This document shows positions 1-64,000 of a DNA stretch of 64,000 bases, one piece after another. Within the stretch, counting starts at the first letter, position 1; every line of letters begins with the position of its first letter. Made by a program: the position numbers and the translations under genes. Origin of the DNA: Ophelia neglecta. Taxonomy: Eukaryota. The DNA lies in the NCBI GenBank assembly GCA_965285935.1, contig OZ260667.1:27590001-27654000 (forward strand). The letters are read 5' to 3'. Below the pieces are notes generated by a model. The model had not been told where the DNA came from. It ran no database searches and worked only from the letters and a program-made list of their open reading frames with translations.

Positions 1-762
1 CCAATGCATAACGAGACAATTATGTGCCAGGTAAGGCTTATTAAATTTAAATATAACTAATTAGTGGCTGAACAAGATTGCGAGGCTACCTATACTTATT
101 CTTATACTCAAAATTTGCAACCTGAAAGTAATAACGTGACTGCGAATAAATTATTAATAATTGGTTAGAATCTTATTGTTGGCTCGGAAGCATGTCGGAT
201 TTACCTTCACACACATGAACATTTATTTCGGTATGAGTCACTGGGTATGTGTGGAGCAAACATATTTTTAAAGTTTATAAGGTAAGGCTTTATAATCCTG
301 TATACTGGAGGATAGCCATTAAGCTCGTTTTCGTATTCACTGTAATCAATCAGAAGCAGGTAAGTAACAATGGCTCACCCATATGGAACTGTTCAAAATG
401 GGGCTATGTTAACGGTAGGCAGTAAATTACCGAGTCTATAAAGTAGCCTATTACGGAGTCCAGCTTGTACAGTGACCGGAAGGCAGGCCGTACCCGCCCG
501 GTCTGTTTGAATATTGATGCCAAGCGTAGACATACCGACAGGCAGACGAGATACCCTCAAGTCAACACCCTGACAGTAATTGTCATGTCATAAAAAGCGT
601 TAATACGAGCGCCTGGATTAAGTGGACAAAACCCTTTGATGCTCAATAACCCCTCTACATATACTGACTACGTTATTAAAACTACCTAATGTGAACATGC
701 TCAAGATGTTGATATTATTTCAATGCTTATAAAATAATGCAATGAGCATATAATTACTTTAC

Positions 763-977
763 CTTCTTAAGCTAAAGCCGCGTCGATCACCACCGCTAGT
801 CATACGACGGACGCCATGAAGATCAAGGTCACGCGCATGCTCTTTCCAAACGGAAGTAGAACAGCAGCAACAGCAATACTCTTGTCGTCTGGCTGACCCG
901 CTGCTGCCACGTCTCTTCCGACATTTGGTACTCCCTGTCTGTATATGCACCTCTTCAGCATCCATGGCATCTTCCAT
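763..977 (-). CDS. N-terminal coding exon of a DEG/ENaC (ASIC/degenerin) family channel; gene continues beyond the left edge
   Basis: The ATG at 977 is in a good Kozak context (ACAATGG). Translation ...VWKEHARDLDLHGVRRMTSGGDRRGFSLR(R) matches the DEG/ENaC pre-TM1 pattern (ASIC1: [26 protein letters not shown]). It ends at a phase-2 donor AAG|GTAAAG at 763/762, inside the basic pair that precedes TM1. An acceptor ttttgtctgtggtctacag| at 1027 suggests the exon spans 763-1027. Confidence 0.7.
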
Positions 978-1577
978 TGTGAATATTTTTGAAAAAAAAG
1001 TACTAAGCTCGCGTGGGAAGTACTCTCCTGTAGACCACAGACAAAATTATATTATTCTATATCAAGAATCCGTTAAGTTTTGCGACTTACTGCAGGCCAA
1101 TTCGACAAGTTGACGGTCGGAGTCCCGTAGCTTTCTTGACTGTTCAACTGTGTTCAATGAATGAAAAACATGCTATGGTAGCAAATGACTGTGAGGCAAA
1201 TTTATCCACATAGATGAACTATTGTACAATCATAAGCATGTTACACCGATTGAAATATCTTGTGGGAAGGCTCGTTAGCAGGCTAATCACATCCCAGTTC
1301 ACAGACGACTGCTGCGTATTCCACACTTATCTGCAGGTATGTGATAGGCAGAAGCGTTGGTTTCAGAACGGTGAGTGGAGTGGTACTGATGACAGTGGTA
1401 GGCGGCAGATATACCCAGATAGCCACTTCGTCGCACGGCATTTCGGAGCCATACACTGTACCGGTTGAGGATGAAATATATAGGCTGTACGAATTCTGCT
1501 CCTTCAATAGTAAAATGCGGGAGTTCACCACCCTCGCCTTTCGGCGACACTTGTTAAAGATAATATAGTGTTCATAC

Positions 1578-1740
1578 CTGTCATATTACCAATTCACCTC
1601 CTTTCAATGCAATCGCGATAGTTCAATGCCATGAAATTGGTTTCTGCCACTAGAAGCTGCGGTTCTGAAGACCACACCTGGGCCGACGCAAGGCAGTTGG
1701 GTAGAGTCAAGCTAATTTACACGGCTAAGCTATGATTGGC
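1578..1740 (-). promoter_or_regulatory. Candidate upstream exon/promoter of the DEG/ENaC gene
   Basis: Donor CAG|GTATGA at 1578/1577 is preceded by AAT ATG ACA G, which splices in frame (phase 1) to the 1027 acceptor (MTGEYFPRELSTFFSKIFT-MEDAM). A minus-strand CCAAT box lies at about 1735. Confidence 0.3.
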
Positions 1741-2871
1741 TAATTTAGAGACCACTTGCCATTGAAGTTTTCCTGGAGGAAATTTTTATCCGATAGTTAT
1801 GACTTAAGGTTTCATAGTTCACGGCTGCGTATGTTACTAATCTGAAATGCTCACACCGTCAACCAGTCTTTCATCTGCAAACACTCGGAGGCAGCCAGTG
1901 AGGCCGTTAGCTTTGAGGCACAAGAGCGGCGATCGGCCCGACATGGGCTGAGTTGCCGCAGCCACCGAGATCGATGATCGCTTGCCGAGATCCGAGCACG
2001 GGATGGGGTGATGAGGCGGTTTGGACGCTTAGTCCTGCGCCACTGACACACGCCTTCGGATTCTCTTACAAAAGACTGATATATATATATATACCTTCTT
2101 TGTCGAAGAAACCAACACGTGCCTTTGCCTCTTTTTTTTATAGTAACATACGCTAACACTCTTATCTATGCGCTCGTATTAGCGCCAATTGTGGAATGCT
2201 TTGAATAGAAACATATGAGCGCCACCTCTATTGGTCTGCGCTTGTACAATTGAAACATTCTCCACACGATTCCATAATACAATATTGCAAAGAACCCGTG
2301 CGGTACAGCTGATTTCATTGACATCTCCAGGCAAAAGCCCTTGATATCTGCCATTTTATCGCCCATAAACTACGAAGTAACCTCCCGCCTCTATCAAAGC
2401 GTTATGAGTCGAGTCATTAAGTTGACGAACGCCTTCTATAACAATATGGTGCGACAAGAGACACAAGCATTGGCTGCCAAGGGATATACACAAGGAGGCG
2501 GAGAGACTATCTCATGTTCACTTTTACAGCCGGATATAAAGCCAGATAAGGGCAGTATCAGTTGGGTTCATCATTACAGACGGTGATAGTCATACATTAA
2601 TGCAAACGGTCATTAGTGCACAAGAAGAAGTCATTACTGAGTGCCCACTGAAGAAAAATATTAATGTATGATTGCCAAAATAAAGATGACCAAAAAATTG
2701 CTCCATTGATTTGATGTGTAACTCTCCAAAGTAATGTTATGGTAAGATCGGTCAGTTTACGAAACACTCCAACGTGCATAATATATATCATGTATATATC
2801 TTATACATAATAATAATATGAAAGGCAAAGAAAAGAATGCTCGAATTCTATGACTATTTTTCAACCCGGAT

Positions 2872-3120
2872 TACCGGCGACTCTAACCATTGTGCTACAT
2901 GTTTAGAGTCGCCGGTATCGCTGGGCTAGGTGAATGGTACCGCAAGGGTTGTGGGTTCGAGTCCCAGCCAAGTCACAACTACATTTGAAATTTCAAAAAA
3001 CCCAAAAAATTGAAATTGTCGCTAGGATTTCCGCTGTAGGTTTAAAAAGGCCTTTATGGCCCTGCCTATAATGAGAAAATATATTCTGCCTCAATTTCAA
3101 TATATATAAATAATAATGTT
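2872..3120 (+). mobile_element. tRNA-derived SINE with inverted 5' head
   Basis: B-box GGTTCGAGTCC at 2954-2964 (+). A-box TAGCACAATGG at 2887-2897 on the minus strand. AT-rich tail ending about 3120. Confidence 0.6.
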
Positions 3121-6100
3121 ATAGGCCTAGGTGCGTTCACCAACGGTGTAACACTTCAGTTTTCCTTTATAAGAAAGACCCCTTGTTATCGAATAAATCA
3201 GAAACTGATGTATAACTCTCATACTGCTGGCTGGCATAACTAATGGTCATGGTCAATGGAAACTCCTTGTAAGTATATATGTTTGTGAATCAGCAAATGG
3301 AAGTGTATTCCTTTGGGACGGAGGGACATACTTTATTTCAATAACAACAATCGTAAACATACGATGTTGAAGTAAAGAATTGAAATAAGCTACTCTGTAT
3401 GCCTCATGAAGTCTGTTCGCGGCATTTCTAAATCTGAAAAAAAGTGTAAAATATCATTGCAGCATTGAAGCAGCTGCCTGGCAACACAGGAGAATATAGT
3501 GGATGAGTTGGGACAATGAAAGGGTTTATAAAAGACATTGATAAGTATGCTGGGTGTAAACCAGCGCAGTCTGGAACATGGTAAGCGTACACATTATCAG
3601 GCGGCTCATGAAATGAGGAATACATATATCACATATATAGGGTAGCTGAGGCCGGAGAGCTGAGGAGGTGTACATGCAAGAGTGGTAGAAGGGCAGCAGC
3701 TGGTGGGAGCTATGTCCGCCTGGTCGATATGGGCACATTATCTCAATCTGCAGTAACGTCATAGCAACAAATCTCCCAGTGTTGGTTTTAAGTTTTTTTT
3801 CTGTTAAGAGAAATAGAGGTGATTACAGTTGGTGTTTATATCTCTATTTTTTGTTATAATGATTATGTAGGCTTGTATGAACACTCAAACAACGATAATT
3901 TAATTGTTCCGTGACGTTTTATCCCAGAACAAAGTAAACAGTTTTAATGTGAAAGACAACCGCCATAAAAAAACGAGTCTCCCGATGAAGGAAGGTGTCA
4001 CGTGCATTAGCGACCTTGACGAAGTCGGGGTATCCTACACACTTATGATTTCTCCTCAAACCCTAGCCCCCATTTCATTTCTGGTTAGACATGTAGTGGA
4101 GGTTTCATTTCCAGCTCGCCTTTCCCCAGATTTCGGTAACTTATGCAACTTCATTCCTAATCAACAACACCGCCTTCCTCGCCTGAGTCTGTGATGCGTT
4201 TGCAAGTTTAAACAGTACTCCCACTTTATACACAATCTATTTACACGTATGGTTACGCAAAGTTTTCACTGTGCACTTCACCCAAGTAATAGTTGAAAGA
4301 TTGTACGTAGACGATGATTTCTAGGCATGTTTCGGCACAGATAAGTCACAAAAAAGGTAATTGTTGAGATACTCCTTTTTGTTCTTCAAGTTGGATCATG
4401 AACTTTCAGTCTGCTTCAGAATAAAGTATTACCCAGGCATACCATACATTAGTTGCCATTGTAAAGTGTAGACAGGCAGACTACTTTTTGATGCGAAACG
4501 CATATTTCTTTTTTTTTAAACTGCATCTAAGAGCAAAATAAATTCACATGCGGATTCCTGAAACGAAAATAACATTTACCCTCGATTGCCCCCTAACCGA
4601 TCCTTATCGGAAGTACCCGAAGTTCACAGTGGTAATATCTGTTTCTTTTTGAAAAATCTTCACTGCTGGCTGAACAAAATAAGGGTCGGTTTGAAGCAAC
4701 GTTTTATTATATTAAGTTGGAATGGAGAATTTGGGTCACCGTGTGTCAGCAGTGTCTAATGGCATTCCTTAGAAGCACTCTTATGCGAACTAAATAACTA
4801 CAGAGTTCATGCCATGATTCACAGCGGGGCACAGCTTGGCCGGAACTTGGCATGCCAACGAGGCGACCCCGTGCTATATTGCCTGCCGGGTGCGATGGTA
4901 GAATTCAAAGACGAGATCCCGATGCCATGCTGACGGCCCACATGTGAATGTTCGAAGAGAGGTGCTTCACTGAGCCGAATGATAAAATTATGTACAGAAT
5001 ACCTGGCTAGCGTCGACTCAGCGTGAATTGCGCCATCAAGTTATTTTCATACCAAGTGCTGAGTTGAAATAAACGTAAAGCTTTTTAAAAGCCACGTGTA
5101 GACAACAAACCTCGTTTTAGAACCCATTTCAAAATAAACATTCTAGGCGCGCCTATTATAAATAACATAAAACAGCGGACGAATTAATTTAAGAATAAAC
5201 GGAACTATATATAATAACAGAATAGGTTGATTTACAATGATGGCTTCTTGTGCGACACGGGAATCCATTTCCTGTCATCGTGTGTATTTATTTCCATATT
5301 TCTTTTATTCTGCACGGTACCTGTCGATGCAAACACACCTCGGGGATGACGAGGGTTATTTGTATGCAGGAGGGTGTTCCCTTGAGGATCTCAACATATT
5401 TACTGGAAGCCTAAAGTCTCTGCCTGGGGAAGCATATCACTAATCATTGAAAGCCCTGTCAACAGAGGAGGATTTGCATATCGTGGCGACCAAGCAGTAC
5501 AGCTGACTTCGAGCTAGTTTCACTGACTAAGCCAGTACATATTCAATTGATTATAACGGATACAATAATCTTGTGCTTACGTTTACTAATCAATCATGAG
5601 TACTGCTAACCCTAAGCAGATTCATAAAAAGGATCATTCCCAAAACTAGAGGTTACCGTTTTACTTAATTCTTACTGTTCAGATTGCATACATAATAATC
5701 ATATTGATATAGGTTTTGTTTTCAAATAGCAGCCTTGCGAGTTTTGTTCTTGGTAAACTTATTGACTTGCCTAACGGTTTTTATTAAAACTACTTAGACC
5801 AAAGAGGGGTAGGAGTAAAAACCCCTCTGGTGATTGTCCCCGGGCAATGCACATCATTTTGACAAATGGGATCCACTATATCTAGGTTAGGCGCGATAAT
5901 AGAAGTGTTCACTTTTTCATTCCTACACGAGTCCTCTCTTCATTTTTGTTTTCAGATTTCACCTCACCAAAACATTCTCGAGTGTCATTCCATCAGTTCA
6001 ACTGAGAGGACCTACTGGGCGCCCTGATGTATTGACGATCCGATCGTACAGATGTGGGTTGGCCTAAACAAAGAAGTAGTGAGGGAACTGTTTACTGTCA

Positions 6101-9100
6101 CAAGATTAGATGATACGCAGTAGTTCCAACGCAAGTTGTTCATTAACGCGTAAACAAATACATACGTAAAATGTAATATCGATATAGGCCCATCCCTTTC
6201 GAAATTTTAATGGCTGGCCGTATCAGTGTTTATTTACAGGTTTTTAAAATGATGTTACTACTTGAGCAGTTGAGTTACAGCTAGATTCTTTTTGAACTAT
6301 ACTCTCATATCAAATTATATTTGTTATATTCTATCGAAAGATTGTCAAAAATACTTCAGAATTGCAGAAAAGTATGTTCCTAGATATAACAGCAATCCCA
6401 AAATGTCTACACACCAAGTTTAGCCAGCCACTGCCTGAGCAGGGTTCTTCTAGCGAATTGCTCAGATGTTCGTGATATTTAAAGTGTTTTCTTTTTAAAA
6501 ATACTTTATTATTCATCACACGACAAATTCCTACTAATAGCTCGCATCTGAACTGTTATCTGAACAAAGTTCCCCCCACCCCCAAACAAAAATCGATTCC
6601 GTACAATGCTGTAAGGGAATAAATGAAAAAAAGTATGACATGGTATTTGACTAATGCATTTTTCATTCATTGGATCTAGAAAAAAAGTGTCTGGGTGATC
6701 ATGTTTTGCAAATGTTTTTCTGTAAATACTGTACTTTTACAGTCATATTCTGAAATGTAATACAATTCAATTCAAGTTGTAACCACTTTCCAGTTTGAAG
6801 GACAATTTACGCGAAGCTGATTCTGCATGTTATACTTTTTTCTTTTTTCCAAACCCAATATCGATGCATCAGGGTCACATTCCATACACTCCGCAGGAAA
6901 TATCCGTTCAAGTTTTCAAACTGATATCACTAAACTGCTAAATAAGAAAGTGATTAAAAGCTTTAATTTTTGAATTGTCGAATCCCGTGTCTTTATGCTT
7001 TAATGTCTTTCAAAAACATGTTTAAGGATGTGAAGAATTTTATTAAAACAGAGGAATGAAGTTTATAAAAGAAATGCATGGCCAATCCGAAAAATTCTGA
7101 ACACCACATTCAGTTTTGACGTTTTTCAATAGGAGTCTACAGTAGTTTCCTCTGCCCCTTCAACATAATATTGCTCGTCTTTGTATATACATGCATACAT
7201 AACTAGGAGTTTAAAGATGAAAAGGCCTTGTTTTTCAACAACAAAAGCTTGTTGCCACGAACCTGCATTTTAACGATTAAATTAGATTTTTGTACGAAAA
7301 TAATCTTCAAAACAACAATTATCTACTGATGTGTCCCTTTTTGCCTTGGGACCACTTTCCATACAGTGTTCCGGTAGGCTCGGATTTTCCAGGCAATCCG
7401 TCCATCCTGTGTGGGAACGAATTCCTCTGTGAGAAGGGTTTCCTGAGTGCGAACTGATTTATGTGTAGTAAACGGGTTACACCTCAAGATTAGGCTGTAC
7501 AGTTTCTCTGAACATAATTATCTTAGATCAAGACTTGTATTCAGAACTATCAGCAGGTTCCAATCTTAACGTACTCCAAAAAGGCGTTCAGGCGATTCTC
7601 GAGTTCACCGGACTCAGTCAGCAAACAGCAGCCTTCTGCATACAGAAGCCTGCAAAAACTGAAACACACGGAGACTGAGATCGTCTCCAGGAATTAATTC
7701 CTTTAAACGTCCACCCATGTCATTCGTCAGATGAACAACAGAACGGTTTTGGGCTGAAGCATTGATCCTGCAGAAGTCCATGGCCAAGAGCATATGTGAA
7801 TCCATTGTAAGTCGTCACTCCGTTCAATTTACGTTTTGTTAAACATGATATGAGATATATGGGAAGTATGAGATTCACAGATACGAAAGCAATAGCCTAC
7901 GGTATGGTGTGTTAAGGCGTGGGTTAGGTTTAACTACCTTCATGAAATATCCCATCCTTAACACTAATCCCCGTCCCAAAACTAATCCATATAGAAAATT
8001 CGACCTGAAAATCATGATAACAATAAAACTAATGAGGAATTGGTCGATAGTATTTAAGCTGTTTATTAAGCTTTGTAAATGGAAACTTCTTGTCAAAAGT
8101 CAATATATTTAATGGATAAATTGTAATAAATAAATGCAGTGTGGGCGGATATTTCCGTCTGTTTTAGAAAAGTGCAACATAGAGATTGCTGAACATAAAG
8201 AATAGCTCTTTTGCCCAAATAATACTTTTAAATCAATAATATTGCCAATAATGACAAGATCTTAATGCTCCATCACTTTACAAAGATAAAATGATTGTGT
8301 CCGTTTTATGACTTCCGGTTGCAGGCGAGATTTTCTGACATGGGGACAGAAGAATGTGGGAAAATAAAAGGTTAAAGCACTTTTAGTAGTGACAACAAAT
8401 AAACCAACATGACATTGGTGTATATTAAAAAAGCGCATACACTCCTACGTGCGAAAGGTGTTTAATGAATTGGTCTACATGCTGACCTAAATGCACGCAA
8501 CAAAACATAGATCTCGAGGGATGATCTTGTGATCTCGGATATTTAATACACTGTAACGGTTTTATAAAGATCACGAACCCATGGAATAATAAATAGTATT
8601 ATCTAGAGACTGGGGGTAGCATTTGAGTGGCTTTATTAACAGGGCGGGGTAGAATCCTTTTTGAAGAATAATAGTTTCGTGGCCTTATTTGGAAAAACGA
8701 GAAAATTCAGAATAATTGTTACACTTAAAACAATATGCGTCTTTTGACTTTCAAGACAATGCCTATGTCAAAATTAAAGTCACAAAACTGCATTATCATA
8801 GCCACAAGAACAACTCAATTCCCGATGTAAAACGAGTTTCACGGGACTGATGGCCCGGCAGTCCTGACCAGTCTTCACCAACTGGAATTGACAACGTGAC
8901 CCGTTTTTCCACATTCTTGTTCCTTTATTGTAGAGTTAATGAGGCAATTATCACAGCTTACATATAACTGACGATCTAGATCTGACAAAAAGAAAAGAGA
9001 CACGAAGAAGTACATATACATGTCGGCTTTCCATAACAGTGACTTATATGACCGGATTGTCCCAAGTTTACATAGAGCATGTCGCGCAGACCGACATAAT

Positions 9101-12100
9101 TATGTCACCAATCACGGTCATTTCAATGATTTCAATAGTATGCATCCGTTGAGATTGACAAGAGACGAACCTATAACATCGAGAAGCCCCCCACCCTCCC
9201 ATTCATGCCAAAAAAAGTGCATTGTTAATAGTATCGCAAGTGGAGCGTAAATAGGAGGTTTTCTATCTGTCCCACAAAGATGTGCTTGTCTTCGGCGAGG
9301 CCAGGGGGTGTGAATGATAATTTGTCCCGACGGAGTAGGGACTCAGAAATCTCCAACAGAGCGGAGAGACTATCACACGCTCATTTTACACTAACCCCGC
9401 CACCGTCTATACAATGTCACAAGAAGGGATGTCTACCCTTTAGGTAAATAATCCCAGCCTAAATCCTAGATATGTTTCCCTTCAAATCATATACATAGCC
9501 CTGTATGAATTGGCTTAGTGCGAAGCGCTCGATAAAAAATTATATGACCTATGTGCTGATTACATTCTTTCCGGGCTTATGTCGTCTCGTTCTTTTATTA
9601 TAGATAGATGAAGATGAAATTACCTTGATGTGTATGTAAACGGAGCGGCTCATGCAAAAGCTCGAGGTACTGGCTGCATATACATTTTTAAGATGTATGC
9701 ATAATTGTCAAAATAAGTTGACAAGTACTATAATATAAGACATGATTTCATCACCCGATCTTTTGTACTACATGGAGCGCACTATCCACCGCGGTGACAA
9801 TACTCTTAAACCACCCAAAGGTGATTCCTGGAACGCATATGATAACGAGTAAAACACTGCTGAAACATAAATAAATGATGCTTACAAGCAAAGTAAAAAA
9901 ATGTATCAAGATATGGCAAAGGAAACAAGGCAAGATTTGACTAAAGTTCACTAAAGATTGCAGCTCGAGGCGTTACGCTGATAGGGGTTAGCTCCACACG
10001 GAGCTTTGGACGTTCCATAGTCGTCTACACCGTGATGTTTCTGTTTTTCCCCACTAACACGATTAAGATATAACAAAATTCTTCGCCTTTCCTCTTGAGC
10101 TCCTCTAATTGGTCACGTGCTTTGTATCAAGAGGCCTGGATTGGCCAGTAATTTGTTAACCGGTACAATAATTTTCATATGTAAGGGTTTGGAATTAGGC
10201 ATGGGATGTTGAAATTGCATGTACGACGCTTTGCAGAGGCGAAGCATTGTCCTCGGCTATATTCCCTAGTTGATAGGTGTTTAGGTTTTTGTTTCTACGC
10301 GGGTAGTTGTCAATGTGTGTGTATGAATGTGTGTGTAAACAAAAAGCTAAAAACATGACTCAATTTGGCCTTAAAAGTCTTTGTTAACAAAATAATTTAA
10401 TCAAAATTGATCTAAATATTTTTGCGTCAACTATCTTAACGGCACTGAAATGCTCTTATGTAGAAAATATAGAAAATGGTTCGTATTTATTTATCTTATA
10501 CGTCGAACAAATCAGTTCAGTCTCTACTGCCTTGCTGGAAAGTAGCAACGAATTCAAAAAGCCGTAAAAGAGCGCAATTCAACCGTTCAACCCATTACTA
10601 AACTGACATCAGGCATCAAAATCAGCAAAGACGCGACTCCCACATATGTCCAGTTTCCTTAAGAACAGAAGACAGCGAAATGCCTACCCCTCCCCCCCCC
10701 CCTCCATACGAACGTCACCGAACTCAAAATGAAAACACGAACATTGAGAATATCTTTGATGATGGTTCAATTACTCTTGGTACAAGATCCCATTATAAGA
10801 AGAGAAGCAGCTGTATTGGTGTTGGACAAGTTGTGAGGATATATAGCTGGCTTGCTTAGTAATAAGCTCGTATGTTTGTCTGTGATATTTTCCATCATAA
10901 CTTTTATTCCTCGCCTATATCCCTAACACCTACCTGACTTCTGTGATGTGAAGGAATGTCATTGTGGACCTAAATGTCAGCATTGAGCATTGTTTTAAAA
11001 CCAATGCTTCCTTAGTAACCATGCTTTTTTTGTGATATAGGATGGCCAAGTCTGTCAGGAGCGAATATTTCTTTCTGTACATTTTAATTATAGTTTTGAT
11101 TCAACACCCATCCCTTTTGCATTTGCAGAATATTTGCTCCAAATTATATCATACATCATGTATATTTCTTGTATGCTTACCGGGGAAGCATCCTGTTCTT
11201 GTGCTCGGTGGTGAGCTATTGCGAACATTACTGCAGGATTGTGGGTTCGTTTTTAGCTTATTATTCACTTGCTTCTGGTCTAAATTGTTCATAGTAGACC
11301 ACAATGCCACATTCTTCTCTCTCTAAAGCGAATATTTAGGTCAGCAAGGTCAGCTAAGATGTAAAACAGTCGAACAAAACATACATTTCTTTAAGTTAAT
11401 CGTTAAACGAGCTTAAACATATTTGCCGCATAAATCAAATGAATACTATTTTGGAAACAAGGCCACGTTTATTTCCTAATTGATGTGTTTCTATTCACGT
11501 TAATAGTACACTGACGTAAGCCGCTGCTATCATCCCTTAACACAAGCAATGCTAGTGGTCCCTCTCCTCCTAATCTCTTCACCGCCAGGCCTTTATGTCA
11601 ACCAAGCCGTTGATTGCAAGCACGTTTCATCAAAGATTTATCATTCAGGAACTATTAGCATTGAATTTTTTGTCCTATACATGTATTCAACTTTCTTTTA
11701 ATAGCTGCTATAGCTAACAGAGATTTGAACACTTAAATGTGCACAGCTATCTGGCTCGATTAAGACCTCCCTTGGGGACATCTTGTTCCGTAGTAAGGTG
11801 TGTGCGTTGGGGGGGGGGGCACGTATGGTCCTACACCACCGGGGCGGGGGGCACCTATGGGCACATACCATTGGCCCAGGTATATGAAGAGGGCGGGGAG
11901 AGGGCGAGGGGTGAATAAGGGTATTTTCCTATTAAGCAATGTTTAGAAAAAAAACAATGATCATAAGTTGATGTTTAAGTTAAGTTTCTAGATTGGCGAA
12001 ATGGTGTGCCGTGCGTGGTGAAATAGATTAAAACAGATTCACTTGGAAACAATGTGTGATTGAAAAGAGGCATGAGTGCCGTGAGGGAACAAAGTAGAAA

Positions 12101-14759
12101 CAATAACAATTTCTTTATAAGTCATTAAGAAGTGCCTTGGGAGACCATGGACAAATAGACACCTGAAAGTTGGAACTCAATAAAAATGTGGCACTCACTA
12201 GTTTATGATCGACGATACACATAACAGAATACACACCTACATAGGAGTCATCAGTTACTACCTTGGGGGAACATTGTACACATATATTGAGTGTGGGAGT
12301 GGCTTAAGGAAATAAAATACATTACCATGACATTCAGTCAGCACGGAGTCCGGTGCCTTCGGGCAAAGGTAATCAACAACAAAGCATAACGAATTGCTAT
12401 ACAATTAACAAACCTGGAGAGGGGGGGGGGGACATTATTGTATTCAATCCAATGTATAGACGTAGGGAACCATCATTTAGTTAAGTATGAGACTTTGAAA
12501 TGCTCTCAGATAATTTTAATGGCCATGGTAAGGCCACAGTATATACATTAAATTACTTACCCTAAGTAAATAAAGAACACGTTTCATTTCATATTCTTTG
12601 ACTTATTTAGCATAGGGCCATCACAAAGTTACCTTATGACCTCTATAAACATACTATTTTGAAAATTACTATTGTTTCTGCAATATTTGTTGTGTACTAA
12701 CCCATTTGTGATAAGTTAGAAGACGTTGATTCATGTGTCTGATATATAGCTATCTGGATTGGTGCGTTCTTTTTGGGTAAAGTGCACATAATTTCATGGT
12801 AAAGGTGCTCTTGGGTAACATTTGCATGTAGACATGATAGTACATGAGTGTATTCCGGAGGAATTTACTCATATATGGAGATTTTATGGTGCTCTCTGTA
12901 CCCACAGGCAACTATGCAACCATTCTAGGTGTAGTTGTACGATTTTATATTACCGACGTCATGGACCACATAGGATATAAATGCAGGTTCCGACGGGTAA
13001 ATATAAACACCATCTGTTGACAATTTCGAGCATAGCTAACATTAGAAATTGGAACGATGTTTGCACACATTTCATATGATTATCATGTCATTCACTTGTT
13101 AATCGCTGCTCCTATTCCTGGGCAAATTATACCAATATGGTAATCGAGTTCTCCCATGACAACTCGTAAAGGAGCTACTGAATTAATAATTAGGTGACAA
13201 AAAGTCGCTTTGGGATGGAATAAGGTCGATAACCGTCTAAGAAGGGAGGTACCAAAAGGGATAGTCAGGTGCATCTGACAATGCATGCGCAATATACAGG
13301 TATCAAATGAGTGAAACTTAAAACTTCAAACTAGCTTGGCAATTTTATTGGACATGAAAAGTTGTCATAATATGAATATAGTTGCCAAAGAATGACAGCA
13401 AATTTATAAGAGGAGAGATAGTTTTGCCTGGAAGTCATTTGATATCTCTCGCGAAGGCTATATAAAAATGGTTGTATCTCAAAAGCTCGCAGAAAGGTTC
13501 ATTCAAGGAGTGAAGTAATACCTGGAGACATAATGTTCCAGGCTTTTGTAGCTTATGAAGGCAACGTGGCACATTTGAAGGGATAAAAACTGCTCGTTAT
13601 ACTGTTATTAAAAGTCGTATTTTTTCTGAAATACGCTCATAACTGTAAATGCTACCAACATCCAAGGTTTTTATCACATTAGATGCCATCACAGACGAAT
13701 CTGAGTATATATTACATCCGGATGCCAAAAGATGCTGAGAAAAAGCAAAGGACGCTTCACTCTCCCTGTCTTAACTTATTACTTGACGCTTTACTAATCA
13801 AAGGACGTCTCATTCTGTTTTTAAATGATTGTCAAATATTGTCTTCATATGGGCAACATAATGTTCAAAAAGAACTGCCTGGATACATCTGTTTTGCAGG
13901 TTATACGGCCTAGATGGCTTGTGTTTGCAAAACTGCCAGTTATGCCTTATATATTTAGTGAATAAAATACCCATTTAATCTTGTAAACAATGTCCTATAT
14001 GATGGTTTTATCTGGACTGGGTATAGTAAATGTAGCAAGGCACTCATTACCTTCTTTAGTATAAAGTGGAAATAAATGGCCATATTATCAATAATTTATA
14101 TATGAATTTGAATATTTATTTTCATTTTGACCTTCACTCGGATAGCCCAGCTCAAATTGATTGAATTTTGCCAAAGCAAAAGGGATATTTTACCCTCAGC
14201 ACTATACCGACAAATAACACAATGGCCTGAAATCTAGGTCTTAAATTTAAGTACAATTGGTGTGGATTTTTTAACGACTTATATGAAAAATTGTCTTTCG
14301 CCTCATTTACAGTGTACCCGATACCTAAATTAATTACGCACAATGTTTGGAAAAAAATGTCAAAAAAAGTGTCTGAACCAAGCTTGTTTAAAATTTGTAC
14401 TTAAAAAATACTTTCGTTATGATTTCCAAAGTTCACTTGTTTTATTATTAAACCTGGTTACCTATTTTCATCAACCTTTCTGAAGTTAAGCTTGCATTCA
14501 AGAAAGGTTTAGCAATAAATCTTCTTCAGTGTATTTTCTACGATAACGTTTTTGTGTCTGCTTTGGGCTCATTTTCTCTTGAACCCCATGTAAATTTGGA
14601 TGATTAGGGATCAAGCTCTCGGTGTCATTTACTGATTAAGTTATGGAAAAGCCACAAATAGGCTAGACAAAAATGAGAGTGAGCTACATCACCAAATCAT
14701 CATAATCAAGCTGGTTACTAATGATGGCCGTCTTGATTTATCAAGGATATTTGATGTGA

Positions 14760-15400
14760 ACCTTGCGCTTGTCATGAATATAATCATTCCATAGCTCTCG
14801 TCTGGGCTGTTTCCTGACGAGATGAAAAAACAGTTGTGACAACTCTGCTTTAGGCTTTAAATGGTTTGGATGTCAATATATTACAGAATTAAAGACCAGG
14901 TAGTAACTTCTCATTTGTATCCAAGTCTCTTAAGAGAGTTGCAGCGCAGCGTTCTAAATATATGTGTGACCATGCCGTCCATGAAGTGCTCCATTCTGCG
15001 AATAAGCCGGGGCCAATCCATAGAGACTGCACTGCCGTGTGTTGATAACGATTTATTGACGACCACGGATGGCCGTCGAAGAGTCATCTTTGTTTTGCTA
15101 CATCTGACCGAAGCCTTTGACACAATTGACCATGAAGTTTTCCTCCAATGGAGTCGATTGTTAGTGTCAAGGGATTAGCTGTCAGCTAGTTCCAGTCCTA
15201 TCTATCCAATCGAACGCAGTCGTTAAGTATAGGACAAGTACATTCACTAGTCCAGGTTTTGCTGCCATGTGATGTTACACAGGGATCAGTTCTTGGTCCA
15301 CTATGATTTCTTATATACATCCTTCCTCTCTGGTTGCTCATCTGGCAGTAGGGCTTCCGCCTCCCATATACGCTGATAATACTCGGATATATCTGGCTGT
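14760..15400 (+). mobile_element. Decayed L2/CR1-clade LINE reverse-transcriptase fragment
   Basis: Frameshifted RT motifs: SIETALPCVDNDLL...VIFVLLHLTEAFDTIDHEVFL (cf. STETAL...LLDLSAAFDTVDH), FQSYLSNRTQ, VTQGSVLGPL, YADNTRIYL (YADD box). Confidence 0.85.
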
Positions 15401-16870
15401 TAAACCAATGGTCATATTTCATTGTGAAGCGCATTTGCACTGGCACATGTTATACACAGTTTTATTAAAATCTTGCATTGTCCTTAACACAGATACTTGA
15501 TAGTTGAGATCAAATGGTACAATTATTATGAACGAAGAATGTTTCGGGCAGACCCACAATGACTTCATGTTGAGAAACATGCACCTTAGCTATGTTCACA
15601 GATGGATAATCACATGGAATGTGTGGTACAATATCTGCCGTTATTTCATTATGCATAATGGATATAGCATTCCCACATTGTGGTGTCCAACTATAGTTAC
15701 AAGTATCAAATGTCACAAACATTTGTAGATAGAGCTAAGCCTCGAGGACTGGTGGCAGTCTGTACATAATGCCATCGCGGTTATTGGGGATTCAATTTAC
15801 AATCGATGCCTCTCTTTAGGACTGCTCTGGTTTAAGTTCCAGTTACCATTGTTTTAGGTCCTAAATAGTAAAAGGCCGCAAACAGGCGTCTGATGAATTC
15901 TATCCATCCTAGGGCTAGTGGGCATGTCCATCAGCTTTAAACTGATATAGCATCGTATGTTGCAAATGCAAGTGTTCAATCACAATCAAAGCGCAACAGA
16001 TTCACTAAACATTGCTCACATTTCTTTGCACTGTCGCGAAAATATAATACCATTTCCCTTTGTAGAATTCAACAACATTTAACTCCTTCATTGGTCATTT
16101 ACGGAGACAAATCTATCTGAAATAGAGAGGTCTTCTAAAGTGCATTAGTTACATGTACCTATCGCTCCATCGGTTGACCAAATTGTACTCTAAAATGCAT
16201 GAAATCGGTCTTTGAAAACTAAAAGCTGTGTATGATTGATTCTCAACTGAGTCATACTATGTTGGATTTCACTACAAATTTATTTCAAAATTGCTTCATT
16301 TAACACATCGCATTGGTTAAAACCTTTGATCCAAGCCATAATGAGTTAAACGAAAGTCCAAAGAAAGCAGGAACGAAGACGTTACCTTGTCTGACATCAA
16401 ACATTTACTGCAGCCAATGAGTAGTAGCCATTGAAATTTAATTGACCTTGTTCGTAATCGGCGCTACATCTCATTCATCAAAGATATATCCCTATACATT
16501 GGTTCAAAAGCAGGAGCGAATGTAATTCTTGCCACAACAAAGATGAATTCTCTTATCTACATGCACCTAACGAGTGTATATCGAGAATAAGATAATATAA
16601 TATTGTCGAAACCCGATGCCCAGCAAACGGTTTTGACTGTAGTCATGTACGGTTTGCGGCATACACAGCAAAGAGTAAATCATCAGTCCGTTCATAGAAG
16701 TGAATACCCAATTATGAACATCACATTGTTCTATTCTTTTAGTTTGTTTACAAAACCCTCGAAATCCCAAAACTAAAGAGCAATCAACCTTTTGCGAGAT
16801 GCAATTTTCATTGGAAAGGTGGTATGGAGAAGGTTCACATGCAGAATTAACCACGCTGGCTCATTCCAGG

Positions 16871-16985
16871 GAGTGGATACCCGGCAGACAATACCAAATC
16901 ATTGATGTAGAGTAGTCCTTTAATCGGTCATCAGCAACCAGCAGCCACAGGAACAGGCACACCAATACATCAACCTCCAGCTCCC
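16871..16985 (+). repeat. Unclassified dispersed repeat, copy A (copy B at 42488-42609, inverted)
   Basis: gagtggatacccggcagacaataccaaatcattgat...cacaccaata aligns to the reverse complement of 42488-42609. Confidence 0.75.
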
Positions 16986-19859
16986 AAACAGCACGTAAAT
17001 GTGTAACCCAAATACTAAAAAAGGAAAACATAAATTTGATGTCATTACAAAGACAAGTAGTCACCAGTTTTCAATGAAGCGGGTCAGCACATAAAACAAA
17101 CGAGTCATTGGACAATGTAGGACAAAGATGAAATATGTCCAGAAGTGGACGCAGACGAGGTTGAATGGTGCATCATATCGATCAAAAGATGTAACGCTAT
17201 GCATCAAACTTCGCGAAGAACTGACACACTCTTAACATGTTACTGGACGAGATACTATGCTTGCCCCTGGTGATATCTGGTAATGTAACCAGATCAGTGA
17301 CTTGTTTACAGGCAAGGTAATACAACGGGCTTCTAGTCAAGGTGATAACTCACGTCATACGCACTTTTCATTATTATGATAATCAATTTATCGGTACAAT
17401 GCAGTTGAATTCTGCAGTGTAACTGTACATGCCTTCAAGTTACAGAAAACCATTGACCATGAGACGGCCAAAATATTCCTGTCTTGAGAATGCAATGAGT
17501 TAACTTGATCAATTTATACCGCAGTCAAAATGTCCTTTTAAGTTAAAAAAATTCTCTTAGTATTGCCAATAGAAGGCAACACTGTGGCAAGAATATCTTT
17601 TCCTATGAACATGGCAATTCTACCTTTATGTGTGAGGATGGCATTGTAAAAAATAACTGATGATCAGTTTGTCAAATCGTCAGATAGATGGAAGCGTATT
17701 GGCAACTAAGGTGATTCCCAACAATAGTATTTCAAGACCAAACGTTTGCATTGTTACTTTATAAATATATAACGGTCTACGAAAGAAGTCAGTGTAGTTT
17801 TACAACAAGAGGTGCCGTTCTATAATTGTCTCCTGTCAGTCACCGCATGAATTGTCCATGGGTATTATTAGGTTTTAACAAAACAGAAAGCGCTGGTCAT
17901 TCCTAAAATCAAGGTGCTTCTCATTGTGGCGAGCATCTATGTATACCGTGAATTATTCATATATGAATACAAATCGTTGTATCCCCGATATGTTTACTAA
18001 GAATAGAAATAATGAAAATATGTGTATATCGCCGAAGGGTTGCGTTTGGCCGCGAGGAGGACATGCAGCAAATTTAAAGATAAACTTATGATATATAGTT
18101 AAGATCTGTTCTGCCAAAACACCAATACCATAGTAACTTCACATGGCAGTAGGTGAACACGTGTAGATGTATGATTTCAACAGTCCGAATAGTCGACGCA
18201 ATGTCGCCTGGGGCTTTTAGCCACTTGACCAACAACAAGCGATAAGACTTTCCTGTGAGACGCTCCGGCAACAGGCGTGATTGACTTACAAAAAACCCAA
18301 TCTCCGGGATCATCATTCAGAGGAGATTTTGATATTCTCCTGAGCACGCATCACGGATAAGGGTTTGAAAAAGCGCTTCAATTCGATTCGTCGTTACTTC
18401 CAGTTATTGATGTCAATTTTCCCAAAATTGTGAGGCCGGCGGCAACTGCCATTGACATTTCATCCCTGGGAGTTCTGATTGGGACTTTAGCTGTCATTCA
18501 TCAATCCAATATGCACCAGACAAGTTGAGTAATTTATAGACCTTTCCTGGGAGGAAAAAGTCCAAAGGTTATTTTGTAGAATGGTGGCGATGTTCATTTG
18601 TTTAATAACAGTTAAACATAAACAGTTTAACATAAAATTACAGTAGTCGAACAAGCACGTATAGACAGCAGCCGATCCCTTGTATACCTTAAATAATTGA
18701 TCTGACCTTTTTTCGAGGCTTAATTCATATCCATCAGATAAAAGTTGTGCGCAATCCTAGGTAACAGTAGGAAGGAGCATATAAATATCACGGGACTGTG
18801 TAGAGGCCAGTCAAGAGCGAAGTAAGCGATTTGTCTCGGTAAAACTGTAATACATGTTTTATTATTGTCAATTTACCACAGGTTATATTTTAATTTTGTA
18901 TTTCTTGTGATTGAACAAATGAGTTTTAATTAGGCAACTAAATAACAAGCTAGTTGTTTTCAACAACCGACTGATATCGTGCACTAGAAGTAAAGGCAAT
19001 GGTACAACTATGAGGTGATTAAATGTGGGTAGTTTTAAAACAAAATGCCTGAACATCTTTGAGTATCATCCAATACAACTTTTAAAACGCCAAATACAGA
19101 AACGAACAGATAGGTGACCCATGTCCCTAGGCTTAACAAACTGTGTTTGCCTGAATATCTCCAATGCTGACTGACTTTACCTCTTATGTTACAACACATT
19201 TTACTTCAAGAATTCATAAGAGAAATGTGTCGGCTTCTAAGGAAATAATAATGCCATGGTAATACATCAGGCACCACACTTCCATGAATATACCGGCTTA
19301 CCTGATTCCATAGTACACAATATTTAATGCTACGGACATGTTTAGCTGGATATTGTCTCAATAACCCCTTATTGGTTTCTAATTACCCCCCTTTATCATG
19401 CAAAACTTTAAAGTTTAAAGTGGACTAGTCTGACAATGCACTTGAAGCATTATACAGAATGGAAAATTGGGTTGTACAATATCGGTGCTATTAAGAAGAA
19501 GGGAGGAACCTTGTTCAATCATCTCAAACCCTGGTCAAATTACCTTCGTTATCTTGGCCTGCCACTCATGCGAGCAAAGTAGCCTTTAATCAAGTGATGT
19601 AATATTATATATCATCAAGACAAAACGATAAATGTATACTTGTAATCGCACTTAATTTTGCGGGTTATTCTCCACCATAATAACTGTCTGCAGGTGTCAC
19701 CGCGGCACAGCCCTCAAAGGTCGGGGGAGGGGAGGGGGGTATAACAAAGGTGCGCATTCGGAAAGTCCAATTTTGGGTCATTCTTATAGCACTGCCACTG
19801 AAAATCTACCTTAATGGCTTTATTTTAGCAGACATTATATCGCCGGAGGCCCACAAGAG

Positions 19860-20078
19860 GGGATTTTGAAAGGGGATGGTACACATGTGACATGTCAAAA
19901 TTTGGCATTTAGAGTAGCAGGGCAAAATATTGGGGTTATATTAAAACATCATATTAAAACAGAGGGGGTATCTTTTAGATCTCGAGTCTTAAAAAAATAC
20001 ACTCTTAATTATAGCGGAGCATCCATATACTAGGTCTAGATGGCAGTGCCCCCCCCCCTCATCCGTTGCCACGGTCCT
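19860..20078. mobile_element. Probable non-autonomous DNA transposon (MITE) end
   Basis: Terminus ...gatggcagtgcccccccccc (GGGGGGCACTGCCATC on the minus strand) of the kind seen in marine-invertebrate MITEs. No partner end or TSD found. Confidence 0.3.
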
Positions 20079-23000
20079 ACACTTAATTAATTGAGGCCGA
20101 GCTAGATGGACTAGCGATGTCCACAGAAGAGGAAGGGGACGTCTACTGGCGTTTCTGGCAATTTACAATCCGTCACCACTCATTTTGACTAATAAATATT
20201 TAGTAGTGCCACCTCTGCTGAGCCATAAAACGTCTGTGTCCCCATGAAACTTGAGGAGCGTTGTCATTTCTATTAGAAAACTTGCCCAACTCAGGTTAGA
20301 ATATGCGGTAGTTACTTTGTCGGTATAATTTAATCAATCTTCTGGGTATCCATCAAAACCTTCTTCACTAGTTCAAGGAGAACTCAGTAGTCATAAAGTG
20401 TGTGCGAGTGAGTGCCAAGGGTAGCGACTAATGATTCATGGGCAAGGAGTCTCTCTTCTTTCATCTAGCTCCCCGGTGATGACTTTTACTTTGCTTCGCC
20501 AATAAATCAGTGGGGATTTGAGCCTCGAACGATCGATAATTAAAACGGTAAGTTACAATCGAGGTATCCCTGTGTGGGTAATGCTTGGGGATAATCAAAT
20601 CACCCTTGCCCCGCAACCATAGGTTCCTCACAGGGATATGAGACCTATACTGAGTGAAAAAAATCTGCTCTCCTATTCATATGGTTAGCTCCTCAATATC
20701 TAAATAATATCCATCATTAAGACGGCCAGTTTTCTTTGTTTGTAGCACGTTTCCTCTTAAGTCGTATCAGCCATCCTCAACCATGGTCATCAATATTGTA
20801 ATCAGGTCAGATTACCCAAGAAATGTCTTGCTTTAAAGAAACATTGGTTGAATGCTGATTTTAGCTACTCGCTTAATAAACGAGTATTGATTCTGAAACA
20901 ATCGTCCATAAGGCCATTCGGATTGCATTGAATAACTTCCCATTTTCAATCCATTAAATACGCTGTCATGCTCCCTGGGCGTATATTCTTTAACAGTTTC
21001 CTAGACCACACCAGCTCCCTTCAGATATGCGCGCTTCTCATTTCCTTTCGGTTGATGTATTTCGGATAATCAATGGTAATTGTGATTTTTGGAGGGAATT
21101 TATCCTTCTATATCTGTGCAATAATATCATTCAATCATTGTTGTGTCATGACCAAAGTAGCCACGGAATGACCCAGAATTGGTTTGAAAGTCTATTATTC
21201 AGGATTTAAGGCTTAAGGTCACAGGTGTCGTTTGCATCGAATCACCCCGAGATGCATATTGAACATCAATTCAACACGAGAATACCTCCTTTGTGATTCG
21301 GAATGGCGCTTAACACCGAAATCGTCATTTTGACGTCGCTGCCTCTTGTGCCTTTTAAGTAGAAACCAAGCTGATTATTTCCTAGCATTCTGCGAGATAA
21401 TTAGACGGGCGTCGGGCAGTTGCTTAACACTATCACTTTAAGCGAAAGATTAATTTCACCATGACACCGAGACTTCGAAGATCCTGGCATCCTTTAAGTG
21501 GCTGTGTTGATTGTCAATGGATTCTGACAGTGTGGAGCACTTTCAGTCAGTTGATAATTTTTATTCGTCTGCTCAGATCAATAACTCAGTTTTGGCGGGC
21601 AGGTGATATTAGAGGGTTGTCAAATCCTTTAGAGCCAGTGAAAGTGGCATAAAATAAACAGTGATAGGAGAAAAATCCAACAGAAGCTTTCGAAATTGAG
21701 CAAAAAGCCACCACGATCGATAAGACTTACATTTGTACCATATTCGGCACTGGGATTCAATCCGCTTTTCTGGTTAATGCTTCAACAATTTTTGAAAGCA
21801 TATTAAGATAAGCAGGAAATTATACCAGTGTCTAAAGATTGAATTTCGAACTTGGGATAACGCGCGTGAATTATAAAGCCCCTCTTTTCTAAAGTTGAGG
21901 GGTTGAGAATTTATTCCTTCCTGTGAGATTTGTGATTGCCAGGAGTAGTGGTCGAACACTGCACACCTTTCTCATGTAAGAGTTCACCCCATCTTGTTGT
22001 CAGCTCACTAGACATACAATGTCATTGAATTGGAGCCAATTTCACAAAAGTACCAAGGAAAACAAAAGTGCAACAAAGAATACTTATATTTTTATGTAAA
22101 GAATCAGAATCAGACATAATATATATATGCCTAAAAAGTTTAGTCAATGTGTGTCTAGTCCTTGTAAAGAAGGCATTGGCGTACCTAACTGTCAATAAAG
22201 TCTGTGAAAAAAAAGCAATGCACCTATTGTATTACTTTATTTATGTGCCCACACAAATTGATGATATATTGTGAAATGCTCAAACAAATTGTAAGTTTAG
22301 TACATATCTGGCATTTCCTGAACAGCAATAAACTGGATGCAGCGAAAGCCGCAGCAGAAAGCAAACCCTAAGTTGCCAAGGTTGTGGATAACTTAGACTT
22401 GATTGTGATATGACATTCTTGACACTTGAAAATTAAAAGGATGCACTAAATTGCATTAATATGTTTCTTAAACAAATAGGTCTTTAAGTATGCAAAAGAT
22501 CCTTTTCGCGGTAAAGTTATACAAGCCATACATAGGTATTCCCGAAATAATGTGCATTCTTTCCTATTCGCGAAAATGAAGTAGATGAAAGTGACCCCCG
22601 GCGACCAGACTCCTTTCAATTTGCGTTTTATGAATTTATGAAGCAGATTTCCTCACTATATGCCAAAGTCGAGTCCTTATGGACAGAGGCCTGAAAAGTT
22701 TATATTTTGTTTTGACTTATAACCATGCATTGGGACATTTTCAACAACATAATGTGCTGCTCGTTTTACCTACCAGCAACATATCTCCTAATGTAGTACC
22801 TAATCTTATTTTTTCGACTGTAGGATTGAAATTATTTGTGTCAGTTCTTGCACCTGCTTCCTGGTTCTATCTATGCTTGTAGTAGTAATCGAATTATTAT
22901 CTCCTTCATATTATCTAGACCCACATAAGCAATTTTTGCTTCAGGAGCATTTGTTGTCTTCATTATTAACTTTACTATACTCATGTCGTTGTTAATGAAA

Positions 23001-24179
23001 ATACTACTACTACTATTACCAGTACCAATAGCGTACCATTAGTTAGGACCTACATTCAAACTCGGGAAGAGTATATGCTTAACTTTCCAAAAAATAATGC
23101 GCATAGAGTCCGAAGAATGATAATATCTCATGTGGCACCATATATAATAATATTATCCAGGGCTTGCACTTTGATAATTTCAGATAATTCTGGTTCATTT
23201 TAGAAACATGTTCAAAGTTAAAATTCATATAATTATGATGCTGGTTTCTACGTGCAGGAGGAATGTATGTGGTGTAAAGTGTTGTAGTTGTAGGGTTAAG
23301 GACCCTCATGGAAATAATTTTTTCCATAAACTATAGAAACTATCCTGTCACTATTTATATATATGCATGCTTACGTTTATTGCCACCACTCTGATATTAT
23401 ATAGATGAGAAACTTGCTGTTGCGAGTGCTAATTTAGAAATAAAGCTGCAATTTATCATATGTACTATTTTACATCACTGTATGCCATGCTTTTAGTCAC
23501 GAAAATAAAATCAGTCAAGAAAGATTATCACTGGGGCCACACTATACTGGTGCAGTACCGGTGAAATATGAGATGGCTAGACGCGGTGGTAAACCATCTT
23601 TGAATCGTGAATTTACGTTTATATTAACTACGACACACCAAATGATGCTTATTGCAGTTAAACACGGGTAACGCAGTTACAAGTCGTTTTACTACATAAA
23701 CACCGTTTATATCAACAAACATAATATATTGCTTCCTAATGGGGCTTGGATGTATACTTAAGCAGAATACACAAGGAACCCAAGCAATCAAAAATCGACA
23801 TATTCTCCTTACAAACAATAACCGTCCAACGACGGTCTAGGCATTATTGATAGTTTAAAAAGCTTAATCAATGTGCAGTATTGATGTACAGCCAATATAT
23901 CATACGCTATTGATTGCGGAACAAATATGTGCAACGTGTGCTGATGTGATGGCTGACTGATGTAGATATTTTTGAGCACACAGCCATATACCAACCCCAC
24001 TATATTAATGAATTGTATGGCTGATAATTTGTTGCCCAATTTCTAGTTTAATTGTGAGTAGATTTCGTCATTTCACGATAGTGGTGCCGGCCGCGCATCA
24101 GTATTGTAAACATACAGTGATCTTAGTCGCTCCCAGAACAGGTCTAGGTCTGCTAATATACTGTAAGGGAAGGCGCGGA

Positions 24180-24420
24180 CTGGCTGGTACTTGCATGCGA
24201 TTGTCTGTAGACATGCGGCCAAGGATCCCTAAGTTTTTTGCTTGCCAAAGACGATTGGCAGGTAGACGGGCTAGGTCCTCATTCACCTTGATGGGTTTGC
24301 TGAGTCCCTTTTGATTCCATTTTGCTGGAAAACTGGTCGGCAATAATAGTAGCTTGTCCAATTAACCACCACTCTTGACTTTTTTTGGCCCGTCCGGGTG
24401 AGTATATCAATTTGGTATTC
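24180..24420 (-). mobile_element. Decayed LINE ORF1 (L1-type RRM/C-terminal domain) fragment
   Basis: Frameshifted translation IDILTRTG / PKKSRVVVNWTSYYYCRPVF / PAKWNQKGLSKPIKVNEDLARLPANRLWQAKNL...STDNRMQV resembles the ORF1 pattern IDRAHRLG-RPIIVKF-LKG-INEDL-LLW-WTxDGRI. Confidence 0.6.
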
Positions 24421-25039
24421 AGACAAGAGAACTTCGGTTTTTAATCACCTGTCAACTGGAGCACACTTAATAACAGTAATTTTTGCACCCACTATCACCG
24501 TCCATTGACTGAGCGGACTGAGTTAATAATTAAACAACTTAATATGGGCAAATTCTTTCATTAAACAATGCAGCTATGGTATATAACATATTTGAAGGGC
24601 TGGCAATATTCACCAAGTCGAGAAGATATGAATGCAATTTCCCTTTCCAATTGCAAGGATCTCTCAAATCCTTCATTAGTCAGGCTTTATGGAATAATTT
24701 CAACTGGAGTCTCACGTTTATCAGAAATGCATGTCCATTGTTGATCTTTCAAGGGCGTATTTCATCCTCGCCCAACGTCAACCACTTGCTGGATGGTGCA
24801 GTTGTTTTTCCCTTAAATTATGAAAAACCGTATACTGCACGTTTCCCCAATGAATCCCAAATGGAAATGATACATAGATTATATCTGACCCATTAAGTAT
24901 TGTATGAGCAACATTAAACCTAACATTTCATGCTAAGCATTGTATCATTATATATTATCATTATTTTCATTTTGTAAATCGGAAGAACCTTTTAATAAGT
25001 AAATCATAAATGCTGGGAGTGCAATCTGGTGCCTGTTGT

Positions 25040-26520
25040 TGCTATATTTTCTAAACGGGTTATATTTGTTAAACTACATATCCTTTTAACTGAATATGTT
25101 ATGGGAAAATGGGGCCCTCTATAAGGTCAGATGATTTATGTATCCTAAAATTATTTTTTGATATCCGCAAGGTGTCTAGTATAAAATAAAATCATTTTCC
25201 CATACTGCAATATTGCGCAAATGGTTCACTTTTGCGCCCATCTTGCAGACCATCTTGGATTCCTGCAGAAAATCTTTGTTTGCAGAGTTTTTGAACTCAA
25301 CATTGCACAGAGACAAATTGCCCCATTTCCAATATCATTCTGGTATATGAGGAATCGATTGAAATGTTAAATTTCACGATATATAAAAATTAAACACAAC
25401 AAAAGTCTCTTACTACTAACAAAGTCTGTATACTTTGTATTCAAAATTTTGCGAATATATATATATTCATATATTACAAATTAGGATAGTCCCATAAAGT
25501 CTGTAACCAACATGAATTTGTAGTTATTAGAGGAGAATGAGGCATTACGTTAAAAATAAGGATGAATGTAATCTACATCTATTCTCAAGATCATTGTGTT
25601 CATCATGTCTCCATAGCTTTACTTACAGTTTTGAGACATAAGAGGTCTTAAGTCTATGCCTGCTTTCTTCTCACACCAACTTGGCAGACATTAATGATGG
25701 CGTTAGCCTCATTCTAGGTTTCAGATTACAGTAGGCTTCTGGATTCGTGATTATTCATGCTCATGTAGTTCATATCGGGGTGGAATTTCAAAATGATGGG
25801 GGATGGGGGGCTTCATGCAGCCACCACGGTCTAAAATTTTAGAGACATTCACATGAGCCACCTCCATGTTGGAATTGGAATACCTATTATAAAGAGCACT
25901 TAAAAAGCTCATAGTCTTCTCACACTTCTTCACGCCGGCTTAAACGGAAATGAAGATGTCCAGGAACTTCACGAAGCGATAGGAGATCATCTGATGACTT
26001 GACCTTGATAGCTTATGCGGTAGGAATCAGGAAAAGTAACTCTTACTCGTTGAATGCCCGCTTCAATATACTAGGAATACCTGCCTATAGAGCCCCGGCT
26101 ATTTACATAGGTCGGAACATTTGCAAAGGAGATGTTAGTGCTTAAGACAAGGTTCAATGTGATATAGCATTTGTCACCTGAGTTAAACGTCGGCATGGCC
26201 GACCCACTCATGAATACTATGATCTCAAGTCAGGTCTTCAGCTCTGTTCTGGATTGATGAAGTCATCTCATTCTAACTCTAGGATGTACTGAAAACACAG
26301 CGGAGCAACCTGCACATCCTCGTTCTGCCCAGTACCTAGGTCTTGAATGAAATCAAGCACAGCGAATATTGCCTTCAGATGCTCGTGCTTTGTTTTAAAG
26401 GCACTGTTAAGTTCTTGGGCTGTATCATACAGGTAATTGACCTACTCTTGCTCGAATGAGTTGAAAAATGAACTCATGGAAATCCGCTTCTTCCTCAAAT
26501 TGGAGAACGGTGCGGCAGTT
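25040..26520 (-). mobile_element. Possible decayed transposon: non-coding end plus interrupted protein-like sequence
   Basis: Stop-interrupted but protein-like minus-strand translation (e.g. YLYDTAQELNSAFKTKHEHLKAIFAVLDFIQDLG). No family motif recognised. Confidence 0.25.
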
Positions 26521-27699
26521 GTTCCGACTTTACACCATTATCAAACATTCGGGTCTTTGAACTGAGCTTGGTTATGCACTACTATAATTATGGAAGAAAA
26601 TTGGTCCGGTGACTTACTCCAATAATCCCAAAAAATGGCGCCACGGAAGCCGTAGAATATTGATCTTAGTCAGGAGCCTATGAAAGGAGGGGTAATCATT
26701 GACTACAAGGATGAAAGGAGAACGAGCATCTAATGCTATATTAAATATATTGCCAACGGAATTAGCTATCCTTTGAAAACATGGAACTGAAGTATGAAAG
26801 TCACTGTGCGTAGGAGAAGAACTCGGAAACAAAATTAACACGTTAATACATCCAATCAAGGGTAAGGGTCAGCCTAAGCTTATCATATAACTTCATAATA
26901 CAACAGGAGTTGTAGTTATACAAGTGGCTGACATTTTATCTAACCAGGTCACAAACCGAGCTACAGTTTATACTTTAGCAGCCAACTCTACCCGACCCAC
27001 CCTGTGGGCCAAGATAGTCGTTGTTGTGGCAGCTGATTCAGCTACCAATTAAAATAGGACTCCACACAAGCCAGTAATGTGAACGTTATCACAACACGGG
27101 AAAACTTTACACCGGTTAACCATACTGGTCACATTTTGCTGGCAAATGAACAAATAGCCTAGCAGATCTAACATGATGCTACAGAGAATCATTATGAGAC
27201 ATGAGGGAATGATGTCTAGTGAGTTCACAGAAAAATTAAAAGATAGGACGAAGCTAAAAAGTTTCTCTCCAAAACATTAGATGCTTGATAACTAGAAAAC
27301 AAATAACAACGATAAGAAATTTCAGCCTAAGCCAAAGGGTTTCAGTGAAAAAAGAAAACAACTAGAATGAAAAGATCTAATTAAGCAGGAACCGCGTTGA
27401 GGAAACAAGGGAATATGTAAAATACAATCATGGAAGACGAAGACGGATATGAAGCCAAACAACAAAGGGAAAATAAAGAGCAAGAATATACCTTCTTAAG
27501 AATACACGATCTTCAACATATTGCTTCAGCATTCAAGGAAAATATGAAAGATCTCATACGTCAGGCATTAAACTTTCCAAGCTATATTTATATTTTCGAA
27601 ACTGAGATACACCAAAATACTAGCAGATAAAGAAAGCACGATAATTCAAAGCAAGCAACCGATGATTAATGGGTACGATAAAAACTACAATTTCAAGAG

Positions 27700-28625
27700 A
27701 TACCCATAACTTTTAAAAACCAAACCTGATGTCAGTATGTTGACAAACTCAACAAGTCGACACCCTGAAGACTGTTTGAAAGACAGACAAAGCACAATAT
27801 GTTCTAAATGTACAACAAATACTGCTGCTGAGGCAACGACGTAGATTAGGGAAGAATGTAGTATGTTTGAGAAAGTCCATACGTTCATATTTGCGGTTGG
27901 AACAAGCGACATAAGGGCAGCTTTATCGAGGCAAGAAACCACAATGGCTCTAGGGACGCCCTGGGAATAGGTTCAAAAAATTATCCAAGGGCATCGTTGG
28001 CGTTTTGTGGAATAATCATTCTCACAGACGCCAGCAGCAAGCAACTATAGTCAAAAGTAAGTCTAGGAATAGAAGACTTGTCATCAGGATTGGAGAGCAT
28101 ACTTGCCGCATCCTATCATGAAAGGCAGACATATTTTCGAGAAATTGACAATGACATAAATTACGTTCTTGCCTACGTCGGAGATTAAGTGAAGGAGCAT
28201 ACCAAAATTTACGCCTCGGAAGAGGCTGTTTCAAAAGAGGCTTACAATCGTAGAAAACCAAGACCTCGTAATTCACCACTAAGAAAAGAAATGGTGATAA
28301 AAAGGGACTCGACCACAAAATCACCTAAAGAAATTGGCAGTTTAGAAAATCTTGGGCAGATGATGAAACTAGAAATGCTTCAATCTGTGATGGGGTAGTT
28401 ACATTTTCCAAAGATCATCCTAAGGCAGGCATTAACGAAATGATAACAATTCCAGCAATATCGTGTGGTTAAGGCTGGACAAGCCCATAATTGGTTTAGC
28501 AGAGGACTGTATGTTAGCAAACGTTTATATTTCTCCAAGTAACTCATAAGTTCATATTGAATCCACAGAAGCATGTACAGTATTTGATGAATCAACGTCA
28601 TATTTTGCATCATTGGGGGAAAATC
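27700..28625 (+). mobile_element. Decayed CR1/L2-group LINE: SGNH-esterase ORF1 remnant followed by APE endonuclease remnant
   Basis: KVHTFIFAVGTSDI (SGNH block III, GxND-like) at about 27870-27915. NSSNIVWLRLDKPIIGLAEDCMLANVYISPSNS and FCIIGG at 28449-28620 match APE endonuclease WLKL...VYIPP...GDFN segments. Confidence 0.6.
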
Positions 28626-28781
28626 AGGTACCTGACACAATGTCTCAATGGATCAGATACCTGACATAATATGTCGATAGATCAGAGACTTGACACACTG
28701 TCTCAATAGATTGTACACCTGATAACAATGTGTCAATATATCAGAGACTTGACACAATGTCTCAATAGATCAAATACCTGA
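28623..28781. repeat. 29-bp minisatellite, about 5.5 copies
   Basis: Units such as atcagagacttgacacaatgtctcaatag start at about 28623, 28652, 28681, 28710, 28740 and 28769. Confidence 0.9.
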
Positions 28782-30569
28782 AAAGTAAAATAGACATTTC
28801 AGGAGCACAGGCTTACAACATACTTCCATGTTGTATAGTTAATGGCAACGGTACTGGGGACAGGCCAGCATTTTTTACACAGCAAACGTTTCCTTATCTC
28901 TCTCCTGGCTACTGTGATGGCAGCTATCATAACACGAGACGAAACGCGATTACAAATAATGTAAACGCGTTTGCTTATCGCGTTGAGCACACAACAATAG
29001 GATGCCCAACGCATTGGCTGTGCAGTTTAAACTCATTGATACTCGTCAGCTTTTTATTTGGCCGCCCACTCTTGTCGGAAATGACTAATATGGGAGCACT
29101 TAGTTGAAAATGGCAGACTTATATTGCTATCTTGGATATTAAGCAATACTTCAAAATGTCTACCACTTCAAGTTTTACTGTATCTGAACAATCAGTTGAT
29201 CACTGTTCAAATAAATGTGATTAGTGGCAACGTCCGTTCGGATTAGGGAAATTAAAGGGATTTATGTCGGTGGATCCGTGTCTTATCGTGACACTTGATT
29301 GGGTCAATGGTAATGATATTGAAGCCCCCCTCCCTTCCCCCTCTCCCAGTCATCGTTCCAAGTAGTCCAGCTTTACTCGGCTATTAATGGCCGGGCGGAT
29401 ATTAACAAACCAGACATTCTGCACCGCAGAAAATGTAACAGTTAATGATTGTTTACCTCGGAAGTGGTGCCGACAGCTTTAAATAATTTATTATATACGC
29501 TGGAAAGTCGGGACTTTGGTTGGGTTAGATTGGCCATGAGGTACTCAATTGAAAAGGAATTGCACACACGACACGCCGGGTAGACATTAACGTGTTAGTT
29601 GGGCGTCCAATTCATTTTTTATAATATATTTGCATCCGTTAAGATATAAGCCAACATTTTGTATGCTCATACAGCAGTCAGCGTTCACATATTTACGTCG
29701 AGTGGTGCAGATACGCCTTTCGGAGTAAAAATCCATATACCGGAAGAAGCAGCAGGTGCCGCTGGGACAGCTATTCTAATGATCTTCTAAAAGGAATACG
29801 TTAATCTATTTTGGAAATTTAATATGATGTTTTGATACCTAGCCCACTCTGTAAATGATCTTTACAATATCGTACTACACGCAAAATGTATACAAATTAT
29901 TCACTGAATTTGAGCGATCCGGGAAATGGTACCAACTTCTACATATAATTCACGTCACAGTGATATTAAATTGCGCGAGAATGCAAGTTAAGTATATTAG
30001 CATATTAATAAGGACATGTTATTTGTTTCGGGTCAAAAAAGGAGGACGCAACTCGTTAGCCATATTAGACTAATAATAATTTGAACAAAAACATGTAAGC
30101 CCCTCAAGCAGATCTCGTCTCAGTTGTCGCAATGGAATGTTTTCGAGATCACAACTTTTATTTCTATTCGAACATGTTATTTCTTATCGAGCATAATGAG
30201 GTGAATGTCAGAAGGGAATTCCGAGTTAAGAAATGCCTTCCGCTTGTTTCGGAAGAGAACATCTAAATTAACTTCTCATTCGAGTCCGTACACTTTTTTT
30301 TTCGTTACGTTCTTGTGTAATCCATAGAGCTGGCTTGCGCTCGCTAAAAATTAAAATACGTCCACATAAATATTAAGTTGTTTGGGTATTAATAAACCAA
30401 GAATGCTGCCCAATCATACGCCTCCGTAGACTGCTTGAACTCAACACAAGGAGAAATACAAAGACACCAACTAGCCTAATGATGTCAATGTATCGAACGA
30501 CCAGAAAGCTGTGACATCCCACTTCAATCACATTACTCATTCTGATCATTGCGCATTGCGGCTTTTGAT

Positions 30570-30654
30570 CACAGGTACGCGAGGTGTCTATCCGCTACTA
30601 CCTATAATAACTATTATGATAGGTTGTAGCGGATAGACGCCTCGCGTACCTGTG
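30570..30654. mobile_element. 85-bp palindromic MITE, P-element-like (CACAG...CTGTG, 8-bp TSD CTTTTGAT)
   Basis: Inverted arms of about 40 bp with about 3 mismatches. An identical 8-mer cttttgat flanks both sides (30562-30569 and 30655-30662). Termini fit the CANRG/CYNTG P-superfamily consensus. Confidence 0.8.
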
Positions 30655-30899
30655 CTTTTGATTTAAAGCGGTGGCGCGAATTCTTGCGATGGTAGATCTC
30701 GAGAGAGATACACGACATTTAACCTATATAACCCTATCCTAACCCTTGCCCTAACTATTGAATTAATCCTCAGCCCTAGCCCTAGCCACGCTGGCGATTC
30801 TTTGCTTCGTATCACCCAGAAATACCCATAAACTCCCCCTAGTCTCCGCGTTTAATCAGTAACCCACATTGATTACCATTAAATATTTTGAAAGAAACA

Positions 30900-31640
30900 C
30901 GGCCATCTTTTTGTAAACCAAAACCTCTTGCAGAATATTGCCTCGCAAATTTATTTATAAAGATAGCTCATGGATTACTCTCCCAATCAAACGCCTCCAA
31001 CTCAAACGAGAGAAAAAACTAAGCCATACAGCCTATGGGAAACATTCGAAACCTCAGACAAAAGTCATGATAAAACTATCAGCATTTAGTATAGAATTGT
31101 CATGCTATAGTCCCAGTCATAGGCATAAAGTGTACTCCAAACAAGAAAATCAAAGCCCTTCTGACCAACCATTAAGACATACAAAACAGATAACGCTAGC
31201 ATCCTAGCCCTCTGATAAAATACGACCATTTCAAAATCAAATTTTTCATAAAGCATTGTCCCTGATTAGATGAAGTCCTATCAAAGAAGGTTGATCAATT
31301 TCACATCCATCAAAATAGGTACTGACGGGAAAAAATGGCGAGTGGAGGCCCAGCGTATCAATCAAAAGGGTTATTCAAACTTCCTTCAATACCTAAATCC
31401 CAACACAACCTCTAGTCCTGAAGATATACCTAACGCATGCACTAAATGGAACGGTAAAAAAATATTTCCACTATACCCATGCAAAATATGGGGTTGAAAA
31501 CTAAAAGAAACGTACTAGTCCGGAAAATTACCATCGGCCTTAGACGCTATGAGAACCAAGCTACCTCGCTGTACAAAATCACTAACAACCACGTGAAATG
31601 AACACCCCTCAAAGCTTTTTTTTACCCACCGGTGATTATC
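30900..31640 (+). mobile_element. Decayed CR1-group LINE ORF2 pieces (internally deleted)
   Basis: SWITLPIKRLQLKREKK (cf. PWITxxIKRLIRKR linker). TSLYKITNNHV and FFYPPVI (cf. C-terminal LLYKI.NNLV, FFPRTI). Confidence 0.5.
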
Positions 31641-33559
31641 TGCACCTCATTGCCCCTGCACTTTCTTCCCAAAGCAGACTTTAAAATGGTTCACTCCTAC
31701 TATCACCTAGCCGCATCTGAAACACTCCACCTTTTCAAAGTGTATTCCTTATAATCAATCATTTCATTTGCGGCTGTCCTGAGACGTTCTCAGGACGCTG
31801 CCTACACCTGCTCGTTTATAAACTGATTGTTCCAAGTTGAGTTGTGAGCCACTTCTGCCGAGCCTCTGTATTTTCTGACGCATCCCACACTTCATTGATT
31901 ATATTCTCCCTTAAAAGCACGTGAAAAAAACACCTTTAATGTTAACTCCACCAGGAATTAACTGAAGTATATATTCTGACAACTCGGGACTTAGGGCAGT
32001 GCAGTGGCCACCCAGAACAGGCCCATGACCGAGGAAACATGAATGTCTACCCTCTTGGCCTATATAGCTAAATCAAAGTTTATTCAATAACACAGCGTCC
32101 GACTCCCTCGTGCTTGGTTTGTCACACTAGAAAAATTAAGGCACACTTGCTCTCGGCTTGGACTTTAAGGTGAGATTTAATTATACATTTTCTGCAAATC
32201 ACCACGACCTGTGATTGAAGGTTAACACTGCATGCTGTCAGCTTGCGAACTGCATACATAATGTCCCCGTGCCTCAAATATTGCCCCAGGAGATAAACTG
32301 GTCAGGTCCTTCCCTCACCATATAGGCGTCAGCTGTCAACTGTGGCAATGGTCAATTGTCTTATTAACATAATCACTCGAATTCCCGAGCTTCGGCTCCC
32401 TGAACAATTTACCTGTGCTACTCAATTTTTCTTTTTCAGCCTATGTATTTTGTATGGTTTACATCTCTGGGATATAATATGGTCGCTCTGGGACCTATTT
32501 TGTCGCCCAGAAATGATTGAACCGCCAAGATTGCCACGTGCTCGTTTGTTTCCAATGAATAAAAGCTCAATTCATTTTATTTGTGTTTGTTTTCAACTAT
32601 AGAGGGCTACAAAAGAAAAAAGATTTGAATGAAAACGGTGTTATTTTTTCTGATTACTCATAGGTAACATCTAAATAATAGTATAAGAGTTTTACCGTCT
32701 AACATGGGGATGAGATTTATTTATTCAAATAATTTGGGAGAGACACCGTCATGTCTGCCTGGTTTTTCAATCGATAGAACGAACTGCCTTTTTTCTTTTC
32801 CTTCCGATTAAACACACACGTAGAAAACTGCAATGCCAATTGGATGGGTGTCGCGCCGTTTGATTGAATATTAGTGACACAAATTGGAAAATATATTGAA
32901 TCAAATGTTTTTTTTTCGAGGCTCAAATTTTTGGCTGGCTTGGTTATAAAAATATAATGTTGGAGAATGTGATTGTTTGTCCGATCTAGCCTTGGTTTTG
33001 TGCTTTCCTGCGCGAAAAATCTGATCAATGGGAGAGGATATTGGCAAGGTTTCACCTTTGGGAACACGTCCTTAAATGTGTATTCCTGTTTAGAACGATG
33101 GGAGAAGAAAATATGACTATGGGTAGCATGCAGGGAACACGGCAGGAAAGGTAGAATCTCCATATTGAATTATTTAATCTTAAACGCTATTCCGATACCC
33201 CACATATTTCTTTTCATTTTGTTATCACAACTACAAAGAGTGGTCTGCGATTTTTTAAACATTGGGGCAAAGTCCGATGGTATGTGGGCGCGATGTATCC
33301 GGCACCCATGCAAGAGCTCGAGAGAGCTTTTGCATGTTTATTTTCTGCATGCAGCGATGGACACTAAGATGTTTCTGCAGCTCTCACAATCAACTATCTC
33401 TTCTTTATTTTGCTTTATTTAGCCATAAAAAGTATCATCTGAGAACTAATTTTGAAATCCACTCTATAGCATTTTTGCATTGTTTTTTCTCGCTAACTGC
33501 AGACCCTCTGTGATTGAGTGTAGTCTTCCAAATTGGTAGTGCCTTTTATAACATCATAT

Positions 33560-33800
33560 TGTATGTTGAAGATGCATCTTTGGTGTGGCCCAATATTTTA
33601 ATGTGACCCTTTACTGTCTTTACTAGTAATGAATTTATAGAGCAGTCGACTGGAATACACCGTAAAAAAAGCCGCTGGGTCATTCGGGCTATTTTCTTCG
33701 GCCTTAAATGGGCAAACAAAATTGATAAACGTTGCTGGTCTGTCTCTTTGTCTTGTCTTGCCATGGATGTTGATAGCTCATTATGGAGTCTTGCTGACAT
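33560..33800 (-). mobile_element. Possible second LINE ORF1 remnant
   Basis: RDRPATFINFV...SRLLYKF...ILGHTKDA weakly resembles the same ORF1 C-terminal pattern as 24180-24420. Confidence 0.25.
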
Positions 33801-35639
33801 ACATCAAGTCTGATAATGACTATTAATAATGATACGAGGACTGCAGTCTGATGTATCGTGTATCATTGCTTTCCAACCTGCCATTGTCAGAAGCATTCCA
33901 GCTTTCCAATGTGACACAAATCTGAGCAGACGAGCACCGACCCGAGATAGCCAGTGACATTAGTTAACGTTAGATGGCGTATAGCATGTCGATTATTGCA
34001 CGCCCGAAGTGATAGTAGGGCGCTTATCTATCCGCTTTTTACCCGCCAGTATTCCATCGAGGCTTTCCGAGCCCTACAGTTCATGGTGGAATGTCAATTA
34101 TGACGGGGAAATAATCGTTTAGAATACGGTGTTATTCGGTTAGTAAACATTGGACATTCTATCCCCTCACCACGAGGCCAGCTGGCGTAGCAACTGCCAC
34201 CGGCTGACATTAAACTCGCTCTAACCAAGCGGTGCTCCCTTCATCAACTGCAACAGTAGGCCAGAAGATCAGTCGACCTAATGATGCTGTCAAAATGTCA
34301 GCTCATTTCTGATGGAAAACACATACATGTGTGGCCTTGAATACGCGAACGCATCTATCAATCAATCCTCTCGTATTTTAAAACAAAATCCTTGCCTTGG
34401 GGCTCAAAGGGAGCTTCAGCCGGTTCATTTGTTGATTTAAAGCAAAGACTCGTGTTATGAATTGGTTATCGCATCACTGGCTGGTACGTTGAAACCAAAA
34501 GTGGAGTAAACCAACTATACTGTGGAAAGTCTGTCATTAAAAGACAATTTCAAACTGTCACGGCATCACATAATTTCACGCAAGGGAATACTTTTACTTG
34601 AATGAACATGTATCAATCACGGGATGCTGAAGTCGAGAAATAAATAGTCGTGTTTAAAACGCAGAGGATTTAAAGTGAATAAGAGCAATCAAACGAAAAC
34701 GTCCGGTAAACTTCGTGGATTATCTCACCAGTCGTTTATTTATATATTCTTTACGACAAATTTCAACTCTTGAATAGAAATGAGTTATTGTCTTACTAAG
34801 AATGACACGAGCCACTTCGAAACGAATCGCTTTTGGAAATATCAGTTGATGAACCCTCATACTGCTTAAAAGCGTTTGTTCATGAGCAGTAGTTCTTTCC
34901 CCAAGGTTGTTCTCGTCATTATTTACCATACAGCCTTCAAAACAAAAGCGAATAAATAATTCTATGCATTCTAGATGGTTGCTCATGCAAGCCAGCTTGT
35001 ACTTTCAGGCATCTTCTCCATTGAGCGATGAAAAGAGCAACTAAAGAGATCAAAACACTTTGATGTTTAGATACTTAATAAACCCCTTAATATAAGCCTA
35101 TCAGCCGTAACTATTTGGTAATAAAACATTTTATTTTACAGATCCTTATATAAACCCCTGACAGGAAGGTCTTGCGGGACAGACGATCAAAAGCTTTTTA
35201 GAAACTTTGAAAATGGGATGCAATATCAAACGTGCATGCCTCAGTTGAGAGGTTGCTTCCGCAGGAGATTTTTCTCCATAGTTACGATTAGCATTCTGTA
35301 ATCCTCAATCAGTACACTATCAGCTTCGGTGGATTTTATAGAATCGCGACCGTTTGGCTCTGATAACACAATGACAAAGTGGCCGGACGCAGCCTTTTAG
35401 CAATAGGATCCTGGAAAATATTGTTTTGATCAAATTTACAACAGAAAATTATTCAATTCCTTATGATTAATGAATGACTCTATCATATGATTGACTTGTA
35501 ACATAAATTTCATTTAATTCTGTTTTCAATTTGGAAGGCTTGTTTTGTATATAGACTTTAACTAAATTGATAACTCGACATCCCATTTACAATGGCACCT
35601 TATGAATGGATCATAATTTTCCTGCGAATGAATAGAGTG

Positions 35640-36300
35640 CGAAAGTGTGAAATTTTACTGCTAGACTGGTCACACATACCAAAATTACGACATTACACCG
35701 AACCTATATGACCTGCAACGGCTTCCAGTGAAAAAACCGAATTGATTTCATGCTTTCGTTGATGGTGCATGGAAGGCCCTGAATAGCGATACCCCTTTGT
35801 ACATCTCGGAGCTGCTGCAGAGATACGCACCTACTCGTGCTCTGCAGTCTCAGTCATGGACACTGCTCGTTGTACCGAAAACAAGACTGTGTAGAGCAGG
35901 TGATTAATCTTTTCGATCATACGGCCCCAGACTCTGGACTTCTTAACCGACTCATTGATATCTGCTGAGTCGGCAAGCTCGTTCAAAAAGAAACTGATTA
36001 CCAACTTGTTTTCAGTTGGCATACGGAGACCAATAGTGCTAATGCTTATGTGTTTTTATATGGGATAATTTTAATTAAATCGCAAATGTTTTAAAATTGA
36101 ATATGTTTTAAAATTGAATAAGATCTTTCTTCTAAATTTGACTGCTTTTTATAATACGGTAACATTTTTACTTGCATCCATAATTTTTTGGTCATATCTT
36201 ATTATGAAGCGCTTTTGAACTTACGATACTAAGCGCAATATAAATGCTATCATTACTATTACTACTATTACTATTATTATTATTATAATTACTATAATTA
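35640..36300 (+). mobile_element. L2-clade LINE 3' end with (ATT/ACT)n tail
   Basis: LQRLPVK...WKALNSDTPLYISELLQRYAPTRALQSQSWTLLVVPKTRL...SFKKKL matches the L2 ORF2 C-terminus. The 3' end gcgc...gcgcaatataaat is followed by an att/act microsatellite at about 36253-36290. Confidence 0.85.
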
Positions 36301-37382
36301 CATTGATAAGCTCAATGACTGAAAATTCTGCTAAATATAATATTGGAGACCCGATCGGCGACCCTATGGAATCTGTGAAAGATTTACCCGCTATTCCGAG
36401 TTATTCATGCGCAGCATAGGTTGTGATATCTTACTCTATTGTCAACTGTAGCAATTGGGCATTAAGTGCTGACCTTTTTTCCCGAGATGCATATCCTAGC
36501 TCGAGCGGTCTTAACACAGTAGGTTCTACTAGCCCAGCATGTCCTCGACGGTATAACTAAAGAATAAACACGGCCTGCATATAAATACTTCCCTCTATGT
36601 TTAATGGCAGATGGTTCTTCTGATGCCCACAAGGGCTAGCAAGAATTGTCAACTGTCTCACAGCTTGTTCTGCCAAGAAAATTCAGGCATGTGCACATAC
36701 AACTCATCGTATGTAGCATTGTAGTAGTAGGATGCTTAAAAGAGTTAAACCTTCCGTGTTAATTCTAAGGTTGAAGCCAGTAGTAAGATATCATTTACGG
36801 CCTTACATTTTTCGCTCACTAAAATTGAATGGTACTACTTTGGCTCAAGTAGAGTGTAAGATGAGGACCAAACTCGTCTTTTTCAGACATAGTACCACCT
36901 TCATCTATCTATATTTAACCGAAAGTGCAAAATTCATACCCTTATCAGCTAGACAATTTCAATAAGTAAGAATACAAGAACTCTTTTCCAATATCAATAC
37001 TCAATATCATAGTTTTCTATTCCGTTATGAAATTTGTGCAAGGAATTAGAAACGACATTTCTATTGTAGAATATTTAAGTTAAAAATGATTATTTCTGTA
37101 AAAGTACAAAGCACTTTATCACTTTCAGGGGGGGGGGGGCACTTTTCTGCCTACGTTCTTCTCGGAAAGGTGTAAAGTTCTCGTATTTTTAAGTCCTCGT
37201 AATGATACGGTGCTTATTCGCCTTTCTTATAGGTTGGAACATGTATCTATTAGTATTTCTACATGATTAAATTCTTTTTTATTTTGACATTTCTTTTTTT
37301 TTTCAAATAAGTCACATAACGTTCATTGTCTCACACAGTCTCTGGAATTGTGTTATTAGCACTTAAAGAATTGATTGACCTT

Positions 37383-37423
37383 TTTATTAAGAGCAATAGT
37401 GGATTTTATTACATGTGTTTATT
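37383..37423 (-). terminator. Candidate polyadenylation signals of the Ninjurin-like gene
   Basis: Three minus-strand AATAAA hexamers (37383-37388, 37405-37410, 37418-37423), about 3.3 kb downstream of the stop codon. Confidence 0.35.
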
Positions 37424-38249
37424 CAAACATATGTAGTATATATTTGGAAGGAATGTAACAGTGTTAATACCAAAAAAATGTGTGATTGGGAACTAGATAC
37501 AAAAACGGACAGAGTCTACTTGGATATGCGATATATCTTTCGATTGTTTAAATAATTGAGACTAACATTGAATTTTACTCACATTAACAATCTATGATGA
37601 TTATGCTATTGTGTTGAGGTCTTGGTTAATTATCTCCACTCTTTATATCTATACACAACTAAATATACATAAACACTGTCTGCGTTGCAGCAACTACAAA
37701 AAACACTTGGACTAGAGAGGTTTAGTACAAATATTGGTGTTAGTATTGAAAATATAATTTCACGCTAAAGTATTAGATGAATGCAATGGAGGTCGCATAT
37801 TAAATCCTCGATAAGCTGCTTGCAAAAGACTAACCTAGAATGATGTGATGATTTATTTAAAGGTTATTATTCATTTAGTTAGCATGGTTAGGAAACCAAT
37901 TTTGCAGTGTTATTAAGCTTTCGGATATGACACTTAGTCACCATTACGTGCGCTTTACTATTAAGGGCTACATGAAACACAACATGTCCAAATCGACATA
38001 CATGACATTCTCAAAGAGAATTAACGAAATACCACCTGCACTGCAATGCTTATAAAACAAACCACAGATACACTGCAGATATAATAGGTAAAAGACTGCC
38101 TTTACATCTTGACTGAAGTACCATACAATGGCGATAAACTCTCTGTTAGATACTGCTGCCTGATAAAAATACAAGACAATTTTTAATAGGGTGATTACCC
38201 ACCTAAAATGTCTCTAGTTGTGTTTCTCCTTACTTACTCTAAATGGACA

Positions 38250-38317
38250 TAGAAATGTGTATACTTACATTATTTCAAACAGTTAGAAATGTGTATACTT
38301 ACATTATTTCAAACAGT
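38250..38317. repeat. Perfect 34-bp tandem duplication
   Basis: tagaaatgtgtatacttacattatttcaaacagt occurs twice in tandem. Confidence 0.95.
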
Positions 38318-40682
38318 TAAAGACAGTGCATTGCTTCGGCATTTTTCAAGAAAACACGTTTCTATTAAAATTTATCCTTAACCCAACATTTTCGCAGATG
38401 GACATACAACAATCTGTAACATCATTAATTTCGGTTAAGAAATAACTTGATTGCTTATTTAGATTAAAAGACAACACTAGTTTCAAAACCTTCTGTACGT
38501 GTTAATCATTTTCTTCAAATGTATTGCTTGCCCAGAATAAATATTCTTCAAGAGGTGCGGATGTACAAAGCCGGATTTTGGACTAGACTACAATCGTTCC
38601 CAAACTTGACATGAGGTATGAATTATTAACAGTCAGAATCTTGTGTATTCAAGTTTTTCATTCAACTGCCAAAATGGAATTTTAATTCCCAACCAAGCTA
38701 TACTCATACGTTAGCGCTCTATGATTCGGAGTAAAATACCTATCCAAAATGTCAACAAAAAATAGTTTCATACTGATGCCCAATCAAGGACTGAGCCAAT
38801 AGATAAGTTCCTGATTTGAAGGGACGAGTGACACTAACCCGGGACATTCTAAATCCAATGTGGTTTGACATTTAGTTTATATACAGTTTAATATGTCTCC
38901 TATGACGTTTTATATACACACAGGGACCGGCAGTTATGTACAGGCTCCTGTTATCCAAAATTCTTGATAATGCTTAAGGTATCTGTTAACCCCATAAAGA
39001 TGATAAACTGCAAATATTGCATTCAAACAAATATATGGCGAAACTGTAAACTTCAATAAAGTTTACAATGTCAGCTAAATATCAGGAAGGAATTCAAAAC
39101 ATTAAAACTAAAATGTGAGTTTGTAAGCCATATTGTGTTAAAATTGTACAGTATTATACAAAACATATAACGTTCCACTTGACCGGGATTATGACACACA
39201 ATTGTTCAGCTAGGTACTAAGGTTTCAAAATTTCAATATTCAGATTTAAGCTATTAAAACACTTATAGTAAAAGCCATTAAATTACACGAATGTCTAAAG
39301 GAATAACCCAAATTTGTCACTTATGACGAAAATGGAAAAATTCAATCGAAGAATTCGACCTCAAGCTAACACAAATGTAAATGTCATAATGCACCAATAA
39401 CTTAATTTTTTTTGGGTCGAAATTGTTTTAGATCCACTGTCACTTTAACACAAATAACTTATAAAGTTCACATTATGTTTTAAAATTCTATCCAAATATC
39501 AAATTGACAGGATGGTCTTCAATAAAATTGTATACGCCATTTATTTATTGTAGTTTTACGACGAATCAAACATTTTGTTTCTTCACTACAGGGGTTAACA
39601 CGCACCTCAAGAACTAGGCAACTTCACTAATCTAATCAACGTTGAAAATATGTTTGGTCGGTCTGTCTCTTCCTAAATCTAGTATGTGGCCCGGATACGA
39701 CTGAGGCATGCAACAATGCAAAAAAAAATGATGACTTGTAAAATGATTCTGCCAACTGTTACCACAATTGTTTGTTCAAATGCAGAACACTGAACCTAGT
39801 AACTTAGGCCTCTCCAATATCTTTCGAATTACTTAATTAGCACATTCTCGGCGGAAATCGTCCACCTTCTTGAATTATTAGTTTATAGCCATGTGGCGCT
39901 ATATGTCCAAGATGGCGGCAATGATTTCCAAGTGGCGAGCTTTCTACTTCTGCCTGGATCTTCGTTCAGTCCTAGCCCTTTTAACAGCATCACATATCTC
40001 TGCCGATGTATGGTGAGGAGTTAAGAAACACATCTCCTGCTAGAGATGATTTACATACGTGGTCCACTTTGATTGCGGAGTCACACACACTCACACATAA
40101 ACCTTACCATTTGTACACAATTGTGACTAGATTCTTGGGAATCGTGGTCCCTCAATTTTCCAATAATTATTCAGTATGTTTCGATAGCCATCAATGAACA
40201 TATTTACTCTCAGTGTTAATTTGGGCCAGATACGATATTCCCCCGATAAATCGGTTCTTGTCGGTATCCACATTCCACATTTGGCTAGATTCTTCGAAAT
40301 AGTTTTTTTACTGCGATTTCAGCGCAAATCTAGTATATCCTTTTCAATATGATATTCACAAATATGTCCACTTTCCGCCAAAATACAATCCGAAACATTA
40401 GTTCAGATACACACATCGTTCATACATATTAATTACCACCAGATAAAAACACTATTAGGATAACCAAAAAAACCGATTGATTAATTGAACAAACGATCTT
40501 TCCTTGCAATGTCCAAGGTAAAATTTCCGCCTTTTACTGGGGCGATAATGATATGAATTTAATAATATTTACTTTATGGTGGTAAGAAATTTATCTACGC
40601 GGGGTTGTTGTCACTTAGATAGGACACTGCACTACTAAGTCGCACGAATTGACTTACGACGGGCGCTGTGGGAGGGGTACGA

Positions 40683-41594
40683 TCATACTGCGCCGTTGCC
40701 GCTGGTGTGGGTTGCGTTGCGATGGGGTATGTTGAGGACCATCCCGGAGAGGCCACCAGAAATGCCGAAGGTTGTGATGAACACGTTCATCAGCATGACA
40801 AAGTAGAGCAGATATGTCGCCATATGCTGCCAGAAGCTGATCTTGCGGAAAGTGATTCTCTCCTGGCGATCCTCGTACTGCTCCTTGACGAAGAAGGCGT
40901 GGTGCTGCTGAGCCTCGGCCAATTTCTGCTCGGCCTCGGCTTCCTCCTTCTCCCTCATGGCGCCATTGCACTCGTCACGGGCTTTATTAAGCTCCTCCTC
41001 CAAGTCGGGATTGGCCGGCGTCCGTTTCAGCGCCTCCTCCACCACTTTGACGTAGTTACTAGCCCGGACAATCTTCACGTCGGCGTCTGCCACCTTGACC
41101 CGGGCCACCTCGATGTTACTATCGGCGCGCTCGAGGTCAATGATGGATTCCATACGAGGCTCTAACGGCCAGTCACAGCAGCCAGATGGATCCTCGTCAT
41201 CATGGGAGGACGTCACTGCGGTCGTCCGCTGCAATGGTTCCCGGCTGGCTGTCGTCGCGCGCACGGACAGATAGGTACCGTTCTTTCTCGGGCCCCAGCG
41301 GCAAGCCCTGCAGCAGCACATAAAGCAGTTCGCAATGTCGTAGCACCAGCCCGTACGTTCGGTGGCCTGGTAATAGTGCAAGTTGCCAATGTAGATGATG
41401 ATCATCCCCACAAAAATCTCCAGGGATATGCATGCAATTAAGAGGGTGAGGACGAAGTCGTAAAAGCGATGGCCTTGGCGGCCTATGTCGAGCAGGAGTT
41501 TGAGCTCGGTTATCTGGGTCAGGGAAAGAATTGTGATAAGTGCTCCCTGTGCTTTCGTCTCCGACTGCTCCAGCTCACTATGCCGGGCCAACAA
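40683..41594 (-). CDS. Ninjurin-family membrane protein with a large inter-helix insertion; terminal coding exon (303 aa)
   Basis: GC-rich open exon with acceptor tctttatttttacag| (phase 0). TKAQGALITILSLTQITELKLLLDIGRQGHRFYDFVLTLLIACISLEIFVGMIIIYIG and KISFWQHMATYLLYFVMLMNVFITTFGI align with human NINJ1 ...SQLKAVVEQGPSFAFYVPLVVLISISLVLQIGVGVLLIFL and KLDFLNNLATGLVFIIVVVNIFITAFGV. Confidence 0.92.
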   Translation of the reverse strand: MLARHSELEQSETKAQGALITILSLTQITELKLLLDIGRQGHRFYDFVLTLLIACISLEIFVGMIIIYIGNLHYYQATERTGWCYDIANCFMCCCRACRWGPRKNGTYLSVRATTASREPLQRTTAVTSSHDDEDPSGCCDWPLEPRMESIIDLERADSNIEVARVKVADADVKIVRASNYVKVVEEALKRTPANPDLEEELNKARDECNGAMREKEEAEAEQKLAEAQQHHAFFVKEQYEDRQERITFRKISFWQHMATYLLYFVMLMNVFITTFGISGGLSGMVLNIPHRNATHTSGNGAV

Positions 41595-42487
41595 CTGTAA
41601 AAATAAAGACACTTTGATTTTATTTTAATGATATCGCGGGATAACTTTGCCATGGGTCTATACAATTTCAATATGACCGTACATGGTTACCGGAGACGCA
41701 CAAAATACTGTGCTATTTTTTAATCGTTTTAAGTATCGTACTTCATCGATCTTCACACTCGTGTTATTAAGCTCGAAATACCATCTCTAAGTCTATGGCC
41801 ATGACGCATATCTGACAACTACATGCATCACTACTAAATGAAAGTATAGTATCGAGGTACCACAGGGTGTAAGTTTATCCTTTGGTTTTTTGTTCAGTGC
41901 GTAATGATATATGTTCTAAGATTAAATTGGTGGAGTTATATTAAAATTATATACCCAAAATAATGGATGCTCCATTGTCTTTATTGTCTTGAATTCAAAC
42001 TGTTTGTTATTTGAAAAAGTAGTGATTTTTAGAGCAATAGGAAAGAGAATTTTTAAAAAGCACTTATGTACAGGAAAAATGATTTGAGTATTTAATTTCC
42101 AGGCTTATATACACTATGTGTGTATATTATAATGTCTATAGACCTATATGCGCAAGTAGGGAATACACCAGAAGTATATATTTGAGGAAACACCCAGGAA
42201 AAACCAGGAAATGACCCAAGATAAGCAATATTACCATCGAAAAGAAAGGTGCAATGTTTTCTTCATTTTGATCTATGCACCAACCAAGCAAAAAGTGTTC
42301 ACGTGACACCGGCGCGCGAGACAGATAACATGTTTTTCGGGGAATAGGTGACACAGGGTTAGTTCGAAATACTCTTTTTTTCGCTGGTCGAAAGCAGTTT
42401 AAATCCAACATATTTAACACATTATATGCAAGTGATATCAGTTTTTGTTATGAACTGATTTATTTATTGCATATCTATTTACTACCT

Positions 42488-42609
42488 GGGGCTGAGAACA
42501 TATTTATTGGTGTGTGTGTTGCTGTGTCAGCTGGTTTCTGATGGTGTTAGACCGAGCCAATGGACTATTGTTGATCAATGATTTGATTTTGTCAGCCGGG
42601 TATCCACTC
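42488..42609 (-). repeat. Unclassified dispersed repeat, copy B (intron of the Ninjurin-like gene)
   Basis: Reverse complement aligns with 16871-16985 over about 115 bp. Confidence 0.75.
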
Positions 42610-43582
42610 ACGTTTCAGTGTGAAAGTGTGCTTATGTGTGTTTTGACTCGAATCTCGAAACACTGTGGGCTACCTTCCCACTGTAGCTGATATCTCAAAC
42701 GGGTTTAGTTTTAATTTATCTGCATTAAAATATATTTACTATTTGTAATCATGGTAATTTTGGGGGGTTGGAGATTGACATGTTAATGTGTTACAGCCTA
42801 TAGCTGCTCTTTTGGTTAAAGCAATAAACATGTACGTGTTAAAAGTATTATTGAATAATATTTTATTTGAATAGTAATGTTCGCATCTTAAAAGAACGAA
42901 TAGCCTAGCTCTTTGTCTCGAGGTACATATAATGTAATGAATGGCATGTAAATTAAATGAATGTCCAGTGTTGAATATGTTACGTCAATCGAGTGAAATG
43001 TGACTACGAGAATGTGCGGCTGTATAGCTAAACTGTTCGCACCCTCGGGACATTTACGGCAGACACGCCAGCCACATAGCCTACGACGTCAACCTCAGTC
43101 CGAGCTAGCCTCGCTAAGTGGCCGTCATACTCACTCATTACAGGCATTCTCAAAAGGAGCCTCATTATCAGGCGCTATCTTTTAATATAAATAGTGGGAA
43201 CCTTAATTTAATATTATTAAGGCAAAGTGGAGAGCGGAGTAATGAAAATCCCCTTTTATTAGCACCCTGTCCTGGTGAAATGGCTTTACAACTGAATAAC
43301 AAGTGGTATTGATCCAGTTTAGAATTGCAATACAAATCCTGAAGCTGGGCAATGCATGTGTGCCAACTCCCGGATGACAAGCCATGCCCTGCAATAAAGC
43401 ATTCCCAATTTACCCTTAACTGGAAAGAAATTAAATAAGTGTTTCTTGGCACTAGTAGAAGTGCATTTAGAGTCAATAGAATGATTCAGTCAAGAAGCAA
43501 AATAATGAAAACCGCACTGCTTCTACCATCACAGTCGTTTTTTTCTCACGGTCCTTCACCAGTAGTCATTCCAATGTCAATG

Positions 43583-43596
43583 GTTACCATGGAAAC
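43583..43596. promoter_or_regulatory. RFX X-box motif in a Ninjurin intron
   Basis: GTTACCATGGAAAC matches the 14-bp X-box consensus GTHNYYATRRNAAC and lies in a locally CpG-richer patch. Confidence 0.35.
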
Positions 43597-44104
43597 CGCG
43601 CGTTCCGGGCTTAAGCTATATGACCCGGGGACTGACCTTCCATTTTCAAGCGGGCAATATTAAGCTGGTACAAGGCTGTCAGGTTAGAGAGAATTGCCGG
43701 CGTGCCTTGTGACAATAAAGCTAATCGGGAGTAATGCAACTTGTCAACGCGCGCATTTCCCTTCTTGACACGTCAGTCACTAAAAACTGCCTGCTCAAAG
43801 GAAACACAGGAAAGAAATTTCTCATTCAGCTGCCCGGCAGGGACATTAAACGACAATGGAGAAATGAGCATGCAGTTTGGCTGACCAGTCGGTATCAAAA
43901 GCCGAAATATATATTTTATGAGCAGATGGATTTTCCTAAGAAAGCTTATCACAGCTTAACTGCCAATGATTTTTTGTCATCTATCGTTTTACTCTCTCTT
44001 TTTACTGCAAATACAAACCTGACAAATCCTTCAAACTAGATTTAGTGTCAATTGTATTTATTTCAACAATAAAATGTATTTTAACTATTTTCCTTTAAAC
44101 ATAC

Positions 44105-44178
44105 CTCTTTAACTTTAGCTCTACCACTTTCTGCCATTCTTGCAACGGCTTGTGCCATATGAGGCGTGCTCCACGTAT
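44105..44178 (-). CDS. Ninjurin-like gene, penultimate coding exon (74 nt, phase 1 to 0)
   Basis: Acceptor gttctttattttcag| and donor GAG|gtatgt. Reads (D)TWSTPHMAQAVARMAESGRAKVKE, in frame with the 41594 exon. Confidence 0.75.
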
Positions 44179-45491
44179 CTGAAAATAAAGAACATTCATA
44201 GTCAATTCAGGCATGCGAAAATGAGACCGATATAAGTACCGTTACAAGCTACAAAAGGTGCGCTCTGGTTTCTTTATGGGAAACAATGTTAAGTGGATGA
44301 ATGAATGAGCTTCATTCCGAGAAGTTTCAACAGTGCAATGCCAAGGTTTTAGGAAACAAAAGAGGGAGGCTGAATAATTCCCCCGCCTAGTCTGAGTGAG
44401 AAAAGCTGAGAGAAGTTAGTCAGGATTAAGGACGGCTCAAGCATAACTAGTATAAATGAATATATATAAACAGCTCGTCACCTTCACATAAAAAAATTAT
44501 AATAAAATAAACTATGTATTTGGATATTAGGGAAAGTGATCACCAGCGATTGTGCATTTACCAATTGCTTGTAAGCTTCCAATAAGATGCAGAAAAGCGC
44601 ATTATTATTAAATTATAGTTCTATCAACGCGTTGTAATATGATTTGGAAAATCGAAATCTATTGACGAAGTTGTTTTCTATGTAATACGAGTAGTATCAC
44701 AGTCCGTGTGCAAACGAATACGGCTGTAATCCCATCACACGCGTTTTTGTATTTTTGCGAAAAAGGCAGATTGCTTCCTCGAGCCTTCTCATTCATATCG
44801 ACAAACACGAGAGAAGGGTTGTTAGCGCTCCCGTTAAAGCGGAAGTTTGGTACAGTAATGACTGAGTAATCACCCTACATGTCAAATCACAGAAATCAGG
44901 GACTTAACAAGTCCATAGCTTTTGATGCGAAATGACAACTACACAATTCCCACTGGTGATATTGGCTCAGAGAGAGAAGCTTGAAACGCCCAGGCAGTTA
45001 TTCTATAGCGCTGGTTAAACAAGCGCGTTTTCGGGTTGTTGTTCAAGCAAATATAGATGGCACAAGATCCCAAAAGTCAAATTACCATTTTTATTTATGA
45101 GTTCAATCTAGAAGCAGACAATGTCATGCTGTTTTTGTCAGTCCACATCAATGCTAACACATCAATGGAGCAGATACCGACACAAGGCAAGAGAAAATGA
45201 CAATAGTGTTTCATTGGTGAATGAAATATAATGAAAAACTGAAAGGATTAATAGGCAATGGTTATTCGAATTAAGCCACTAAGCATAGTAAGCAAGCTCT
45301 AATAATTGGTTAAAATAACAGATTTACGATGGACCATTTCTCACCGCCTGCCAAGTGCACCTCTCATTTGTTTGAGTGAGGTGCTAGATAATATACGAGT
45401 GAGTCCCTAATAATCTATATCAAATCTAAACTATTGAAAAACTCCAGATATCGATTCTAAATCTCATCGATCTAAGTCTAGCTTCACATAC

Positions 45492-45528
45492 CGGTCCCCC
45501 TGTGTTGTAGGACTTGGCGGATGGACAT
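45492..45528 (-). CDS. Ninjurin-like gene, alternative start segment (MSIRQVLQHRGT) within exon 45492-45596
   Basis: Acceptor cccttctcattgtag| at 45596 and donor CCG|gtatgt at 45492. ACCATGT follows in-frame stops. Phase-1 join to 44178 gives a 340-aa protein. Confidence 0.5.
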
Positions 45529-45664
45529 GGTCCACTACTAGCTTCATGAGACAATGCCCTGAATTGAGCTTGATGACGTCCCATTGCAACTGCAGCCTAC
45601 AATGAGAAGGGACGTAAGTTAGAAAAAAGTAATCCTGATATCACACCGCCGTGCTTTAGGCTTG

Positions 45665-46350
45665 GGCTCCAGGCTGATTGTAATCCGTTGGAAGAATGCT
45701 TTAACCATGGATGGGCTAGGGGTTGATTTTATCGTTCGTAGGATGGCTGTAGCCATGGGCTCGGGATGATTGCTATCCACTGAAGGATAGCTTCAACCGT
45801 GGGCTAGTGGATGTTTTAATCGGCCATAGGATGGCTAAGCTACATGGATAGGCCCAGGTGCTGATGACACCTGGGCTATTGTAATCTGGTTGGGGAAGGT
45901 TTAGCCAGGTTGATTGTAATCTTCTTGGGAATGGCTTTAAACATGGGCTCCGAGTAGATTGTTATCGGACGAAGGATGGGTTTAGCCATGTGCTCCAGAT
46001 AGATCATTATCAGGATGGGTTTAACGATGTGGGCTTCTGGATGATAGTAATCTGCAGGAGGATGGTTAGACGTGAAATTCGTATTGATTGTGTTCGGCTG
46101 GAGGAAGTCTTCAGCCGCGGGCTCCTCGTTGATTTTAGTCGACCGTAGTATAGCTTTAGCCATGGGCTCCGGGCTGATTTAATCGGCCGGAGGACGGCTA
46201 TTGCTATAAGCTCCCAGTTGATTTTAATCGGCCGAAGGATAGCTTTATCCATGGGCTTCGGGTTGATTTTAGTCGACCGGAAAGTGGTTTAAGAAATTAG
46301 CTCATGTTGATTTTAAATTCCTGGAAGATGGTTTTAAGCATGAACACCTG
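45665..46350. repeat. Degenerate 44-45-bp minisatellite, about 15 copies
   Basis: Units like gttgattttaatcggccgaaggatagctttatccatgggcttcgg at 46128, 46173, 46217, 46262 and 46306, with more diverged copies to the left. Confidence 0.85.
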
Positions 46351-49300
46351 AGTGATTGTACTGTGAAGGTGGGGGAGTCAGATGACTGTGTGTCACGATA
46401 TCTAGCACAATTTCCCATGTTAATAAAAACAGCGCATGTTGTTAAGATGAATACTTAAAAGTATCCTGCATTGTACATGATAAAGTGTCCACAAAGCTCT
46501 TGAAACCAACAAATCATGTGTCTGAAACGAAAGACCATTCTGGAATAAAATTAGCAAATCGCCGGTGGAAATCGGCGGATTCATAATAAAGGTCTGATAT
46601 AATCATTCATGAGGGATTTTAGTTATTTGAATAATGCATGTCGAGTGGTGATACGAGTGTGTATGGATTATAGGGACCCCCTGCTCATCAGTCTATGTAA
46701 TCCCATGTCTTTATCTGACTGGACCTTTGTCCATTGAACCACTAAATGGCTTATTCCGGCGATACATCAAAAGGCTACATCGCCCATTAAATGGGATGAC
46801 GTCATACTTAATGCATATCAAAGAATTGATAATCCCATAGGAATATAACTCATATTATTCCTGCGCCAAATTGGCGATATCAGAACACATGCAGCTCTAG
46901 CCTGACGAGATGCATGTATAAAGAAATGCACATGTTTGCATTTAGTCCATGGATTCGATGATCGAAGGTAGCAATCTTTGGAGTAGGCCTTGGCAAAGAC
47001 CAACATTATGTTAGTTGATACTTATTTTATGTACCAATAGGCAATGGCTAGGTCACGTGGTAACATTTTTCATAAAATATGGCAGATGAACTGCAAAAAC
47101 GAAGCCGTCTCAATTGAGATACAATATGCAAAGTTTGAACGGAATAAATTTTAAATGTATCCATAAGAGTAAAGGGCATTTCTCAGGGATCATGACCACA
47201 AAATCGGCACTTTTGCTCCCCTTTTTAGTAACTCTTTTTTTAAAAACAATTTACATCGTTGAAATTTTTTATCATTAATATAAGGCAATATGACGAAGGC
47301 GCAGTAAAATAATTTAAGAAAAACAATCGGTCAACCAGGGTATTTTATTTACAAAAAACTGACTTAGACTAATTAGGAAATAGCCGGAAGTACTATAAAT
47401 TAGCTGTTTACATCACCAATTGTTTTTCTTTTAAGTTATTTGGCTCATCCAATTGCCCCATCCTTTATGCACACAGTTCGACCGATGAACACATTTTAAA
47501 ACGACTTCTACTCAAATTATTTTGAATATTTAAGTCTTCTATTTTTCTTTCTACTTAAAATGGCCAAATAGATATTAATTGTTCTGAAATGTTGCCCCTG
47601 TGTCATGAAAGTATGGGAGACTACTCCCTTAAGCAGTTGCAGACTTTTGACAGGCGAACGCTGAAAACCACGGTATATAACCCGATAAGTCTTTTGCAAA
47701 TAACCGGCAGGGTGGCTGTTACCTTGAGCTATAGAGACCGCCTGGCACATACATTCGGGATTTATTTCTTTTGGGCATTCGACGTGGAATTGCAGGCGGA
47801 TAGTGACACGGCTTCCGGCGTCCAATTCAAAGTAGTCATTATAGTATCAGATTGCTGAAATCCGGTTTGACAGATGGAAAGGTGAACTCAAGTTAAGAGC
47901 CCCTCGTCACATACGATGCCCATAGATATGAGCTGATCCTTTGAGAGAAAACGGGACAGGAGTGATCCAAAAACACGGGTAACATTTGGAATGCCACCTG
48001 TCGGTCCATTAAATTTGCCGACCCTCCTTGCTCCCCGAAAAGGCTACAATATAATTTGTTATTTCGTCTAGGAAGATCGGAACTACTTGACATAAGCCAC
48101 AATAATAAAAGGAAATGTTGGTATGTGAATTATTACTACTAGAATATAAAGCAAAATTGTCGAACAACAGGTCTCAAATACCTTCATAAAGGTGGATGAA
48201 AGGAAGTCCATATATATTTGTACACATGTAAGAGAGCGTGACATGCAGTATCAAATATCATAGGGTACATGCAAGATGAACGATCGAATGCAAAGAAAAC
48301 TATAAGCCAAGCAAGCTGAGCAAATGAAGGCTAAGTGTATACACAACATGAATGAGGTTAACGTACACTTTATATAAAAGGAATCATTTAATTTGATATT
48401 TTTGAAATCAGGGCCTGACTAGCAACTGTATTTCAAATAAGATGTCATCGGCTCTTTCTGATTACCATCTGCTAATCATGCAACTGTCCTTTTGACCTAT
48501 ATTTGAGGCTCCTTAATCTCACAAAGACACGTAGTCCGTATCATGTCAGCAGCTGAGAGAGAGGTGGGAATTACTACGCTTGCGCCCCATATAATTTGAA
48601 TGACCTCTACAGATGTTTTTTGTTCATTACCGACTCCTTTTTCAAAATTCAGAAAAGAAAAAATCAGTACATAAACAAAAGGGTTTGATATGACTTAGAC
48701 TGGCTTTCTAATGTAGTAAACAGCTCTGTCCATTTTTATGTGAAATGAGCGAATTAATGTCCTGAAGAAGTTCGAACATACTGGTATAATATCACCATAT
48801 ACCAGTAAACATGAACGAAATCATTAATATGTAAACAGTTTTACGAAAGATCTCAAGGGAGCCCTTGAAAGTAGGAACAGACAATTCCAAATTGCATGAC
48901 CCGGGAAAAAAGTCTTGTTTGGAAATGGGACCGGCTACCCAGCAGACGAGACAGAGGACAAAGATTAAGTCAACAGTACTAAATCACGGTAACAGACAAA
49001 CAACATTCCGTTGATAAGAGTGAACCATTAGTATGAATTCACAGGATCGGATAACCAGCAGACAAGATAAAGGCATCTCGTTGAAAAAGAGAATGAATGT
49101 ACGACAGACAAAAACAATGCGTTGATAAAAAGTCAACGTATTTTCCGAATTCACGGGAATGGATGCCGGGAACAAACAAAGAGTTGTTGAAGAATAGTCT
49201 TCCCACAATCCGAATTCACGATATGAATAAAGACAGTCCCTTTATATATATTAAATTAACAATTAATCCGATTTCACAAGTGGTGTCTTACTATATTACA

Positions 49301-51763
49301 TTTCTATATTACGTTACAGTTGTGAGCGTTGACAAGAACAGTATGATTGTTTCGGCGCAGTACGCATTTATCGTTTCTATGCATGAATGGCTCCAGCGAA
49401 CCATGAATTTTTCGCGTGGCCTCTAATCATTCTCCTTCTTTATCATTTTCTTAGAAAAACTTAAACTAGTACACAGTTCCCCTAATCCTGTTGGCAGATG
49501 AGATTAATCTATTCTGCACTTTCCGGGGAGGATTTCCTAGCTGCGGATGAAAAGACCTTTGCACATTGACCACCTTAATCCGTCGCCGAACCGTTCAGAC
49601 AAGTATTGTAAACAGCGGAAGGCGCTCCTTTTAGGATAAGAATTTTACCTCACTCATCCTCTTATCTGTATTTATTTTGCATCCATGGATACGTTCAAAT
49701 CATTGCCACATGCCTGGCAACCATTTCAGTGACAGCACCGCCATTATGTGCTTACATCCAGACCTAAATTGACCCTTAAGGGTTCACTTTAACAAGACAT
49801 TAAGGTGGTTAATGAAAGGCCTAGCAATTGCAAAGGCAAAACAGAATCACTTCCCTCACAATGCTCACTACCAATTTAGCCTCGCTTGCCTTTTAAGAAA
49901 TTGCAGTCTACCTCGATTTCTTTGTTCTGCTGACTGGTTTACAACTGGCCTTTCTGTAATTTTGGCCGAGAAACTATATCACGGAAATCCTCCCTGAAGG
50001 GATATTAATTTGACAATGACACGAACTGAATTCCATGAAACAATGAGATGAAATCAATCATAGAAGTCAATAAAAGAGGGATTGGTTTCTCTATTGTGAG
50101 ACGTCTAACAACTCTGGTTGATATGGTACGTTGAAGACGACATGGGACCTAAAGACCCGATTATTATAAGATCGGCTGACAGCGTAAGGAGAACCCTTTT
50201 GATTACTTGTCTAACACATTATCGTTGTTAGTGAGTTATTTTGAAGACTGTGTGACAAGATAAGCTAGATACACTGTTTTCAGCTGCTACTTCCAGTTTA
50301 TATGGGCTGCATACTAGTAGCGACCCAATAGTAACTGTGAACTGGGTAAAGGTAAGAAAGAACGTGTTTTCATAAAGTGATGGCCTTCAAACCGAATTTG
50401 GCCCGTGGACATTATACCGCTCGGTGCCTGCCATTTCTTTCTCTGGTCCTGACGTCTAATCATTGAAGCGTCAGTGAGGACGGGTTGTTGAGTGGTGCTC
50501 CCTAGAGAATGACACGGCTCTTGTATGCGCTTCACATACCTGCTCTTGGGCACATATTAGCTTTCAGGCAAATTTTCTTCTGGTCCCTGCCTCATGCTCT
50601 AAAAATACATTATCCTTGCAAATTTTCTGGCTCCTCTTTACGGATACCTTTTGGAATTCGCCAGATAAAGTCAAAAGCTTTTGGAAAAGAACTAATGATG
50701 CTAGGGAACAATAAGACTATACATTAAAATTATTCATGGCATGTTTCAAAACAACATCCATCTCCGTTTAACTTAATCTTCCTCATTGTACGTAGCCTGT
50801 GCTTTAAAAAATGAAGCTATACTGGCTTTTTTCTTTAAGACGAGACAGGAATACTGCCCCATTAGCCTTTATGGTCGAAAAAAACATCCTGCAGTATGCC
50901 GGCAAATATAACCATTCTTTCAAATATTGTGTACGACCCATTGTAATACGGCTTATAAAAGGCTAGATTTCGATTAATGCCAACTTCAAGGAAACGCTTT
51001 TTCTATTGAGGTCGTATAGTTAACTCTTGAAGACAACAACATCAGTAAACTCGTCTTTTGTTGTTGGTCATTGATTTCCTCGAAGCTGGATGTCTCTTAC
51101 TATCTGCTCATGACGCAAACAAGTGATCTCTATAACGACTACTTTGCCACCAGCGATTGTCAGCATTGAAATGTTCGGTCCATACCTCAGCATTTCAATG
51201 GTAAGAATCTATAGTCCTAAAACATGTAAGAACAAGAGCAAACAGACTTAACATGGAAAATGGGTTCGACAGCACCAAAGTAATCTCCAAGTAATAGACA
51301 TCCCAAACACTCGTTTGCTTCAATAGACAACTTATCGACCAATACCTGCTAAACCTTCCGCTAAAAAACAAGCTGTGACCAATAGAATAGTCAGCTGTAG
51401 TTCTCACACCAGGCACTTTTTTCAGTTTAAGAAAGTAATGTCGTTGGCAAAAGTTAACGTTCCGGGAGTGTTTTTTTTGGCTAACGAAAATTAATCCATA
51501 ACATTTTACACAATCAAATAGTAGTATCTTTGCCATAAAGCAACATACTAGATGAAAAACAATTCCTTCCCCTTAGGAAGGTCATCGCACAAGCAGTGGC
51601 CATTGTCAAACGATAAATGGCCCCTTTGACGATTGCCACTGAAGCTAGTCGAGCTTGAGTAACGGACCGAATTATAGCATTGCTATAAAACATCAAAGTA
51701 GGGCAATCACATTAGCTTCTATTGAAAACAAAGTGCGTTCTAAATGATATAGCATCGTCTTAC

Positions 51764-51948
51764 CGTGGTAGTCATTGTGGAAATCCAGATTTCGTAGCAT
51801 GATGCAGTTGCCAATGCTCATATTGACTGCAGATGGGGGCACTTGGAGGATGACCTCTGGCTGACGGGCGGGGGACCCCGACGGGGAAACACTCAGCCGC
51901 TGGAGGCCTATCTCGGCTGGTGATGTCCTGTCGACTAAGAGTCTCTCT
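51764..51948 (-). CDS. Ninjurin-like gene, candidate upstream coding exon (185 nt, phase 2 to 1)
   Basis: GC-rich island with acceptor ccctctttacccctag| and donor ACG|gtaaga. Open frame ERLLVDRTSPAEIGLQRLSVSPSGSPARQPEVILQVPPSAVNMSIGNCIMLRNLDFHNDYH is in phase with the 44178 exon. Confidence 0.55.
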
Positions 51949-54900
51949 CTAGGGGTAAAGAGGGCTCCGGGTTAACAGGAGGGGCCCTGCGCAATGGTAG
52001 CACACAAAAGGGACTTGGTTCACACGACCTTTCACTTGAGGTGTTTAAGCAGAACTCAAATTGCTTGATAATATTAATGAATAGACGTAGCCATAAGCTG
52101 TGACAGGTTATCTTACAGGATGTACCAAGCTTTTACTTGTCTTACCGCTTTCTATTTGTGTTCTTTAAAAACCAACTGGCCGATTACGCAATTGATTATG
52201 AGCTCTAAATTCACAACCGATGCATCTGCTCTTGGAATAAATCAGGTCACGATTCGAAACGAGTAACTTCATATCACATAGCCCATCATCATAAAGAAAA
52301 TATTCATATATAACCAAATTAGGTGGACGTAATCAGTGATGTTGTGCTCTGAAGAAAGATGTCACTGAATAAAACATTATGGCAACACAGCTGCAGCATG
52401 TGAAAGCGGAATCAGGTGAGAAGTTGAACAGGGTTGAACCCGTGTATTCAAATCACACAGGGCCCCTGGTAAACGGATTTACTGCTGATGATTGTGTATG
52501 AGTTCAGTGTCTCCACGAGATGTCCTTTGTCATACCAATGGCAGCATTGGTTCTCCGGCTACAGTTCCCCTATTCCGTTCGTGCAATGTGTCGGACAAAT
52601 TTTCCTGGTGTAGAAAACAGGCTTTAGGAGTTACTTGATGAAAATTAATCCCATGGGTAGTTGACTGCTACGTGAGTATAATTCCTTAATCCAGGCAGCA
52701 GTCCCGAATTTAACAAAGCCTTCTTTGTCAGGCAAACTTCCTCGCAGTGGAGATAAAGTCAGATACCATGCGGTGTTAGGTGTGTGCAATGCGCAGGGCC
52801 CCGGCGTCTTAGATCTGCCCGGCAGATGCAGCAATAGGATAGCACAGGAGTGAGGAGAGCACCGATAATGACAGTCCAATGTGTCACAGTTCTCTCTTCC
52901 TCTTGATTCGGCACAAGTTCCTACAACTGCGTAAATAGCCTATCTCAACAGCAGACGGAAAATTATAATGGGCGAATACGCGCAGCCTCGTTCTGGCACA
53001 GCGGGAAATCTAGTCGAACGCGTTCTGATCCTCTTGACCCTTACTGTAACATCTTTAACAGCGTTGACTAATACAATTATAATAATTGATAGGTGGCCGT
53101 GGTGCTAGACGGACGATGCTCCTAGAGAGGTTCACTGTTCGGGCCCGTCTGTGCCAGAATTGAGCATTGCTAAACAAATAAAGGTGACCCAGCTCTAGTC
53201 AGGCTTGAATGTTACCACTTCAAATAGCTTATCTCCAGCGGCCATGCATTGCCTCGATCGTTCCCCTAAAATACACCCCTAAAATATCGACAAAGTCCGT
53301 GATTTGGCAAATCGCAGACAAGCTCTGCAGCATTTCATGTTGCTTTCATAAGGCTGACCTGTCCCATTAGCCAATGGATCGCGTCACCAACCAGGGGACA
53401 CGGCCGCGGTATAAGATGGAAGGACTACTACCAATCGAGGTACCGCCATGATAGATGTGTGCCAATTCTTCACTTAATGACATTCACCTAATGCATGTCA
53501 TCAAGGAATTGATGTAATCAAACGTTCTCCACCTACTCTCGAATTTAGAACTTGGCAACATTTACAAGAGGTCAGATACTGTGAAATCAGAATGAACTAG
53601 CAATGCAAGTCTTAACTAACATTTAGTTTCTCTATATATGATGCATGCCAATAACGAGTATACAAAAATAGCATGTATTACGTGCTATTACTCATAAAGG
53701 GTTAAAATGAACTAAATTGGAGTACCCTGGCATCAGAATGGGTTGGTTTTAATGCTTAAGGTCGTGCGTTTTCCTTTAGGTATAGAAAAAACGCACTGTC
53801 ACCAAACCGAGCAATCGGGAAAGAACTTAGATCACAGATTAGAGACGCATGCCCCTCATCAGACAGTAGAGATAAGCGATATGCCTGTCGGACCGGTTTA
53901 CACATACGGACAGTTAAAACGCTGGCAGATCGTAAAACCTGCAGTAACGGTAGTAAATTGTTTCAACATAAAGGTGAACGGGTTTGGCCATGGGTATGGT
54001 GGCCACCAAAATTTCGGCCACTTATTGTAGCGACGTTAAGCAGTCTTTTTTTATTATAGCATTTTATGTAGCTAAAGTAAGTGAATGTTGAGAAAGGCCC
54101 ATTTAAAGTTGTTTTACAACAATTTTACTCGTGAGTCTCACTTACTCAAATATACAAGAAAACAAATTCCGCTGTGATGTTTTGCCTGGTCATTCTAGCA
54201 AGAACGCTTGGTCATGCTAACAAGAATTCCCCAGATCTAAACAAGATAACAAGAGGATAACGAGGGGGTCAATGAATGAGCCAATAAGAATGCCACGGGA
54301 CTTACCGGAGGGAATTAACAAAAGTGTCGCGAATTCTGACAGGAAGTGGTCTCGTGAACAGAATTCTCCTACCTTTGACAGTTTTCTACTAGAGAATTCC
54401 CAAGCCCGCAAATGTTTAATGATCAAATATTTGAAAGTTATTTGCATATCAAAGGCAGTTGACAGTGACACGAGGCTGAGCCCTTATCTCATGCTGCTAG
54501 CTTGTCCTTCGAAAAGAGGATGAAGAGCAGTGTTTGCGCATGCCAATGTCTGTGCATACACTAAATGATAACGACTATTTATCATATATCGAGATTTATA
54601 CAAACCAACAGATAAGATTCAGAGCCATATTTCAAAGTGGCGCACAATTCTGACCTAAAGCGATGAGCGGGTATTACAAAGCACACAAAACAGGAGCAGC
54701 CACAAGGGAATCTTATCAAATGAAATAACGAAAAGCTGCTGACCTCAACATATGCAACGAATTTTTTAAGGCTCTATTGTCACTTTGAAAATACAAAATA
54801 AAATATTTGGCATTCAGGATTGTCCATGCACAGCTTCAATTAAGAAAATTGCATTTAATAATGCTGGAAAAACGAAATAGGAGGATTTTGCATACAACAC

Positions 54901-55150
54901 TATACTGTCGTGAACACTTATTCATTTACTTCGTTCTATATAGGGCGCGGAAAACAAAGCCAAAGAATTTACCATATTCGTAGATTAGTTGGTTTTGTTA
55001 CGTCCGATGGCCAATAGTTCAAGTACAAGTTATAAGTATATTCAATTTTCTTTTTCATAAACATCCGTAGGCTGATAAAGGCGGACAATGCAGCAGAACA
55101 GGCAGACGACTGAAACTATGAGGTAAACAAAGATACTCTAAAACACATAC

Positions 55151-55177
55151 CTTGAGTTAATGGTGGAGGACGAGTGA
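55151..55177 (-). CDS. Ninjurin-like gene, candidate 27-nt micro-exon
   Basis: Very strong sites gatttctctctccacag| and AAG|gtatgt. Phase 2/2 reading HSSSTINS(R) joins the 51948 exon in frame. Confidence 0.5.
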
Positions 55178-57363
55178 CTGTGGAGAGAGAAATCGACATA
55201 ACATATAAATACTATTTGTACCCATGTACAAGAGAGGTACAAGACATGCAGACTTCGTCTCCTGCCTCTAGTTGTCAATGAACAGTACTCAGAATATTAT
55301 AAATTCAATAAGCAGACAGAGTTATCAAGGCAAAATGTCACTCCTATAAACAGTTTTACTCTTACATTATGGATTCAAATATAAAATTGGGCAACAGTTA
55401 TTTCAAAATGACTTATATTACGACCAGTTGAGCAACAGAACCTAATAATGGTGACATAGAAATATGCAATGCATAAAAATTTACTTCGTAACAATATTAT
55501 CTATCGACAGTTCCAATGGATTAAATAATTCTGATGTTTTGTGGCACACTTTTTAAGCGCATCACGGGAAGAACATAAACAGATTTTTCAACAAGTAAAG
55601 CATGAATATACAATAGTCTATAACGGAAACAGAGCTGCATGTTGACACGAGTTAGATAGCGTTTACATACAAATACATACAAGACAAGGCTTCCATTGCA
55701 TAAGCCAATGTATTGTTATAAAACATACTGTCTTTTAATTCTAGCATTTGTATTGGCTCTGGATTATTGCCTTGAATCACGAGGTTAATGCGCCGACAAA
55801 TTCATTCCACAAAAGATAGGCTTACTATAAGCAGCCATGCAATGAGCGTCACATATAGTGCCAGTTTTACACCAGAATTGAAACAACATGTCTTCAGATA
55901 TCATAGTGTTTAGTTCCTGTTAGCGAGAGGAACCTTATCGAAACCGTCTTTGTCGGGTTCCCTGCACAGTGGACATGATACTTGGAAATGTGATGTGATG
56001 AACAAGAGTCCAGACAGACTTAGCACAACATTTATTCCAGGAAGTCCGATCTACATCGAAAGATGTTAACTAATTCATCATAATTATGCAAATATTTACT
56101 TTAAACTAGGAACCCCAACACTGCTTCCTCAAAATAGACACAGCTAAGTGCAACACATAAAGAAAAAAAGGACAATGATGTTAAAAATGTGCACAAGAAT
56201 TTGTCATTACTTTAAACAACGACACACTGGAAACACAAGATAATGCAAAATGCCTTCCATCAGACAAAGCAAAATGAAAGCAAAGGATGGTGAACAAACA
56301 ATTCAGCAATAAACTAATGGGTCACAAACTACTTCGACGTACGTGTTGAAGGCAAATGGTTGATAGAACTGCCCTATTCACGTTTCCATTGTGACTCTAC
56401 ATTAGAGTACATTGTGCGTTTTCAGCATTGTTTTATGAAAGTCTATTGCATTTTAGCGTTTTAATATCAATGCTGCATTTTTATTAGGTCCGAGCAGGAA
56501 AGAAACATCAAAAACAAGTACAGGGTAAGAGCCATTTTGTGTCAACTTTCCGAAGGGAATTTGCGTATCACTTTATGCAAAAGACAACATTTTTCTTTCT
56601 TTTGAAAAAGCCATGTTCAGAAACATGTGAAAGTAGACTAACAGGCCTCATATTATTTTAATACATCAACTCCTATCCATTTGATCATAGATATGATGAG
56701 CATGTTCAAGGAAGCGCTAAAGGCGTTCAGAGTACCATCTTAAAGCAGACACCCAATCCGTACCACATTACACGCCAATTTGAATCCTCGAAGTGATGTG
56801 GACATGATCATTGCAGTATTACAAGGCAGGTTACCAAGCAGATAATTGCACTATCGAGCCTTGTTAAGGCCTGGTTATTCGCCCAGAGAATCTCAAGAAC
56901 GGGTATTGGCTCAGTCCAGCGGACACACTGTGATGTTGGGTGAGTAGCCTTCAGGAAACTATCAACACTGTTTTCGATTATGAATGGACTTCTCTTTTAG
57001 CTTGCCAAGATTCTCAATACGCCTGGCGAGACATTTGTTGACTTGCTGGCGGATAAGGCTTAACTGCTCCTCATGTCCTTTAAGTGAACTGTCTATTTCA
57101 GTTATTGGAAAATTAGACAAGAATCACTTATTATTAATAATCTAGATTTCAGATGTAGGTTACATTTACGTGCGCCACGTTTTATTTGATGGGGCTTAAT
57201 TGGTTATTTGATTAACACATTGTTTTCCGATAAGCTTTTCATGCCTTAACAACGTCAAATAAGTAAGACTGTAAACAGATAATTGTAATTACACTATAGT
57301 TTTATTAACACGAATTAGGACCAATTATTTATGGTTTGTTGAAATATATAGGAATAAGCATAC

Positions 57364-57398
57364 CTTTCCTTCCGAGAGAGGTTTGCATATATATGCTT
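57364..57398 (-). CDS. Ninjurin-like gene, candidate 35-nt micro-exon
   Basis: Acceptor ttccctcttatacattag| and donor AAG|gtatgc. Phase 0/2 reading KHIYANLSRKE(S) joins the 55177 exon in frame. Confidence 0.42.
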
Positions 57399-58770
57399 CT
57401 AATGTATAAGAGGGAACTTAATAGAGTGGTGGAAGAATAAATAGTTCTATAAGGGGTCAACAAATCCGCGGGGTATTGTAACCTAGTTAGGAAACCAAAG
57501 CATTTAAAGGTCAGGACAATTAAATTATGAAGAACTCATATTTTACGTAAGAGACAAAGAAAAACAAATATTTCTGAATGGGTTAATGATGTTCTCTGAA
57601 TTACAAAACTCGTACGTTGGTGAGTTTTCAGGGACGAATTCGAATCATAGCATTCTCCTGCAACTAAAAAGAAGAGAATCGTCAGATGACTTGCTTATTG
57701 CACAGCCATTACGTAAAGAACAGTGCAAATTGAAACGAACCAACAGAAGATGATATCTAATTACGGATACATAATATGCGATAACGGAGAGTAAAATTAG
57801 GTTAACAAGTGTATATCACCGTGGAAACTTTCTGTGAATGGTTAAAATATGTAAGGTGGTGTAATCGTGCATAAAATAGGTTGTGACCATGCACCCAAAC
57901 AACAATTGCTGGGTGGCTATTTCGATTTTGTTATAGAGTACTGGCTTTCATGCCGCATTATCCAGGACTTATCTATCAACATTAGCCAAGGGCCATATTA
58001 CTGTTGGGTAATATTGCCCGAGATATGTTTATAACGCGCTTCATCTTGGCCTAAAAGAGCCAATTCCGAAGCTTGCAAAAGCCGGCGTTTTCCAATTTTC
58101 GCCAAAAAATCAATAAAGTACAAGGAGAGCTGGTCTAATCAATTCAAATCTGATATTTTCTTTGTCCGCTGTTAATCGAGTGACAGTCGACTTGGTTGGA
58201 GTTAGCACAGATTGAATTCCGTGTGCATGGCGGTCGAAGGTGGACACGACCCTGTGACCGTGTTGATATTCAGAGGAGCAAGCTGTGCCTGCCACGACTC
58301 TGTAGGCAATCACTACTGATCTGGTCAGCGTCATTTCTCAGCGGCCCACAATGGCGTACAGCTTGGCCGACATTATTTCCTATGGCTAGTCTACTATCGT
58401 TCATATTAAAGGCATCATGCTTTTGTGCCATAAATCATACGCCTGCCCTGTTCACATTAAGTCTCTCAGCAGTGGGCTGGTTGCAGATGCACCATCTGCC
58501 TCACAAAGAGCACTTTCCATTGCTGCCAATTCCTAATTCCTACCAATATTCATTCCTCAATATTACTTTGTCCTCGAGTTGTTCTAGTAATAAGTTTGTC
58601 GTCTTGTCAACGAATAGAGAGATCATTGTTGAAGCGAGGACTGGTTTATGTGAGTGTTAATCTGGGTCTAATGATCGACAGGTTAGTAAGTCCTTAAAGA
58701 CTGCAAGATAGATGTGCTCATTATAATTATAGTTCCGTTCAACACGAAAAACCTCGTAAAGCGTGCTTAC

Positions 58771-58794
58771 GTTATAGTTATTACACGAAGTGGT
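58771..58794 (-). CDS. Ninjurin-like gene, candidate 24-nt micro-exon
   Basis: Acceptor ctttattttcggtcatgcag| and donor AAC|gtaagc. Phase 0/0 reading TTSCNNYN. Confidence 0.3.
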
Positions 58795-59129
58795 CTGCAT
58801 GACCGAAAATAAAGGACGGCACTGAGGTGTTCCTTACTGTTAAAAATGCGTATGCTAGATGTAATAGGCTTCATTGATCTTTAAACGAGCCAATCTGCAT
58901 CTCTATACAGTAATGCAGGGTAAGGACAATGGATTGCGTCAGAGGTAGATTTTGCTACAACCTAATCCAACAATGCCATTGTTCAAACGGTCATTTATCT
59001 ACAAGTTTGGATGGAATAGCATGCCGGATCCGTGGGTCGTTTTCGGCAGTGATCAAAGGGCATATGGCCTCGGCATGTCCGTGAACGAAGACCCTAGACA
59101 GTGTTCTATTGTCTTGAAAATCACCGGTA

Positions 59130-59400
59130 GGCATGCCAAGACTCCCTCCACAATACATTGACCTAATCAAACTAGAGAAATGGAATGGATTGTTTGTCCC
59201 GATGGCCTGTAACTTTAATTTAGCTGGTTACCAAGGACAACCACGCACCAGACGGGTCAAGAGCTCCATCGTCTCATTGGGATCAGTGGTGTATTCCGGG
59301 ACAAGCCAGGAGATGACTACAAGAGGCGGGGAAGATGGAAGGAACGTCATCTGCACAAAGACCCACATTTTGTAATAACACGAGCCAAGCCAAAGTCGAA
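59130..59400 (+). mobile_element. Decayed RTE-clade LINE 3' fragment
   Basis: RLPPQYIDLIK (cf. GVPEKYIRLIK), GQPRTRRVKS (cf. GRPRTRWxDS), EDGRNVI (cf. EEWRxxV), followed by a short gccaagccaa tail. Confidence 0.5.
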
Positions 59401-59559
59401 ATAAGAAAAACGTAAAAGAGACGTCCGTGTGCTTTTTTTCATCATCATGTTTCTAGAGACAAGGCCTTTGGCTTTAAAGTTGGAGACATGGACAGGACAA
59501 AGAAACTAGCTACAGCCCACCGTGTTGGCATATCCATGGCGTTATCCGACTTGATTGCA

Positions 59560-59595
59560 CTATTGAAAATCGATACGGGTGCCGAGGCGGACGAC
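59560..59595 (+). mobile_element. Possible Gypsy-type aspartic protease remnant
   Basis: LLKIDTGAEAD motif only; the flanks are not recognisable. Confidence 0.25.
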
Positions 59596-60559
59596 ACACT
59601 AACACCATGTTAGGTGGTGGCACCAGCAATTCGGGGTAAATTCAGAGAGGTTTCGAGCAGCCTGGCTCCAAGCGTATAGCAAGCTTGGACAAGATGATCT
59701 CTACATTAAGTCTTTGAATGCGAAATGCCCTGCGCATTTTGTCAACACCGTATACGGTGGCAGTTCTATTAGAGCGTTATGTTGATTAATGCCCTCATTT
59801 ATTTTCATGCCCGGCAAAGGTTTGCTTTGTGGAACGTTTGGGAGTCAGCAGGAATCATCAATAAACTCAGGCTAATCCATTAACTCTGCGAAAGTAGGAC
59901 CATGGTTACATAAACGCCTTTAATGCCATTTTTGATTTTGGGTATTATGTACAGATATATGTCTTAGCAAAACAAAAGTGTGCACCATTTAAAGAATAAC
60001 CTACAAACGTGCATATTACTCAAAATGCAAGTAAAATTGATTTCGTGGAACACAGTTCAATACACAATTAATACAAAGAGAACTCGCATATTAAAATACA
60101 ACACATGTGATATACGCCAGGACAGAACCTCTTGGACAAAATTTGGAAACTAGAAACTAGAAGTGATCTGTCCTATGCGCCAAAATTAGTGGGTGGAACT
60201 ATATGAATGTAGTCAAGAAGAGACAACTTAAAAATCATATCTAGAACAACAATATCTAGATCAACAGAGATGTTAGTCCTTGTCATATTCACCCTTCAAG
60301 CAATGTAAGTGCGAAACTTTTAGAAAAGAAAAAAATCCCGACATGAACAAAAGCCATGTTGTAATTATCTTGACTAACATTACCCCAAAAAGTGAACACC
60401 ATATGAGCTGGTCGTGGGCGTTTAAGTGTTTACAGTTAACATTATACCTGTTCAGTACTGTGCCTTAACAAAGGTCATTTTCTTCTGAAATGACACATTA
60501 TGGAGGGAGTGATGCAGAGAAGTCTAGGTTCCAATGGAACCCGCTGGCAATTTCCGGTT

Positions 60560-60975
60560 GAGAAGCCAGCTGCATAGAAGAGAATGTCTCGCCTACCATT
60601 TTATCGCCTCATGTCTTCCGCCATCATAGTGCTGGGTAGGAGTTCCATATTGGTACCCCATTATAAGAAGACTTGTCTAATTTGATTGTCAATGACATTA
60701 GTAAGGCGCAGTTGGCAGCATCCACTGATGTAAGCTGCATGCAGTAAGAATCGCATTGCTAAGCTATGCATAGTGGAGTATAGCTGCTTCTGGAAGGCTG
60801 TCCGTGGGCTACAACGAGGCAGCACTGACTGGAAGCAATGCGTCTTCATCCACAGTAGTATAAAATGGACGCGTCTGTTCCTAAAACTGGAATGCAGTAC
60901 AGAAATGGTAACAGAGCTACCATTGAAGAAGTGCCCAATGAGCATTATCTGATACCCCAAATGTTCTAGCACCAT
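60560..60975 (-). mobile_element. Possible highly decayed L2 RT remnant
   Basis: PVLG...ILYYCG*RRIASSQ...QLY resembles GSVLGP-LFILYT-IASSHG-YADDTQLY. Confidence 0.3.
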
Positions 60976-63900
60976 TCGTTGTTATAAAGACGAAGAAGTT
61001 TAAACGTGTTATTCAAATACGACCCAGTTACTAAAATATAATATCGAATATGATTGCAATGGAAGGAAAACTAAGGTATTTAATGTCAACAGTTCACAAG
61101 GTAACGCACGAATGCTACTAACAAAATGTCACGAGGAGCACTTAATTTACCATAACAGTATTTAAACTCTGCCAAAAACGTTCTTTATAAATAAAATGAA
61201 TTTTGCCTTCCAGCCAAAGATTACATGAGTGATGTTACCAGTACAACTACTGGTAATTCTCCACCATTAATTCAAATAAAGGGATTGTTATCGACAGTTT
61301 TAAAAGTGTGATATTAATCAGTTTCTGTTCGATTTTGTAAATGAGCATGATTTTACTCGGGGTAGCGAATCGTGGACACATATATCACGCATATCAGGAG
61401 CAGTTTTACTTCAATGTTACGGTGTCTCAATTTGTGGCGCTAACTGCATTTATACTTAATTATGACGTAACTTTCCATCTTACGAGTCTCCAACAAAAAG
61501 AATTCCCGTCACATATTTCGTTATGTTAGCTTATGCATGCTGCTGCAGTGCTCAAGGTTTTGCCCTGATAAACCACAGGAAAATCCCAAAGGTGTTCCAC
61601 TAGGTTTACATATTATGATATCCATATCATCCATACCCCACATGCCCAAATGAACAAATTTGTATTTGTTAACTTTATCAACTTCAGCAGAGTATCGCTG
61701 TGCACCATGTTAATTAGGTCAAGTCAGTAATACAGCATAATTAATAGTCCCGGGAACTTCGACGGGATTGAAATAAAGGGCGGTCGATACTACAACAATG
61801 TATCAGTATTATGGTATTTCTGAGATCAACTGTCGGCATGATGGGCCCGCTAGTCACAGGAATTGAATAGAATACTACTCGGAGTAATTAAATGTGAACT
61901 GCTTGAATGAATAAATAAATCCCTGGTGTACTATTTGTGCTGCGGAATGAGAATAAAAACACTGTATGAAAAGGTGATTGTGTTACCAGATCAATATTGG
62001 ATTGAAATGCTTTTATGACATTGGCATTAACCAGGAAAGACACACGGGAATTTCGGGAAGATGCGCCTCATAACATTGGTGAAGTATTTGGCTGCCAAGA
62101 ATGTCGTTGCGTGAAGCTAGAAAATTGCTCCAAATGTCTACAACAGAAACGACAGAGCACGCGTATCTGTACATCTCGAAAAGTTAGTCTGAGCTTGCTT
62201 AGAAATACAGTGGAAAACACTGGCGTGTGTAGGAATTATTAAGGAAGTCTCTTGGAGGGTGGTAGTGTGGGATGGAAGTCGTCATATGGCTGGGAGTGGT
62301 GGGTCTGGAATCCCCTGTCCCCCCCCCCTCGCCCCCACCCCGGCCGATTTTTGAAAAGGGATGCTCATCCTTCATACTTGCTCTGCCCTTTGAAACAACT
62401 TGCAGAAAGAAGGGGGAGATCCAGACCCAGTCCCTCATACTACCAAGGCCTCCGGTAGTCCATAGGATCCTTCTTACACCCGTGTCTCTTTTCCTGCCTC
62501 CGCCAGAAGACACAGGAAGGCGTACTCGTCCATCAATGGTCCTCCATTCTCCGTGACTCTCCAAAGTGGTTATCACTCTCTATAATATTGGCTAGCTCAA
62601 GCAACCCGTTTCTCTGACTCATCATCGTCTGTTTGCCTGTCATTATAGTACTAAGCCTACAGGGAGTTGCCATGGCACCTCGCCATCGCTTCAAGGCGAG
62701 GACGGAGTGACAAGGGGGAGGGCAGTAATAAGCAGTAATAGCCAAAGGGACACTGTGGGTCAGGAGATATAGTTGTCTTTCAGGCAATTGAAGCCACTCT
62801 GCCTTTTGTATACACGCAGAGACAAGAAGACTGTAAGCACGACATTTTAGCTTTAGTCTGCATTGAAATCAAATGAAAGGCAAGGGCGTGCTTTTAAGAA
62901 TAATATCAGGTCTGACCTTTGACTTCAAGGTATAAGAGACAGGTATGAAAGTATCAAGTGTAAACACAATGATACTTTTCATAGTGCATAAAGGCAACTG
63001 GAAACAAAGATAGATATATTTTTTGTTTACAGTCATCATTTTAATGTGAAATTAATTCAGATAGTACGCTTGTTGCGGTCGACTTTCGTAAAATCTCGAC
63101 TTAAACTAGATGACGACAATCACCTTTACTCACTGTTGTTTACTGCTTGCTGTTGCATTATAATGTAATTCAGTATCAGATGAAAATATATTATACACTG
63201 TGACCATTTAACGGTAACATGGCCATCAAACGTCAAATTAAATTGGAAAAACATGTTTTCAAGCGATAGCTATTAATATTGCTTTCAAAACCTCGAAATC
63301 AAATTAGAATTGGAGACTTGGAATAACACAAGAAAAAAAAGGAACGTTAGTGTTGCCATCACGGATCCAAACATGATAAGGTTGGAGGAGGTAATGAACG
63401 AGGATCAACTTCGCAGGCGTATCCAGGCGAGTATTTTTGTCAGGCTATATGGTCCCTGAAGACATGTGCCCATTGAAACCCAATTCGTCTTTGTTTGATA
63501 ATGCCACAAATGAAAGATTCTCCTCGCTGGTATCGAGAGAGTGTCTCACTTCAACTGGAACAATTGCTTCTGGGGCAAAAATAAATCGATAAAACCTGCA
63601 AGAGTCGTAAGCCTTGTTGTGTTAGTGAAGAATTAAGAACGTTACGAAGCAAGGGTGAGAGCCTTTATCACGCAATGTCTTGTTATTGAGTCGAAACCAT
63701 TCACACACAATCCTATCTTACCCTGCTGAATTACGAATTAGTGGAATCTTTGCAGTGATCTCACTAATGAATAACTGTGAAAATGGACATCCTTTGTAAG
63801 GAGTTAAGTTGGCTCAATGAATGGCTATAATGAATAGCCATTTCTAAGGGGCTTAGTGTTCCTTCTTCATGAGTCTGATCAAAGATGCATTTGTTAGGCC

Positions 63901-64000
63901 ATGGAAAGCAGGCATTGCCTGGAGAGGGAATAACCAGCAGTACATAAACAACCAGGCTCTGCAGATGAACTGCTCTGATATCATAGTGTAGGATAAAATA

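What the first reader, a model, noticed from the sequence alone, without database searches (positions are those of the whole stretch)
40845..41384. Ninjurin with a ~170-aa insertion (Cys cluster + coiled-coil hairpin) between its last two membrane helices
Seen: 180 residues separate ...IIIYIG from KISFWQHMAT, where human NINJ1 has only about 11 (KYDLNNPAKHA). The insert contains WCYDIANCFMCCCRACRW, a T/S/acidic linker with a second CC, and about 95 aa of heptad-rich helix broken by RTPANPD (helix-turn-helix). It sits in the same exon with no intron signals. Known: NINJ1 executes plasma-membrane rupture by oligomerising, and this loop is cytosolic. The C-terminal NAT sequon fits an extracellular C-terminus. 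Inference: a Ninjurin subfamily with a built-in cytosolic regulatory or scaffolding module (palmitoyl anchor plus coiled coil) that could gate oligomerisation or link the protein to partners. I know of no described Ninjurin with this architecture.
Basis: partly seen in the sequence, partly recalled or inferred. Interest (0 to 1): 0.82.

Follow-up and report, generated by a model that had tools for sequence, protein, structure and literature searches.

The report
Ninjurin with long cytosolic coiled-coil loop
This is a real, strongly conserved gene for a Ninjurin-type membrane protein whose short inner loop has grown into a ~180-residue module (cysteine cluster, floppy linker, rigid helical hairpin); Ninjurins rupture dying cells in vertebrates, I found no paper describing this variant, and its function is untested.

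Summary
The minus-strand exon 40683-41594 encodes a Ninjurin (PF04923, 38 bits against a 26-bit cut-off). Human NINJ1 matches it in two pieces: residues 13-69 to NINJ1 46-101, and 248-285 to NINJ1 111-148. So 178 residues replace the 9-residue intracellular loop.

The insert is translated and constrained. Against a related species the hairpin shows 50 synonymous and 4 non-synonymous differences. The Capitella teleta orthologue is 78% identical.

AlphaFold2 predicts three parts: a short Cys-rich helix, a disordered linker of about 45 residues, and an antiparallel hairpin (pLDDT 97-98) whose second arm runs straight into the last membrane helix.

The genome holds at least five such genes (a sixth locus is fragmentary) and two ordinary short-loop Ninjurins. 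There are two long-loop subfamilies: a slow-evolving one (this gene) and a fast-evolving one. Only two named database entries exist (Capitella, Intoshia), both "hypothetical". I found no paper describing the architecture.

No RNA data were available. Palmitoylation, oligomer control and any lytic activity remain inference.

This scan had already reported a paralogue on another piece of this genome (s1-736070).

Verdict: a new variant of a known kind, real, of moderately high interest.

The parts
40683..41594 (-). Main coding exon (303 codons plus stop). It encodes helices alpha1/alpha2, TM alpha3, the insert, TM alpha4 and the C-terminal tail.
   Evidence: ORF. Acceptor AG at 41595-96. A CAG precedes LLARH in nearly all related genomic ORFs. 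PF04923 hit. 82.7% nucleotide and 94% protein identity to L009.
41388..41558 (-). Ninjurin core, first part: amphipathic alpha1/alpha2 and TM alpha3 (protein residues 13-69, aligned to human NINJ1 46-101).
   Evidence: phmmer against the PDB. AF2 helices 2-37 and 43-78. Mean top-residue frequency 0.83.
40845..41384 (-).
41295..41378 (-). Juxtamembrane Cys cluster (residues 73-100; C84, C90, C93-95, C98) on a short predicted helix (84-97).
   Evidence: Cys columns are 50-86% conserved, with a median of 8 Cys (7-10 in most members) between TM3 and the hairpin. AF2 helix.
41160..41294 (-). Disordered Ser/Thr/acidic linker (residues 101-145) ending in the second Cys pair (C139, C140).
   Evidence: pLDDT below 50 for residues 101-142. 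Column entropy 2.55 bits. dN/dS 0.064. The CC pair is 70-73% conserved.
40845..41159 (-). Antiparallel coiled-coil hairpin: arm 1 is residues 146-191, the turn is TPAN 192-195, and arm 2 is residues 196-250, continuous with TM alpha4.
   Evidence: AF2 helices 146-191 and 196-279, with pLDDT 97-98 over 160-230. Heptad a/d positions are 0.84 apolar in arm 1. 50 synonymous against 4 non-synonymous differences.
40758..40844 (-). TM alpha4 (residues 251-279), aligned to NINJ1 114-142, with the NxFITxFG motif.
   Evidence: Mean top-residue frequency 0.86.
40686..40757 (-). Variable C-terminal tail with an N-glycosylation sequon (NAT).
   Evidence: Sequon in 48 of 54 type A relatives and 18 of 23 type B relatives.
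44105..44178 (-). Inferred upstream coding exon (74 nt, enters in phase 1), ...TWSTPHMAQAVARMAESGRAKVKE.
   Evidence: 90% identical block in L009. 5 of 7 differences are synonymous in this frame. It is flanked by an AG acceptor and a GT donor. No RNA support.
51764..51821 (-). Inferred first coding exon (ATG, 58 nt, ends in phase 1), MSIGNCIMLRNLDFHNDYH.
   Evidence: Conserved ATG, frame and GTAAG donor in L009. About half of the differences between the two species are synonymous in this frame. Its phase matches the next exon, and the three exons sum to 1041 nt, or 347 codons. No RNA support.

Best explanation
The gene encodes a Ninjurin-family membrane protein of about 347 residues. Its core is the usual one: amphipathic alpha1/alpha2 followed by the alpha3/alpha4 transmembrane hairpin. 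The intracellular alpha3-alpha4 loop, 9 residues in human NINJ1, is replaced by a 178-residue cytosolic module with three parts. (i) A juxtamembrane poly-cysteine helix, most likely S-acylated and lying on the inner leaflet. (ii) A disordered acidic Ser/Thr linker of about 45 residues ending in a second CC pair. (iii) An antiparallel two-helix coiled coil of about 100 residues, roughly 7 nm long, whose second arm is one continuous helix with alpha4. Shown here: family membership, the position, conservation and fold of the insert, and the existence of a long-loop clade. Inferred: because the NINJ1 loop lies on the cytoplasmic face of the autoinhibited face-to-face dimer, hairpins of neighbouring protomers would lie side by side. 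I propose that they pack against each other, or against a cytosolic partner. That would set the oligomeric state of the Ninjurin core (dimer versus fence-like polymer) from the cytosolic side, with the acylated helix holding the module at the membrane.
For: Family membership: PF04923 at 38 bits against a 26-bit cut-off and a split phmmer hit to NINJ1 structures. The insert is real and constrained. It is 78% identical to Capitella and 94% identical to L009. dN/dS is about 0.004 in the hairpin. SNPs fall only at third codon positions. Fold: AF2 gives pLDDT 97-98 for the hairpin, with arm 2 continuous with TM4. The same architecture is predicted for the divergent paralogue L002, at mean pLDDT 81.9. 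Cytosolic side: mouse NINJ1 residues 105-112 are the intracellular loop and, together with the start of TM1, form a composite cytoplasmic epitope of the dimer (PMC11711097). C-tail sequons occur in 48 of 54 relatives, against 2 of 56 in the hairpin. There are 7-10 clustered Cys next to the membrane. Interaction surface: outward-facing b, c, f heptad positions are as conserved as the core a, d positions (1.5-1.6 against 1.4-1.5 bits; linker 2.55 bits). Core packing residues of the NINJ1 filament are kept: Q91 to E59, G95 to G63, T123 to T260, F127 to Y264, N133 to N270. These come from the alignment, their conservation, and their roles from PMC10307626.
Against: There are no RNA or protein data. 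The only runs holding the exon are genomic, so expression and the two upstream exons are inferred. S-acylation cannot be tested in silico, and some members (P0097, P0107) have no Cys in the region. The K45-D53 salt bridge needed for NINJ1 filaments is absent (E12 and I20 at those positions), so NINJ1-like polymerisation may not occur. No multimer model was possible, so hairpin-hairpin packing is conjecture. Structure searches found only generic helical hairpins, which say nothing about function.
Confidence: 0.55

Rival explanations
1. The cysteine clusters are not lipid anchors. They bind a metal or a redox cofactor (CxC, CC and CCC motifs as in metallothionein-like or Fe-S/Zn sites), making the loop a redox or metal sensor that controls the Ninjurin core.
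For: Two separate Cys groups (C84-C98 and C139/C140) are conserved in type A. Type B also has CxC, CCC and CWC motifs. A flexible linker could bring the two groups together.
Against: The first cluster directly follows the membrane helix and is flanked by basic residues, the usual setting of S-acylated clusters (established knowledge, for example synaptotagmin-1 and SNAP-25). Cys number and spacing vary widely, from 0 to 12, which is unusual for a defined metal site. AF2 gives no ordered Cys-knot.
Confidence: 0.12
2. The long-loop proteins have left the membrane-rupture role. They act as stable structural or adhesion and scaffold proteins, with the hairpin serving as a docking rod for cortical or cytoskeletal partners rather than a regulator of self-assembly.
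For: The K45-D53 pair essential for NINJ1 filaments is lost (PMC10307626). The genome keeps two ordinary short-loop Ninjurins that could carry the ancestral role. The very high conservation of the whole hairpin surface fits a fixed partner.
Against: Core alpha3/alpha4 packing residues and the alpha2 polar face (Q27, T29, E30, K32 and D36 are invariant) are retained. No partner-binding motif or known domain was detected.
Confidence: 0.25
3. The insert is not part of the mature protein: it is removed as an intron, or the locus is an unexpressed pseudogene.
For: No RNA run could be found. All related sequences are predictions from genomic contigs.
Against: The frame is open in more than 100 relatives. 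There are 131 synonymous against 25 non-synonymous differences over the exon, and 50 against 4 in the hairpin. Population SNPs fall only at third codon positions. Protein-level conservation reaches Capitella and Intoshia across the insert.
Confidence: 0.03

Closest known systems
Vertebrate NINJ1 / NINJ2 (Pfam PF04923; structures 8CQR, 8UIP, 8SZA, 8SZB, 9BIA)
   Same: Amphipathic alpha1/alpha2, the alpha3/alpha4 transmembrane hairpin and the NxFITxFG motif. Equivalents of Q91, G95, T123, F127 and N133 are kept. AF2 predicts an unkinked alpha1-alpha2 helix like the inactive three-helix state. The C-terminal tail is probably extracellular.
   Different: The intracellular loop is 178 residues instead of 9. 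It carries a Cys cluster, a disordered linker and a 7-nm coiled-coil hairpin fused to alpha4. The K45-D53 salt-bridge positions are E and I. NINJ1 has no known built-in cytosolic domain.
Short-loop Ninjurin paralogues of the same genome (L001, L005)
   Same: Same Pfam family and the same single-exon core.
   Different: They give an unbroken PF04923 match (profile 2-102), so they have no insert.
Fast-evolving long-loop paralogues (type B: L002, L003, L006, L008; P0131, P0172 and others)
   Same: Same layout: a Cys motif after TM3, a basic stretch, an acidic linker, a second Cys group, a hairpin with a TP-containing turn, and an xSFWQ entry into TM4. The type A profile aligns to them in one stretch across the insert. 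The AF2 architecture is the same.
   Different: Only 18-26% identical to the window protein. They carry an extra YPDYEYDILDRYDCWC-type motif and occur in several copies. The word search with L002 found only two relatives.
Juxtamembrane poly-cysteine S-acylation clusters (synaptotagmin-1, SNAP-25, CSP; from general knowledge, not tested here)
   Same: A run of cysteines within about 10-30 residues of the cytosolic end of a membrane helix, flanked by basic residues.
   Different: No sequence homology, and acylation is not demonstrated here.
Generic antiparallel two-helix coiled coils (hantavirus N coiled coil 2IC9, lengthened ROP 9CFS, AcrA/MacA hairpins, SH3BP5)
   Same: Geometry of the hairpin: VIA-align Z 10-11 at rmsd 1.1-1.4 over 74-85 residues, and Foldseek E of 0.03 or worse.
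   Different: The scores lie in the range expected for any long helical hairpin. There is no sequence relation, and none of these is fused to a Ninjurin helix.

Membership tests
Ninjurin (PF04923) | Significant match to the family HMM above the curated cut-off | tested here: met
   38 bits against a 26-bit cut-off, E=1.6e-9, profile 5-82 of 102. 22 of 25 type B relatives also match.
Ninjurin (PF04923) | Two C-terminal hydrophobic helices (alpha3, alpha4) with the conserved NxFITxFG end | tested here: met
   Split phmmer hit to NINJ1: query 13-69 to NINJ1 46-101 and query 248-285 to NINJ1 111-148. AF2 helices 43-78 and 251-279.
Ninjurin (PF04923) | Amphipathic alpha1/alpha2 preceding alpha3 | tested here: met
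   Aligned to NINJ1 46-71. The TQITELKLLLD segment is almost invariant across the family. AF2 helix 2-37.
Ninjurin (PF04923) | Short (about 10 residues) intracellular alpha3-alpha4 turn | tested here: not met
   178 residues replace NINJ1 102-110. Loop length is 170-249 residues in 55 type A members and 164-220 in 25 type B members. This is an architectural difference, not a failure of homology.
NINJ1-type lytic filament former | K45-D53 intermolecular salt bridge | tested here: not met
   The aligned positions are E12 and I20. Their role is described in PMC10307626.
NINJ1-type lytic filament former | alpha3/alpha4 packing residues (Q91, G95, T123, F127) | tested here: met
   E59, G63, T260 and Y264, all at least 90% conserved in A2.
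NINJ1-type lytic filament former | Oligomerises and ruptures membranes | not testable with these tools
   Needs expression in cells or liposomes.
Ninjurin topology | Loop cytosolic, C-terminus extracellular | tested here: inconclusive
   Indirect support only. C-tail sequons occur in 48 of 54 relatives against 2 of 56 in the hairpin. The loop has clustered free Cys. The homologous loop is cytoplasmic in mouse NINJ1 (PMC11711097).
S-acylated juxtamembrane Cys-cluster proteins | Thioester-linked fatty acid on the cluster | not testable with these tools
   Only position and conservation were assessed.

The most novel reading that the evidence does not exclude
Long-loop Ninjurins are membrane-remodelling or membrane-rupturing Ninjurins with a built-in cytosolic switch. 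The acylated, coiled-coil intracellular loop would lock neighbouring protomers in an inactive dimer, as a four-helix bundle under the face-to-face dimer. It would release them on a cytosolic cue such as de-acylation, cleavage or phosphorylation of the disordered acidic linker, or partner binding. That would be a natural example of cytosol-side control of Ninjurin activation, whose trigger in vertebrates is still unknown.
Probability: 0.15. Interest if true: 0.85.

Novelty: new variant of a known kind. Interest (0 to 1): 0.6.

Why it matters
NINJ1 executes plasma-membrane rupture in lytic cell death. How it is held inactive and what activates it are active questions. Recent work places the short intracellular loop on the cytoplasmic face of the autoinhibited dimer (PMC11711097). 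Here evolution has expanded exactly that loop into a large, very strongly conserved cytosolic module, and has kept it in at least two subfamilies alongside ordinary Ninjurins in the same genome. If the module controls assembly, it offers a natural handle for studying Ninjurin regulation from the cytosolic side, using chimeras, deletions and partner searches. It would also show that the Ninjurin core tolerates a large domain at this position. If it does not control assembly, it still defines an undescribed, multi-copy membrane-protein family. The named members are an annelid and an orthonectid, and the rest of its range is unknown.

Tried and rejected
RNA evidence. The only runs holding the exon (X1-X3, one sample) are genomic: their contigs run through the introns. 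Splicing and expression could therefore not be checked.

cDNA-like relatives. All related ORFs begin with read-through of the same CAG acceptor, so they are genomic predictions.

Origin of the insert. Pfam on the insert alone gave only noise (VIT, E=0.06; RNF152_C, E=0.17 on the whole protein). The best non-Ninjurin PDB sequence hits were ARHGEF11 at E=0.39 and stathmin at E above 5. The protein-atlas search of residues 73-250 found nothing usable. Foldseek and VIA-align returned only generic helical hairpins.

Taxonomic range. Cluster look-ups and contig look-ups returned no organism names except Capitella teleta and Intoshia linei. I cannot say which phyla hold the unnamed members. The idea that the window species is an annelid is an inference from its best named hit.

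Conserved block 45397-45622 as a coding exon. I rejected this. The frame continuing from the first exon hits a stop, its own ATG frame ends in the wrong phase, and the indels against L009 are not multiples of three.

SNARE-like reading of arm 2 plus TM4. I rejected this because AF2 predicts an intramolecular antiparallel hairpin with very high confidence, and no SNARE family matched.

Joined spliced model. All searches and folds used the main exon by reference.

Full report
**Observation**

The flagged stretch, window:40845-41384 on the minus strand, translates to exactly 180 residues, from NLHYYQ to ITFR.

The stretch lies inside the longest open frame of the whole window, 40683..41612 on the minus strand. 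A polypyrimidine tract and an AG at 41595-96 mark a splice acceptor, so the exon starts at 41594 with LLARHSELEQ.

Pfam's Ninjurin model matches residues 15-95 of the ORF at 38 bits against a 26-bit cut-off, but only over profile positions 5-82 of 102. phmmer against the PDB supplies the missing end as a second stretch. Query 13-69 aligns to human NINJ1 46-101, and query 248-285 aligns to NINJ1 111-148. So 178 residues (70-247) stand where NINJ1 has 9 (102-110).

**Is the insert part of the protein?**

No RNA run could be found. The three runs that hold the exon come from one sample and are genomic, because their contigs run straight through the introns. The case therefore rests on sequence constraint, and that is strong.

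- The word search found 128 relatives with the same architecture. The best is 94% identical (P0001) and Capitella teleta CAPTEDRAFT_205572 is 78% identical. Intoshia linei also carries it.
- I compared the exon codon by codon with the contig that encodes P0001 (L009). The exon has 131 synonymous and 25 non-synonymous differences. The hairpin has 50 synonymous and 4 non-synonymous differences, a dN/dS near 0.004 with saturated dS. The linker gives a dN/dS of 0.064.
- The three SNPs that the resequencing contigs show inside the exon (40773, 40980, 41373) all fall on third codon positions. The flanking intron carries many more differences.

An intron or a dead gene would not look like this.

**Gene model**

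Comparing 26 kb of the window with L009 shows three conserved blocks upstream of the main exon.

- Block 44105-44178 is flanked by AG and GT. It is 90% identical, and 5 of its 7 differences are synonymous in the frame that joins LLARH in phase.
- Block 51764-51821 starts with a conserved ATG, keeps its frame and its GTAAG donor, and ends in phase 1. That is the phase the next exon needs.
- The three exons sum to 1041 nt, or 347 codons.
- The block at 45397-45622 has indels that are not multiples of three and no compatible frame. I take it as non-coding.

This model is inference. Everything below used the main exon by reference.

**Structure**

I ran AlphaFold2 on a 56-sequence alignment (A2). 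Mean pLDDT was 75.5. The predicted elements are:

- helix 2-37 (alpha1 and alpha2, unkinked);
- helix 43-78 (alpha3);
- a short helix 84-97 carrying the Cys cluster;
- a disordered stretch 101-142;
- helices 146-191 and 196-279, joined by the TPAN turn.

Residues 160-230 have pLDDT 97-98. The second arm of the hairpin is a single helix with alpha4, so a rod of about 46 residues per arm (roughly 7 nm) hangs rigidly from the last membrane helix.

Arm 1 has a clean heptad pattern, with a/d positions 0.84 apolar. The outward-facing b, c, f positions are as conserved as the core (1.5-1.6 against 1.4-1.5 bits). The linker has 2.55 bits and the C-tail 3.06. The whole surface of the rod is therefore under constraint, which points to contacts beyond the hairpin's own seam.

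Foldseek and VIA-align found only generic antiparallel hairpins: E of 0.03 or worse, and Z of 11.3 or less, which is within the noise range stated for helical models. Pfam, PDB sequences and the protein atlas gave no family for the insert.

**Which side of the membrane?**

In mouse NINJ1, residues 105-112 are the intracellular loop. [quoted passage not shown] The insert replaces exactly this loop.

Three further observations are consistent with a cytosolic position:

- 48 of 54 relatives have an N-x-S/T sequon in the otherwise unconserved C-terminal tail, against 2 of 56 in the hairpin;
- 18 of 23 type B relatives have a C-tail sequon;
- the loop carries 7-10 clustered, unpaired-looking cysteines right after alpha3, a pattern typical of cytosolic S-acylation sites (general knowledge, not tested here).

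**A clade, not a single gene**

PF04923 finds eight loci in this 762-Mb genome.

- Two are ordinary Ninjurins with an unbroken profile match, 2-102 (L001, L005).
- One is the window gene.
- One (L004, 1.07 Mb away on the same chromosome) is a close paralogue split by introns.
- Four are divergent long-loop genes (L002, L003, L006, L008).

The four divergent genes, which I call type B, share the window protein's layout:

- a Cys motif after alpha3;
- a basic stretch;
- an acidic linker;
- a second Cys group;
- a hairpin with a TP-containing turn;
- an xSFWQ entry into alpha4;
- a C-tail sequon.

The type A profile aligns to type B proteins in one stretch across the insert. For example, P0172 matches profile 14-303 at E=2.6e-25. 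AlphaFold2 predicts the same architecture for L002, with mean pLDDT 81.9 and a hairpin at 159-208 and 213-292. The insert is therefore older than the split between the two types.

The exhaustive HMM search of 1.84 billion representative proteins found only 236 proteins at E of 0.001 or better, and 48 at E of 1e-30 or better. The family is small. Loop length is 170-249 residues in type A and 164-220 in type B. A word search with L002 found only two relatives. Type B evolves quickly, while type A is among the most conserved parts of the protein set seen here.

**How it compares with NINJ1**

I mapped the functionally tested NINJ1 residues (PMC10307626) through the alignment.

- The K45-D53 salt bridge is lost: the aligned positions are E12 and I20.
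- Q91, G95, T123, F127 and N133 correspond to E59, G63, T260, Y264 and N270. All are at least 90% conserved in the family.
- The polar face of alpha2 is nearly invariant.

So the alpha3/alpha4 packing surface is kept while the alpha1 latch differs. Whether the protein polymerises or lyses membranes cannot be decided here.

**Mechanism: what is shown and what is inferred**

Shown: this is a Ninjurin with a conserved cytosolic-loop module, made of a Cys cluster, a linker, and a rigid hairpin fused to alpha4.

Inferred: the loops of the two subunits lie together on the cytoplasmic face of the NINJ1 dimer, and the whole hairpin surface is conserved. I therefore think the hairpins most likely pack against each other or against a partner, and so set the oligomeric state of the core. 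The acylated helix would hold the module at the inner leaflet. I put about 0.9 on the structural description and about 0.3 on this mechanism.

The rivals are a metal or redox site in the Cys clusters, a non-lytic scaffold role, and, very unlikely, an untranslated insert.

**Novelty**

Only two named database entries carry the architecture, and both are "hypothetical protein". Cluster look-ups for 20 further members returned no names. Full-text searches combining ninjurin with coiled coil, invertebrate, phylogeny, annelid and polychaete terms found no description.

This scan had already reported a long-loop paralogue on another piece of the same genome (s1-736070). That note agrees with what I found and is not independent evidence.

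I could not establish the taxonomic range. That the window species is an annelid is only an inference from its best named hit.

**Verdict**

The feature is real. It is a new variant of a known kind, and its function is untested.

Noticed in passing
window 45397-45622 (minus strand): A block 73% identical to the related contig L009, with AG/GT-like borders. Its indels are not multiples of three and no frame is compatible with the Ninjurin exons. It may be an alternative 5' non-coding exon or a regulatory element in the first intron.
   Followed up: partly
window 39890-40021 and 37405-37504: Two further blocks conserved with L009 (72-74%) downstream of the stop codon. They may be 3' UTR or another element.
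   Followed up: no
window 42270-42500: Contig depth roughly triples here, and many contigs end with unrelated sequence at 42349 and 42379-42382, suggesting a short dispersed repeat in the intron. A 42-bp stretch (42458-42499) is absent from the contigs of all three runs laid on the window.
   Followed up: no
G000:C12:52468783-52476947 (L002, L008) and C12:53030251-53033496 (L003): Three fast-evolving long-loop Ninjurin paralogues cluster on the same chromosome. L002 and L008 are about 5 kb apart on opposite strands. L008 has an extra C-terminal tail of about 170 residues with repeated N-x-T sequons (YYVNRTFYFDRAFYVNKTF).
   Followed up: partly
G000:C12:28700887-28704081 (L004): A closer paralogue of the window gene lies 1.07 Mb away, with the coding sequence split by introns. 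One exon-sized frame encodes the second Cys pair and the first arm of the hairpin (...DDGCCRCHWPKKRRGEEFNQIDVATLDAQIEAARVKVANAVVKIVK).
   Followed up: no
window 41481-41576 (protein residues 7-38): The positions aligned to NINJ1 K45 and D53 are E12 and I20, so the filament salt bridge is absent. The alpha2 segment TQITELKLLLD is almost invariant across the family. This is the subject of another first-stage note (s1-748455).
   Followed up: partly
L009 10001-11092: The database protein P0001 (363 aa) does not match a standard translation of its own contig. The frame has a stop after ...HNSGNV, so the last 45 or so residues of P0001 are a read-through artefact of the gene caller.
   Followed up: partly
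window 40668-41165 (plus strand): A 165-residue antisense open frame lies over the hairpin-coding region. I take it as a by-product of the GC-rich, codon-biased sense strand (GC 0.455 here against about 0.39 around it).
   Followed up: no
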